64,000 nt of DNA from Mobula hypostoma (Eukaryota), in the NCBI RefSeq assembly GCF_963921235.1, contig NC_086097.1, positions 149,360,001-149,424,000 of the forward strand, given 5' to 3'. A program made the translations under genes and the position numbers. The notes under the pieces are model-generated. The model saw only the letters and a list, made by a program, of their open reading frames with translations. It was not told where the DNA came from and did not search any database. Positions within the stretch are counted from its first letter, which is position 1; every line of letters starts with the position of its first letter. This document shows, piece after piece, positions 1-64,000 of the stretch.

Positions 1-39
1 TGGGGTTTAGCTACCTGAACAAGTAACAAATAGTGAGTA

Positions 40-485
40 AGCATATTGGCCAAATCAGATTTACTCATCAGATCCAGCATCTGTATCTCATGGGCCACTA
101 CTTTCCACCCTCCAGCTTCTGCCCCTACCTTCACCCTCCTCACCCATCACCTCCCTCCTCCTGCCCTTTTCTCCTTTTCCTTGTCTGTTTCTACCAATCT
201 CACCCAGCCACCATCCCCCAACTCCACTCGTCACTCTCTCCTACTTGGCTCCACCTGCCTATTATCCCTCACTCCAGTGAGGTCCACCTACCACTAACCA
301 GCCCTTGCCTCATTCCTCTTTCTTTCATACTGGCAGTCCTTTCTGTATACTGTCAGTGCTGATGCAGGGTGTCAACCTGCAACATAACCATTCCTTTCCC
401 TCCATCTACGTTGCCTGATCTGCCGAGTTCCTTTATGGGTTTATCTTTTGTTTTGGATTCAGTATTTGCCGTCTCTTGTATCACC
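40..485 (+). mobile_element. Old Penelope-like element 3' remnant
   Basis: Pyrimidine-rich 3'UTR, degenerate hammerhead-like ctgatgcagggt..cctgcaac, and the tail gttgcctgatctgccgagttcc shared with younger copies. Confidence 0.55.
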
Positions 486-756
486 AATGGGTACTTTGTG
501 TTGTGTCAGCTGCTGTCCACAAATCAGAACCCTGTACTGAACAAAGTCATTACTTGTGAGTATTGACCACTGAAATATATAGAGGGCATCTGTTTATAGC
601 ATAGATCTTTTTTATTACATTTGTATTTAGTTAATGATTTCCTGAAGAGTGAAATTGAAAATAGAGATTTGTTAACTCTTTACAGAGTCTGCATAGATGT
701 GAAATGGACTCTTGATGTATCATAACAATTGAAAACCTAAAGTACTAGAGAAGTTT

Positions 757-1654
757 CCAGACAGCATCCATAGGAAGAAGCACAGTCGACGTTTCAGGCT
801 GAGACCCTTTGTTAGGACTAACTGAAAGAAGAGATAGTAAGAGATTTGAAAGTGGGAGGGGGAGATCCGAAATGATAGGAGAAGACAGGAGAGGGAGGGA
901 TGGAGCTTAGAGCTGGAAAGTTGGTTGGCAAAAGGGATACAAAGCTGGAGAAGGGAGAGGATCATGGGACGGGAGGCCTAGGGAGAAAGAAAGGGGGAGG
1001 GGGGTGCCAGAGGAAGATGGAGAGCAGACAAGGAGTAATTGTAAACAACAGAAATTCTGCAGATGCTGGAAATTCAAGCAACACACATCAAAGTTGCTGG
1101 TAAATGCAGCAGGCCAGGCAGCAACTCTAGGAAGAGGTACAGTCGACGTTTCAGGCCGAGACCCTTCGTCAGGAGTAATTGTGAGAGGGACAGAGAGAAT
1201 AAAAGAAAAAAATAAAAATAAATAAATTAGGGATGGGGTAAGAATGGGAGGAGGGGCATTAAAGGAAGTTAGAGAAGTCAATGTTCATGCCATCAGGTTG
1301 GAAGCTACCCAGACAGAATATAAGGTGTTGTTCCTCCATTAAACCACACTCAGGTTGGAGGAACAACACCTTATATTCCGTCTGGATAGCATCCAACCTG
1401 ATGGCATGAACATTGACTTCTGTAGCTTCCTTTAATGCCCCACCTCCCATTCTTACCCCATCCCTTATTTATTTATTTATTTCCTTTTTTTTCCCTCTCT
1501 GTTCCTCTCACAATTACTCCTTGCCTGCTCTCCATCTTCTTCTGGCGCTCCACTCTCCCTTTCTTTCTCCTTAGGCCTCCCGTCCCATGATCCTCTCCCT
1601 TCTCCAGCCTTGTATCCCTTTTGCCAATCAACTTTACAGCTCTTAGCTCCATCC
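757..1654. mobile_element. Penelope-like (Neptune-type) composite: - strand copy, nested short insertion and inverted + strand arm
   Basis: GIY-YIG C-terminus (EEQHLIF.LGS.QPDGMNIDF) present on both strands. Arms 898-1338 and 1356-1654 are reverse complements. Insertion 1043-1170 is flanked by aggagtaattgt. Confidence 0.85.
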
Positions 1655-2278
1655 ACAAACTAAAAGGATACAAATATGAGTGCAGAAATTAAAGCCATGG
1701 TTCAGGATTGATGTTTTTGTATGCCAGCAGCTTCCCACCCAGCTAGAAATCTAAAATAAAAATATAAAATACTGGAAACACTGAACAAGTCAGGTAGCAT
1801 CTGTGCAAACAGAAACAGTTAATATTTCAATCCAACACCCTCTGTCAGAAACAAAAAAACTGATAAAAACACAAATGCTGGAACTGCTTAGCTGTTGAGG
1901 CGGAAGTAAAACAGTTAACCTTTCAGACTAATAAGCTTTCATTAACAGTGAAGGAGAGTAATTGCCCTAATTTAGTACAGAAAATTAACAGAGTTGATAG
2001 CTGGATAGAGAAAATAAACTCAAAACTATACATTAATCTAGTAAGTTTAGGGAGAAGTTTGTATCTTGATGATAGAAAACTCTATAAGAGAGGTTGATCA
2101 CTAATAAAGCCAGGATGCATTAACTCCATGAAGAAAAACAGAATGGTGTAAGAAAAGATGCACAGTTGAAAACAAGTGAACTTAGAGGCTTCCTTCATTT
2201 GAATTCTCATTGTGGTTTTTAATATTTATTTTCTTACATTTTAATATGGTGCTCACTTTCTTTCTGCCCTTGACCCAG

Positions 2279-2566
2279 TAACTAATGCCAAACAAATGGA
2301 GGATCCATTAGCTCCCAAAGAAGTGGTCATAGAACTTGACTGCAACAAGTTCAAGTGCATGTTTCCCAGGTGCTTCAAGACTTTCCGTAAGGCCAAATTG
2401 CTAGATTACCACATAAAGTATTACCACAGTGCAGAGAAAGGATTTGATCCCGACATCGGATACCCGGAGAGCAGGATGCAGACTCGTGCTACCTCTGTGG
2501 GCACACTAACATCAACAGTGGACAGCCTAGCCCTGAAGAGAGGACGGCCATTGCAAACTGTAACTT
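2279..2566 (+). CDS. PHF20L1: PHF20L1 internal coding exon (first in window), C2H2 zinc finger
   Basis: Acceptor gacccag|TA and donor T|gtaagt; 288 nt, phase 1-1. Encodes TNAKQMEDPLAPKEVVIELDCNKFKCMFPRCFKTFRKAKLLDYHIKYYH..., matching the PHF20-family motif FxC..C.K.FRKAKLL.YH.KY.H. Upstream Tudor exons lie outside the window. Confidence 0.9.
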
Positions 2567-4699
2567 GTAAGTATGGATGGTTTGTTTGGATCTGTAGTGA
2601 TGATCGTGGCAGGAATCAACATAAAGAATAAATGTATAGATTTTTTTTCAAACAGTTTAGGGAAATGTTGCACCAGCTTCTCTTATGTTCATGTTATTGC
2701 TTGACCATTGCTTCCATTAAGAAGCATATACCCATGCAACATTGTCTGGTGCTGCAAAGTACTGAATCTGTCAATTTTCAAGGGTATATGAATACACAAG
2801 TAAATTTTAAAAAATACTATGGCAGATCCATTCACTCCCAAAGGAATTGTCATAGAACTTGACTCCAATATGTTCAGCTATACGTTTCCCGCAAAGAAAA
2901 AAAAATAATAGAAATGCTCAGAAGGTTAGTCAGAATCTGTGGGGGAGAGCAAGTTAACTGTAGAAGTTAAAGCCTTTTAACATAATTGGTAAAAGACAGC
3001 AGTAAAACAAGTTTTAAGATGCAGAAATAGAAACAAAAAGTGCTGAAGGAAGCAGGTTATGCGACATCTGTGGGAGAGAATTAGAGTTAACAGTCCAGGT
3101 TAATGAACCTTCATCACAATTGGAAGATGGAGAAAAGATACGTGTTTTAAATTGCAGAGAGAAAGAGATGGAGAGAATCAAGGGCTGTCTATGATAAAGT
3201 GCATACAGGTGCCGTGGCCAGGTGATCAAATTGCTGCTGGAACACACTGAGAGAGGAAGATGAATATCGGTGAATCATAGCTAATCTGTCTGGCGGAGTG
3301 TAAATAGAGGAATATGAATGAGGACTGTAGAGAGAATAAGAACAAATGCTGGAGCTATAAGATGCAGAACTCATCAGTTTTTGGGAATCTAAAGTAATAA
3401 AGAATGCTGAAAATATTCAGCATGTTAATTGTTCAGTGGTTTCACCCTCTGTCTCGATGTTCCAATCTCCCGTGATGCTTCAGTTGGCGACACTGACGAG
3501 GAATGGGGTCATCCATGAGGGCTACCGAAGGCGCATGTCTTCCAGGCCGCTCCTGGAGATCAAAAAATGGCTGGTCGGTAAGCTTGGGAGTGGGAGCTCA
3601 CCGTGAAGAACCACAGTTTGAATACAGCTGTAGATTATGGGCTCCGACAGGACCCCAACCACCTTGAAAAGGAAAGAAGAGACATTAATAAGAGGAATTT
3701 AAGCTGTTTCGTAGATGAGCTTGGAAGAAGTCGCTCTCTGGCGCCATCTTAGCTCCTTCTCCTAATGATATACATTGTATCTATGGAGAAAGTAAAACTG
3801 AATTAATGTATCATACTGGTCAATTATGACAGAGGAAACAAAAAACATGCTTCAATCTGCAGCCTGAATGTAACAGACACACTTACCCCTGACCTGGAGC
3901 AGAGGGCTGAGCATGCAGATTGTCTAAACCTAAAGACATCATATGAGTGAATGGTGAAAATGTACATTTGTGGTCACAGCTCTGTTGTACATTGAAAGTG
4001 AAAATATACTTCTGAGGTCACAGCTCTGCAATACATTGATCGTCTGCAACAGGAAGGGAAGCTATTGCTAAAACATTACTCCTGTAAAATTCGCAAGGCT
4101 CCGCAAACATTTTCAAATTTTCTCTGATATTGTGGTATTTAAAAACAATTGATGTGTAAATAATTTAAAATTTTGAATTATTTAAGGTAAAAAATAATTA
4201 CCTTATAATTTAAAACACAATTAAGAACATTAATGTAAGTAAAATAAAAAAGGAACTTATGTTTTCTAGTCTAAGCTAGATGACCAAAAATATTGAATCA
4301 GTGTTAGAATCAGAATCAAGTTTATTATCACAGGCATGTGTCGTGAAATTTGTTAACTTAGCAGCAGCAGTTCAATGCTTTACCATTTCTTTGCAAAATT
4401 TCCTTTCTTTATGAGAATTTGTAGCCGCGTTGAGAGAAATGTTTGCCATCCTCTATTTAATATCAGATCAATTGTCCAATAACAAAGGGTTATTGGTGGA
4501 AATTGAGACAGGTTGCTGTCATGGATCTTAATGTCATCAGAGTACATATGGAGTAGATGATGCACTTATTAGAGCATCAGATTAAGGAATGTTATAGATG
4601 TGGGTAAGCAGAGTAAAAATAATATATAAATCTATCTAGTTGTCTTGTGAGCAACAAGAAGACGATGGATGCTATGGTTTGCAATGCTCTCAATTGCTG

Positions 4700-5460
4700 G
4701 GATTGTCCATGATTTCTGGTCTATGGTATATTAATTGATAGCGATCAATCAGTATTACTAGACATCATCCTCATCATCAGCATTAACTTCCTCATCGTCA
4801 TTGTGATAGGGACTATGATTTATCATTGCTTCAGTAATTCCTACATTCTTAATCCCATACGGAAGCTCATTTAATTTGTTCCTGATTTGTGAGTGCAGAT
4901 AAAGAAGGCCTGATTCATCCCTCGAAATAGCACCAACTGTGCCCCATAATTGTATTCAACTGTTTCTTAACAGTATATTCTAAAACTAAAATAATGATTA
5001 TTTGAATGTGATCATTTTGCTATATGACTTTTGAATCAACGGATGTTCATTGTCTTTGACTTTCAGTTTTGCATATTCAAGGATATTGGTGATGTCTGCG
5101 AAGTGTGGTAAATTCTCAAAACTAAGGTGTTACATGCCTTCATTGAAGCATCTTGATACAGTGCTAAAAAGTGCAGGTAGAAAACTATTAATATGTTTGA
5201 TTCAGTTCAGGTCAAGTGGTTGCAAATTCCTAACCGTGGAGTGTTTAGTGGAGAAATACCTTATATATTGCTGCCTTACATTGTTGTCTTTTTTATCCTC
5301 AGCATCTTTTTTTTCAGTAAACGTAAAAGTATCCTGACTAAAAATAAGCTCCATTAGCTCCTTCTCTTTTAGTTTGTACGTTGTAGTGGGTCATATTAGC
5401 CATAACACTGTAGTGGATCTAACATGAGATTACTAATAGAGCAGACAGTTTAGCCAATGC
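4700..5460 (-). mobile_element. Decayed pogo/Tigger-like transposase remnant
   Basis: The - strand at 5208-5225 reads LQPLDL (pogo DDE motif) after a P.NT-like segment. An EKELME segment near 5350 resembles a CENP-B-type HTH. No long ORF. Confidence 0.4.
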
Positions 5461-6218
5461 TGAATCTTGTTCCTTATCACCAAAGTTTGCTCCAGTCATC
5501 TGCAGCTCCAGCCACTGCAAGCAATATTGTAGTTTCTTTAGAATTCAGTAAATGATAGTGCTTATTTATACTGAGGCAATGGAAAAAGAAATTGTTCAAC
5601 AATAGCAAGACAAGCTTTTCACTGTATCTTGGCTACATGTGATGATTATAAACCAAACCAATGCCATTCTATCACATGAAATGAGTTTATAGTGGATCAC
5701 TTTGCTCCACACCCAATTTTCTTTGCAATTATTAATTATAAGCTTATTTTACATCATCAACATTGAGCAGTTTCACCTCTTGTGTGTACTTAGGTTTCAG
5801 TTATGCCCTGCTGCACGTGATACTTTTACCTCCTCACTCTTTCTCTTCCCCCGTCACCACTCCCCTCCTACTACCACCCAACCTCATTGCCCAGAGAACC
5901 AATATATTTTCCGTTGTTATTAGGAAAAATAAATTGTTTTCTTGCTCCTATTCTAGTTTCCATTTGTTAATCTTCAAGGCTAAACTCCATCTGTGGATGA
6001 ATGGATCAGTGTCCCAGACTTGTAATGCTGATGTGAGAACAGTAGTACTTAAGTAAAAATTTCTTAATGACTTTTCCTATATTCCTAGGGAGGATGTGTG
6101 TGTCTTTGGCATAAGTAGAATTGTAAGTCATTATGTTCCACTTTAACATATGTTCAAATGGGTGACATTTTAATCTATTGCATTTAGCAGTAAAGAGACA
6201 TCACTTTGGATTTTACAG

Positions 6219-6458
6219 CTGTGCATTTTTCTAATCCCTTAGCACCACCATCCTATCTCCCTGCTTTGCAGCCAGAGAAGTCTGACGATAAGAGCCTCAA
6301 ATCTTCCGAAGTCTGCAAGAAAAAGCGATCATCTGCATCATTCGGTACAGACGAAGCAGACGCTCATCCTACGCTCTCTGTGAAGGAGAAGAACACAGAG
6401 ACCATGCCTGAGAAGATGGATCGGAGATGTGTTGACAGAGACAGAAATGCAGAAGTTG
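6219..6458 (+). CDS. PHF20L1: PHF20L1 internal coding exon (low-complexity linker)
   Basis: Acceptor ttttacag|CT and donor G|gtaaaa; 240 nt, open, phase 1-1 (VHFSNPLAPP...DRNAEV). An alternative in-frame acceptor at 6243 is possible. Confidence 0.7.
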
Positions 6459-6654
6459 GTAAAAACCATTTCTGTTATTCCATAAAAGCAGGAACAGACT
6501 TACAGTGATTAAACTTGCTTAAAATTGATAAATTTTCTCTTCTAATTCCAAATTAATTACTAACTAGAATTTTCACCATTCATCATAAACCTATACCTGG
6601 AAATTTCTTCTGGGTAACATTTACTCCTGGCACACAAAGTTGCCAACAATACGT

Positions 6655-6886
6655 TTATTTTTATTTAGATTTACAGCATAGGTAGCAGGCCCTTCTGGCC
6701 CAACAAGCCCACGTCACCTAATTACCCTACCAACCTATATGTTCTTGGGCCGTGGGAGGAAACTGGAGCACCCAAAGGAAACCCAAGCGGTCACGATGAG
6801 ACGTACGATCTCCTCACACATAGTGGCTGAATTGAACCCGGATTGCTGGCGCTGAAATAGCGTTGCACTAACCTCTACACCACCTT
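6655..6886 (-). mobile_element. V-SINE-like tRNA-derived SINE
   Basis: Reverse complement of the V-domain (gggaggaaactggagcaccc..ggaaaccc), a B-box-like attgaaccc and a LINE-like tail. Confidence 0.65.
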
Positions 6887-7944
6887 GTATTTATTTCTTG
6901 CTGCATTTATTTATTGTTTTTGAAGCACAAATAAGATGACTAAAATTGCTCCTGATCTGCAGTTCAAATTGCCTACAGTAGTGTAGGTGGAAAAGCAAAG
7001 AGATCCTAATCTTGCTGGTGTAAGTTCCCAGTACCACCGTTGTCTTGGTACCTACCGGTACGCACCATTGCGCTCAGGTGCTACAAGAAATTAAACAGAG
7101 TGATTAAGTTACTTGAGTATTCAGCAACATTGTGATTGGCCCACATTGTCTGACCAGGAATCTGATATGTTAAGCATCTGTGATGGAACAATGAGCAAGC
7201 ATCAGATTAAAAGACAGACCGATTTTGGAAATATTAACTCCCACTCAGTAAATTCATTATAAGAGATTGACTGAGCTGACATTAGTTGAGGGTGCTTGCA
7301 TGTTCAAAATATTAATTCTGAGATAGTTAATATTTTTATTTTCTGTTTTGCAGACAGGTGAAAAAGTGAATGAGCTTTTCTTTCATCTGTGGAGTACATG
7401 AAACATATACTTCCATACTTTAAGTTTAGAGATGCATTCAGAATTTTGGATCTTTAGGTTTAAGTCATTGTTTTTGTTTTAAGTTTGCTTACTTTAATTT
7501 TCTCCCTCATCTGCCAAAGTTTTATCCTAGGAGGGCAATGGCACTCTGGTAATTTACTTAAGTGGCCATTCATCTTGTGTGAGCTGTGGTAGTGAGTGCC
7601 GGCAGGCTTGGTGAATGTGATGCTGAGCAAGGGAGCTGAGGCCAATTCTGTCCTTTCCTTAAACGAACACAAGCATTTCTAGCAGACATGCTGGAGAGCA
7701 ATCATAGCTAAATTTCTTTAACATTTCTCCTCATTGTATGAGGGCTAATACAGTTCGATTGCTGCAGTAAACAGTAAATAATTAGGTGTTTGAGTAATAC
7801 TTAATGTCATTTTTCTTGCTCAGTGTTAGATGAGAAAGTGATGTTGCAATTTAATATTTTATAAGATTGTGGTAGACTAAGGGAATATTTCAGAATGCTA
7901 TAAAATGATTTTCATTCTAATAGTAACTTTTTGTAAATGTTTAA

Positions 7945-8470
7945 ATAGTTCAAAGTAAATTTCTTATCAACTCACATATATGCCTACATAAAAACCTGAG
8001 ATTTGTTTTCTTGTGGGCATACTTAATAAATCCAGGAACCATAATAGTATCAATGAAAGACTGCACCCAGCAGAGCAGACGATCAATCAGTGTGCAGAAG
8101 GCAACAAACTGCACAAATACAAAAGAGAATAAATAAATAAGCAATAAATCTCAACAACATGAGATGCAGAGTTCTTGAAAGTGAGTCCATATGTTGTGGG
8201 AACATTTCAGCGAGTGAAGTTATTCCCACTGGTTCAAGAGCCTGATGGTTGAGGGGTAGTAATTGTTCCTGAACCTGTTAGTGTGAGTCCTGAGGCTCCT
8301 GTCCCTTCTTCCTGATGGCAGCAGTGAGAAGAGAGCATGGCCTGGGTGGTGGGGATCCCTGATAATGGATGCTGCTTTCCTGTGACTGCGCTCTGTGCAG
8401 ATGTGTTCAATGGACAGGAAGACTTCACCCATGATGTCTGGGCATATCCACTACTTTTTGTAGGATTTTT
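7945..8470 (-). mobile_element. Rex/Babar-like LINE 3' fragment
   Basis: Encodes RKAASIIRDPHHPGHALFSLLPSGRR.RSLRT.TNRFRN. The same family occurs at 14230-14735 on the + strand. Confidence 0.7.
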
Positions 8471-8530
8471 GTAACTTTTTACTTTTTACTTCTTGTAACG
8501 TCTGAAGGAAGAATGTTAAACTTCCAACAG

Positions 8531-8581
8531 GAATAAAAACTGAAAAGAAGATGAAGAATGAAGAGAAGAGCTTATTGCCTG
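8531..8581 (+). CDS. PHF20L1: PHF20L1 51-nt coding exon (not in ORF track)
   Basis: Acceptor ccaacag|GA and donor G|gtaatg; phase 1-1. GIKTEKKMKNEEKSLLPG resembles human PHF20L1 GISKTEKKVKLEDKS as recalled. Confidence 0.85.
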
Positions 8582-10403
8582 GTAATGTTATATGCTAAAG
8601 TCTTTTCAAGACTGTATTGTCATCTATGTATTGTTTCTGTATGTGCTATCCAACAAGAGGTGAGACTTATAATGATTTATGAAGACCAGAAGCTTTATTC
8701 TTGGTTAATTCAATTTTCCAAAGAGGACTATGGAGCAGAGTCTTTTTTTGTGCTGGTTCTCTGGTTTAGTTTTTTTATTAAGCCATGCTTAATTTGCCTT
8801 GAAACTTTTACAAATTCGTACAAGATATAATCCTTGAAAACTGGGATAACATAAGAAAATAGCAGAAGTTTCAGATCAGATTCATCAAGAGCTGAGAAGA
8901 GGGAAAAACGGGTATTTCAATCTCCATAAAGTTTTGTCACCTGAGTTAGGTATGTGCCTAAAACAACAACGTTTCACAGGAACCTCCTGGATCTTACATT
9001 TTTGTTTCCAGTTGGGTACTCACAATCACCTGCCCCTTTTGCGTGCTTAATGTTAATTTGGCTTACTTTAACTCCTTATGAACCTAAAGGTCTGTGGAGA
9101 TTTTGGTGATGTTGGAAATATTTGCACACAAGTTCCATTTGCCTTATATGCACCTCCATGTTGTAGAAAGTTTCACTGAAGCGTATGAGAGGATGGGCCT
9201 TATACTCAACAAATCAAATGACCTCCACCTCCTGCCCCTGCTGCACCAGACTACCCTCCAATAATAAAGCTTCCTGGTAAGATGTTGGAAATTCCATAGC
9301 TCAAGAGCCAGCTCTTGATGTAAGTAGAAATGATGATGAAATAAACCAAAATGTAATAGGAATTATACTTGTATTCCTGTACATTACAGATAAATGTACA
9401 GGAACATAAACAGTGAAAAGATACCACTAACACTTTGTATCCAAAATCCTCCAAATTCACTGGAATAACAAGGAAACTAATTTTAGTACCCCTCTCAGGC
9501 CAACACCAATAGTTATACTCAGTCAGCTAAACAGGACAGGCTTCATCATTCCCAAGACCAGACTCCTGGAAAGGATGGTCTGTTCTAAGTTTTCCCATGG
9601 GAAGAGATTGCCGGGCAACAAAAGATTTAAGGATATGCTTGAGGAAATGTAATATCCCCACTGACTCCTAGGAATTTCTGCCCATGACTATTGGAAGTGA
9701 AAAATGAACTTTTAGATGGTCACTGAGAACCTCAAAGCTGTACATTGTGAGCACACAGGGGCCCTCTGTAAAGGAGAAAAGAATTTTACCATTTTACAAA
9801 CTATCCACCTGCCAACCCATTCATCCACCTGCTGTTTCATTGGTGAAAGAGTGTCCAATCCTATAATGATTCCAGCAATCATCTCAGAACACAGAGTGAA
9901 AGTGACTCCTCTTTGATTGAAAGGGGCTGCTTTAGAAAAAGAATCTTAAAGTTGAAATATAATTTACAGACCTTTCATTTCAGGCAAGCTTGTTGCATCC
10001 AATAATGAATCTAAGAGGAAAATGTCATCAAAATATCATAATTCAAAACATTCCCAATACAAAATGAGATTTTAAAAAAAGAAATTATGTTCAGACATTG
10101 ATCTGGGTCTTGAATTTTGCAAGCAGTTCAATTTTCTTCCTGACTGACCTTTACAAGTAACTATAATCACCTGTACGAGACTTTTCTACAATTTTGAAAG
10201 ACAAGTGGCCTTATGGAAGGGTTGCAAGCAGACAAAAACTACCTGTGAGTATTGTATGTAGAAATTTTGTGCTGTTTACTTTTCTCACGTGATGAGGTAA
10301 GTTAGGGAGAAAAGGAAGGGGGGATGTAGAACAGAATAATGCGTTGAATAATTGAATAATGCGTGAAAGCATAAAACAAAAATGTATTTTCATATTCCAA
10401 AAG

Positions 10404-10493
10404 GTAAAAAAGAAAGTAAAGAGTATAAAGACAAGGAGCACGATGAACTAAAACAGAAGAAAAAGAAAAAGAAGAAAAAGAAATTCAAGTATG
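10404..10493 (+). CDS. PHF20L1: PHF20L1 Lys-rich (NLS-like) exon
   Basis: Acceptor ttccaaaag|GT and donor G|gtaggg; 90 nt, phase 1-1. GKKESKEYKDKEHDELKQKKKKKKKKKFKY matches the family poly-Lys tract. Confidence 0.9.
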
Positions 10494-10789
10494 GTAGGGG
10501 AACTGGTCATATTTAACAAATGCTGTTTAAACAACTTAATTGTCTAGTGCCTTTAATAAAGTAAAGTGCTCCAAAGCAGTATTATCAAATATAAAACTGA
10601 TAATAAGCAAAAAGAAATCTCAGGGCAAAAATTAAAAGCTTCGTAAAAAACAGGCTTTAAGTATGATCAAAGGTGGAAAGGTAAAAATGAAGTAGTAAAG
10701 AAAGAGAGATAGTTGAGAACACCAATATAGTTGCTAGGAATCTATGCCTTCAGAAATTTACTGTCTCCAGTATGAAATATAAAGTTGTC

Positions 10790-11592
10790 TCAGAGTAAAG
10801 CTGGAAAGTTAGGAAGAGTGGTAGCAGATGGAATTTAATTCACATATTCTTGAGGTAATGCACATTGGGAAATCAAATTGTGATAAGACATGCAGAGTAA
10901 ATGGCAGAGCTCAGAGGTGTGATGATGCACATAGAAGTCCACAGCTCTCTGAAAGTGGCAACACAGGTTGTCAACTTAACGAAGAAGTGATTTGGTATGA
11001 TTGCCATCAGAGGCCGAGGTATTGTGTATAAGAGCTGGGTTGTCATGTTGCTGCAGTACTTTACATTGGTTAGACTGCACTTGGAATATTTGTACAGTTT
11101 TAGTCATCGCACTAGAGGAAGTATGTGATAGCAACAGAGTAAGCGCAGAAGTGATTCACGAAGATGTTGCTTGGAATAGGAGATTGTAGTTAGAAGAAGA
11201 GATTAATCTGTACAGGCACATAGGAGGCTGAGGTGTGATTTTACAGAGCTTTATAAAATTATGAGGTCCATTTCCCACAGCAGGGGAATCTGTAACTAAG
11301 GGGTACAGGTTTAAGATGAGAGGAGAAAAAAATTAAAGGAGATGTGAAAGGTGTGTTTTTTTTAAACCACACAGAGGCTGAGGGTTACCTGGAACAAGTT
11401 GCAGCAGATGATGATTGTGGCAATATTTGAAACGTGCTTGGAAGTATACTTATGTGTGAGAGGTGTAGAGGAATAGGGGCCCAATGGAGTCAAATGGAAT
11501 ACAGTAAATGTAGATGGGCATCACAATCAGCATGAACGAGGTAAGCTGATCAGGCCCTTTTCTGTGCTGAGTAATTCTATAATATGATTCTA
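10790..11592 (+). mobile_element. CR1 LINE 3' fragment (decayed)
   Basis: MEFN..C.VMH.G and RLHLEY segments plus the CR1 3' tail (ttctgtgctg..ttctat). Confidence 0.7.
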
Positions 11593-12296
11593 AGGCTCCA
11601 AGGACTGGTGGAAATTGCTAGAAAATTGTTCAGCATATTATCAAAGCTCTTGTGTTAAATTAGTCTTACTGTGATAAACTCCATTCTCTCAGTGAGAGTC
11701 CAAGATTAAATGAGATGAATCAAAACCACGGCATGGAAATGTTCGAAGAGCAGGCAAAAAGCAGTGTTTTCTTCTGTTTCTTTATTTAAACAGGTATACT
11801 TAAAGACCTTTGTAAGCAAGGTTCTGAGTTTCAATGCAAGTTTTTACTTAGCCTGAGGGCAATCATGAAAGATGCTAGTACAGAAAGTTGTTGAGGAATG
11901 AAGAGCGTGCTTTCAGCCATCTCCACTAACTGCTTGATTTGATGGAAGCAAATCAACAGAGGAGAACCCTATTGCATGATTTTAATTGTGTGATAAATTT
12001 TATTATGCATCATGATGTGGTTCCTTTTATCAATGGGAGTAATGCGTCTCCCTAATGGATATTGTTTTACACTTTTAATCTTCTAACTGATATTAAAGTG
12101 ACTGATAATTCCATATTTTGACCCTGAGTATCTCAGGAATTAGTCTCTTCATAACAAAAGGCTAAATGATCTATTCTTCTGTATTTCTGAGTCTTCACGA
12201 CCTAACATTTTTCATTCAGATTGAAATTTTGCATGTGTCCCTGAATGAACTACTTTCAGCATTATTTTTAACTTGCTGGTCTTGCTTTCCATTCAG

Positions 12297-12494
12297 AGTT
12301 GACAAACTGTGAAGGATTCAAATGTATTTCTGAGGAATCTTCGGAAAAATGTTGCTCTCCTGTAATGAAACCTGGAAGTTCTCTCACTTTGCGTAGTGGA
12401 TCAGTGGTGAAACCAGCATATTTATCACCAAGATCTCACCCGTCCTCTGGATCATTGCTGGAGTTGAACATTGATCATGTATCTCGATCTGAAT
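12297..12494 (+). CDS. PHF20L1: PHF20L1 coding exon
   Basis: Acceptor tccattcag|AG and donor T|gtaagt; 198 nt, phase 1-1. ...EKCCSPVMKPGSSLTLRS... resembles the PHF20L1 ERCSSP..SGSSL.SRS segment. Confidence 0.8.
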
Positions 12495-12714
12495 GTAAGT
12501 ATTAAAGAACATGCGGACTGAGCAGATTTTTGGTTCGGCGAGAATATTCAACAGTCCACGATGTGACTATTATCGTTGGAAAAGTTATAATTCTTATAAG
12601 TACCATTCTCCTTCTCCTCAAATAGTGGAAATAGTTTCCCTGTAATGGCTTGAAAATTTTTTTATTATTCTGTGTGAAATACCCTTACTTGAGGTTAAAA
12701 GATTATGGTAATCT

Positions 12715-13510
12715 TAATCTGAAGAGTTGGCCAAGAAGATTGATGATGGTAGGACAGTAGATGTTGTCATGGATATTTACAAGGCCTTTGACATAGGCAC
12801 ACAAGTAGGCTGATCCAGAAGGCTAGAATAAATGGAATCCAGGATGAACCTCGGTAGTGGAAGTCAGAAGGTGATAAGGAACATTGCTTTTCAGACTGTT
12901 GGCCTCTGACCAGTGGTGTGTTGCAGGGATTGCTACAGCACCCCCTGTTGTCATGTATATTAATAATCTGGTTGAGGATGTTGATAGCACGTTTAAGTTT
13001 GCAGAAGACACAAAAATTGTTGGTGTGGTGGACAGTGAAGAAGCTTGTCTGGTTACGATAGATCTAAGTTAACTGGGAAAGTGAGAAAAGGAATGGCAGA
13101 AGGAGTTTAGACAAGTCCAACATGATGCATTTTGGGAAGTTAAACCAGAGCAGGATATACACAGTGAATGGCAGGGCACTGGAGAATTTTGTTGAACAGA
13201 GACTCCTTGGGTGACAAGTACATAGTTCCCTGAAAGTAGTAATATAGGTAGACAGAGAGGCATTGAAGATATATTCACATATTCAATCTATGTATATAAG
13301 CTGCCTTATTTATTTATATCTATCATTTTTGTTGTTGTTATTGTGTTTTTTATCTTTTGTGGGTTTTTTGTGCTGCATCAGATCCAGAGTGACAATTGCA
13401 TTGTTTTTCTTTGCACTTGCATGCAGGAAATTACATTAAGCAATCTTGAATTTATTGGCTGGGGCAGTACATATAAGCGTTGAGAAACCACGTTACAGTT
13501 AGACCATAAG
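12715..13510 (+). mobile_element. CR1 LINE RT fragment with nested LINE tail
   Basis: YINNL...KFAEDTKI (RT FADD motif variant). Confidence 0.65.
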
Positions 13511-13867
13511 ATTTGAGAGCAGAATTAGGGGGTGTAGAGTGGGGAGGGGAGGTAGGGGAAGAGTGGGATGTTTATATCCTTCAAAGCAGAGCTTTAGTTA
13601 TTAGGAGTGTGTATTTTTGAAAGAGGTACTCAAACCTAAATGGCTTTGAAAAGTCTGGTCAGAGTAGGGTTTGAAGAAAATGATGTGAAGATGGATAGCA
13701 AGGGATTGATTTCTGTCAGGAAGTAACCTCAATAACATTTTAAAGTGGTTAAAGTATTTCTGCTGTCGCACTGCTCTTTAGCTGAATTTGAGCAACATAT
13801 ATAACATCTTAGGACCTATAAGGATGGGCAATATTTAAGTATTTTGATAGGATTTTTACTTTTCTAG

Positions 13868-14046
13868 CATCTCTTTTTAATGATGAGTTCTTTGATGATT
13901 CATCAACGGAAAGTGCACTAATGAGTGAAGATTATGACCAGGATCTGGACAACTCAAATCCAGAGGAGTCTCAAGAGGAGGATGATAGCAATGCAGTAGT
14001 CCGTTGTGTCTGTGAAATGGATAAAGAAAATGGGTTTATGATTCAG
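13868..14046 (+). CDS. PHF20L1: PHF20L1 acidic region plus N-terminal half of PHD finger
   Basis: Acceptor tttctag|CA and donor CAG|gtagtc; 179 nt. Encodes [53 protein letters not shown]. Confidence 0.95.
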
Positions 14047-14229
14047 GTAGTCTAAACAATTTACAACTTAAAACCTATTTTAATTTGTTTTCATTTTTTG
14101 TTTGTTGTGTTAATTGTTTCTCTATGCACAATACAAAGAGTAAACTGTAAATACCCCTTGGAAAGTCTGCTTTCTAGTCAGATCTTAAAAACATGATTAG
14201 TGTTTGGGAGTTTTACGTGAAAGTTCAAG

Positions 14230-14740
14230 AGGAGCTGGTGAAACATGGCGACGTTCTGCGGACTATGTAATATGGCCCAGCCCTCCCCACCATTGAGCAC
14301 ATCTACATGGAACCTTGTCACAGAAAAGCAGCATCCATTATCAGGGACTCCCACCAGCCAGGTCATGCTGTCTTCTTGCTGCTGCCTTCAGGAAGAAGGT
14401 ACAGGAGCCTTGGCACTCACGTTACCATGTTCTGGAACAGTTATTACCCTTCAAGCATTGGGCTCTTAAACCAGAGGAGATAACTTCACTCAACTTCACT
14501 TGCCCCATCACTGCAATGTTCCCACAGCCTAAGAACTCAGTTTCAGGAACTCTTCGTCTTATGTTCTCAATATTTATTGTTTGTTTGTTTATTTTTTTCT
14601 TTCTTTTTGAATTTGCAGAGTTTGTTTTCTTTTGCACACTGGTTGTCCACCTTGGTGCAGAGCTTCGACGATTCTATAATGGCTATTGGATTTATTGAGT
14701 ATGCCCACAAGAAAATGAATCTCATGATTGTATATGAACT
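14230..14740 (+). mobile_element. Rex/Babar-like LINE 3' fragment
   Basis: Nucleotide similarity to the reverse complement of 7945-8470 (aaagcagcatccattatcaggga...). Confidence 0.7.
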
Positions 14741-16168
14741 TCGAAGTTGAGAGGGAAATAATTCGGGTGCAGATTCTGGACACACCAGAACTGCTAGAGA
14801 GGGCTATGATTTTAAAAATTTCTTCTATATCACGAAGTATGTCACAGCCAGTGAGAGTGTGTAAGAAAACCCTGAAACTGGCTTTTGAATGGCAATGTTC
14901 CAGAAACTACCAATGTGATGAATAATCTCATGTAATGTAATGGGCAGCCATTGTTCCCTCTGCGTCATTGCTTGTTTTATGTTCACTGAACAAGGAGGTC
15001 AGAGCCCACTTCAATGTGTCCCATAAACACTACACTTTTGAAGTGGTAACACTCCATTAAGTAGTTACTGAGGTGTCAACTTTGAGTATGTGCTTATGTT
15101 GTGGAGTGATCTCTTAGAGCAAAGGGTGCCTGGCTGGCCTTGAGAATTAAGAGACCCAGGAGAAAGGCACAGAACAAAGCCTGAACTGGTCACAGGAGTG
15201 ATGCAAATAATGACTAGTTGACAGAAGAGTTAACTATTTAAATGTTCAATGTTTATAAAAGGGTAAATATACAAAGATAAGGTATTGCTCAGTTTTACTG
15301 CATTAATTTCCTTTGATATGTTTGCGTATGATATGCGCTGCTAGCACTATGTTGGGAAATTCAATAATTAGTGCATTAAAGAGTTTGCAAGGCGGTATTA
15401 TCAGGTTGATTGTGGTGCGATGATGAGGGTTTTTTTCTGACAATGGGAACCTAAGGAGATTTGGCCTACACTCATTGGAGATCAGAGGGATGAAGGGGGT
15501 TCCTACTAAGAAAAACACGTCCAAAAGGCTGTTTCCTGTAATTGAAGGAACTGCTGCTTGGGTGCTAGACCCCAGGTAAATGGATTGACTGTTTGGGCCT
15601 GAGCGAGGGAGAAATTTCTTCATATACTGTATAAAGTATTGAAAACCTTTGGAAATCTCTACCTCCGTCATTGAGTATATTTTGCTTTTGAGTTTAGTAC
15701 ATTTATTGGATCAAAGAAGTCAGAGGCTATGAGAACAAGCAAGAAAGTGCATTGATTGCACTAAATAGTGAGGGATTACAAAGCCTGTGCTTGCTTCCAG
15801 TTCTTATATTCTGAGAATCCTAAAGCACAGAACAGTCTTTTCAGCTCCTCATGGCTCTTTATAAGATCTATCAAATTTGTTTCACTCCCCTGACCTTTGT
15901 CCATACCTGTGCATTTTTTTTAAACTTTTGCTCTGTATTTCCTTCTTTTGAGTATATGAAACAAACTTTCCAATTCCAGAGTAATGGGGAGAAAGAACAT
16001 TAGCAAAATCTTGCACCTTAAACACTATCTAGCACTGATTTATTGGAACAATAGCGTGTTTAGATCATTAAGACAATCATATGATATAATTTATTTTTCT
16101 TCTTTTATCCCCTTTTAATCATTGTTTCTGTTTCTTTTGATCACTTTGCTTCATCACTCTCACTGAAG

Positions 16169-16268
16169 TGTGAAGAGTGCCTTTGTTGGCAACATGGCAT
16201 CTGTATGGGGTTACTGGAAGACAACATTCCAGACCAATATTTTTGCTACATCTGTCGGGAACCTCCAG
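16169..16268 (+). CDS. PHF20L1: PHF20L1 PHD finger exon
   Basis: Acceptor ctgaag|TGT and donor G|gtaata; 100 nt. [33 protein letters not shown] completes the C4HC3 PHD finger. Confidence 0.97.
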
Positions 16269-16693
16269 GTAATATACTTGATATGGCCACCTTCTGATGC
16301 TATATTTAAGCTTTCAGTACAACTTAAATAACATAAGTGAAAACTTTAAAAAACTGCAGATGCTGGAACAGTGAAGTAAAACAGAAAATACCGGACACCC
16401 TCAACAGGTCAAACAATAAATGGTAAACACAATAGATAATGCAGATGCTGGAAATATTGAGAAACACACACAAGATGGTGGAGGAACTCAGTAAGCTAGG
16501 CAGCATCTATGGAGGTCAAACAGCATCCATGGAAGAGAAAACAGAATCAACGTTTCTCTTCATTTGGAATCTTCCCATAAATGTTACCAGACCTGATGAG
16601 TCTTTCCTGCATTTTCTGTTTTTATTTTAAACAAAATAACATGATTCTATCTTGTGATTACATTTGGTATGGAAATACATCGAGTTAACATTT

Positions 16694-17284
16694 AAGCAAC
16701 ACACATCAAAGTTTCTGGTGAACGCAGCAGGCCAGGCAGCATCTCTAGGAAGAGGCACAGTCGACGTTTCAGGCCGAGACCCTTCGTCAGGACTAACTGA
16801 AAGAAGAGCTAGTAAGAGATTTGAAAGTGGGAGAGGGAGGGGGAGATCCAAAATGATAAGAGAAGACAGGAGGGGGAGGAATGGAGCCAAGAGCTGGGCA
16901 GGTGATTGGCAAAAGGGATATGAGAGGATCATGGGACAGGAGGCCCAGGGAGAAAGAAAAGGGGGAGGGGGGAACCCAGAGGATGGGCAAGGGGTATAGT
17001 GAGAGGGACAGAGGGAGTAAAAGGAGAGAGAGAGAGAAAGAATTGTGTATATAAATAAATAACGGATGGGGTACGAGGGGAAGGTGGGGCATTAGTGGAA
17101 GTTTGAGAAGTCAATGTTCATGCCATCAGGTTGGAGGCTACCCAGATGGAATATAAGGTGTTGTTCCTCCAACCTGAGTGTGGCTTCATCTTTACAGTAG
17201 AGGAGGCCGTGGATAGACGTATCAGAATGGGAATGGGACGTGGAATTAAAATGTGTGGCTACTGGGAGATCCTGGTTTCTCCGG
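16694..17284 (-). mobile_element. Young Penelope-like (Neptune-type) 3' fragment
   Basis: QDLPVATHFNSTSHSHSD.SIHGLLYCKDEATLRLEEQHLIFHLGSLQPDGMN (GIY-YIG C-terminus). Closely similar to 33736-34461. Confidence 0.88.
16758..16795 (-). ncRNA. Minimal type I hammerhead ribozyme motif in Penelope tail
   Basis: The - strand reads UAGUC-CUGACGA-AGG(GUCUCGG)CCU-GAAA-C-GUC|GACUG: intact core, stem I AGUC/GACU, stem II and GUC cleavage triplet. Confidence 0.8.
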
Positions 17285-18663
17285 TTAATATTTAAAACCT
17301 GTTTGACCACTTTTTACCTCGGCAAATGACATATTAGATATTTCTGTGGAAATGTACTAAATTCATAAAAATAACTTGATTAGTTAAATTCAATGGGAGG
17401 AATGTTTTTTTTCTCTCAATGACTGAAAATCTATTGTAGATTATTTTAGTTATACTTGATATGATTCTGGAAGTCAAAATCCTTTGTGACTGAAATCAAA
17501 TGAAGCTCTGGTTTAAAAAAAAGTAATCAATACTATTTTCTTGACTGACAAAACTTTCACATGTTTCAATACTTTAAGCCTCTTTTTTGGACTCTACTTT
17601 CAGACGATTCTTTTTGACAAATGTGTTTTCAATGCAATATATCTTCTGAATTTGTTGTCAGGGTAAAGGTGTTCTTTGAATATGCTGATATGCTAACTTG
17701 CATTTATTCAAAGAGCAATAGGAATTTCCATTGAGAATCACAGATTTTTGCAGAATAAAAACACAACCTTTATTCAATTGTATCCTTGCTGACCATCCTA
17801 CCTGCATACACTATCCCATGTGCTTGCATTAATTTCATATCCCTCTATGCTCTTCTTTTTCAAATATCTGTCCAAATGCCTCAAATCTCTCCTGAACAGT
17901 CAAGCCCTCCAATTCAAAAAAACATTCTTGTCATTCTGCACCCTCACTAGCTGAATCACATTCTAACTGAACTGCACACAATGGTTGAAGGATGAACCTA
18001 CCCAATGGTTTGTGGAACTGTAACGCAGCATCCAAAGTCCTACACTTAATTCCTCGGCTTACATAACCTGCCATACACGTCCTTTACTTCCCTATCTGTG
18101 ATTGGTCCTGCTATATCTTTCAACAACCTTTTTATTGCCGTCAACTCCAACAAACTTTGTGTAAATTGCAAATGCACTAACTCATCCAAGTCATTTTTAT
18201 ATGTGTGCAAACAAACAAACATTGCATGCACCAAATATAACATACCAGATTGGAAGAGGTACATAGTTTCAGGGGAAATTGTCAGAGGATAGGGGGAGAT
18301 AAGAGAACCAGGGAGTGGCAGATGAAGCAGTTGGGCCAGGGAATTAGAAGTTGTCATCAAAATAGTGAAGAGCATGTATATCCTGGATGTCTGTGGGAAA
18401 GGACTAGATAAATTTTGCTATGGTAATTACCCATATAAGCTGATCTATACTGAATCAATATTGCTAATCACTCAATGATTATCACTTTGCTGGATGCAGA
18501 TTAGCCACTATGTTTCCTTCATTACACAACCGATTACATTCAAGAAGTACTTGAGTATAGCAACCAGCTATAACCAATAAACTACTTAATTTACAAATAG
18601 TTCATTGGAAGTAACGCATCTTATGGAATTAAGAACTGTGCTACATGATTTTGATTCCTATAG

Positions 18664-18859
18664 GTCAGAGATGGAGTGCCAAATATTGTTATGACAAAGA
18701 ATGGCTGAAAAATGGATATATGTATGGTCTGTCATTCTTGAAGGAGAATTATTCCCAGCAGAATGCTAAGAAAATAATATCAACGCACCAGCTCTTGGCT
18801 GATGTTTATAGTGTGACTGAAGTGCTCCATGGCCTTCAACTGAAGATTAATATTCTCCA
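18664..18859 (+). CDS. PHF20L1: PHF20L1 post-PHD conserved exon
   Basis: Acceptor cctatag|GT and donor CA|gtaagt; 196 nt. [18 protein letters not shown]...[22 protein letters not shown]; the RWSAK and ADVY residues are PHF20L1-type rather than PHF20-type. Confidence 0.97.
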
Positions 18860-19039
18860 GTAAGTATGTGTGACCGCGAGCAAAAGTTACACAGAACTCA
18901 AGTTATCTTAGTGTTAGTTTAAAGTAGTTTTCCTTTTAAAACTAGGTTATAGCTATAGTTTTATTAAATTTGGATGACTTCCAATTCAGTGCATTTCATT
19001 CTGTGCCCACAGAGTGTTCTCTACATTGGCAAAATACCA

Positions 19040-19520
19040 CCTTTCAGACTGCAAAAGTGACCCTGAGCATCCACTCTCTTGTCACTGTAACACCTCTCCC
19101 TTTCCAACCTCTCTCTGTTTGCTCTCCTCTTCCATTCCAGTGATCCCTGTGTAAGTTCAAAAAACGACACCTCATATTCTGTCAGGGCACATTACAGCCC
19201 CAGGACTCAGTATTAAATTTAACTATTTCAGATAGCCACCCCTCTTTTGCTAGATATTTCAATTCTTTCTCTTTTTCTTATCTCTCCAGTCTCTGCAAGA
19301 ATTTAACAAAGTGATTACTTTAACAACTTAGTTTATACCCCATCATTGACATTCCCACTGGTCTCCCCACCCTTTTCCTTCCTACAACTTAAAACATACT
19401 AATTTTCTCACTTTTCTAATTTGGATGAGGGGACATGGATTTTAAAACATTAACAGTTTCTGTCTCCACGGATGCTACCTGATCTGCTGAGAGATTCCGG
19501 CACTTTCTGTTTCTGTTTTA
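19040..19520 (+). mobile_element. Old Neptune-type Penelope 3' remnant
   Basis: Reads RHLIFCQGTLQPPGLSIKFNYFR near 19165-19230, followed by a degenerate hammerhead and the family tail. Confidence 0.6.
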
Positions 19521-19699
19521 ATTTTAATGGTCCCTGACTCTGGAATCAAGACATCACCTGATGCTACAGGGAGGAATTCCTGCTCCAATTTGTGTTATAA
19601 TCTTGTTCCTTCGCTTCCACTTTGCTCTTCTCAAGTTTAATGTAAATTTCAAAGGGCTTTTAATCAGTGTAAATTTATGTAGTAAAGATTATTAAAGAT

Positions 19700-20192
19700 T
19701 TATGTAGTAAAGAGAGAGTACAGAGAAGATTTACTAGAATGTTACCTGGGTTTCATCACCTAAGATACAGAGAAAGGTTGAACAAGTTGGGTCTTTATTC
19801 TTTGGAATGTGGAAGGTTGAGGGGGAACTTAATAGAGGTATTTAAAATTACGAGGGGGATAGATAGAGTTGACATGGATAGGCTTTTTCCATTGAGAGTG
19901 GGGGAGATTCAAACAAGAGGACATGAGTTGAGAGTTAAAGGGCAAAAGCTTAGGGGTAACATGAGGGGGAACTTCTTTTCTCAGAGAGTGGTAGCTGTGT
20001 GGAACGAGCTTCCAGCAGGAGTGGTTGAGGCAGGTTCGATGTTGTCGTTTAAAGTTAAATTGGACAGCTATATGGACAGGAAAGGAATGGAGGGTTATGG
20101 ACTGAGTGCAAGTCAGTGGGACTAGGTGAGTTCGCCACGGACTAGAAGGATCGAGATGGCTTGTTTCTGTGCTGTAATTATTATATTGTTAT
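19700..20192 (+). mobile_element. CR1 LINE 3' end (relatively intact)
   Basis: ORF 19739-20125 (ERLNKLGLYSLE..RLRG.LIEVFKI...TRGH.L...FFSQRVV.VWN.LP) is the CR1 ORF2 C-terminus. Confidence 0.85.
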
Positions 20193-20499
20193 ATGAAGTA
20201 GGGTAATGTAGAGCTTGAATAGATAGTGAATATTGCGAGCATTTCTTATGATATGTGGACATGATATATGAATTTTGTTTTTGAACTGTATATATGCAAG
20301 TCATCATATTGTTATGCTCCATATATATGCTTTTTTGTAAAAGTGCACCCCCATATATAGTCTGGTAAGGGTTCAGAATAATTCCACCCTACTACCTATC
20401 AAATCTCTGTCTGACACAGCTGAGTAGTCCCTAGTGAAGCATATTGTAGAGATATGCAGGGAAATGAATGCAGAACTGGACATTATTATGTAATGCTTC

Positions 20500-21605
20500 C
20501 ACATCTTGATGTTAATGGCAGACTGATCTGGAAGGTTAGTTTGCATAAGATTTGGAGGGAGTTGGCGAGATGGATTCAGAATTAGCTTGATGACAGGAAG
20601 CAGAGAGATTGTTGAAGGTCGATTCTCCAACTGGAGGCCTGTGATTAGTGAGGTGCCCCAGAGTTCACTGGTGGGACCTCTGTTATTGATTACTCATCTA
20701 AATTATTTGAATGTGAATGTAGATGGCACAATTAGCAAGTTTGCTGCAGACATTAAATTTCACTGCTGACAGTGAAACAGGTAACAATGAACTGCAAAGA
20801 GATCTTGATCAATTAGGGAGATGGGTTGAGGAATGGCAAATGGATTTCAATTTAGAGAAGTTTGAGGAGGTGCATTTTCGTCATTTAAACAAGGATGGGA
20901 CCTACACTGAACAGTAGGGCACTGACAGATCTAACTTAAATCACTGTTTCAAGAGGGAACTGGTAATACAACTGTAGAGTTCACTGAAAGTAGCCACACA
21001 AGTAGACAGGGTAGTGAAGAAAGCATTTAGCATGCAGGCCTTCATTAATCAGGGCATCGTGTTGAGGAATAAGGATATAATGTTGCAATTATATATGTAA
21101 TTGGTGAGACTCCACTTGGAGTGTTGTGTGCAGTTTTGGTCACTTTACTATAGGAACAACATTGTCAGGCTGGAGAGGGGTGCAGAAGAGATTTACAAGG
21201 ATGCTGCCTAGACTGGAAGATCTGAGTTATGGGGAGACGTTGACTACACTGGATCTTTGTTCCTTGGAGCATAGGAGAATGAGAGGTGACCTCACAGGAG
21301 TTCATAAAAATGGATAAGATGGACGGGTATAGACTTACCCCACAGTTGGGGAAAGCAAAACTACAGGACAAAGATATAAGAAGGGAAAATTTTTAAAGAG
21401 ACCCGAGAGGTAACTTCTTTACAGAGAGAGTAGTGAGTACCTGGAATGAACTGCCAGAGAAAGTGGTCAAGTTTGTACAAATTACAACATTTAAGAGGCA
21501 TGGAGGGTTATGAGCTGAGCAAGGGCAGCTGGGACCAGCAAGTAGTCAGCATGGGTCAGTTGGGCTAAAAGGTGTGCTTCCATTCTATATTATTCTATGA
21601 CTCTT
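20500..21605 (+). mobile_element. CR1 LINE RT and 3' fragment
   Basis: VPQSSLVGPLL..., SKFAAD and LQRDLDQL..W..EWQM.FN segments; ttctat tail. Confidence 0.8.
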
Positions 21606-21731
21606 TGACTCTGCATTTGAGTGGACTGGAGCCACAAAATGCACAGAAGATGTTATTCTGGTGGTGACAGTCTTCTTACGTTTTCTGCGAAGTAAAATGG
21701 TCTGACATCTTCCTATCCTATCCACCTGAAG

Positions 21732-22086
21732 GAGCAGAAAACACCCTGATCTGCATCTCTGGGCCCAGTCCTGTGTCAAATCTACTCAAGGCCAACCTAC
21801 AGGAGAAAAGATCAAAGAATGTATGGATGGTCCCAAGAAGCCTGAAAAGGTCTACCACAGTCAGAGTCATAAATGCAGATCTGAAGTCATCCAAAAAGTA
21901 GCAGGAACCTACATCACCGATGAGCACAGCTACCAGAAACCCCAGAGCTACAGCCTAGAAAAGAAGACTATAATAGACCACAAAAGTTCAGAAGATGAGG
22001 AAACCAGTAGATCAGGGGACAAGAGTCCTGTGTTCAAGAGGACTGAAAGACAAATGGTGCAGAAAGCGGCTAGTCCATCTAAACAG
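21732..22086 (+). CDS. PHF20L1: PHF20L1 coding exon
   Basis: Acceptor cacctgaag|G and donor CAG|gtatat; 355 nt. Encodes SRKHPDLHLWA...GTYITDEHSYQKPQSY... Confidence 0.93.
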
Positions 22087-22599
22087 GTATATTTTTTGCA
22101 TTGCCTTTTTAAAAGTAGTTCATGATTTTATGTTCCGTTTGCTTTTTGCTTTTTTTAAAGCAAGGATTTTTCGGTTATCTGCAAAAACTGGGAGGAATTA
22201 CACTTAAAAAAAGATCTCTATATCCCTCTTAATACAACTGCTATTCTAGGCAACAGTCTGAACTTATACAGTGTCCTATGTTTAGTAATGTGTCCCAAGA
22301 CAATTTATAGAGTTGTAAACAGATAAAAATGTATAACAAGTTAGAGAGAGGTTTTAGGGCTTAACAGTGTTTCAGACACGATAATAGGTGAGGCCCTAGG
22401 GAAACTTAGACACCCAGAAACACCGTTTCCTATTGGAGATTGTGAGAAATTGGAAACCACTGTCTAAGAGTGAAATATTTTGGATGTTATAAATGTACAA
22501 TTGTTTAAAATGATTGAAAATATAATCAGAAAATATCACTTGCCCTGATTTTGAAATCAATAACAAAGGAGCAGTACAAATATAGGACAAGTGTTCAAA

Positions 22600-22856
22600 A
22601 TGGGTGACATCGCTAGCAGAGTGCTTTACAGCGCTAGCTGTAAGGAGTTGATATGTTCTCCGCGTGACCCCATGGGGTTCCTCCGGGTGCTCCAGTTTCC
22701 TCCCACTATTAGGGTTAGTGAGTTGTGTGTCTGCTGTTTGGTGTTGGAAGCGTGCCAACATCTGTGGCTGCTCAGCACAATCCTCACTGATTGATTTGGT
22801 GCAAAACGACACATTTCATTATATGATGCACATGTGAATAAAGCCAATCTATCTTT
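22600..22856 (+). mobile_element. V-SINE-like element
   Basis: V-domain ggttcctccgggtgctccagtttcctccca and an aataaa..atctatct tail. Confidence 0.65.
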
Positions 22857-23408
22857 TAAAGCCAAAGTTGGGAAGGAAGAATAACTATCACGTGATTTGA
22901 GGAATGTTTTCAAAATAGAAAGGCAAACTATTGTGGTGGATCAAGATAAACTAGTTCTAGAGATGTGGAAGTCTTAGAATAGAAAGCATGCTAAAACTTA
23001 TAGCTAAGCCTTTCAGGGGTGAAGTTAAGCGATACTGTACATGCAAAAGGAGGTAAAGATTGGAACTATCTGCAAGACATCGCAGTTACTGAATGGCCAG
23101 TCATTAATTTCAAATCTAAGATTGATAAGTATTTTGTTAAATAAATATACTGAGGCAAATGTGGGTATATTGAATTAATTTGCTAATGTAATTGAATCAT
23201 TAAACGTAAGTATCAAATAAGCAATTCATATTCCAGTGTTTCTAAACAATGAAACCCTTCAGTTCAACTGAAGTATCACATTTGGATGAGGTTTAATTCA
23301 GATCTGACAATACCATCAAATTAGCCAAACTAGATTTTAAGCTACAGGAGAAGGCTGTTGTAAGGCACTCTATTAATGGATTCAGCTGACAAATGGATGG
23401 TTTTAGAG

Positions 23409-23643
23409 CAGTGGTCCCCAACCTCCAGGCTGCGGACCGATATCGGGCCGCGAAGCATGCAGGGGTGCAGTGGTAGCCGGGACACACCCAGCACATCTCT
23501 GATCTGGGCTGGCATTTACGTGCCGGGCGGCACCTAATTAATTAGCTTATTTATTTCGGCTTTTTTGTTAAAGATGTGCTGGGTGCGTCCCGGCTACCAC
23601 TGCACCCCTGCATGCTTCGCGGCCCGGAGGTTGAGGACCACTG
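23409..23643. mobile_element. hAT-type MITE (palindromic)
   Basis: TIRs cagtggtccccaacc / ggttgaggaccactg; perfect 8-bp TSD ttttagag (23401-23408 and 23644-23651); long internal inverted repeat. Confidence 0.92.
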
Positions 23644-25125
23644 TTTTAGAGGGATGAACTAAGCATGGTCCTTGAAAAAAGTGCATCAGAATTTTTAAAT
23701 GATTTTAAGGTATTAGCTTTTGGGAAGTGGATCTTGAATTCTGATCTTGTTTTTATTACTATGAATTTGCCAAACAATTGACTTGCTTGTAAAGATTTAT
23801 TTGTAATCTTAGCTGTACTCAATTACTAAAAGTATTTTAAATATTTGTGAAAAGCTTTGTGTTAGGCTCGGAGCCAACTGTTACAGCCCATTGCATTTTA
23901 GTCATTAAGAGTTTTTTGGTCAATTGTTTAGGTCAGAACTTTTGGAATGGAGAAGGATGAGAAAAAGGAATAAAATATTTCTAAGCTGCTGGTTCCCCTC
24001 CAAACTACACAATTATTACAGGGAAAAATATCTCTTTCTTTAACATCACCGATGCTCATCCTTTACCAGACAGACTGCAGCAATGAAATCCCATTCTCAC
24101 ATCCTCTCAAGGATCATTGACGATATGCTACAAGTATTGAATTGCCTGCAATTCCCATATCCAATAAATATATTTCTTTCAAATTAATGTTCTAAATACA
24201 TGAAAAACATAAAACAACCTTTCCTCTACATGGTCATGTTTCTAATTATGAGATAATTTGAAACACAGGAGGCCATTTCAGTTGAATGACTTGTTTCTTA
24301 GTGGTATAATCATCATAAGGTCTGCTAATTGTTGTGTTCAAATTCATTATCAATTCCTTAAATAATGCAGCATGTTCTTTGTCTATAAGGTCTAGACAGG
24401 CTTGGGATAGTAAGTATAAGCAATGTTGAAGCCAGTTGGTGACCATCCCAAACTAGATGCTAACTGACCGGTTGAGTTCCCAACTGATTCTGCACTACTT
24501 CAAAGAAATGATGGATGTAGCCTTTAATGTTTAAAATGGCATTTTCTGTTACTGTGTCCTTGGTTCCTTTAAAATGTCAGAAGGGGTCTGAAAGTAAATT
24601 TCATGTACCATGTAAGTTCCATGTTGAATTTTGGTGATTTTGTTCTCTGCTTTTCCCTGCCAAATTTCTTTTCTTTTGGTGATATTTGGTTCTGCAGATG
24701 CTCATTCTTTAAGGCACTGAGTACCAGCTGACTGTTTTAAGATTGGAGTTGTGGGAGCGGCTTGCAGTATTGGCCTTTCCTGTTGAAACAATTGTTCATG
24801 CACAGTTGTTTCATTTCTTTACGTCTCAGTGAAGATTGGGAGTCTTATCCATTCTCTCCCACTTTAACCTCAGGCGTTTCGGCCAGTCCTCCAATGCCTG
24901 AGATAAGCCATTTGGTAACTCCATGATAAAAAAAAATCTAAGTGTGTTGAATGTAAATTCAGATATCTGGTGGTTATTTAATATTGCCTCAAAGCAATTC
25001 ATTCATTTGAAATGAACTGATTCACTATGTACCTCTGATCAATAAACAGGACAAAAATCCTCCTTTACATTGGGCTATACTGCATGATACATTGTTTTTG
25101 TTTTGTACAATTATGTTGATAACAG

Positions 25126-25303
25126 GGGACTACTGACCTTAAAGAAACATTTTTGATTTTAAATGATGGCAACTGTGACAAGAAAATGGAAAATGAGCAC
25201 ATCAACCCGCAATTTCCGTGGCAGGTGAACCTACTGACTCACATTGAGACCGTGCAAAATGAAGTCAATAACAGAATGGACCTTATTGAGAAGGAGCTGG
25301 ATG
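25126..25303 (+). CDS. PHF20L1: PHF20L1 penultimate coding exon
   Basis: Acceptor taacag|GGG and donor G|gtaaga; 178 nt. Encodes [28 protein letters not shown]. Confidence 0.93.
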
Positions 25304-25574
25304 GTAAGACCAGTGACTACCATGATACCTTTGTTCCTATTGTCTTATTAAAAACAAATTCAAGTCTTCACTATAGTGATATAATTCGCAAAATTTCCTT
25401 TATTCCTTTGAGTTTCATAAGTTGTGCTTTAATTCAGGTTTTGAAAGGGGTATGGGAGTTTAGTGCCAGAAGTATACCACTCAGAGAAAAGGAATTGATT
25501 TGGTAGATTTTTCTGCTTGGTGATAAAATCCTGAACGTAGGTAGTACCATCCTTAAATTAAAGGTGGAAGATGA

Positions 25575-28500
25575 TAGACCATATGACCATAGAACATTGG
25601 AGCAGAATTGGACAATTTAGTCCATTGAGTCTGCTCTGCCATTCCATTATGGCTGATTTATTGTCCGTCTCAACCGCATTCTCCTGCCTTGTCCCCATAA
25701 CCTTTGGTGCCCTGACTAATAAATCTATGATGATGAATTCCACAGATACACTGCCCGATGGCTAAAGAAATTCCTCCTTATATCTGTTCTAAATGATGTC
25801 TCTATTCTGACGCTATGCCCCCTAGTCCTAGGCTCCCCCATTACAGGAAACATCCTCTCCACATCCACTCTATCTAGGCCATTTAATATTCAGTTAGAAA
25901 TTCCCCCCTCATTCTAAGCTCCAACGAGTACAGATTAGAGCCAAGCATTAATGCTCTCATGCATTAACCCTTTTATTCCCGAAATCATTCTTGTGAACCT
26001 CCTCTGGACCCTCTCTAATGCGAGCGCATCTTTTCTTAGATAAGGGGTCCAAAACTGCTTTCAACGCTTCAAGCGCGGTCTGACCAATACTGTATACAAC
26101 CTCAGCATTACAACCTATTATATTCTAGTCCTCTCAAAGTGAATGCCAGTATTGCCTTTGCCTTCCAATTCAACCTGCAAGTTAACCTTTAGGGAGCACT
26201 GCACAAGGACTTCCAAGTCACTTTGCACCTCAGATTTTGAATTTTCTCCCCATCAGAAAATAGTCTAAGGCTTTATTCCTTTTACCAAGGTGTACAACCA
26301 TACACTTCCTAACTCTATATTCCATCTGCCATCTCTTTCTTCATTCTCCAAATCTGTCTAAGTACTTCTGCAAAATCCCTGCTTCCTCAACACCACCTGT
26401 CCCTCCATCTATCTTCATATAGTCTACAAACTTGGCCACAAAGCCATCAATTCCGCCATCCAATTCACTGACATGCAACCTGAAAAGAAGCGGTCAGAAT
26501 GCCACTAGTTAACAGCAGCCAACCAGAAAGGGCCCCCTTTATTTCCATTCTTTGCCTCCTGCCAATCAGCCAATCTTCTATCTATGCTAGTATCTTTCCT
26601 GTAATACTGTAATGCAAGTTCTTAACTTGTTCACCAGCCTCATGTTCCTTAAGGGGAAATCTTGACTGACGAATCTGTGGGAGTTATTTGAAGAGCTAAT
26701 AGGCAGGATAGCCAAAGGAGAGTCAGTGGATGGTGTTTACTTGAATTTTCAGATGGTCTTTGTTCCCCATTGCTACCTCTCAGGCATCATTTTCCAGTGG
26801 TCCGATATCCACTCTCATCTCTTTTACTTTTCATATATCTGAAAAAACCTTTGGTATCCCGAAAAAGGATCCAGTGCTTTCCTAACGTATATGACAAATA
26901 GACACTTCTTGGGCTACCAGCTGGATACAGGTATCAATTTTAACCAATGTTTCGATGACAAACTCTGCCATCTTCATCAGGGATGATGCCCAAGCACATC
27001 TAGTCTGGTGCTATACATATCCCTGTTGTTCGTCCCTCATGATAGTCCTCAATCAATTAATCAGGTTTCTGCTGTCCCACCTTGTTTACAATTGAATTCC
27101 AGTTCCTACTTTGAATGAGATCTTCATCTTTGTTAAAATTCTTTTCCTCTGGTTTTATGCCAGGTGGTCCCAAAAATCATTGGCACTCCATGATAGTTTT
27201 GTGCTGTTTAAGTCAATCCTCTTTTATACTATTGGCTAACTTACCTTCATATTTCATCTTTTATGGCTTTTTATAGTTGCCTTCTGTTGGATTTGAAAAA
27301 CTTCCATATCCTCTAACTTCTCACTAATGTTTCATTAATTATATGCCCTCTCTTTTGGTTTTTTGCTGTCTTTGACTTCCCTTGTCAACCATAGTTGCGC
27401 CATCCTCCCTGTAGAATACTGCTTCATCTTTGGGATCTATCTATCCTGCATCTGCCAAATTGTTCCCAGAAACTCCAGCCATTCGGCTGTCATCCCTGAT
27501 ATTGTTCCCTTCCAAGCAACTTTGGCCATCTCTTCTCTCATGCCTCCGTAATTTCCTTTACTCCACTGTAATTTATATCTAAATTTTATCTTCTCCCTCT
27601 CAAACTGCAGGGTGAATTCTATCATATTATGATCACTGCCTCCAAAGGGTTCTTTTACCTCGAGCTCCCTAATCAAATCTGGTTCATTACACAATGCCCA
27701 ATCCAGAATTGCCTTTCCCCTAGTGGGAACCATAAGCTGCTCTAAAAAGGCATCTCGCAGGCATTCTACAAATTCCCTCTCTTCACCACCAACCTGATTT
27801 TCCTAATCTACCTGCATATTGAAATCCTCCATGACTATCATAATATTGCCCTTTTTACAAAATTCAAAGTTCAAAGTACATTTATTATTGAAGTATGTAT
27901 ACCATATAGAACCTTAGATTTGTCTTTTTGTAGGCAACCACAAAACAAAGAAAGACAAAAGGACGCACTAAAAAAACACACACAACAACCTGAAAGTGAA
28001 TCCACAGCCACAGAGCCAGTCCAGCGCTGCAGCGGGTCCAGGAGCCACAGCCATGGCACCTTAAATACCTCGCATCTGAGTCTTTTTACCCTTGCAATTT
28101 CTTAATTCTATCCACAAGGACTCTACATCTTCCAATCCTATGTCACCTCCATCTAAGGAATTGATTACAATTTTTACAAACAGGGCACCCCACCCCTCTG
28201 CTTACCTGCCTGTCCTTGGATGTTAAGATCCCAACTATGATCTTCTTTCACTCATAACTCAGTGATGCCCACAACGTCATACCTGCCAATCTCTAACTGC
28301 GCTACAAGATCATCTATCTTATTCTGTATAGTGCATGTATTCAAATATAACACCTTGCATTGATCACCATTTTTGATTTTGCCCCATGTTGCACTTAACT
28401 CATCCCACTGACTGCAATTTTGCCCCATAGTCTATCCACACACTGCATTTACTTCAGATGGTTCCATTTATTATCAGAGAATGTATAGAGTATGCAATCT

Positions 28501-29330
28501 GAAATACTTAATCTTCGTTGACATCCATGAAAAGCAGAAGAACCTCAAAAGAATGAATGACATAAAAAGCATTAGAACCCAAATGCCCCCTCTCCCCTCC
28601 CCTGTGCAAGCAGCAGCAAAGCATCAACCGCATCAACTGCCCCCTTCCCCCACCAATTTCAGCAAAAAGCATCAGCTGCCATCCCCCACCAACCAATAGC
28701 AAAGCACCCAAAGAGAGACCGTAATCTGCAGTCAACAAGAACTACTGTTTACCCGACAGTTCGACATGCCACAGGCTCTCTCTCTCTCTCTCACTAACAA
28801 GGGACAGAGAAATGTCATCCATTTCACAGTGAAAGGGGAAACTAACAGCCGCTGTTATGATGTTACAGTCTGCTGCGTCGCTTTTTATTCTGAGATTTTT
28901 TGATTTGAGAATCAGCAGCAAACTCTCCCCACCATCAAGAGAGAGAGAGAGACAGTCGCTCGACTACAGGGACCTCCGTCTGCATATCTGTTGCACCGAA
29001 ATCCTCATGTTCCTTCTCCCGCGACGCCTCAGTCAGCAACACCAGCACGGTATTGGTTGTCCTCAGGGCTGCGCCCCGGAGGTGTCATCTTCCAAGCCGT
29101 GCAATTGGTTCTCATTCACCAATTGCCCTATCACTCTGATTCCCATTCCCCTGCCAAATTAATTTAAATCCTTCCCAACAACTCTAGCAAACCTGCCTGC
29201 AAGGATGTTGGTCCCCCTTAGGTTGAGGTGTAACCTGTCTTTTTTGTACAGGTGATATGTTCCCCAGAAGGGAGCTCAATAGTCCAGAAATCTGAGACCC
29301 AGCCCTCTGCACCAATTCCTCAGACATAGA
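25575..29330 (-). mobile_element. Fragmented CR1 LINE(s) with nested insertions
   Basis: Reverse-strand CR1 3' end at 25575 and endonuclease piece PTRGKAILD..LCNEPDLI...GGSDHN (27437-27733). Interrupted by a Penelope fragment (about 26870-27220) and LINE tails (about 27860-28060, 28460-29100). Confidence 0.8.
26870..27220 (-). mobile_element. Second Penelope-like family (Poseidon-type) 3' fragment
   Basis: The - strand reads RIDLNSTKL...FWDHL / IKPEEKNFNKDED LIQSRNWN (GIY-YIG C-terminus), followed by a hammerhead-like motif at 26942-26984. Confidence 0.65.
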
Positions 29331-29748
29331 AGAGTTGAATAGCTATAGAACTTCTGTCTATGATTTTGGTAGTTCACCTTGTATATGATTGAGGTTAAAT
29401 ACACTCCACCACAAAAGATCAGAAATGTGTGTTAATATGCTGACTTGTCTGACCTAGTAATGCATGGGTGGAAATGGCAGATGGATGATGCCTTATCTAC
29501 CAAAATAATCTATTCCCATTTTCCTTGTAAAACCCTTCTGTCCAACCTTAAACAGTTCAACAGCTAAGTCATCCTGATGGTAACTTCCTCTTTCAGTAGT
29601 GATATTGATGTAAAACTGTACAGAGCAATCTGACTGAAAATATTCACCAGAGAAAAATTAATGGTGTCAGTTTTAAAGTCCCCTTTTGTATCTTTGACTG
29701 TAGTGAATTTGTGACTTTTCTTTTGCTTCTTACTGTGCAATCTTCCAG

Positions 29749-29891
29749 TTCTGGAAAGCTGGCTGGACTTTTCCGGGGAACTTGAACCACCGGAGCCACT
29801 TGCAAGACTTCCACAGCTGAAACGCCACATCAAGCAACTCCTGACGGATTTGGGAAAGGTGCAGCAAATGGTTTGCTGCTGCGCTCTTTGA
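29749..29891 (+). CDS. PHF20L1: PHF20L1 last coding exon with stop
   Basis: Acceptor cttccag|TT. Encodes [47 protein letters not shown], then TGA at 29889-29891. Confidence 0.97.
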
Positions 29892-31730
29892 GAAGAAAAA
29901 TGATTGATCGATAGGGATGGGGGAGAGGAACGTAGAAGGTGAAGCTACATTAACTTTAACGAACATGTTGGGTGTGGGAACAGCGGATGAATGCAAAGTA
30001 ATGGAGCAGAGTGAAAATCACATCAAGGAAACAGGGAAGAAACATTGAGAAACATCTTGGTAGACAGAAGAACAAGAATACTATTAGCATGTTGAAACCA
30101 ATAAATGAGACTTGAAAAAAATATTATACTTTTAGGTATCTTTCAGTATCAAGCTTTAGACACCTTCACTTTCATTTACAATTCTTTTCAGAATAAGGTG
30201 ACCCCATGATGTTGTGCATATCGTTCAAAGAGCATCAAAATCGCTGTTAATGTGTTCACATGCTCTTTCATAACCTCTTATGAATTCGTTAAGGTTGTGG
30301 AAGAAGTTTTAGGTTGATGAAGGAGCGGGAGGGGTCAACAGCATTTGTTACTGTGGATGCTAGAAAAAGATCAGATCTGCTGCTCAGGTCAAGTACTGTA
30401 GACAGTTGACAGCTTCATTGTCTTATCAATGAAATAACACAAACGTGGGAACACTGGAGTGAAAGGGAGATAGTTTTAAATCACTGAGCTGGTGTTCATT
30501 ATATTCTCGCAATATATTGACTAAATACAGATTCAGACCACTTGCTGCAGGATTAGTTGAGGAAGGAGTAATCATCCCACAGCATGGGAGTTAGCCTCTG
30601 TGCAAGTTCCCAGTGGTTAAACCTCAACTTCTTTTTGAATTCTCCATATCATACAAACTGGTTATTTGACGACAAAAGTAAAGTAAATATTTGCTTAGAT
30701 TGCGAGCAGGGAAAGATGAAGTAGTTCAACATTTTCTGGCCTTTTAAGATTAAGGGATAGAAGGAAGAAACAGCTTCATTGAGGGTCAAGTACAAGAATT
30801 GATTGCTGAATTTGACCTATGAATTATTCAGTTCAGTAGCACTATATAACCACTGGAACCTTGCTGGATTTGAAAGTGCAAGTAATTGATATTCTGTGCA
30901 GCAACTTCAATATTTTGCACCCACCAGTGATCTGAAATGTGTTCTTAAAACTTTATGAAACCCAAGGATTTAAGTTTCTCTGTTGTATTCTGTGCAATGG
31001 TTAACAGTATACTGTGCAGAGCCTAACCCGAGATGTTAGTTTTTGAGTACGCCCAGTCAATTTGAGACGTTCCATCACTCTCTGTGGAACAAATGTTCAC
31101 AATTTCAAGTGAAGGTAAAAGCTACTCACAGGCAGGTTAGGGAATACGTGAAGCAAATTAGGTCATCCTGCAGATCTCCCATCATTCTTTCTCCCTTCCA
31201 CTCCCCAACAGAGAGGCAAAAAAAGCAAAATACTTCTTGAGTTGGTACAAAATTTAAGGGTGTTTAAAATAAGAGGAGTCAAGAAAACATATTAAATTGT
31301 GGGCAGTGTATTGTAAGGGTTTGATCGTGAGTAGTTGTTGCACAAACAGCTAATTAGTACCAGTACCTGTAATCCTACTCTGTGTAGCGGTTTGCATCTA
31401 ATCAAAACAAGTGTATGAAAAATAATGTCAATGCAAATAGACTCAGCTTGTAAGCTGTTGCTGTGGTGGAGGGCCTCACTATATTTTTACTTGCCTAAAG
31501 TACTCTGCTGTTGTTCAAAAATATGAAATATAATAAAAAAGAATTGTACTAGGCAAATGTATTTGCCAAAAGAATGTACGTTGACTCTAAATGTATACAT
31601 CAAAAAAGTGTATATTTGCCTTAAGTGTATAAAATTCTGGAAGCTTAAGTTCCCTTTTCATTTCATTTGTGTATAAAAACATTAATATGTGTTTTTCATA
31701 GACAATAAATATTTAAAAACAAAAAGGATC
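29892..31730 (+). other. PHF20L1: PHF20L1 3'UTR with candidate poly(A) signals
   Basis: Stretch after the stop with no recognisable repeats. AATAAA at 30100-30105, 31532-31537 and 31704-31709, with an AU-rich distal end. The true cleavage site cannot be determined from sequence. Confidence 0.6.
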
Positions 31731-33735
31731 TTTGACTGTTGGAAACAAGCAACAATCTGTTTCAGCTGAACTAAGAAAATAAAAAAAAGTTGCAGATACA
31801 ATAAATCTGAAACAAAAAAAATATTGCAAACTCTCAGCAGGTCAGGTAGTTCATGTGAAAAGTGAAGCACAGTTAATGTTATGGGTTGAAGACTCCCTTG
31901 AACTTCACAGAAGCATATTGTACCGTAAGGATATTGTATACTGAGTGTACTGCACCAAACTGACAAAGTTTTCAAATTGCATCACCAAAATCCAATGTCC
32001 ATTGGGTTCAGAGATGACTGGAAACCTTATTTTCTGATTTACCTTCAGTCACCCAACAAGAATGTATGTCATTGTTCCTTCGTTATAGCAAGGATAAAAT
32101 CCAGAAGGCAAACCTTGCATCAGCCTTATTACAAGCACTGCAACAATTGCAAAGGTGCATGCAGAAAGTTTCAGAAACTAATGCTGCTGCCTCAGAGCCC
32201 CAGAGATGTAGGTCACATCCTGATTGTTCATTTCGCAGGTGCACTTTTCATATTATGGTGTGGATTTCTCCACAGGCGCCGTGGTTTCCATCCACATGCC
32301 AAAGATGTGCTAGGTGGTAGTTCACCTGGTTGCTGTGAATTTCCTCTGGTACAATGGTGGAAGGAGAATATTAGGTGGAGGCTGGTTGAAGTTGAATGGG
32401 ATGTGTGAGGGGAAGTGGAAGTAGCAGATTTGGGTGTTTGTTGACACAAATGAGGCCTGCTGAAGGACTCAGATCACCTTTCAAGATTGAAAATTAATAG
32501 CTAATAAATGCCCATCTGGAAGAATTATATTTTAAAAAAGATCGGGGAGCATTGACTTTAACATTCTAAGAGACTGCTCACAGATACTTCAAATGACAAA
32601 ATCAACTATGATTGAATAGTAGAGCAGACTCAATGGACCGAATGGCCTAATTCTGCTCCTATATCTTATGTCTTATGTTTGACCAGTAGGATGATATTGA
32701 TCAATGATAAGACTGGCAAGGGAACGACAGATGGAATTTAATTCTGACCGAAGTAGTGCAGTTTTGGAGGACTGGTAAGAAGCGACTACATTGAGGTACA
32801 GAGAGACTTACGTCTACAAGTTCAAGGATCCCTGTAGGTAGCAGCACAGCTAGATAAGGTGATGAAGAAGACCCATGGGATATTTGATATCATTAGCAAC
32901 AGTATGAAGTATAAATGCAAAGAGGTTAAACATTTGTTAGGCTACAGTCGGAGTACTTTGTAAGGTTATGATTAGCACAGCACAAAAGCATCCTATCTCG
33001 ATACATCACAGCTTGGTTAGGCAACTACCCTTCTCAAGACTGCAAGAAACTGGAGAAAGTTGTGAACACAACCCTGTCCATCAAGCAGTTCAGCTTCCCC
33101 TCCCTTGTCTCTGTCTACACCTCACACTGTCTTGGGGAAGCAGCTCGGGAAATCAAGGAACCTTTCCAACCAGTCATTCTGTTTTCTTTCATCAGGCAGA
33201 AAACACAAAAGCTTAGAACATATCAACAGACCTAAGAACACCTTCTCTGCTGCTGTTGTCAGAATCTTGAAAGAATCTTTCATACGTTAAAAGCTGAACT
33301 CTTGAACTCTCCCAATTTACCTCATCATGATCCTGCTCTATGCTTGTCTGCTTGCACTGCACTTTCTCTGTAAATGGAGCATAGTACTGTATTCTGTGTT
33401 CTGTTTTCACTACTTCACTGTAATTATGTATGGCACGATCTGTCTGGATGGCTTGCACTACACACTATATCTTTTTTACATGTGACAATAATTAATTAAT
33501 AAACCACTACTTAGGAAAGATGTGATTGTCCAGGGGGTTTTCACTGGGATGTTGCTAAGCATGGGGCATGCCACTTATGGAAGAGACTGTATGAGCTGGG
33601 CTTGTTTTCTTTGGAGCTGAGAAGCTGAAAGGGGAACCTGATAAAGGTATTCAAAATTATGAAGGGCATAGATAAAATAGATGGTAGAAATTTTCCCCTG
33701 TAGGGCTGCTATCTAAAACTAGACAAGATAGGATT

Positions 33736-34461
33736 AAGCAACACACATCAAAGTTGCTGGTGAACGCAGCAGGCCAGGCAGCATCTCTAGGAAGAGGTAC
33801 AGTCGACGTTTCAGGCCGAGACCCTTCGTCAGGACTAACTGAAGGAAGAGTTAGTAAGAGATTTGAAAGTTGGAGGGGGAGATCCAAAATGATAGGAGAA
33901 GACAGGAGGGGGAGGGATGGAGCCAAGAGCTGGACAGGTGATAGGCAAAAGGGATACGAGAGGATCGTGGGACAGGAGGTCCTGGAAGAAAGACAAGGGA
34001 GGGGGGGGGAACCCAGAGGATGGGCAAGGGGTATATTCAGAGGAACAGAGGGAGAAAAAGGAGAGTGAGAGAAAGAATGTGTGTATAAAAATAAATAACA
34101 GATGGGGTACGAGGGGGAGGTGGGGCATTAGCGGAAGTTAGAGAAGTCAATGTTCATGCCATCAGGTTGGAGGCTACCCAGACGGAATATAAGGTGGTGT
34201 TCCTCCAACCTGAGTGTGGCTTCATCTTTACAGTAGAGGAGGCCATGGATAGACATGTCAGAATGGGAATGGGATGTGGAATTAAAATGTGTGGCCACTG
34301 GGAGATCCTGCTTTCTCTGGCGGACAGAGCGTAGATGTTCAGCAAAGCGGTCTCCCAGTCTGCGTCGGGTCTCGGCAATATATAAAAGGCCACATCGGGA
34401 GCACCGGACGCAGTATATCACCCCAGCCGACTCACAGGTGAAGTGTCGCCTCACCTGGAAG
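33736..34461 (-). mobile_element. Young Penelope-like (Neptune-type) 3' fragment inserted in a CR1 remnant
   Basis: Open GIY-YIG domain FTCESAGVIYCVRCSRCGLLYIAETRRRLGDRFAEH...LGSLQPDGMN. CR1 sequence resumes on both sides (about 32690-33735 and 34462-34660). Confidence 0.92.
33800..33837 (-). ncRNA. Minimal type I hammerhead ribozyme motif in Penelope tail
   Basis: Identical 38-nt motif to 16758-16795. Confidence 0.8.
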
Positions 34462-35032
34462 GGGAAGAGGTTTAAAGAGGATCTGATGATTTTTTTTGTT
34501 GCAATCCGGACTTCAATGGCATTTAAGAAGTACATAGATGAGCACTTGAATCACCAAGGCATAGAAGGATATAAACTAAATGCAGGTAAACTAAAGACCG
34601 TAAGACAGTTAAGTAAAAATAGTTACTTAATGGCCACCATAGACATGTGGACTCTAAAGCTTTATGACAATCTATGGAGGTTTTGCTCATTAATCTTAAA
34701 TTTTGCTCCTTGTGATCACTTTCTAAAATCTTAAAGTCTGTTCTTATTTGTTATTTGCTTCTACATTGGCCACTATTCTAGAACCTTGCTTTTATTTACC
34801 AAATGTTGACACCTGCATAGCAATAATAAACACAAGAGATTCTGCAGATATCGGCAATCCAAAGTAATTTACACAAAATGTCTGATAAGGAGTCTTGGCC
34901 TCAAACATGACAGCTTATTCCACTCCAGTGTTCTGTGTGTGTTAACTTGAAAAGCAATGTGGCATTGACTCTGAACAGTAGCAATCTATTACGATCTCTT
35001 CCCCTTCTCCCTCCATCCAACATATAACCACT

Positions 35033-35457
35033 CATGGCTCCGTTTGTCTGAGTAGACAATGGATGTGCCCGGTTCTCCAGGGCGCAGACCTGGGTGATGA
35101 ACATGGAGATCTTGGGCTGCCCAGACATCAAGATCCCCCTCTCGGCCTCGCGGATGTGGTTCAAAGGAATGCGAAGCAGTACATTTGGCATCAGCTTGGC
35201 TGCAGGAGCTGCCAGGAGGTGACGTGATACATCATCCAACCGCCTTAGGGGCTCTACTCCGGATTTGTGTAGGGTTTACACCTTAGCCTTCTCTTTTCCC
35301 AAAGATACCCACAAGGCAGTGGGATCCTTAACCCTGGATAGGGACCCATACCGGGTACTGTCAGCCAGAGCCAGCTGAGCCCGGGACTCGTGTAAGGCAG
35401 GGTCGTCACACCCTGTAGTAGTGACATGTGGAGCCACTACCCACTACCCACTACACT
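35033..35457 (-). mobile_element. Non-autonomous non-LTR element, tentatively Ingi/Vingi-type
   Basis: GC-richer 425-nt block flanked by the 11-bp direct repeat atataaccact (35022-35032 and 35458-35468). Family assignment is from recalled similarity only. Confidence 0.5.
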
Positions 35458-36718
35458 ATATAACCACTACACCATCATTTTTCTAACTACTTTTCTAACT
35501 ATTAGGTTCTGCTCATCTGGAGTCATCCAGTCTGAATCAATGAAACTTTACAACTCAGAAGGAGGAGATCCTGTCCATCACATACATGTTTATCAAGAGA
35601 TAACCAATGTAATCCCACTTCTAGTACTGTATGTGAGTCCCCCCTGTAAACCATAGTTTTACAAAGACACATCCAGCTACTTTTTAAACATTGTGAAAAT
35701 TTGTACCTCTATTACTTTCTCAGATGGTGAGTTCTACACCCCTATTCTACCAGTTACTTTAATTTTATGTTGCCTGGTCTTTGGCCCCTGATGAAGAAAA
35801 ATAGGTCCTCTGTGTTTGCACTGTCCAGCTCCCTTATAATTTGAAATATGTCAATGAAGTTGCCACTCAAACAACAGTGTTCCAAAGAAAATTTTACTTT
35901 TCAGACACTATCTATCAATCCTCCTAAAGGCACTTATCATTATAGAGTGGTTTTTTTTTGCAAATTTAATTGATATTCCTTCCTGCCTTGTCTTCAGCTA
36001 GGGATTGCCAGTAGCTTATTTATTCAGCATCTACACTCTTGGCAATCTGTGGATAAGCCATTCACTGGAGCATTTCTACGAAAACTGAAAGATCAAGAGT
36101 CCGTGTATAAATGCATCATTGCTCCTTTGAGTCCACAGCCAAACAGATGCTTGAGCTTTCAAGTAGCATAGTTCTGTGTGTTCTTTGTTAACTTTGTGAT
36201 ATCATGTTTAAAATCCAAACAAATGTATGTATAAGGAATTCACTTGCTTCAATGCATAGTACCTAGATGTACCTAGAAGCATTTACTTTATATCCGTTGT
36301 TTGGCATTTTCCTGAAGATGGAGTGAGGTTTACCTTTTCAAAGTATGAACAGTTTCTCAGATCATTTTAACTCTACATAAAAGTTGCCTCTTTCAATAGA
36401 ATGAATTCTTCTAAATTAGGAGAATGGAAATATGGTATATTTCTAACATTCCAAAACCTGGAGGTACCTGATTGGTATCTTAATATTCCTTCTTTCTTCA
36501 TATGCAGGTTCCCCCCCAGGTTATGAACTCCCGACTTATGTGCATCCTGTACATATGAACAAGCATCTGGGTGATCAGCAGGTAGATTTGCTTGTTGCTA
36601 CAAGGCTGCAGGCATCTTTTGCCACTTGGCAACTTGGTTCCCAGCCCTATTTCTGACCTGTGAACTGTCCAGGTTATGAGCAGATCTTAGAATTGGAACC
36701 TTGGCAAGGATCTGTATA

Positions 36719-37240
36719 CAGTGGATGCCACTTATTTGGGATACACATCAAGACAAGTATATTTTGGCCCAATTAAATGGTTTCACTAATTAGCCGAAGT
36801 TCCATGGAAATATTTTTAAAAAGAAAAATTACTGTTTAACTGAGAAACAAATTATGTATTTAAGTGAAATACAGAACAAGTTAGAACACTACCAATATCA
36901 TTAGAGTACTATGAAACAGTGTTCCTTATTGATAGAGGAATTCATGCAGTGTATGTTGCCATGTTCTTCGATTGACTGTAACTGAACAAAATCAGTGCAG
37001 GCGCCTAGTGCAGATAATGTACTGCCTTCATTGTCTTCCTGCATGAAGTGGTGTCAGCAATAACTGCCTTTTAATTTGGCATCAGTTGACCCAAATGAAT
37101 AACACAAGCATATGCAACTGATGCTATTTAAAAACTGTTCACTCGAAGCACTGTATGGTGTGTAATGGCCACACAAGTGCACATGACTGACGCTAGTTAA
37201 AAACTGTTGCATTCTCAAAATCTCCGCTTTCATTGTAAAA
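36719..37240. mobile_element. Tigger/pogo-like non-autonomous DNA transposon fragment
   Basis: TA followed by a cagtgga... terminus and internal ttggcccaattaa / tagttaaaaactgtt repeats. The second TIR was not found. Confidence 0.35.
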
Positions 37241-37449
37241 CACACACAAAATGCTTAAAGTACTCAGCAGGCCAGGCAGCATGAATGGAGAAGAATAAGC
37301 AGTCGATATTTTGGGCCGAGATAGTACAGACAGTGACTTAGTTTAATGTCATACCTGAGAGACAGCATGTCTAACTCACAACTTCTTTAATAAAGCACTT
37401 TGACTCCCTGATAGGATTTTCCACTTATTTCTGGAGCAGGAATAAAATC

Positions 37450-39280
37450 GATACTTGTACACTTAAGAAAGAAATCAGGAGACCTAAAAGAAGGCATGAT
37501 GTTGCCCTAGCAGACAAGGTGAAGGAGAATCCTAAAGGATGCTACAAATATGTTAAGAGCAGAAGATTACCAAGGGACAAAATTGTTCTCTGGAAGAGTA
37601 GAATGGTAATCTATGTGTGGAGCCAAAAGAGATGTGGGAGATCTTAAATGGATTATTTTAAAACTGTATTTACGCAGGAAACACAGAGTCTATAGATGTG
37701 AGGAAAAACAGCATCAAGGTCATGGACTCTATAGAGATTTCAGAGGAGGACATGCTTGCTTTCTTGAGGCAAATTAGGGTAGATAAATCCCCAGGGTCTG
37801 CCAAGGTGTTCCCTCAGACCCTGTGGGAGGCAAGTGTAGAAACTGCAGGGGCCCTAGCAGAGATATCTATCCTTAGCGTCAGCTGAGATGCCAGTGTATT
37901 GGAGGATTGCTAATGTTGTTCTGCTTTTTAAGAAAAGTTCTAAAGATAAACCAGGAAAATATATGCCAGTGAGCCTGATATCAGTAATGGGAAAGTTATT
38001 GGAAGGTGTTGTAAGGGACTGGATATGTATGTATTTGTAAAGACAAGGACTGGTTAGGAATAATCAGCATGGCTTTCTATGTGGTAAGTCTTGTCTAACC
38101 AATCTTACTGTTTTTTGAGGAAGTTACCAGGAAAGTTGATGAAGGCAAGGCAGTGGATGTTGTCTACATGGACATTAGCAAGGCATTTGACATGGTCCCA
38201 CATGGGAGGTTGGCCAGAAAGGTTCAGTTCTGGCATTCAAGATGAAGTAGTAAATTGGATTAGACATTGGCTTTGTGGGAGAATGCCAAGAGTGGTAGTA
38301 TATTGTTGCCTCTCTGACTAGTGCCCTATGCTGCAGGGATTGGTTTTGGGTCTGTTGTTGTTTGTCATATCCATTATGATTTGGATGATAATCTGGTTAA
38401 CTGGATCAGCAAATTTGCAGATGACACCAAAATTGAGGGTGTAGTGGAAAATGCAGAAGACTATCAGAGCTTGCAGTGGGATCTGGACCAGTTGGAAAAA
38501 TGGGCTGAAAATGGCAGATGAAATTTAGTGCAGGCTAGTATGAAGTGTTGCTCTTTGGTCAGACCAACCAGGGGTAGGTCTTACGCAGTGAACTTTAGGG
38601 CACCAGGGAGTGTGATAGAACAAAGGGATCTGTGAATACAGGTCTATAATTCATGAAAGTAGCAACAAAGGTAGATAGAGTCATAAAGAAAGCTTGTGGC
38701 ACATTGACTTCATAAATCAAAGTATTGAGTACAGGAGATGGGATGTTATGTTGAAGTTTTATAAGATGTTGGTGGGGCCCAATTTGGAGGATTGTATGCA
38801 GTTTTGGTCACTAACCTAAAGATATAAATAAGGTTGAATGAATACTGAGAAGATTTACAACGATGTTCCTGGAACTGGAGAATCTGAGTTATAAGGAAAG
38901 GTTGAATGGGTTAGCAATTTATTCCTTGGAACATCGAAGATTGAGAGGACATTCAAAATTATGAGAGATATAGGTAGGGTAAATACCTACAAACGTAGAC
39001 ACATGGGTTAAAGGTAAAAGTTGAAATTTTTTGGGGGAATGTGAGGGGAAACTTCGTCTGGCAGAGGGGCATGAGAGTGTGGAACAAGCTGCTAGTGCTA
39101 GTGGTGCATGCAAGCTCAATTTCAAAGTTTAAGAGAAGTTTGGATAAGTACATGAATGGCAGGGCTATTGAGGACTATGGTCTGGGTACAGGTTGACGGG
39201 AGTAGACAGCTTAAATGGATTGGCATGGACTTGATGGGCTGAATGGCCTGATTCTCTGCTGTACTTTTCTATGACTCTAC
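37450..39280 (+). mobile_element. CR1 LINE ORF2 3' half (decayed)
   Basis: DKSPG, QHGF..GKSCL.NL and ISKFADDTKI motifs; ctgtacttttctatgactcta tail. Confidence 0.88.
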
Positions 39281-39744
39281 AACCTCTCAAATTTTAAAAG
39301 CTATATTGCCACCACTGAGCCGAGATCATTTTTACCTTTTAATATCATCTTTGATATCAATAGAGTATTCCACTGTTTTTTGATACGTACTTTTGATCTT
39401 TCTCCGTAGATATCCTGCAATCTTTCTTTAAGATGGCTAACTTATTTGCAATACAATTTTGTGTCATTGATACTTCTTTATTAGAAATAAGATTGAAATT
39501 GCTTACCCTGTTTTACTATTGGGCACGTAGACACAAAAGATAGAAGAGACTTTTGTCTGATTGATATGGGGTGGACTTAAAATACTTCAATTGTCCCACA
39601 GGAGGCATTATTGTGACACTGGGAATCATAGCAGTTTTACTTTATTATACCTGCCCTGAGAATGCTGTGTTTATCCACTGATCACAGGATAGCCAAAATC
39701 TTAAACATTTTGTGTCTATGGAAGATATTTCAAAAAAATGATTC

Positions 39745-40024
39745 ATCACATCAAGTTTCAAAATGATAAATGAGAAAGATGAAGCCTTATTTTACAGTTT
39801 GTATATCAGTGAGTTTTCAAGAGGCTTTATGCATACCAATTAAAGAAGTTTTGTTTGGTTTCAAGTCACAGAACTCACGTCAAACAGCTCTTGTATTTCA
39901 CTCTGAATATCTGGATGCCCTTCATGCATTCAAGATCATGTTTGGATTGAAGGGACCACAATGACCTGAGAGCCTAATAAAAAGGAGGGTTCGGGCTCAA
40001 TCGGACAGCTGCTTCGTAGGAGCA
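39745..40024 (+). promoter_or_regulatory. TG: TG proximal promoter and 5'UTR
   Basis: TATA-like TAATAAAAA at 39975-39983, about 45 nt before the ATG. TCAAG (NKX2-1 core) at 39751, 39817, 39861 and 39930. CRE-like TCACGTCA at 39875-39882. Confidence 0.6.
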
Positions 40025-40091
40025 ATGGGGCACATAAGTACTATCATATTTGCCCTGCACTGCATATGCAGTGCAGCAGCTGTGTCTTCTG
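40025..40091 (+). CDS. TG: Thyroglobulin exon 1 (signal peptide)
   Basis: gcaATGG Kozak context; MGHISTIIFALHCICSAAAVSS plus G|gtaagg. The 67 coding nt splice in frame to EYQ, giving Tyr24 as in human TG. Confidence 0.88.
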
Positions 40092-41886
40092 GTAAGGATG
40101 AATTAAATCCTCTTGACGTAGAGAGAAGTTAAAGGAAATTTAACTTCTAATGGCTGAAGATAGAACTGCCTATATGGTTGCCCATTATGGTAGCTTCCAA
40201 GTGTAGTGGTAAGCCACATCATCTTGGAATGTTCTAATTTGGATCATTCTCTATATTCCATCAGTCAGAATGGAATTATTGTTTCTTGAGCTCGGAGCAT
40301 GTTTAGTTAACCAAATTATTTACTTGTGATTGTACAGTAATCTCAGGAATGGTAGGAATAATGGCCATTGTGCATGAGAAGGTGCTTTGGGGCATCCTGG
40401 ATCCTGCAACCAGGTAGTGTTGCATGCATTTTCAGTGTCCAAGATCTCCCTAGTGCAGTGCCAAGCTGAAAGTTTTACTTAGGATTGCACAAACTGCAAT
40501 ATCAGATCGGTATAGCAGGAAGTGCTTTTCCTGGGTTCAATAATCTGGAAAAGGGAACGATTAAGTTAAAATCTGACTCCTGTTCAATTCATGTAGTTAA
40601 CTGAGACGTCTGCACTGGGGCAATTATGTTCAAAGGACATATACTCCCAGGCTGGACCTAGTTACCTAGCTTGTGGAAAGTGGAGTGAGAAAACCGTGGT
40701 AAGTATTGGAAGTGATAACTGTGTCATATCTTTTGTTTTGCTTGTGCTTTTAATGCATTTTCCACAGATATATTAAATTCATCAACCTTCCTCCTGGCAA
40801 TCTGAATCAAATGTTATTGAACAAATGATATGCTGTTTCATTTAAAACTCAGATTCTTAATCTGTATTGGCCTGTTACTAAAACAACTTTTTTTCTATTT
40901 ATCTTGCATTCACCAACCTATTTCATTCCCTGCTGGCAAAGAACCAGTCTATACCTTTTCCTCCTTGAGATTTAGCCTTTTAATTTTTGAGCTGCCTCGC
41001 ACACTTACTTTTCCCATTTCTTGCTGTGCATGTCTTTATATGTATTATCTGCTTCAACCCTTCCCAGTTTGTTTTAGTTCCCTTTTTAAATTCATTTCCC
41101 GCCATGGGACCGAACCTTGGCAATTTCCTTTTAACCTAGCCGATATCCATTTCCCACTCCTCTGTCATGGAACCTTACTCTAATTCTAACCATTTCTATA
41201 AGACAGAAATTTTCTTCATTCTATTTGCTCCATCCTTGATGGATATTCATTCTGTGACTTGCCATTCAAATCTCCATCCCAAATTCAATTTCATCCTGTT
41301 ATCTCATTCTCTGCTTTTAACACCCTCCTCCGCTCAGTTTCATCATCCCTCCTTTATTGAATTTCACCTCTCAGGTATCACCCTCTATCTCATCCCTTCG
41401 TTTCACTTCTGTATTACTGACAAGCATTCTTCTACACTCTGTCCTGATACAGCATCTTGACCTGAGATGTTGATAATCCCTTTGCCTGAACAGATTGTGA
41501 CTACCCAATGACTTCTTACAGCCGTTTGTCTTTTGTTCCACAGTTCCTACTGGTTTGGATTAAATGCCACTCCAGGTTTACACTTCTGTGGCTGATCCTA
41601 TGTTCTTCCTGAAAGTGCCCAAAACCCTTTTCAGGGTAATTAGGAAAATGTAATAAGTGACAAATATAACTGTGAAGAATATAACTCTGCAAGAAAAGGA
41701 AGTGAGACCAGACTAGAACTCAAAATGTGTTTGCACAATTGTTGACATTAGTCTTTCCTTTTGCCATTGCAAACAAGGGAAGCATTATAGGCAAGAGTCA
41801 TATTTTATAAATAATGATGTATCACTGATGCTCTCTCATTCTTCTTTAACTAATCCGAGGTGATTTTTAACTGTCTTATACTGTAG

Positions 41887-41992
41887 AATACCAGCAAGAC
41901 TCGCAGCATCTGAGTTCTTGTGAACTGAAAAGAAAAAGCTCCCTGAAGAAAGACACCTATATTCCCCAGTGTACGTTGGATGGTAAATACAG
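41887..41992 (+). CDS. TG: Thyroglobulin exon 2
   Basis: Acceptor ctgtag|AA and donor AG|gtggga; 106 nt. EYQQDSQHLSSCELKRKSSLKKDTYIPQCTLDGKY contains the hormonogenic EY and the start of a Tg type-1 repeat. Confidence 0.95.
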
Positions 41993-42139
41993 GTGGGATA
42001 TTCTGTACATCTTACCCTGCTGATTTCTAACTGCTGTTACAATAAATGGGGGTAAGGGCTTGATTTCAGTTTCAAAGGGCCTTGAGGCAGCAATCTTAAA
42101 GGACATTTGAATTGGTACTTGGATAGGAAAGGTGTAAAG

Positions 42140-42210
42140 CAGGGGTTCACAATCTTTTTATGCTATGGAACAATATCATTAAACAAGGGATCCGTGGTTG
42201 GGAAACTCTG
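42140..42210. mobile_element. Tiny hAT-type MITE
   Basis: Ends caggggttcacaa / ttgggaaactctg with 8-bp TSD gtgtaaag (42132-42139 and 42211-42218), inside a CR1 tail. Confidence 0.75.
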
Positions 42211-42884
42211 GTGTAAAGGTGTAAGCCGTAATGTGAGCAAGTGAGATCAGTGTAGATAGGCTTCACATTTAGCAGGTCAATGGGCTTGTTTTTGTGCTGT
42301 ATAGCTCTATGATACTATATTAACCTCACACAAATCCTCTATTCTGCATTAGGGTTGTAGAGTGATACAAACTCTACAGCCCACCAAGTCATGCTGACCA
42401 TGATGGCCACCCCTTAATCCCGACTCCCTGCATTCAGCCCCTATCCCGCTAAGTCCCACCCCTCCATGTTCCTATTCAAGTGCTTTTTAAATACTATTGT
42501 ACCTGCGTCAAGTACTTCTTCTGGTGACTCATTCCATATCGTTACCACACTCCACATGAAAAAGGTGCTCTTCGGTCCCTTTTTAATCTTTCTCCTTTTA
42601 TGTCCCTCAGTCCTGAACTCTCCTATGCTAAGGAAAAGACTGCCACTATTCACCTGATCTTTGCCCTTCATGATTTTCTAAACTTCTACTTGGTCACCCC
42701 TCGTTCTCATAGGTTCCAAAATATAAAGGCCTCGTGTAGCCAACCTCTCCCTGTAACTCATTTCAACAAGTCTCACACAAGCAGGTTCCTACATTCTGGG
42801 GATGTAACCTTCCACAAGTGTTCTTCTATGACTGTTGCAATAACTGGATAACATTCGGGCTTTAATAACTTATTGTTGATGCAG

Positions 42885-42982
42885 GAATATCCAATGCACT
42901 AAGGATGGACGATCCTGTTGGTGTGTCAACAGTGAGGGTGATGTGGTGACAGGAAGCAACCAAAATACAACAGCAATTGCCT
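42885..42982 (+). CDS. TG: Thyroglobulin exon 3
   Basis: Acceptor gatgcag|G and donor T|gtaagt; 98 nt. NIQCTKDGRSCWCVNSEGDVVTGSNQNTTAIA contains the CWCV motif. Confidence 0.95.
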
Positions 42983-44172
42983 GTAAGTATGCAATACTAA
43001 TCTTTATCATAACTAGTCAACAGAATGTTAAAGGTGTTCTTCTTTATTTTTTAAAAATATTCTATTTTCCACTTAAACTATTATTAAACTGTCACATAAA
43101 AATCTGAGATTTATTCTTACTCTTCAAATTCTAATACAACCTTCAATACACTTTTGTGTGGAGAGACTATCTGCACTGCATATTTGTACAATTCTGCCTA
43201 TATCAACACAATCTCATTCACTGTAATCTCCAGTGAACCTCTGCTGTTTTTACAATACTAATGCAAAAATTAATCTTTATGGTATACTCTCATGGTATAC
43301 TTTATGGAACAGTTTGACCCATTGCCAGAACCTCACTTGAATGCATCAATAAAATACCTGTATATTTTAATAACTCTGAGAGATGGCCAACAAAAATTGA
43401 CATGGCGAAGAAAAGTTCTAAAAGGATTCATAAGCTCCTAGGAATTTCTCCACCACCTGTTTTCTCCAATGCTGATTGACATAATCCTGATAATCCCCTG
43501 CAGGTATTGATTCAAAACTGGGGAATTTGGGTAAGTTTGAACACAGACTCGTGCAAATGTTGACATAATCTTGGTAATTCCATTCAATTACCATAGTATT
43601 TTGTGGCTCATGTAGCAGTAGAAATTATCAGTCATTAGAAAACCATATGATTTGGATGGGGGGCCCCTTGACTGAAAATTCCAACAGATGTCTGTGCATT
43701 CCCACCTCTAAATTCCCAGATACCTGGCCCTGTAAGATAATCTCCTTTTATAATATTTCAATTCGAAGAATAGAGGCTCCTTTCAATTAGTCAATTTCTA
43801 TGATGCTGATAATAAATGTTACAATTATTGGAACATTTGGTTGGAATTTATCCCAGGTTGGAACATATCCCAGCCAAGATCTACAAACTGTTCCTCTGAT
43901 TCCCTAGAAGAGATTTTATCTATTAACTTGCTCCGTTATAGCTGCTATTCTATAATTAAATTTAAAACCTTTGTGCAGATTCTAGTTGATAACTTATTCT
44001 TCACCGATAACAATTATTTTTATGCAATTCATTGCCAGGTAAATGTTTCTTTCTTTATAAGCCTAGGAATACATGTTAGACCCCAGTGCACACCACAGTA
44101 CATCTTACTGCAAAGTTATCGCTTTCCCCAAGGTCATAATTTTATTTTAATTATCCATTTCTTTCTCTTCAG

Positions 44173-44376
44173 GCCTGTCCTTCTGCCAGCTCCATCGCCA
44201 GCAGATACTGTTGAGTGGGTATGTAAATAGCCACAGCACGTCTTATATCCCTCAGTGCACACAGACAGGGGAGTATGAAGTTGTGCAGTGCAGTGCTGGC
44301 ACTGGTCAGTGCTGGTGTGTTGACAGTGACAGCATGGAGATTTATGGAACACGTCAAAACAAGCGTCCAGATCACT
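44173..44376 (+). CDS. TG: Thyroglobulin exon 4
   Basis: Acceptor ctcttcag|GC and donor T|gtgagt; 204 nt. Encodes CLSFCQLHRQQILLSGYVNS...YIPQC...CWCVDSDSMEIYGTRQ. Confidence 0.97.
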
Positions 44377-45974
44377 GTGAGTACTGCTTTCCACCAAAAA
44401 CAAAGCACCGAAGTGTTTCAACAGAGCAAAGAGTGCAGAACCCAAATGTAATTCTAGCCATTCTCTTTTTGAAAGTACAATTTTTAACTGGATGACAATA
44501 GCACAGGGGCTACCACTCCTCTGGCCATCCAGCAGTGTAATAATCGAAAATGAATTGTGCATTGTGCCTCCTGACAGGGATTTCTTGATTTCCCACTATC
44601 ATCCACAATTCTTCAGTTGCCTGACCTCACTGGTATTGCTAGAACCATAATTTCTTCATAGGCCCAGTTAGAAAAGCAGAGACTGGAAATTAAACCTCAG
44701 GCCACGGAAGGTAGTGTAATTACTGTTTATGCACTGGCATAATAAAATCAAGCAGTGGCTTAAAATCGACATGAAAGGCAACTTAATTTGTGTGACATCC
44801 CTTCTTTATAGATAAAAAAATGCGCACAATGTACAAGATCAGTCGATGCATGCATTTAATCATATTTTTTACAATTAGTTTAGAAACTAATGGTTTTAAT
44901 ATTTGCTCTCCCAGCTGGGAGATCATAGTGTGTTACCACTTCTGTAGATGTTTTGGAGTTTCCAGAAATTAAGGCAGAATTGACAGGAAAATTACTAGAA
45001 ATGTTTTTTTTTTAAATGGGTTTCGAGATTACTCTGAAAGCAAACACTGGAAGTTAGGAAGTAAAAAGGACTTAAAAATCTTAGGATCCACATACAAATC
45101 AGAGTAAAAGGGAGGGATTCAAATTCCTGGGATGTTGAACCGGTTCTGGGGCAAGTGGGACCACTACCAACAGAATAAAGAAAGTTAAGAAACTGTAATA
45201 TCATACAAGGCTCATTTCTATTGTCATTGGTGAACAGTTGAACCTTCCAGTGACAAATTTCTAATAACATTTCATAAAATTTTAAGCTTTTTAGTAACAA
45301 CCTGTTGTCATTGATCATTTACTGCAGTGCAATATTTCTTACAAATTTAGGGATTTAATAGGTGTTCAATTCTTGACAGATTTTGATAATGAGAAGAGGG
45401 AAGAAGGATTGGTATTCAGTGGACAGAGATACAAAGTAACCAGTGAAATAAGCAGGGATGAAGTGAGGATCATAAAATTGTCCAAGATTTTGTGGACTGG
45501 AAAATCTGACAGAATTACTGATGGAATTAGACAAGTATTTGGGAATAGAAACTTTGCAACTTTGTTTGTAAAAGTAATGTTGTGGTACTAATTGAAGAAC
45601 TCTTTCAGAGCACCAGTTCAATTATTCCATTTTTTCAACATCACCCTGGTTCTGTCAGTTTCACTTTCAAGCTTTAAAGTCCTCTATTCTTTTCCTTCAG
45701 TTTAGCTCAGTGGCAGAACTGATGTTCAAAATTGAATGTACAATGTCTCAGGAGGTGTATTTGGCAATGCTCTTGGGGAGAGTTTGAAGTAAAGTAGCAG
45801 GAGAATGGGAATGTTCGCAGATGGACAGAGGACAGTGAAGCAAACATTCCAGAATCAGAATCAGGTTTAATATTATCGATATACAGTATGTTGTGAAGTT
45901 TGTTCACTTTGTGGCAGCAATGCAATGCAATACATGATAAATTTAGAAAAGCAATGAATTACAGAAGTATAAAA

Positions 45975-47440
45975 GCATAAGACATAGGAGCATAATTAGG
46001 CCATTCAGCCCATCATGTTTGCTCCACCATTCCATCAAGGCTGATCCTGGATCCCACTCAACCCCATACACCTGCCTTCTTGCCATGTCCTTTGATGCCC
46101 TGACTAATCAGGAAACTATCAACTTCTGCTTTAAATATCCTGAGGTCTGGGCCTCCACTGTAGTCTGCGGCAGAAGATTCCACAAATTCACTACTCCCTG
46201 GCTAAAAAAATTCCTCCTTACTTCTGTTCTGAAAGGCCACCCCTCAATTTTGAGACTGTGCCCTCTGGTTCAGGATATCCGCACCATAGGAAACATCCTC
46301 TCCACATCCACGCTATCTAATCCTTTCAATATTCAGTACATTTCAATGAGATCCCCCCACCCCCGCACTCTTCTAAATTCTAATGAGTACAAGTCCAACA
46401 CTTCTCATATTCCTTTCATTCCTGGAATCATCTCATGAACCTCTTCTGGACTCTCTCATGACAACACATTCTCTCTGAGATATGGGGCCCAAAACTGTTG
46501 ACAATACTCCAAGTGTGGCCAGACTAGTGTCTTATAAAAGCACAGCATTATCTCCTTGCTTTGATATTCCAGTCCCTTTGAACTGAATGCCAACATTGTA
46601 TTTGCCTTCTTCACCGCAGACTCAACCTGTAAATTAACCTTCTAAGAGTCTTGCACGAGGACTCCTAAGTCCCTCAGCACCTCTGATGCTTGTTTTCTCC
46701 CCACTTAGATAATAGTCTTCACTATTGTTCCTTTTACCAAAATGCATTATCATACATTTCCCAACACTGTATCCCATCTGACACTTTTTTGCCTATTCTT
46801 CCAATTTGTCTAAGTCATGCTGCAATCACATTGCTTCTTCAGATTATCTCCCCCTTCACCTATCTTCATATCATCCACCAACTTTGCCACAAAGCCATCA
46901 ATTCCATTATCTAAATCTTTGACAAACAATGTGAAAAGTAGCAGTCTCAATACTGACCCCTGAGGAACACCACTAGTCACTGGCAGCCGACCAGAAAAGG
47001 CCCCCTTTACTCCCACTTACTGCATCCTGCCTATCAGCCATTCCACTATCAATACTAGTATTTTTCCTGTAAGGCCATATGATTTTATCTTGTTAAGCAG
47101 CTTCATTAATGGCACCTTATTAAATGCCTTTTGAAAATCTAAATAAATGGCATCCACTGCCTCTCCTTTGTCCTTCCTGCTTGTTACTTCCTTGTAGAAC
47201 TCTAACAGATTTGTCAGGCAAGATTTCCCTTTACAGAAACTGTGTTGACATTGACTTAATTTATCATTAATCTCCAAGAACCCTGAAACCTCATCCTTAA
47301 TAATAGTTTCCAACACTTTCCTAAACACTGAGATTAGGCTAAATGGCCTATAATTTCCTTTCTTTTGCCTCCTCCCTTCTTAAAGAGTGGAGTGTCCTTT
47401 GCATGTTTCCTGTCCTCCAGGACAACGCCAGAGTCCAGTA
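45975..47440 (-). mobile_element. CR1 LINE RT and 3' end
   Basis: QHSFCKGKSCLTNLLEFY...YLDFQKAF, SGVPQGSVL and AKLVDD; cataagacataggagc tail. It splits a Rex-like tail (about 45850-45975 and 47440 onward). Confidence 0.88.
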
Positions 47441-48425
47441 TATATGTATATTAAATAAAATTAAAATAAGTATATTCAATAAAATTAAAATATTAAATTA
47501 AAATAAGTAATGCAAAAACACAGGTTTTAAAAAAGTAGTGAGTTAGTGTTAATGGGTTCAATGTCCATTTAGGAATTGGATGGCAGAGGGGAAGAAGCTG
47601 TCCCTGAATTGCCTTTGGGCTTCCGTAGCTCCTTTCTGATGGTAGCAATGAGAAGAGCTCATGTCCTTAATAATGGATGCTGCCTTTCTGTGGCTCCACT
47701 CCTTAAAGATGTCTTCGATATGATGGACTCTAGTACCTATGATGGAGGAGACTAACTTTTCAACTCTCTGCAGCTTACTTCTATCGTGTGCAGTAGCCCC
47801 ACCCCACCCCATACCAGATGATGATGCAGCCAGTTAGAATGCTCTCCACGGTACATCTGTAGAAATTTTCGTGTGTTTTAGGAACAAACCAAATCTCTTC
47901 TAACTCCTAATAAAATATAGTTGCTGTCTTGCCTTCTTTATAGATGTATTGATATGTTGGGACCAGGTTAGATCCTCAGAGATACTGATGCCCAGGAACT
48001 TGAAATTGTTCACGCACTCTGCCACTGACCCCCCCTTATGAGGACTGGAGTATGTTCTCTTGCCTTATCCTTCCTGAAGTCCACAGTCATCTCTTTGGCC
48101 TTACTGATGTTGAGTGCAAGGTCTTTGCTGCGATGTCACTCACCTAGCTGGTATATCTCGCTCTTGTATGCCTTGTCATCACCACCTGAATTCTGCCAAC
48201 AATGGTTGGTATCATCAGTAAATTCATAGGTGGCATTAGAGATATGCCTAGCTGCACAGTCACGTGTGTAGAGAAAGTAGAGCAGTGGGCTAAGCGCACA
48301 TCCCTAAGGAGATAGTTAGCGAGGTGGAGATTTTATTACCAATCCGAACAGATTATGGTTTTCTGGTTAGGAAGTTGAGGATCCAGTTGCGGAGGGAGGT
48401 ACAGAGGGCCAGGTTCTGTAGCTCT
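47440..48425 (-). mobile_element. Rex/Babar-like LINE 3' fragment
   Basis: KAASIIKD...QFRDSFFPSAI.FLN and RT-like segments. Confidence 0.7.
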
Positions 48426-48676
48426 ATTTCACCTGTAACCTATCCAGCACCTATCAAACTCCGTGTAAAAAAAACTGCCCTTCTCGTCACCTTTAAACTT
48501 CCCCCCTCTAACTTTAATACCATAATAGCAGGTCCTCAGGTGATGGTGAGAAGGTAAACCAGGTCTATGTTGATGAAGTCCCAATGGGTTGTTAATCTTG
48601 AAACTCTTAATTGTGGGGAAAGTCACTCATATAAAGGTTTTATTTTCTTAACCGTGCAGTTTTGTACCCAATAAAG

Positions 48677-48836
48677 GTCCCTCAAGTTGTGAAATTCGAG
48701 ATCGGCGGATGCTCCATGGCTTCGGGATAAAGTCACCACCCCAGTGTTCCAGGGACAGGAGCTTTCTTGATGTCCAGTGCAGATTTGTCAACACAGCAGA
48801 CATGACAGTCTTTGACTTGGTCAATAACTTCAACAG
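48677..48836 (+). CDS. TG: Thyroglobulin exon 5
   Basis: Acceptor ataaag|GT and donor AG|gtaaga; 160 nt. Encodes CPSSCEIRDRRMLHGFGIKSPPQCSRDRSFLDVQCRFVNTADMTVFDLVNNFN. Confidence 0.96.
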
Positions 48837-51541
48837 GTAAGAGGGAGAAAAGAACGTAAATAAAATTGAAAATGATATCATTCAGAAGTTAAAAGTGGAA
48901 ACAATGCAAATCAGCAGAAGGTCTGTTAGAACATATTGATAGAAAACTGCAGCCAGAATCTCCATGGAGCTGATTGTGCCTCATTATCATAATTTCTTGG
49001 AGATTGAACAGATTCAGCCATGTTTGTGTCAATGTCAGAGGGAACTGAGTGAAGCAATTTCCAAAACATTGAGAGATATGAGGACTTAGCAGTAAACCTC
49101 ATGCCGGACAGTCAACTGTACTTCTATATCTGAAGAGATTGTAGACGGGAAAGTCTGGAATGTCTCCAAAGCCAAAAGCTGTAGACACTGCAAGACTATG
49201 TTTTTTTACCTGTTCAATTGAAAAGACAATGACCTGAAAATAACTTTTTCTCCATGGATTCTGCTTGAGCATTCTCAGGTTGTATTTTGTCAGAGTGGAA
49301 TAGGGCTAAAGGATTTCAGTTATGTAGAAAAAAGTAAAGCAGATTAAGAAGAGATTTATTGAAGATGTTCAAAACTATAATGGATGTTTATGTTGTAAAT
49401 TGAAAGAAGTTATCAGTTTTCGTCCCCTTATTTTAGAAACTATAAAATAACATTAGAGGCTGTTATGAAGAGATACTAAAGACTATTTCCTTGGTCAAAA
49501 GGGTTGTCGTATCAAACAAGGGCTAAAAAAATTCGATCTGTATTCCTTGTAATTTTCACAAATTAGGAGTGATATTATTGATTCCAAGGGGGCCTGAAAA
49601 AGTGAATGTTGACGTTTGCATTAGAAAAACAGATTTTGACGTAGTTACTAGATAAGAGGGCAGTCATTTAATATTGAAGCGTTAGGGATTTTTTTTCTTG
49701 AAAATAGTAATGAATATCTGGAATTTTCCATCCAGATGGTAGTGGAGGCCACTGGAGACACTTATAGAGAAGGCAGATGATATATTTAAAAAAAATCAGG
49801 GATTGAGGGCAGAGAAGATGAGGCCTGAGGTAGAACAGCTATGATCATTTTGAATGGCAGGGCAGATGTGAGGAGACAAGTCACCTCCTCCTGCTTTTAC
49901 ATTCTTTGTCATAAGAAATAAATGATAAAATAAGATAAAAGCCCTCATTTCAAAGCTGTGTTAATTTTATTGGGACAAGCTTTAAAAGTCATGATAAGGG
50001 TAAAACAAATTTTACAAAGAATGTGATTTTACTCTCATAAATCTTTCTCATGTTGGTGTTTAATTTCTATTAAAAAAAAAGCATGTTCGTGTTCTTACAA
50101 AGTGAATTTCGTCCTGCTACGTCCTGCATTCTATGCATGTATACCTTGCAGCAGAATCTATGATCAACAATTGTGAAGCAATTCCAGACCTCGCGGCCCA
50201 TATACAGTAGTTATAGGCGTGACTTTCAGACCCGGGCTGAAAATCTCTTGAGGTGTGCAAAGATGCACAGACATCTTAAAAAACTTTGAGACGGCAAGGA
50301 ACAAGGAAGTTAATGAATGAATCAATCAAAGAGTTTGAAATTGAAGGTGAAAACTTTAAAATAAAGTTGCTATAGTTCAAGGAGACAATGTGGGTCAAGG
50401 AGCAGTATGGTATTCAAAGGTTTCAAAGGTACATTTAAAGTCAGAGAAATGTATACAATATATTTCATGACTCCAGTATTACTACTATTTTTTAATGTTT
50501 CTTAATTGTACATATGACTTTTTTGTGTTCAATCGCTGAGCAGCAGTGAACCATTTGATTGGCCTATCAGAGTTCTCTTTGGGAACTCGTTGACTTGATC
50601 AGCATTTCTGATCTGGCTATTGCTCACGATTGCACTTAATAAAAAAAAATATCCTGAAATGCTTTTTCTTCGCAACCATCCACAAAAAACAGAGGAGTGC
50701 CACCAAAGAATGAATCACAGTTAAATGTTAAGAACCCCAAAGTGCCCCTCAGCTCCCCTCCCTCCCACACATAAGTGGCAGCAAGCAACGATACCCCCCT
50801 TCCCCACCAGCAAAACAAAAGCATCAGCACAAACTACTGAGCTCTCAAGTGTGATCAAAGCAACAGCAAAGACACAGACTTGCAGTACTCCAAAGACTAC
50901 TTGTTCACCCAGTATTCAACATACCACAGGCTCTCTCTCAGATAGTTAGGGTACAAGCAGCAGAATTTGGTCTTTATTTTCAGGATCTGGGCATTATTTG
51001 CAAAACCAGCATTTATTGCCAATGCTTGAGTGGTGAGCTACCTTCTTGAATGCTGTTTTCCTTTTGGTGATGCTACTCCCACAATACAGTGGGACAGGAA
51101 GTTCCAGGATTTAAATTCAGCAACAAGGAAAGACTGGTGATATATTTCCAAATAAGAATGGTGCATGATGTGGAGGGCAACCTGAGGTGGTTGTGTTTCC
51201 TTGTGGCTTCTTGGTGATAGAGGTTATGAGTTTAGGAAGTTGCTGATATGACAGTAAAGAGAATAGATTTAGGCTACACAACAAAAATTGATCGGCAGGT
51301 AAGCTAGGTAGTGAAATGGCAGGATGGATTTTGGTCCTGTTAAGTACAAAGTGATATACTTTGGGAGGTTTAATAGGATATACATCATGAATTTAGGATC
51401 ATAGGGAATGTTAAGGAAAAGAGGAACCTATGGACGGGCTACAAGTCTAGGTCTCTAAAGGTAGCAACACAAGTACAGTAGATAAGATGGTGAAGAAGGC
51501 AAATGGAATGCACCCCTGTTTGACCAAGGCATACAGTAAGG

Positions 51542-52136
51542 CAGTGGTTCCCAACCACCGGGCCGCGCTCCGGTACTGGGCCGCAAAGCATGTGCTACCA
51601 GGCCGCGAGGAAATGATATGATTTGGCGATATTAAACGATATGTGTCAGCTGCACCTTTCCTCATTCCCTGTCACGCACTGTTGAACTTGAAATAACCTA
51701 CCAAATCACACCAAATAACACATAAAACCTAAAATAACACTAACATATAGTAAAAGCAGAAATGATATGATAAATACACAGCCTATATAAAGTAGAAATA
51801 ATGTATGTACCGTGTAGTTTCACTTAACAGAATCGGGAAGATTAAGCCAAAACTGATTTGTAGAAAAAAAATCGGCACATATATGCATGCGCATGTCATG
51901 TATGCGTATGTCACGCATGCACACACAGGTGCCTGCGCAAGGCTTCATGGTCATGGTAGTCTTTCTCAGGATAAACTCAAGTGTCCCATATTTGACTGCT
52001 ACTTTTGTCCCTTATTTGGGAGTGAGAAAGTTGGTAACCCTACTTGAAACCCGCCCCCCCCAGCCCGTTGGCCGGTCCGCAAGAATATTGTCAATATTAA
52101 ACTGGTCCGCGGTGCAAAAAAAGTTGGGGACCCCTG
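51542..52136. mobile_element. hAT-type non-autonomous transposon
   Basis: TIRs cagtggttcccaac / gttggggacccctg; perfect 8-bp TSD cagtaagg (51534-51541 and 52137-52144); inserted in a CR1 remnant. Confidence 0.92.
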
Positions 52137-53049
52137 CAGTAAGGAGCATGGAGGTCAAGGTACAACTTTATGGAACTTCTTTTAGGTCACAGGTGTAACA
52201 TTTTATGTAGTTCTGTTTGCCACAGTATTAGGGTGTAATTCACTGGAGTGCATGCAGAGGAGATTTACCAGCATGTTGCTTGGGATGCTATCAGAAGAGA
52301 TTGGATAATGCAGGGTGTATTTTCTTTGAAGTGGAGGCAGTGAAAGAGGCCCTGATAGAGGTTAAAAAAATTATTAGAGGCCAAAATAGATGGGTGGGTG
52401 CAAACATCTTCCCCATAATGGAGACTCTGAAACTAAAGGGGATAGTTGCTCTTTGCAGGTCACCATTTGAGATTGTGGCAAAGGCATTTCCTTTCTATAT
52501 CATTTAATAAAATGTATGGATGAGCAGCTGGATTGACAAGGCAGGGATACAGTAGCTGTGTACCAAATGAGAAAAATGGGATTAGTATAGATAGATAATT
52601 GATGATGAGCATGGATGTAATGGGCCAGAGGATCGGTCTCTCTGCTGTTCGATTCAATAGCTCTCGACTTTATCAGCCCGTCATTAAATGTTAATAACTA
52701 AACTGCAAATGCTTACAATCTGAAATAAAATGATACTCAGTGGGTCAGGCAGGATCTGTGGAAAGAGAAACAGAAATAATGTTTCAGGTCAAAGACCCTT
52801 TGTCAGAATAGAGAAAGAGATAAAAGTTTTAAATTGCTAAACAGTGCAAGTTAATGGATTGATAAGAAAAAGGAGAATATCTATAAAAAGATTAAGCCAG
52901 GGCTTCTGTGGTGAGGAGCAGAGATGCTGAGTTTTGGAGGTCCAATAAACCTCAGCTTATTGATGCTTCTTCATTACCTCTTCCGTTAGTCTGTTGAGCA
53001 CCTCAGAATAAGAATCAGAAGCAGGTTTAATATCACTGGCATATGTCGC

Positions 53050-53640
53050 GGGCTAAGCATGCCTCACTGAGGTGTGCCAGTGTTGATTGTCAGCGAGGAG
53101 GAGATGGTATTTTTGATCTGCACTGACTGTGGTCTCCCTGTGAAGAAGTCAAGGATCCATTTGCAGAGGGAGCTACAGAAGCCCAGGTTCTGAAGCTTGT
53201 TGATTAGAACTGAGGGTATGATTGTGTTGGATGCAGAGCAGTAAATAATAAACAGCAGCCGGAGGCAGGTATTGCAATTGTCCTGTTGATCCAAGACCAA
53301 GTGCAGAGCCAGTGAGATTGCATCTGCTGAAGCCCTAATGTGGTGAAAGGAAAATTGCAATGGGTCCAGGTCCTTGCTTAGGTAATAGTTGATTGCCTCT
53401 CAAAGCACTTCATCACAGTAGATGTGAGTGCAACTGTATGATAGTCACTGAGGCAGCTCACCCTTTTCTTCTTGGGCACTGGTATGACTGTCACCCTTCT
53501 GAAGCAGGTGGGAATCTCTGACTGCAGTAGTGAGAGATTGAAGATGTCCTTGAACACTCCAGACAGTTGGTTGGCACAGGTTTGCATTGCCCTACAAGGT
53601 ACACCATCAGGGACTGACACCTTGCAAGGGTTCAACTTCA
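53050..53640 (-). mobile_element. Rex/Babar-like LINE RT fragment
   Basis: PDGVP...CANQLSGVFKDIFNLSL...IPVPKK...VALTS.VMKCFER and SLCKWILDF.TGRPQ.V...NTG.PQ. Confidence 0.8.
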
Positions 53641-53881
53641 CCTTCACCAGAAGGACGTACAGATAAGGGGAATAGCAAAGAAGTAGCTGACGGAATGCAA
53701 TGTATGATCAATCACTTTGGTAGAAGAAATAAAGGCATAGACTATTTTGTAAAGGGAGAGCAAATTCAGAAATCAGAGGTGCAAAGGGATTTGGGAGTCC
53801 TATAGCAAGATCCCTTGAAGGTTAACTTGCAGGCTGTGTTGGTAGTGAGGAAGGCAAATGCAATGTTAACATTCATTTCAA

Positions 53882-56447
53882 CAGTAGCCTGGATATAGGG
53901 TGCAAGTTGAATCAAGAGTTAAAATTGGCATGTCACAAAGGAAATGCTACAGTTGTTTTGGGAGATTTCAACATGCAGGTGGACTGGGAAAATTAGGTTA
54001 GTACTGGGCCCCAAGAAAGGGAGTTTGTGGAGTGCCTCCGAGATGGATTCTTAGAGCAGCTTTTACTGAAGCCTACCAGGGGGAAGGCAATTCTGGATCT
54101 AGTGTTGTGTAATGAACCGGATTTGATAAGGGAACTCGAGGTAAAGGAACCATTAGGAGGGAGTGAGCATAATATGATAAATTTTAATCTACAATTTGAG
54201 AGGGAGAAGGAAAAATTGGAAGTGTCGGTATTACAGTTGAACAAAGGGGACTATGGAGCCATGAAGGAGGAGCTGGCCAAAGTTGACGGGAAAGATACCC
54301 TAGCAGGGATGACAGTGGAACAGCAATGACAAGTGTTTCTGGGAATAACGCGGAAGGTGCAGGATCAGTTCACTCCAAAAAGGAAGAAAGATTCTAAGGG
54401 GAGTAAGGGGTGACCGTGGCTGACAAGGGAAGTCAAAGACAGTATAAAAATAAAAGAGAAGTATAATACAGCAAAGATGAGCAGGAAGCCAGAGGATTGG
54501 GAAACTTTTAAGGAGCAACAGAAGATAACTGAAAAGGCAATACAGGGAGAAAAGATGAGGTACGAAGGTAAGCTAGCCAAGAATATGAAGGAGGATAGTA
54601 AAAGCTTCTTTAGGTATGTGAAAAGGAAAAAATTAGTTAAGACCAAAGTTGGGCCCTTGAAGACAGAAACAGGTGAATTTATCATGGAGAACAAAGAAAT
54701 GGCAGATGAGTTGAACAGGTACTTTGGATCTGTCTTCACTGGGGAAGACACAAACAATCTCCCAATGTAATAGTGGCCAGAGGTCCTAGGGTAACGGAGG
54801 AACTGAAGGAAATTCACATTAGGCAGAAAATGGTGTTGGATAGACTGATGGGACTGAAGGCTGATAAATCCCCAGGGTACTTAAGGAGTTGGCCCTAGAA
54901 ATCGTGGACACGTTGGTAAACTTTGGAAAATTCAGGATCTGTTCTATAGATTCTATAGAATCAGGATCAGTTCCTGTGGATTGGAGGGTAGCTAATGTTA
55001 TCCCACTTTTTAAGAAAGGAGGGACAGAAAAAACAGGAAATTATAGACCAGTTAGTCTGACATCAGTGGTGGGGAAGATGCTGGAGTCAATTATAAAAGA
55101 CGAAATAGCAGCACATTTGGATAGCAGTAACAGGATCGGTCCGAGTCAGTATGGATTTATGAAGGGGAAATCATGCTTGGCTAATGTTCTGGAATTTTTT
55201 GTGGATGTAACTGTGAAATATGGGCAAGGGAGAGCCAGTGGATGTAGTGTACCTGGACTTTCAGAAAGCCTTTGATAAGGTCCCACATAAGAGATTAGTG
55301 GGCAAAATTGGAGCACATGGTATTGGGGGTAGGGTACTGACATGGATCGTAAATTGGTTGGCAGACAGGAAACAAAGAGTAGGGATTAATGGGTCCCTTT
55401 CAGAATGGCAGGCAGTGAAAAGTGGGGTACCGCAAGGCTCGGTGCTGGAACTGCAGCTATTTGCAATATACATTAATGATTTAGATGAAGGGATTAAAAG
55501 TAACATTAGCAAATTTGCAGATGACACAAAGCTAGGTGGCAGTGTGAAATGTGAGGAGGATGTCATGAAAATGCAAGGTGACTTGGACAGGTTGGGTGAG
55601 TGGCAGATGCAGTTGGACAGGTTAAGATGCATGGCAGATGCAGTTTAATGTGGATAAATGTGAGGTTATCTACTTTGGTGGCAAGAACAGGAATGCAGAT
55701 TACTATCTGAATGGTGTCAAGTTAGGAAAAGGGGAAGTACAATGAGATCAAGGTGTCCTTGTTCATCAGTTACTGAAAGCAAGCATGCAGATACAGCAGG
55801 CAGTGAAGAAAGCTAATAGCATGTTGGCCTTCATAACTAAGGGTATAGGAGCAAAGAGGTCCTTCTGCAGTTGTACAGGGCCCTGGTGAGACCACACCTG
55901 GAGTATCGTGTACAGTTTTGGTCTCCAAATTTGAGGAAGGACATTCTTGCTATTGAGGGAGTGCAGCGTAGTTTCACAAGGTTAATTCCCGGGATGGCGG
56001 GACTGTCATATGTCGAAAGATTGGAGCGACTGGGCTTGCATACACTGGAATTTAGAAGGATGAGAGGGGATCTGATTGAAACATATAAGATTATTAAGGG
56101 TTGGACATGCTAGAGGCAGGAAACATGTTTCCGATGTTGGGGGAGTCCAGAACCAGAGGACACAGTTTAAGAATAAGGGGTAGGCCATTTAGAATGGAGT
56201 TGAGGAAAAACTTTTTTACCCAGAGAGTTGTGGATCTGTGGAATGCTCTGCCTCAGAAGGCAGTGGAGGCCAATTCTCTGGATGCTTTCAAGAAAGAGTT
56301 AGATAGATCACTTAAAGATAGTGGAGTCAAGGGATATGGGGAGAAGGCAGGAACGGGGCACTGATTGTGGATGATCAGCCATGATCACAGTGAATGGCAG
56401 TGCTGGCTCGAAGGCCCAAATGGCCTACTCCTGCACCTATTGTCTAT
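53882..56447 (+). mobile_element. Long CR1 LINE ORF2 remnant (endonuclease to 3' end), nested in an older CR1
   Basis: GDFN, LDLVLCN, SEH, NYRPVSLTS, SGVPQGSVL, KFADDTK and TRGHSL motifs with stops and frameshifts. Host CR1 at about 53645-53881 resumes at about 56448-56940. Confidence 0.92.
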
Positions 56448-57974
56448 AATATAAAAATGAGGATTTAATGCTAAGGCTTTATAAGGCATTAGTCAGACCA
56501 CAGTTGTAAGCAGTTTTGGGCCCCATATCAAAGAAAGGATGTGCTAGTATTGGAGAAGATCCAGAGAAGGTTTATGACAATGACCCAAGGAATGAAAGGG
56601 TTAAGGTATGAGGAGTATTTGATGGCTCTAGGCCTGTTAGCTGCTGGAGATTAGAAGAATGAGGGGGGAATCTTATTGAAAGCTTCTGAATATTGAAAGG
56701 CCCTGGCTGAGTGGACATGGAGAGGATTTTTCCAGTAGTCGGAGAATCTAGAACCAGAGAGCAGAATTTCCCAGTAGAAGGACACCTCTTTAGAACAGAC
56801 ACTGGCAGGATAGAGGGTGGTGAATCTGTGGAATTCTTTGCCATAGACAACTGTGAAGGCCAAGTTTTTGGGTTTATTTAAAATGAATGTTGATAGATTC
56901 TTGATTAGTAAGAATGGGGAGAATGGGGTTGAAAGGGAAAATAAATGAATGAATAAATATGTGTAGCACAGAATTCAGTGGATATGCAGCCCAATCAGAA
57001 AATAAATTTCTTCTGAACCTCATCCTGATTGAGAACAATCTTCTACGTCTAGTCATCCCAAAAAGTCTCCCAACATCTACCCTGTCAATTTCTTATATGT
57101 TTCAATGAGGTCACTTCTCATTTAGCTGAATTCTGAAAAGTACTCGCATATTCCACACCATCTGTTTTAGGACAATCCTTCATTTTTCAAACAAATCTAA
57201 CCTGATCCCCTATCCACCATTCGGTACAGAGAGAGAAACTGCACACAGAACACCACAAATGACCTGAATTTGCAGGAAGATTTGCTCGTACCTAAGAATA
57301 TAAAAACATAAGAAATGGAAACATGAGTAGGACAGCTGTCCTTAAGGTCTACCTACTATTCAACGAGATGTTATCTCAGTGCCAGGAATATGGACCATGT
57401 GCAGGCAGAAGGGATTAGTTTAATTATGTATCATTAGCATGATTAGTTCAGCAGTCCATTGTGGGCCAATCATAAAATTTATGTTAACTTATGTTTGTGT
57501 TATGTTTGTCCTCGTCTTGTAATGTACTCTGCTCCTGCAAAGCAATGGCATTTAACCGGTGTGTGTATGCCTATGACAATAATAAACTTGAACTTAATCT
57601 AAAACTCTATCAATCTCTGTCCAGAATATACTAAGCCTTCACAGCCCTACTGTTCACTGAAGGTTAAGGGGAGAAGATACTCATCACTGTCTTGAAAGAC
57701 TGACCCCTAGTTTTAAGATGGTGAACATCGACTTTAAGGGCAACATCAACTAAACGCTGATATGCCAAGCCACCAAAGAGCTTTTTATGTTTCAAACTGA
57801 TCGCCAAGCTCCCTCAGAGAGTACCAACAAGCCATTTGTCTTACTAGTTTGTGCTACGTGTACATGCCTAGCCAATGCAGTTCTTGAATTTGTACATCAA
57901 GGTACCTCTGTGCTTTGATAACAAGCCATTAAAAATAACATTTTAGCTTTTTTTCTTTTTTTCCTACCAAAATA

Positions 57975-58835
57975 TAAAGGTTGCAGATGACGCAAAGGTT
58001 GCTGGTGTTGTGTAGAGTGTAGAAGATTGTCATAGATTAAAACAGGACATTGATATGTTGGAGAATTGGGCTGAGATGTGGCAGATGGAGTTCAATCTGG
58101 AGAAGTGTAAAGTGATACGTTTTGGAAGGTTGAACCTAAAGGCAGAGCATACGGTTAATGGCAGGATTCTTAGCTGTGTAGAGGAATAGCGGGATCCTGG
58201 GATCCACGTCCATAGATCCCACAAAGTTGGCATGCATGTTGATAGGATGGTTAAGAAGGCATATGATGAGTTGACCATAATTCATCAGGGGTTTGAGTTC
58301 AAGAGCTTTGAGATAAAGTTTAGTTCTATAAACTCTGGTTAGACCACCTTTGGAATATTGTGTTGAGTTCTGGTCACTTCATTATAGGAAGGATGTGGAA
58401 GCTTTAGAGAGGAAACTTACCAGCATGTCTTCTGAGGAAAGTTTTAGTGTGCTAGGGCATTTCCCTTTAGAAAGGAAGTTGAGAGGTGACTTGCTAAAGG
58501 TGTATAAGATTATAAGAGGTATTGATAGAGTGGATAGCTAGCATCCTTTCCCCAAAGTGGAAGTGGCTAGTAAAAGAAGTCATAATTTTAAGGTGATTGG
58601 AGGAAAGTGTAGGGTGGAATGTTAGGGGTAGAGTTTTTACACAGAGTGATGTATAATTGGAACATACAAGTTATTATTGACTTTAAGACTCTCAGAATGA
58701 CACATGGATGAAAAAAATTTGAAGGCCATGTTGGAGGAAAGCATTAATTTGATCTTGGAGTAGGTTAAAAGGTTGGCACAACATCATGGACCATGTACTG
58801 TTCCATGTTCTGTATTCTATGTTTTGTGTTCTATA
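57975..58835 (+). mobile_element. CR1 LINE 3' fragment
   Basis: ADDAK..., WAEMWQMEFN and LEYCVEFWS motifs; ttctat tail. Confidence 0.8.
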
Positions 58836-59611
58836 GCAACATCTCTTGAATAACATCTGAACAACTCTGTACATTTGACCCAGGGTCCCATAGTAATTTA
58901 AATATTATCAAGTTTCTGGGAACTTCAATTCAAATCCTGGATCACCTGCTGCCTTTCAGGACACATGGTCCACCTGTTGACTGTACACTGTATTTTGGGA
59001 TGAGGCTTGTGAAGCTACTTGTGTTAAAAAGGAGCTCATCCCCACAAGCAGGCTACTGAAGATGTCCTCAGATACGGTTATCAAGTTGTTATTTATTACA
59101 TGATCCTAACTGCTGACGTTAGCAGGTTGTTTGATCATACGAGAATTAATTTGAAGACAAATTCTTTTAATTTCAGTAGTACCAACACCAGACACTTGAT
59201 GGCAGTCAAGATCAACAACCCTGGTTCATTAATTTTTAGTTCTCTTACCAGTGACAGGAACAAGTACAGCCATTGCTGCAGGCTAATATCTGAACAAACC
59301 ATGAAATGAACCAAGAGCATTTTCACTTAAGAACTGCAATGACTTTAACCATCACTTGTTTCTCTTACTTTGGCCATTCTCTCTCAGCTGGGTGCAGGAA
59401 TTTGGAGAGGATGCATGTGTAAATTCTAGGAAATGTTCTCAAGCTCTGCCATGCTTCCTCGGGTTGGTTAACAAAGAAAGCAACTGGTCTTCATTATATC
59501 TGCCTGAACATCCAAAACTCCAATTTAAAGCCAATTAAGTACTTTTAAATCAGAACTGACAGATTGTGTTGAAAAAATGGACAGCAAATTTCCATTCAGT
59601 CTTACTTCTCA

Positions 59612-60310
59612 AATTAGATTAGATTATGAGAACACTCAGTCCTCTTTTATTGTCATTTCTTAATGCATATATGCATTAAGAAATGATACAATGTTTCTCC
59701 GGAGTGATACCACAGAAAACAGGACAGACCAAAGACAAACACTGACAGAACCACATAATTATAACATATACTTACAGCAGTACAAAACAATACCATAATT
59801 TTATGAAGAACAGACCATGGGCACAGTAAAAAAAAAGTCTCAAAGTCCCGAGTTGATCGCCTCCCAAGTCCCCGATAGCAGGCGGCAAAAGGGAGAAACT
59901 CCCTGCCATAAGCTTCCAGGCACTGTCAACTTGCCGATACCTTGGAAGCAGCTGACCACAGCCGACACTTTGTCCATCCGTCCAAAAACTCCGAGCTTCC
60001 GGCCAGCCCCTCTGATACAGCCTCCCAAGTGCCATCCTTTGCTGAGCGCCTTCAATCTCTCCCTGGCCACTGAAACACGCAAAGCCGAGGATTTCGAGGC
60101 CTTCAGCTCTGGAGGTTCCGGTTACCACACAGTAGCAGCGGCAGCGAAGCGGGCATTTCAGAAATTTTGCAGATGTTCCTCCATGCTCTCGAGTCTATCT
60201 CCATCAAATCAGAATTGTGCACGGTCCCCTACTTGACAGATAACAGACATCATCTCCAAAGTGGCCATGTGCACTGCCATCGTGCCGTCATCTTCTCCCC
60301 CCTCCCGGGA
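59612..60310 (-). mobile_element. Non-autonomous LINE-derived element with (TAATC)n tail
   Basis: attagattagatta tail, ttttattgtcatt (reverse aataaaa) and a GC-rich 5' part beginning ggagaagatgacgg on the - strand. Confidence 0.5.
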
Positions 60311-60893
60311 GGATTTATAGGTACAGTGATGACTATAAACCTATTTTATTGATGCTGGTTGAGGAATAAATATTGACTGGGACACCGAGGGGAAACTGAA
60401 AATCAAAAGAAAAACTGCAGATGCTGGAAATCTGAAATAAAAGAGAAAATGATTTGACCTGAAATCTTTCCATCTATACACGTTGACATACTGAGTATTT
60501 GCAGTATTTTCTGCTTTTCTATTATTAACAGCTACTGATCCTTCTCTTCCTTGAAACTGTCTCTCTCTGGGTTCACTCCTGCTTAGTCTGTTTAAGATAA
60601 TTGAGTTACCATGGCTGCCATGCATCATGCTCCTGGCAGAGGAGGCAAGGAAAAGACTGGAAACAGCAATTAGTTAAAACATTCACACTGGACCAGGAAT
60701 AGTACAAGAGACACAACTATGAAGGCTAGTCATTTGAAGAAAGGGCCAACCATGAATTGCCTGGATAAGTATACAATGTTCTTATAAAAATGAGCATGTT
60801 TTAATGAAAATAAAGGTCTGAACAGTGTTTTCATTCTTGGACTGTCTTAAGATTGTGGAAACTGATAAAAATGTTTGTGTTCTTTTCTCTCAG

Positions 60894-61000
60894 GTTTCCT
60901 GATGCATTCCGTACATTCAGTGCCTTCAGGCAGAAATTTGCTAATGTTTCTGGTTACTGTTACTGTGCTGATAGATTAGGGCGCGAGCTTCAGGGTACTG
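60894..61000 (+). CDS. TG: Thyroglobulin exon 6 (gene continues beyond window)
   Basis: Acceptor ttctctcag|G and donor G|gtgagt; 107 nt. Encodes FPDAFRTFSAFRQKFANVSGYCYCADRLGRELQGT. Confidence 0.96.
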
Positions 61001-61169
61001 GTGAGTGAACAGTCTTTAATGAACAGGATTTAAAATAAATTTCATTAATATTCAATTCCCCTGTATTTCTATTGCCATGTGGTCTTTACAGAGGTGGAAG
61101 TCAAGACTATTATTTCACCTCTTTTAGCTTTGTGCTGAAGCAGTATAGCTGAGTTTACAATTGGTCTTC

Positions 61170-61372
61170 ACAACAGACCAAAAATGCTGGATTCTGGAGG
61201 AACTCAGTAGGTCAGGCCGCATCTGTGGAAGGAAGTGGACAGTTGATGATTCAGGTTGGGACTCCTTCAACAAATCTCGGGCGTCAACAATCCTAATGAA
61301 GGGTCTCAGCCTGAGATGTCGACTGTTTGCCAACCTCTATAGATGCTGCCTGATCCGCTGAGTTTCCAGAGC
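61170..61372. repeat. Inverted pair of Penelope hammerhead/tail segments
   Basis: A - strand tail (61170-61270) abuts a + strand copy (tcctaatgaagggtctcagcctgagatgtcgactg...gatgctgcctgatccgctgagtttcca). Confidence 0.7.
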
Positions 61373-62232
61373 TTGAAAGAACTCATGTTTGCTGAGCTAG
61401 ACTAGCTTCAAACTAAGCAGTAGCTCTACTTAAACATCCCCATCCTTGCTTACTGAGTGGAAAAAAGAGAGGCTAGCTTAATGCATTGGAAAGTGGAGGC
61501 CCTGAGGTGACAGGAGGTTTCTGTGACCGTGAGCTGAGGCAGAGACAGAAAGGGCAGTAATATGGAGGTAGAAATAGAGGATATGAAGGTGAATGTGGAT
61601 GTACTGGTTAAAAAAGATAAAAATGCTAAAAATGATAAAATTAATAAAGGGATATAACTAACAATAAGGAATACAAATCCATTTGGATTGAGCTAACAGA
61701 CAAGTAGATTTGCATCATTATACCTAGGGATGTAGAATCCAAAGGTAGTGAGATCATATTAAGTTAAGACTATATTCTTTAGACTGACTGGTTAGGATGA
61801 ACATCTTACAATCACAGGAAGTTGCAGAAGACCTTGGTCTAAATGCTTTCATAATAAAACTTGATCAGTAGGTGGGAGAAAAAGAACAGAAGATATGCTG
61901 AAAGGCTGAGATGTGGAATCTAGATTGGGAGTTGATCTTTATAGAGTATAAACACTAGCACAAATTGGAGTTGACTTGAATGTCTCTTGAGCATTCAAGA
62001 TAATTGAAATAAACAGGAAAGGAACTTTATGCCCAAAGGCCAGTCAGTTTTCTTATGGCCAAATCATACTTTAAGTGCATTTTTCTATTCTCCAGGTACA
62101 TTTTTAATTATTTTCCAAATATGCTATAAGTGTTACCCACAGTAATCAGTTGATACTGAAGCCCTTTTTTTCATCAATTTACTTGCATAGGGAGCACCCA
62201 AAATGCAGAAACCACATGACTACTTTACCATA

Positions 62233-63560
62233 GATATAAGAACATAAGAAATAGGAGCAGGAGTAGGCCATCTGATTGCTCACTTCTTCATTCAATAAAA
62301 TCATGGCTGAAGTGGCTGTGGACTCAGCTCCATCTACCTGCCTATTCTCCATAACGCTGCTATGCAAAAATCTATCGAACTGTAAATATATTTAATTGGG
62401 TACTTAACTGGTTCCTGGGCAGAGAATTCCACAGATTTAGTTTTCTCTGGGAAAAACAGTTTCTCCTCATCTCCAACCTAAATCTACTCCCCAAATCTTG
62501 AGGTTATATTCCTAGTTCTAATTAGCTACTATGTTCTAATTCTATGTTGCCTACTAGTGGAAACAAGTTTCCTGCTTCTATCTTATTTATCCATTTTATG
62601 ATAATGATATGTTTCTATGAGATCCCCTCTCATTCTCATGAATTCCAGCAAGTATAGTCCCGGGAGGCTGAATCTTTCCTCATATACTAACCCCCTCCTC
62701 TCTGGAATCAACCTGGTGAACCTCATCTGCACAGCCTCCAAAGCCTCTCAAATTAACAGAACAGAACTGCACACAGCACTCCAAGTGCACCCTCACCAGT
62801 GCTCTGTACAGTGGAAGCATAATCTTCCGGCTCTAAATTTCAATTCCCCAAGCAATGAAGGCCAAGTTTCCATTTGCAATCTCAATTACCTGTTGCACCT
62901 GCAAACCAATCTTTTGAAATACGTGCACAAGCATTCCCAAACCCCTCTGCACAACAGCATGTTGCAATCTTTCACTATTTAAATAATAATCTCATCTTCT
63001 ACTTTTCCTTCCAAGATGGGTGATTTTACATTTACCAACGTCCATCAGCTAAATTCTTGCCCACTCAATTAAGCCATCTACAGTGTATCTCTCTGTAGAC
63101 TCTGCACAATTTGCTTTTCCGCTCAGCTTAGTTTCATCAGCAAGCATAGACATGCTACACTCAGCCCCCTCATCCAAATCATTAATGTATATCACGCACA
63201 GTTGTGGGTTCAGCGCTAACACCTGTGGCACTCTGCTCATCATTGACTTTCAAGCAGAGAAACACTCATTTATCTGAACTTTCTGCTTTTAATTGGTTAA
63301 CCAATCCTCAGTCTATGCTAACACATTACCCCCAAATCCATACATCCTTATCTTATGGATAAGTCTTTTATGTGGCACCTTATTGAATGCTTTCTGTAAA
63401 TTGAACAATATAGCAGCCACCTGTTCCTCACTATCCACTGCGCTCATTGCATCCTCAAAGAATTCCAGTAGGTTTGTCAAAAAGGACCTGACCTTTATGA
63501 ATCCATACTGTGTCTGTCTGATGGAATCATTTCAATTCAGTTATCTTGCTATTTCTTCCT
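62233..63560 (-). mobile_element. CR1 LINE RT and 3' end
   Basis: cataagaaataggagcaggagtaggcca tail; VPQ..L.PQL..IYINDLDEG...LADETKL. Confidence 0.85.
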
Positions 63561-64000
63561 TAACTCTTCCTGACATAGTTACATGTGGCCCATATCACCC
63601 AAGTTTCTACATCAAAGATAAGCTTTCTCTTAACACCTCTGCTGTCATTGACTGACTTATTGACCAACCTTTGATTATTACCATTTATTCCAAAGGCCTT
63701 CTTGTATTCACTGATGTGGTTGCTCAGTAACTATTCCTTTTGCCTGCATCCAACTAGGACAGCAAACATACATATTATCCTTCATCTATTTTTCCCAAGT
63801 CATATCTGCTTCCTAAAGGACAATAGAGCTTCCACGATCAGCACTGCAGAGAGAAAAAAAGAGACATTGTTCGCTCTGGCCTGATTGTGGGGATCTTCTG
63901 ATGATACAGCACATCTCCAAGGTCACAGTGGTTTTATCTCCCCTGTATTTCCTGCAGCTTCACAAACTTCTTTTGTCTTATTTCAGTTCTGAGAAAGCAC

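What the first reader, a model, noticed from the sequence alone, without database searches (positions are those of the whole stretch)
16758..16795. Loop-less minimal hammerhead ribozyme in a young Penelope family (identical copy at 33800-33837)
Seen: the - strand reads UAGUC CUGACGA AGG-GUCUCGG-CCU GAAA C GUC|GACUG. This gives stem I (AGUC/GACU plus a U.G pair), the intact CUGAnGA and GAAA boxes, a short stem II and a GUC triplet. Stem III has no loop (GAAAC runs straight into GUC) but contains the palindrome ACGU. The 38-mer is identical in two copies 17 kb apart, while the flanking element sequence differs at many sites. Established: Penelope-like elements carry minimal type I hammerheads that are thought to cleave as dimers. 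Inference: this motif can fold only as an intermolecular or tandem dimer through ACGU, and it processes the RNA of a recently active chondrichthyan Neptune-type family.
Basis: partly seen in the sequence, partly recalled or inferred. Interest (0 to 1): 0.78.

Follow-up and report, generated by a model that had tools for sequence, protein, structure and literature searches.

The report
Ray Penelope transposon's standard minimal hammerhead
This is a real but ordinary copy of the tiny predicted self-cutting RNA motif already known from Penelope-like jumping genes, present in about 30,000 identical copies in this ray genome, and the new copies almost never begin at its predicted cut site, so it likely does not make the ends of the RNA that gets copied.

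Summary
The 38-mer is real and identical at 16758-16795 and 33800-33837. That identity is unremarkable: 29,805 exact copies exist genome-wide, and 19% of random copy pairs match. It is the loop-less minimal hammerhead that Cervera and de la Peña defined in Penelope-like elements (PMC4209133). It sits in the terminal repeat of a young Neptune-type element whose intact units have a 1,043-residue frame. Both window copies are 5'-truncated; one lies antisense in a PHF20L1 intron.

Corrections: stem II is better read as a bulged A plus GGGU/GCCU, with a likely derived G10.1·U11.1 wobble (29,805 U vs 4,395 C exact copies). The monomer is predicted to fold into an inactive rod. Against 'processes the RNA': 100 of 113 sampled copies run across the cut site, 1 begins there, and 31 of 95 begin at the motif's 5' edge. 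Best reading: a weak dimer- or protein-gated ribozyme whose cut is not used to make template ends. Cutting followed by circularisation remains open. Cleavage was not tested. The scan had already noted this family and the 5'-edge pile-up in this and other genomes.

The parts
16758..16795 (-). Minimal type I hammerhead motif, copy 1. Stem I arms 16795-16791 and 16762-16758; core CUGACGA 16790-16784; bulged A 16783; stem II 16782-16771 (G10.1 at 16782, U11.1 at 16771); GAAA 16770-16767; ACGU palindrome 16767-16764; predicted cut between 16763 and 16762
16692..17284 (-). 5'-truncated Neptune-type PLE copy 1 (end of endonuclease ORF, 3' UTR, hammerhead, short 3' end); antisense in the PHF20L1 intron between exons 16163-16270 and 18636-18860
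33800..33837 (-). Minimal hammerhead motif, copy 2, identical to copy 1; predicted cut between 33805 and 33804
33734..34463 (-). 5'-truncated PLE copy 2, about 3.9 kb past the last PHF20L1 coding exon (ends 29888)
34128..34460 (-). C-terminal GIY-YIG endonuclease fragment of the PLE ORF (weak Pfam PF01541 match, E 0.018; 96-98% identical to the best 150 genomic matches)
1042..1177 (-). About 135-nt stub of the same family starting at the hammerhead's 5' edge, inserted into an older copy with a 12-nt duplication (1031 and 1171); core intact, stem I broken
757..1654 (.). Older head-to-head (fold-back) copy of the same family; its hammerhead at 783-820 (-) has a broken core

Best explanation
The motif is the standard loop-less minimal hammerhead in the terminal repeat of a young, very abundant Neptune-type Penelope-like retrotransposon; the two window copies are truncated passengers, and in the parent element it is likely a weak ribozyme that would cut only as a pair or with help from the element's protein, and whose cut likely does not make the ends of the RNA that is copied into the genome. 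Shown: sequence, position about 300 nt after the ORF stop and about 165 nt before the likely start codon of the next unit, family, copy number, and where copies begin and end. Predicted: one copy alone folds into an inactive rod in which GACG of the core pairs with CGUC of the cut-site strand. Activity needs two motifs to exchange both stem I strands and the ACGU palindrome (3.5 kb apart in tandem units, or in trans), or a chaperone. Inferred: reverse transcription starts about 70 or about 100 nt downstream of the cut site and reads through an intact GUC-GAC junction. About a quarter to a third of copies stop at the motif's 5' edge, probably at an RNA 5' end there.
For: It matches the published min-HHR point by point: no loop 3, an extra nucleotide between 9 and 10.1, palindromic 15.2-16.2, U-rich 5' flank (PMC4209133 text and supplement Fig. 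S3). Eight loci show hammerhead-ORF-hammerhead with a 3,513-3,517 nt period and a 1,043-aa frame bearing RT motifs, a CX4CxxC linker and GIY-YIG. In the monomer ensemble the core-trapping pairs have probability 0.98-0.99. The modelled active dimer is -11.5 kcal/mol against -22.0 for two monomers and -30.3 for the inactive duplex (nearest-neighbour terms only). Of 113 copies picked by a downstream anchor, 111 end at +85..+104 (57) or at +119 or beyond (54), where core C3 = +1 and the cut follows +28. 100 of 113 extend across the cut site, 1 begins at +28..+30, and 31 of 95 begin at -13..+8 (0.0155 per nt against 0.0009-0.004 elsewhere). Of 50 copies holding the ORF leader, 0 of 37 begin at +27..+36 and 8 of 35 at -13..+8. 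In the anole Poseidon element the hammerhead cut only with protein, core mutants did not affect insertion in vitro, and no RNA-seq ends mapped to the cut site (PMC11167929). The core is kept in the majority sequence of four older families with different 3' UTRs.
Against: No cleavage or RNA-end data exist for this family; every activity statement is by analogy. Copy ends cannot separate 'rarely cut' from 'cut and re-ligated into a circle'. 27 of 35 leader-bearing copies pass the motif's 5' edge into the preceding unit, which needs tandem read-through transcripts, circles or template jumps. The -13..+8 bin was chosen after seeing the data and after reading earlier scan notes, and 100 of the 113 copies come from the first 3.5 Mb of one contig. 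Excess conservation within the young family is not significant (1 of 38 shared-variant sites in the motif against 28 of 318 in the UTR, p = 0.34), and the segment +42..+61 is as conserved across old families as the core. In longer contexts (-13..+131, -5..+200) the predicted fold changes and neither rod nor hammerhead stems dominate.
Confidence: 0.55

Rival explanations
1. Cut and close: tandem hammerheads cut a multimeric transcript into unit-length RNA that is re-ligated into a circle; reverse transcription round the circle gives more-than-unit copies (the model proposed in PMC4209133).
For: Ligation restores the junction, so no copy need begin at +29. The nine loci examined with a full-length frame and a 5' hammerhead (10 starts) begin at -34 to -1939, inside a partial upstream unit; 27 of 35 leader-bearing copies pass the 5' edge. 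Short tandem units holding the leader exist (310-nt period on contig C2).
Against: It does not explain the pile-up of copy starts at -13..+8 (31 of 95), since a circle has no end there. Tandem read-through transcripts or template jumps explain partial tandems equally well. In vitro insertion by the anole element did not need cleavage.
Confidence: 0.2
2. The motif no longer cuts in this family and is kept as part of a 135-nt terminal module (promoter start region, protein-binding or RT-start structure).
For: The youngest subfamilies carry U11.1, which weakens stem II by about 2.6 kcal/mol in context (-2.5 against -5.1), yet they outnumber C11.1 about 7 to 1 in exact 38-mers. Downstream sequence is as conserved as the core. 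PMC8557442 notes that Naiad elements thrive without canonical hammerheads and that the motif may simply parasitise PLEs.
Against: All core positions and a GUC/GUY triplet persist across families, with stem changes that keep pairing: first stem I pair C-G to U-A (47 CG, 30 CA, 7 TG, 18 TA among 119 old copies, p = 0.005, confounded by CpG decay and kinship), and an old family with AGGUC/GACCU-type stem II (18 of 19 A10.1 hits have U11.1, of 44 hits). G10.1·U11.1 also occurs in published cichlid, Xenopus and coelacanth min-HHRs.
Confidence: 0.15
3. One reading: RNA-only dimers cut the transcript, and the linear cut product is the template for new copies.
For: Published min-HHR dimers and trimers show low cleavage while monomers show none (PMC4209133); a later paper's title states that such variants cleave as dimers (seen only in a reference list).
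Against: A linear product starting at +29 should give many copies starting there; 1 of 113 and 0 of 37 do. A cut in the 3' repeat would remove the +97/+130 ends that nearly all copies carry.
Confidence: 0.1

Closest known systems
Minimal hammerheads (min-HHR) in pLTRs of metazoan Penelope-like elements (Cervera and de la Peña 2014, PMC4209133; Xena, Poseidon and Neptune elements of fish)
   Same: Type I core, no helix III loop, palindromic 15.2-16.2 (C-G), extra A between 9 and 10.1, 5-bp helix I, U-rich 5' flank, location in the terminal repeat, mostly solitary genomic copies.
   Different: Shorter helix II (4 bp plus tetraloop); G10.1·U11.1 instead of the usual G-C (precedented in that paper's Fig. 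S3); about 30,000 identical copies against 97 identical in D. virilis and 4,000-9,000 varied motifs in coelacanth and Xenopus; no shark or ray row in the part of the alignment read.
PAc (Poseidon) hammerhead of Anolis carolinensis (Frangieh et al. 2024, PMC11167929)
   Same: Hammerhead at the pLTR-ORF junction; two copy ends 30-40 nt apart (the 'tail') downstream of the cut site; uncut RNA as the apparent template.
   Different: Different clade; in PAc the ORF starts inside the ribozyme, here the likely start codon lies about 165 nt after core C3; protein-assisted cleavage shown there, untested here.
Neptune clade of EN+ Penelope-like elements (Craig et al. 2021, PMC8557442)
   Same: RT plus C-terminal GIY-YIG, CX2-5CxxC linker, heavy 5' truncation, partial tandems, inverted 5' copies, tail on one end only (15 of 15 inverted pairs).
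   Different: No tree against named Neptune and Nematis references was built, so Nematis is not formally excluded.
Non-LTR retrozymes of animals (bioRxiv 10.64898/2026.07.22.740005)
   Same: PLE-derived type I hammerheads, reported also in one chondrichthyan genome.
   Different: The window copies are dispersed truncated ends of an autonomous element, not tandem non-coding arrays.

Membership tests
PLE minimal hammerhead (min-HHR) | CUGAnGA and GAAA core with NUH triplet | tested here: met
   core intact in 67 of 77 spanning young copies
PLE minimal hammerhead (min-HHR) | No helix III loop; palindromic 15.2-16.2 | tested here: met
   GAAAC-GUC with ACGU; definition
PLE minimal hammerhead (min-HHR) | Extra nucleotide between 9 and 10.1 | tested here: met
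   bulged-A register 0.96 against 0.02 in the 38-mer ensemble; the only register open to C11.1 copies and to the AGGUC/GACCU family. Isolated energies nearly tie (-2.5 against -2.2)
PLE minimal hammerhead (min-HHR) | G10.1-C11.1 pair (highly conserved, not invariant) | tested here: inconclusive
   G·U wobble in these copies; G-C in 4,395 exact copies and in older families; G·U rows exist in the published alignment
PLE minimal hammerhead (min-HHR) | Located in both terminal repeats of a PLE | tested here: met
   L086-L093, period 3,513-3,517 nt
PLE minimal hammerhead (min-HHR) | Covariation in stems across families | tested here: inconclusive
   stem I first pair p = 0.005 but confounded; 10.1/11.1 not significant in 119 old copies (p = 0.56); supportive old family
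PLE minimal hammerhead (min-HHR) | Self-cleavage as dimer or with protein | not testable with these tools
   needs bench assay
EN+ Penelope-like element | Single ORF with RT and C-terminal GIY-YIG | tested here: met
   Pfam RVT_1 E 4e-5 to 6e-5 and GIY-YIG E 6e-4 to 8e-3, both under the curated cut-offs; DKG, DVQSLY and RYIDD motifs
Neptune clade | CX2-5CxxC linker between RT and EN (shared with Nematis, absent in Penelope/Poseidon) | tested here: met
   CKRNKCYTC at residue 883; criterion
Neptune clade | Phylogenetic placement with named Neptune RTs | not tested
   homolog search returned no clade-named references; only Neptune and Poseidon were reported in vertebrates
Rfam hammerhead families | Match to a curated covariance model | tested here: not met
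   no hammerhead family at E up to 5 in the window or E up to 10 in 16700-16850; expected if the models need a helix III (inference)

The most novel reading that the evidence does not exclude
This family is a natural, 100,000-copy record showing that the Penelope hammerhead is not an end-maker: reverse transcription starts downstream of it and reads through it, and the element's RNA begins at the foot of stem I, so a cut would clip off a roughly 35-nt capped leader and act as a protein-triggered switch (negative feedback, or a step to circles). A stem II-weakening G·U change then swept through the most successful recent subfamilies because less cutting means more copies.
Probability: 0.2. Interest if true: 0.6.

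Novelty: new member of a known kind. Interest (0 to 1): 0.2.

Why it matters
As a motif it adds only a ray example to a class described in 2014. Its use is as a test system. The role of hammerheads in Penelope-like elements is still unclear (PMC8557442). This family offers intact 3.5-kb units, at least 85,000 copies whose ends record the RNA template, and two natural alleles (C11.1 and U11.1) of different age. Together these make 'does cleavage matter for transposition' directly testable.

Tried and rejected
Rfam scans found no hammerhead family.

Two-copy identity as a sign of selection was rejected. Excess conservation within the young family was not significant (p = 0.34); private substitutions in the motif (24 of 2,605 non-CpG calls) are like those in the flanks (1.1-1.7%), as expected for neutral decay.

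A tight pattern for old families with a GGTC-nnn-GACC stem II and intact CpG gave 0 matches; a looser one gave 44. 10.1/11.1 covariation was not significant in the 119-row alignment. A formal pair count on motif-selected copies (list) was not run because it would be circular.

A spliced-exon explanation for the 5'-edge pile-up found no shared upstream sequence on inspection of the junctions printed. No target-site duplication of 7 nt or more was found for the two window copies.

Expression: no RNA holder listed. Contigs of four runs show both alleles at 11.1 but cannot show RNA ends, strand or level.

Lünse et al. (PMC5785218) is not held, so its variant list could not be compared; it may already include shark or ray motifs. 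Supplementary file 1 of PMC4209133 could not be searched. The search 'Penelope-like + hammerhead + shark' returned 1 paper, a general review that was not opened. Two further papers gave no measured effect of G10.1·U11.1. The first script timed out.

Full report
Observation. The minus strand at 16758-16795 and 33800-33837 is the same 38-mer, 17,042 nt apart, inside a 45-nt exact run. Two more copies lie at 1140-1177 (1 mismatch) and 783-820 (3 mismatches). A min-HHR descriptor found 23 hits in 864 kb (the window plus four 200-kb blocks chosen without regard to the motif) and 0 in reversed sequence. Positions below count core C3 as +1; the predicted cut follows +28.

The identity of the two copies means little. 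The genome holds 29,805 exact copies and 84,799 exact matches to a 27-nt downstream anchor. The two window copies are 94.0% identical (550 of 585), so a 38-nt match has probability 0.096. Among 83 spanning copies, 19% of random pairs match over the 38-mer, and flanking control 38-mers give 6-26%.

The element. Upstream of copy 2 is the C-terminal end of a GIY-YIG ORF. Walking 5' in the genome gave 8 of 150 listed matches with a 1,043-residue open frame. All 8 show hammerhead-ORF-hammerhead with a 3,513-3,517 nt period. The protein has RT and GIY-YIG domains (weak Pfam scores) and the linker CKRNKCYTC. That linker marks Neptune and Nematis and is absent from Penelope/Poseidon (PMC8557442, passages). 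The nearest named proteins are from Chiloscyllium, 67-71% identical. The host gene is PHF20L1 on the plus strand, 97-99% identical to Mobula proteins over one exon. Copy 1 lies antisense in an intron; copy 2 lies about 3.9 kb past the last coding exon, on the same minus strand. Host transcription would not make the ribozyme strand. In the 864-kb sample, none of 9 intact motifs had a same-strand intact neighbour closer than 17 kb.

What is known. Cervera and de la Peña (PMC4209133; parts 1-2 of 4 of the text, and part 2 of 3 of supplementary file 2) defined the min-HHR as having no helix III loop. They listed an extra nucleotide between 9 and 10.1, a conserved G10.1-C11.1 pair and palindromic 15.2-16.2, and found it in fish Neptune elements. 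Their monomer did not cut; dimers and trimers cut weakly. Frangieh et al. (PMC11167929; parts 1-2 of 4) found that the anole Poseidon hammerhead cuts only with the element's protein, that core mutants still insert in vitro, that reverse transcription starts at two internal sites that define the 'tail', and that no RNA-seq ends map to the cut. A review (PMC6765202, passages) restates the dimer model. Lünse et al. was seen only as a title in that review's reference list. A 2026 preprint (part 1 of 5 and passages) reports PLE-derived retrozymes in one chondrichthyan. The 'loop-less' feature is therefore the published definition, not a new variant.

Stem II. The alternative, a bulged A followed by GGGU/GCCU and a CUCG loop, has probability 0.96 against 0.02 in the 38-mer ensemble, though the isolated energies nearly tie. 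Comparison favours the bulge. Against this, 10.1/11.1 covariation was not significant in 119 old copies (p = 0.56). The first stem I pair did covary (p = 0.005), but CpG decay and kinship confound it.

U11.1 looks derived. The 66 U copies diverge 1.6% from the family majority and the 16 C copies 4.3% (p = 4e-7; rarer subfamily sites may inflate the C figure). All 28 informative leader-bearing copies of 50 carry U (the pattern came from a U copy). The change costs about 2.6 kcal/mol. G·U at this pair also appears in published cichlid, Xenopus and coelacanth rows, so it is a nuance and not a new class.

Folding. One copy is predicted to form a rod (-11.0 kcal/mol; z -1.24 against shuffles) in which core GACG pairs with CGUC at the cut site (0.98-0.99). 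An active pair must exchange both stem I strands as well as the 4-nt palindrome. It scores -11.5 against -22.0 for two rods and -30.3 for the inactive duplex. These figures omit tertiary contacts and change with longer context, but they fit weak or chaperone-dependent activity.

Copy ends. I took the first 100 exact anchor matches on contig C1 plus 13 from the window and blocks. The 3' ends fall in two groups, 57 at +85..+104 and 54 at +119 or beyond, with 2 between. All 15 head-to-head pairs have one long and one short end, the known one-sided tail. For 5' ends, 100 of 113 cross the cut site, 1 begins at +28..+30, and 31 of 95 begin at -13..+8, four to seventeen times the rate per nucleotide elsewhere. 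In a second sample of 50 of the 570 copies that hold the ORF leader, 0 of 37 begin at +27..+36, 8 of 35 begin at -13..+8, and 27 pass into the preceding unit. A linear cut product is therefore not the usual template. Rare cutting and cut-then-circularise both remain. The pile-up at the motif's 5' edge is best read as an RNA 5' end; the conserved YCAGTYC there resembles an initiator element (consensus recalled, not tested). Earlier scan notes pointed me to this test and offered that reading; my counts agree with them, but the notes are not independent evidence.

Verdict. Observation confirmed; interpretation partly supported; new member of a known kind; interest 0.2. The scan has reported this family many times (46 notes in at least 19 genomes matched all my search words). 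The residual value is as a test bed for what Penelope hammerheads do.

Noticed in passing
window 26941-26990 (-): A second, unrelated min-HHR-like motif with a long stem II (GAUGGCAG...UGUCAUC type), bulged A and G10.1-C11.1; the palindrome and triplet look decayed. Probably another PLE family.
   Followed up: no
window 1031-1182: A 135-nt stub beginning at the hammerhead's 5' edge is inserted into an older copy of the same family with a 12-nt duplication, giving two same-strand motifs 357 nt apart; one has a broken stem I, the other a broken core.
   Followed up: partly
window 61225-61364: Old head-to-head fold-back of two decayed hammerhead-bearing ends.
   Followed up: no
old copies (rows such as B3 73947, B3 65427, L216 778, L231 2493, B2 126774): Several old copies share CUGCCGA or CUGCUGA in place of CUGAnGA (A6 to C), suggesting a past subfamily that spread with a changed catalytic core.
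   Followed up: no
window 16791-16801 (-) and older families: The 5' arm of stem I follows a pyrimidine tract and reads YCAGTYC or TTAGTCC in all families; it resembles both an initiator element and a splice acceptor (both consensus sequences recalled).
   Followed up: partly
G000:C2:157816708-157817360; L280, L290, L291: Short internally deleted units holding the hammerhead and ORF leader, some in tandem (310-nt period), retrozyme-like.
   Followed up: no
window 2260-29888 (+): PHF20L1 coding exons; 2819-2890 is a decayed partial duplicate of the exon at 2260-2565.
   Followed up: partly
window 23444-23626: Inverted repeat with 55-nt arms, 98% complementary, 73 nt apart; looks like a small DNA-transposon remnant.
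   Followed up: no
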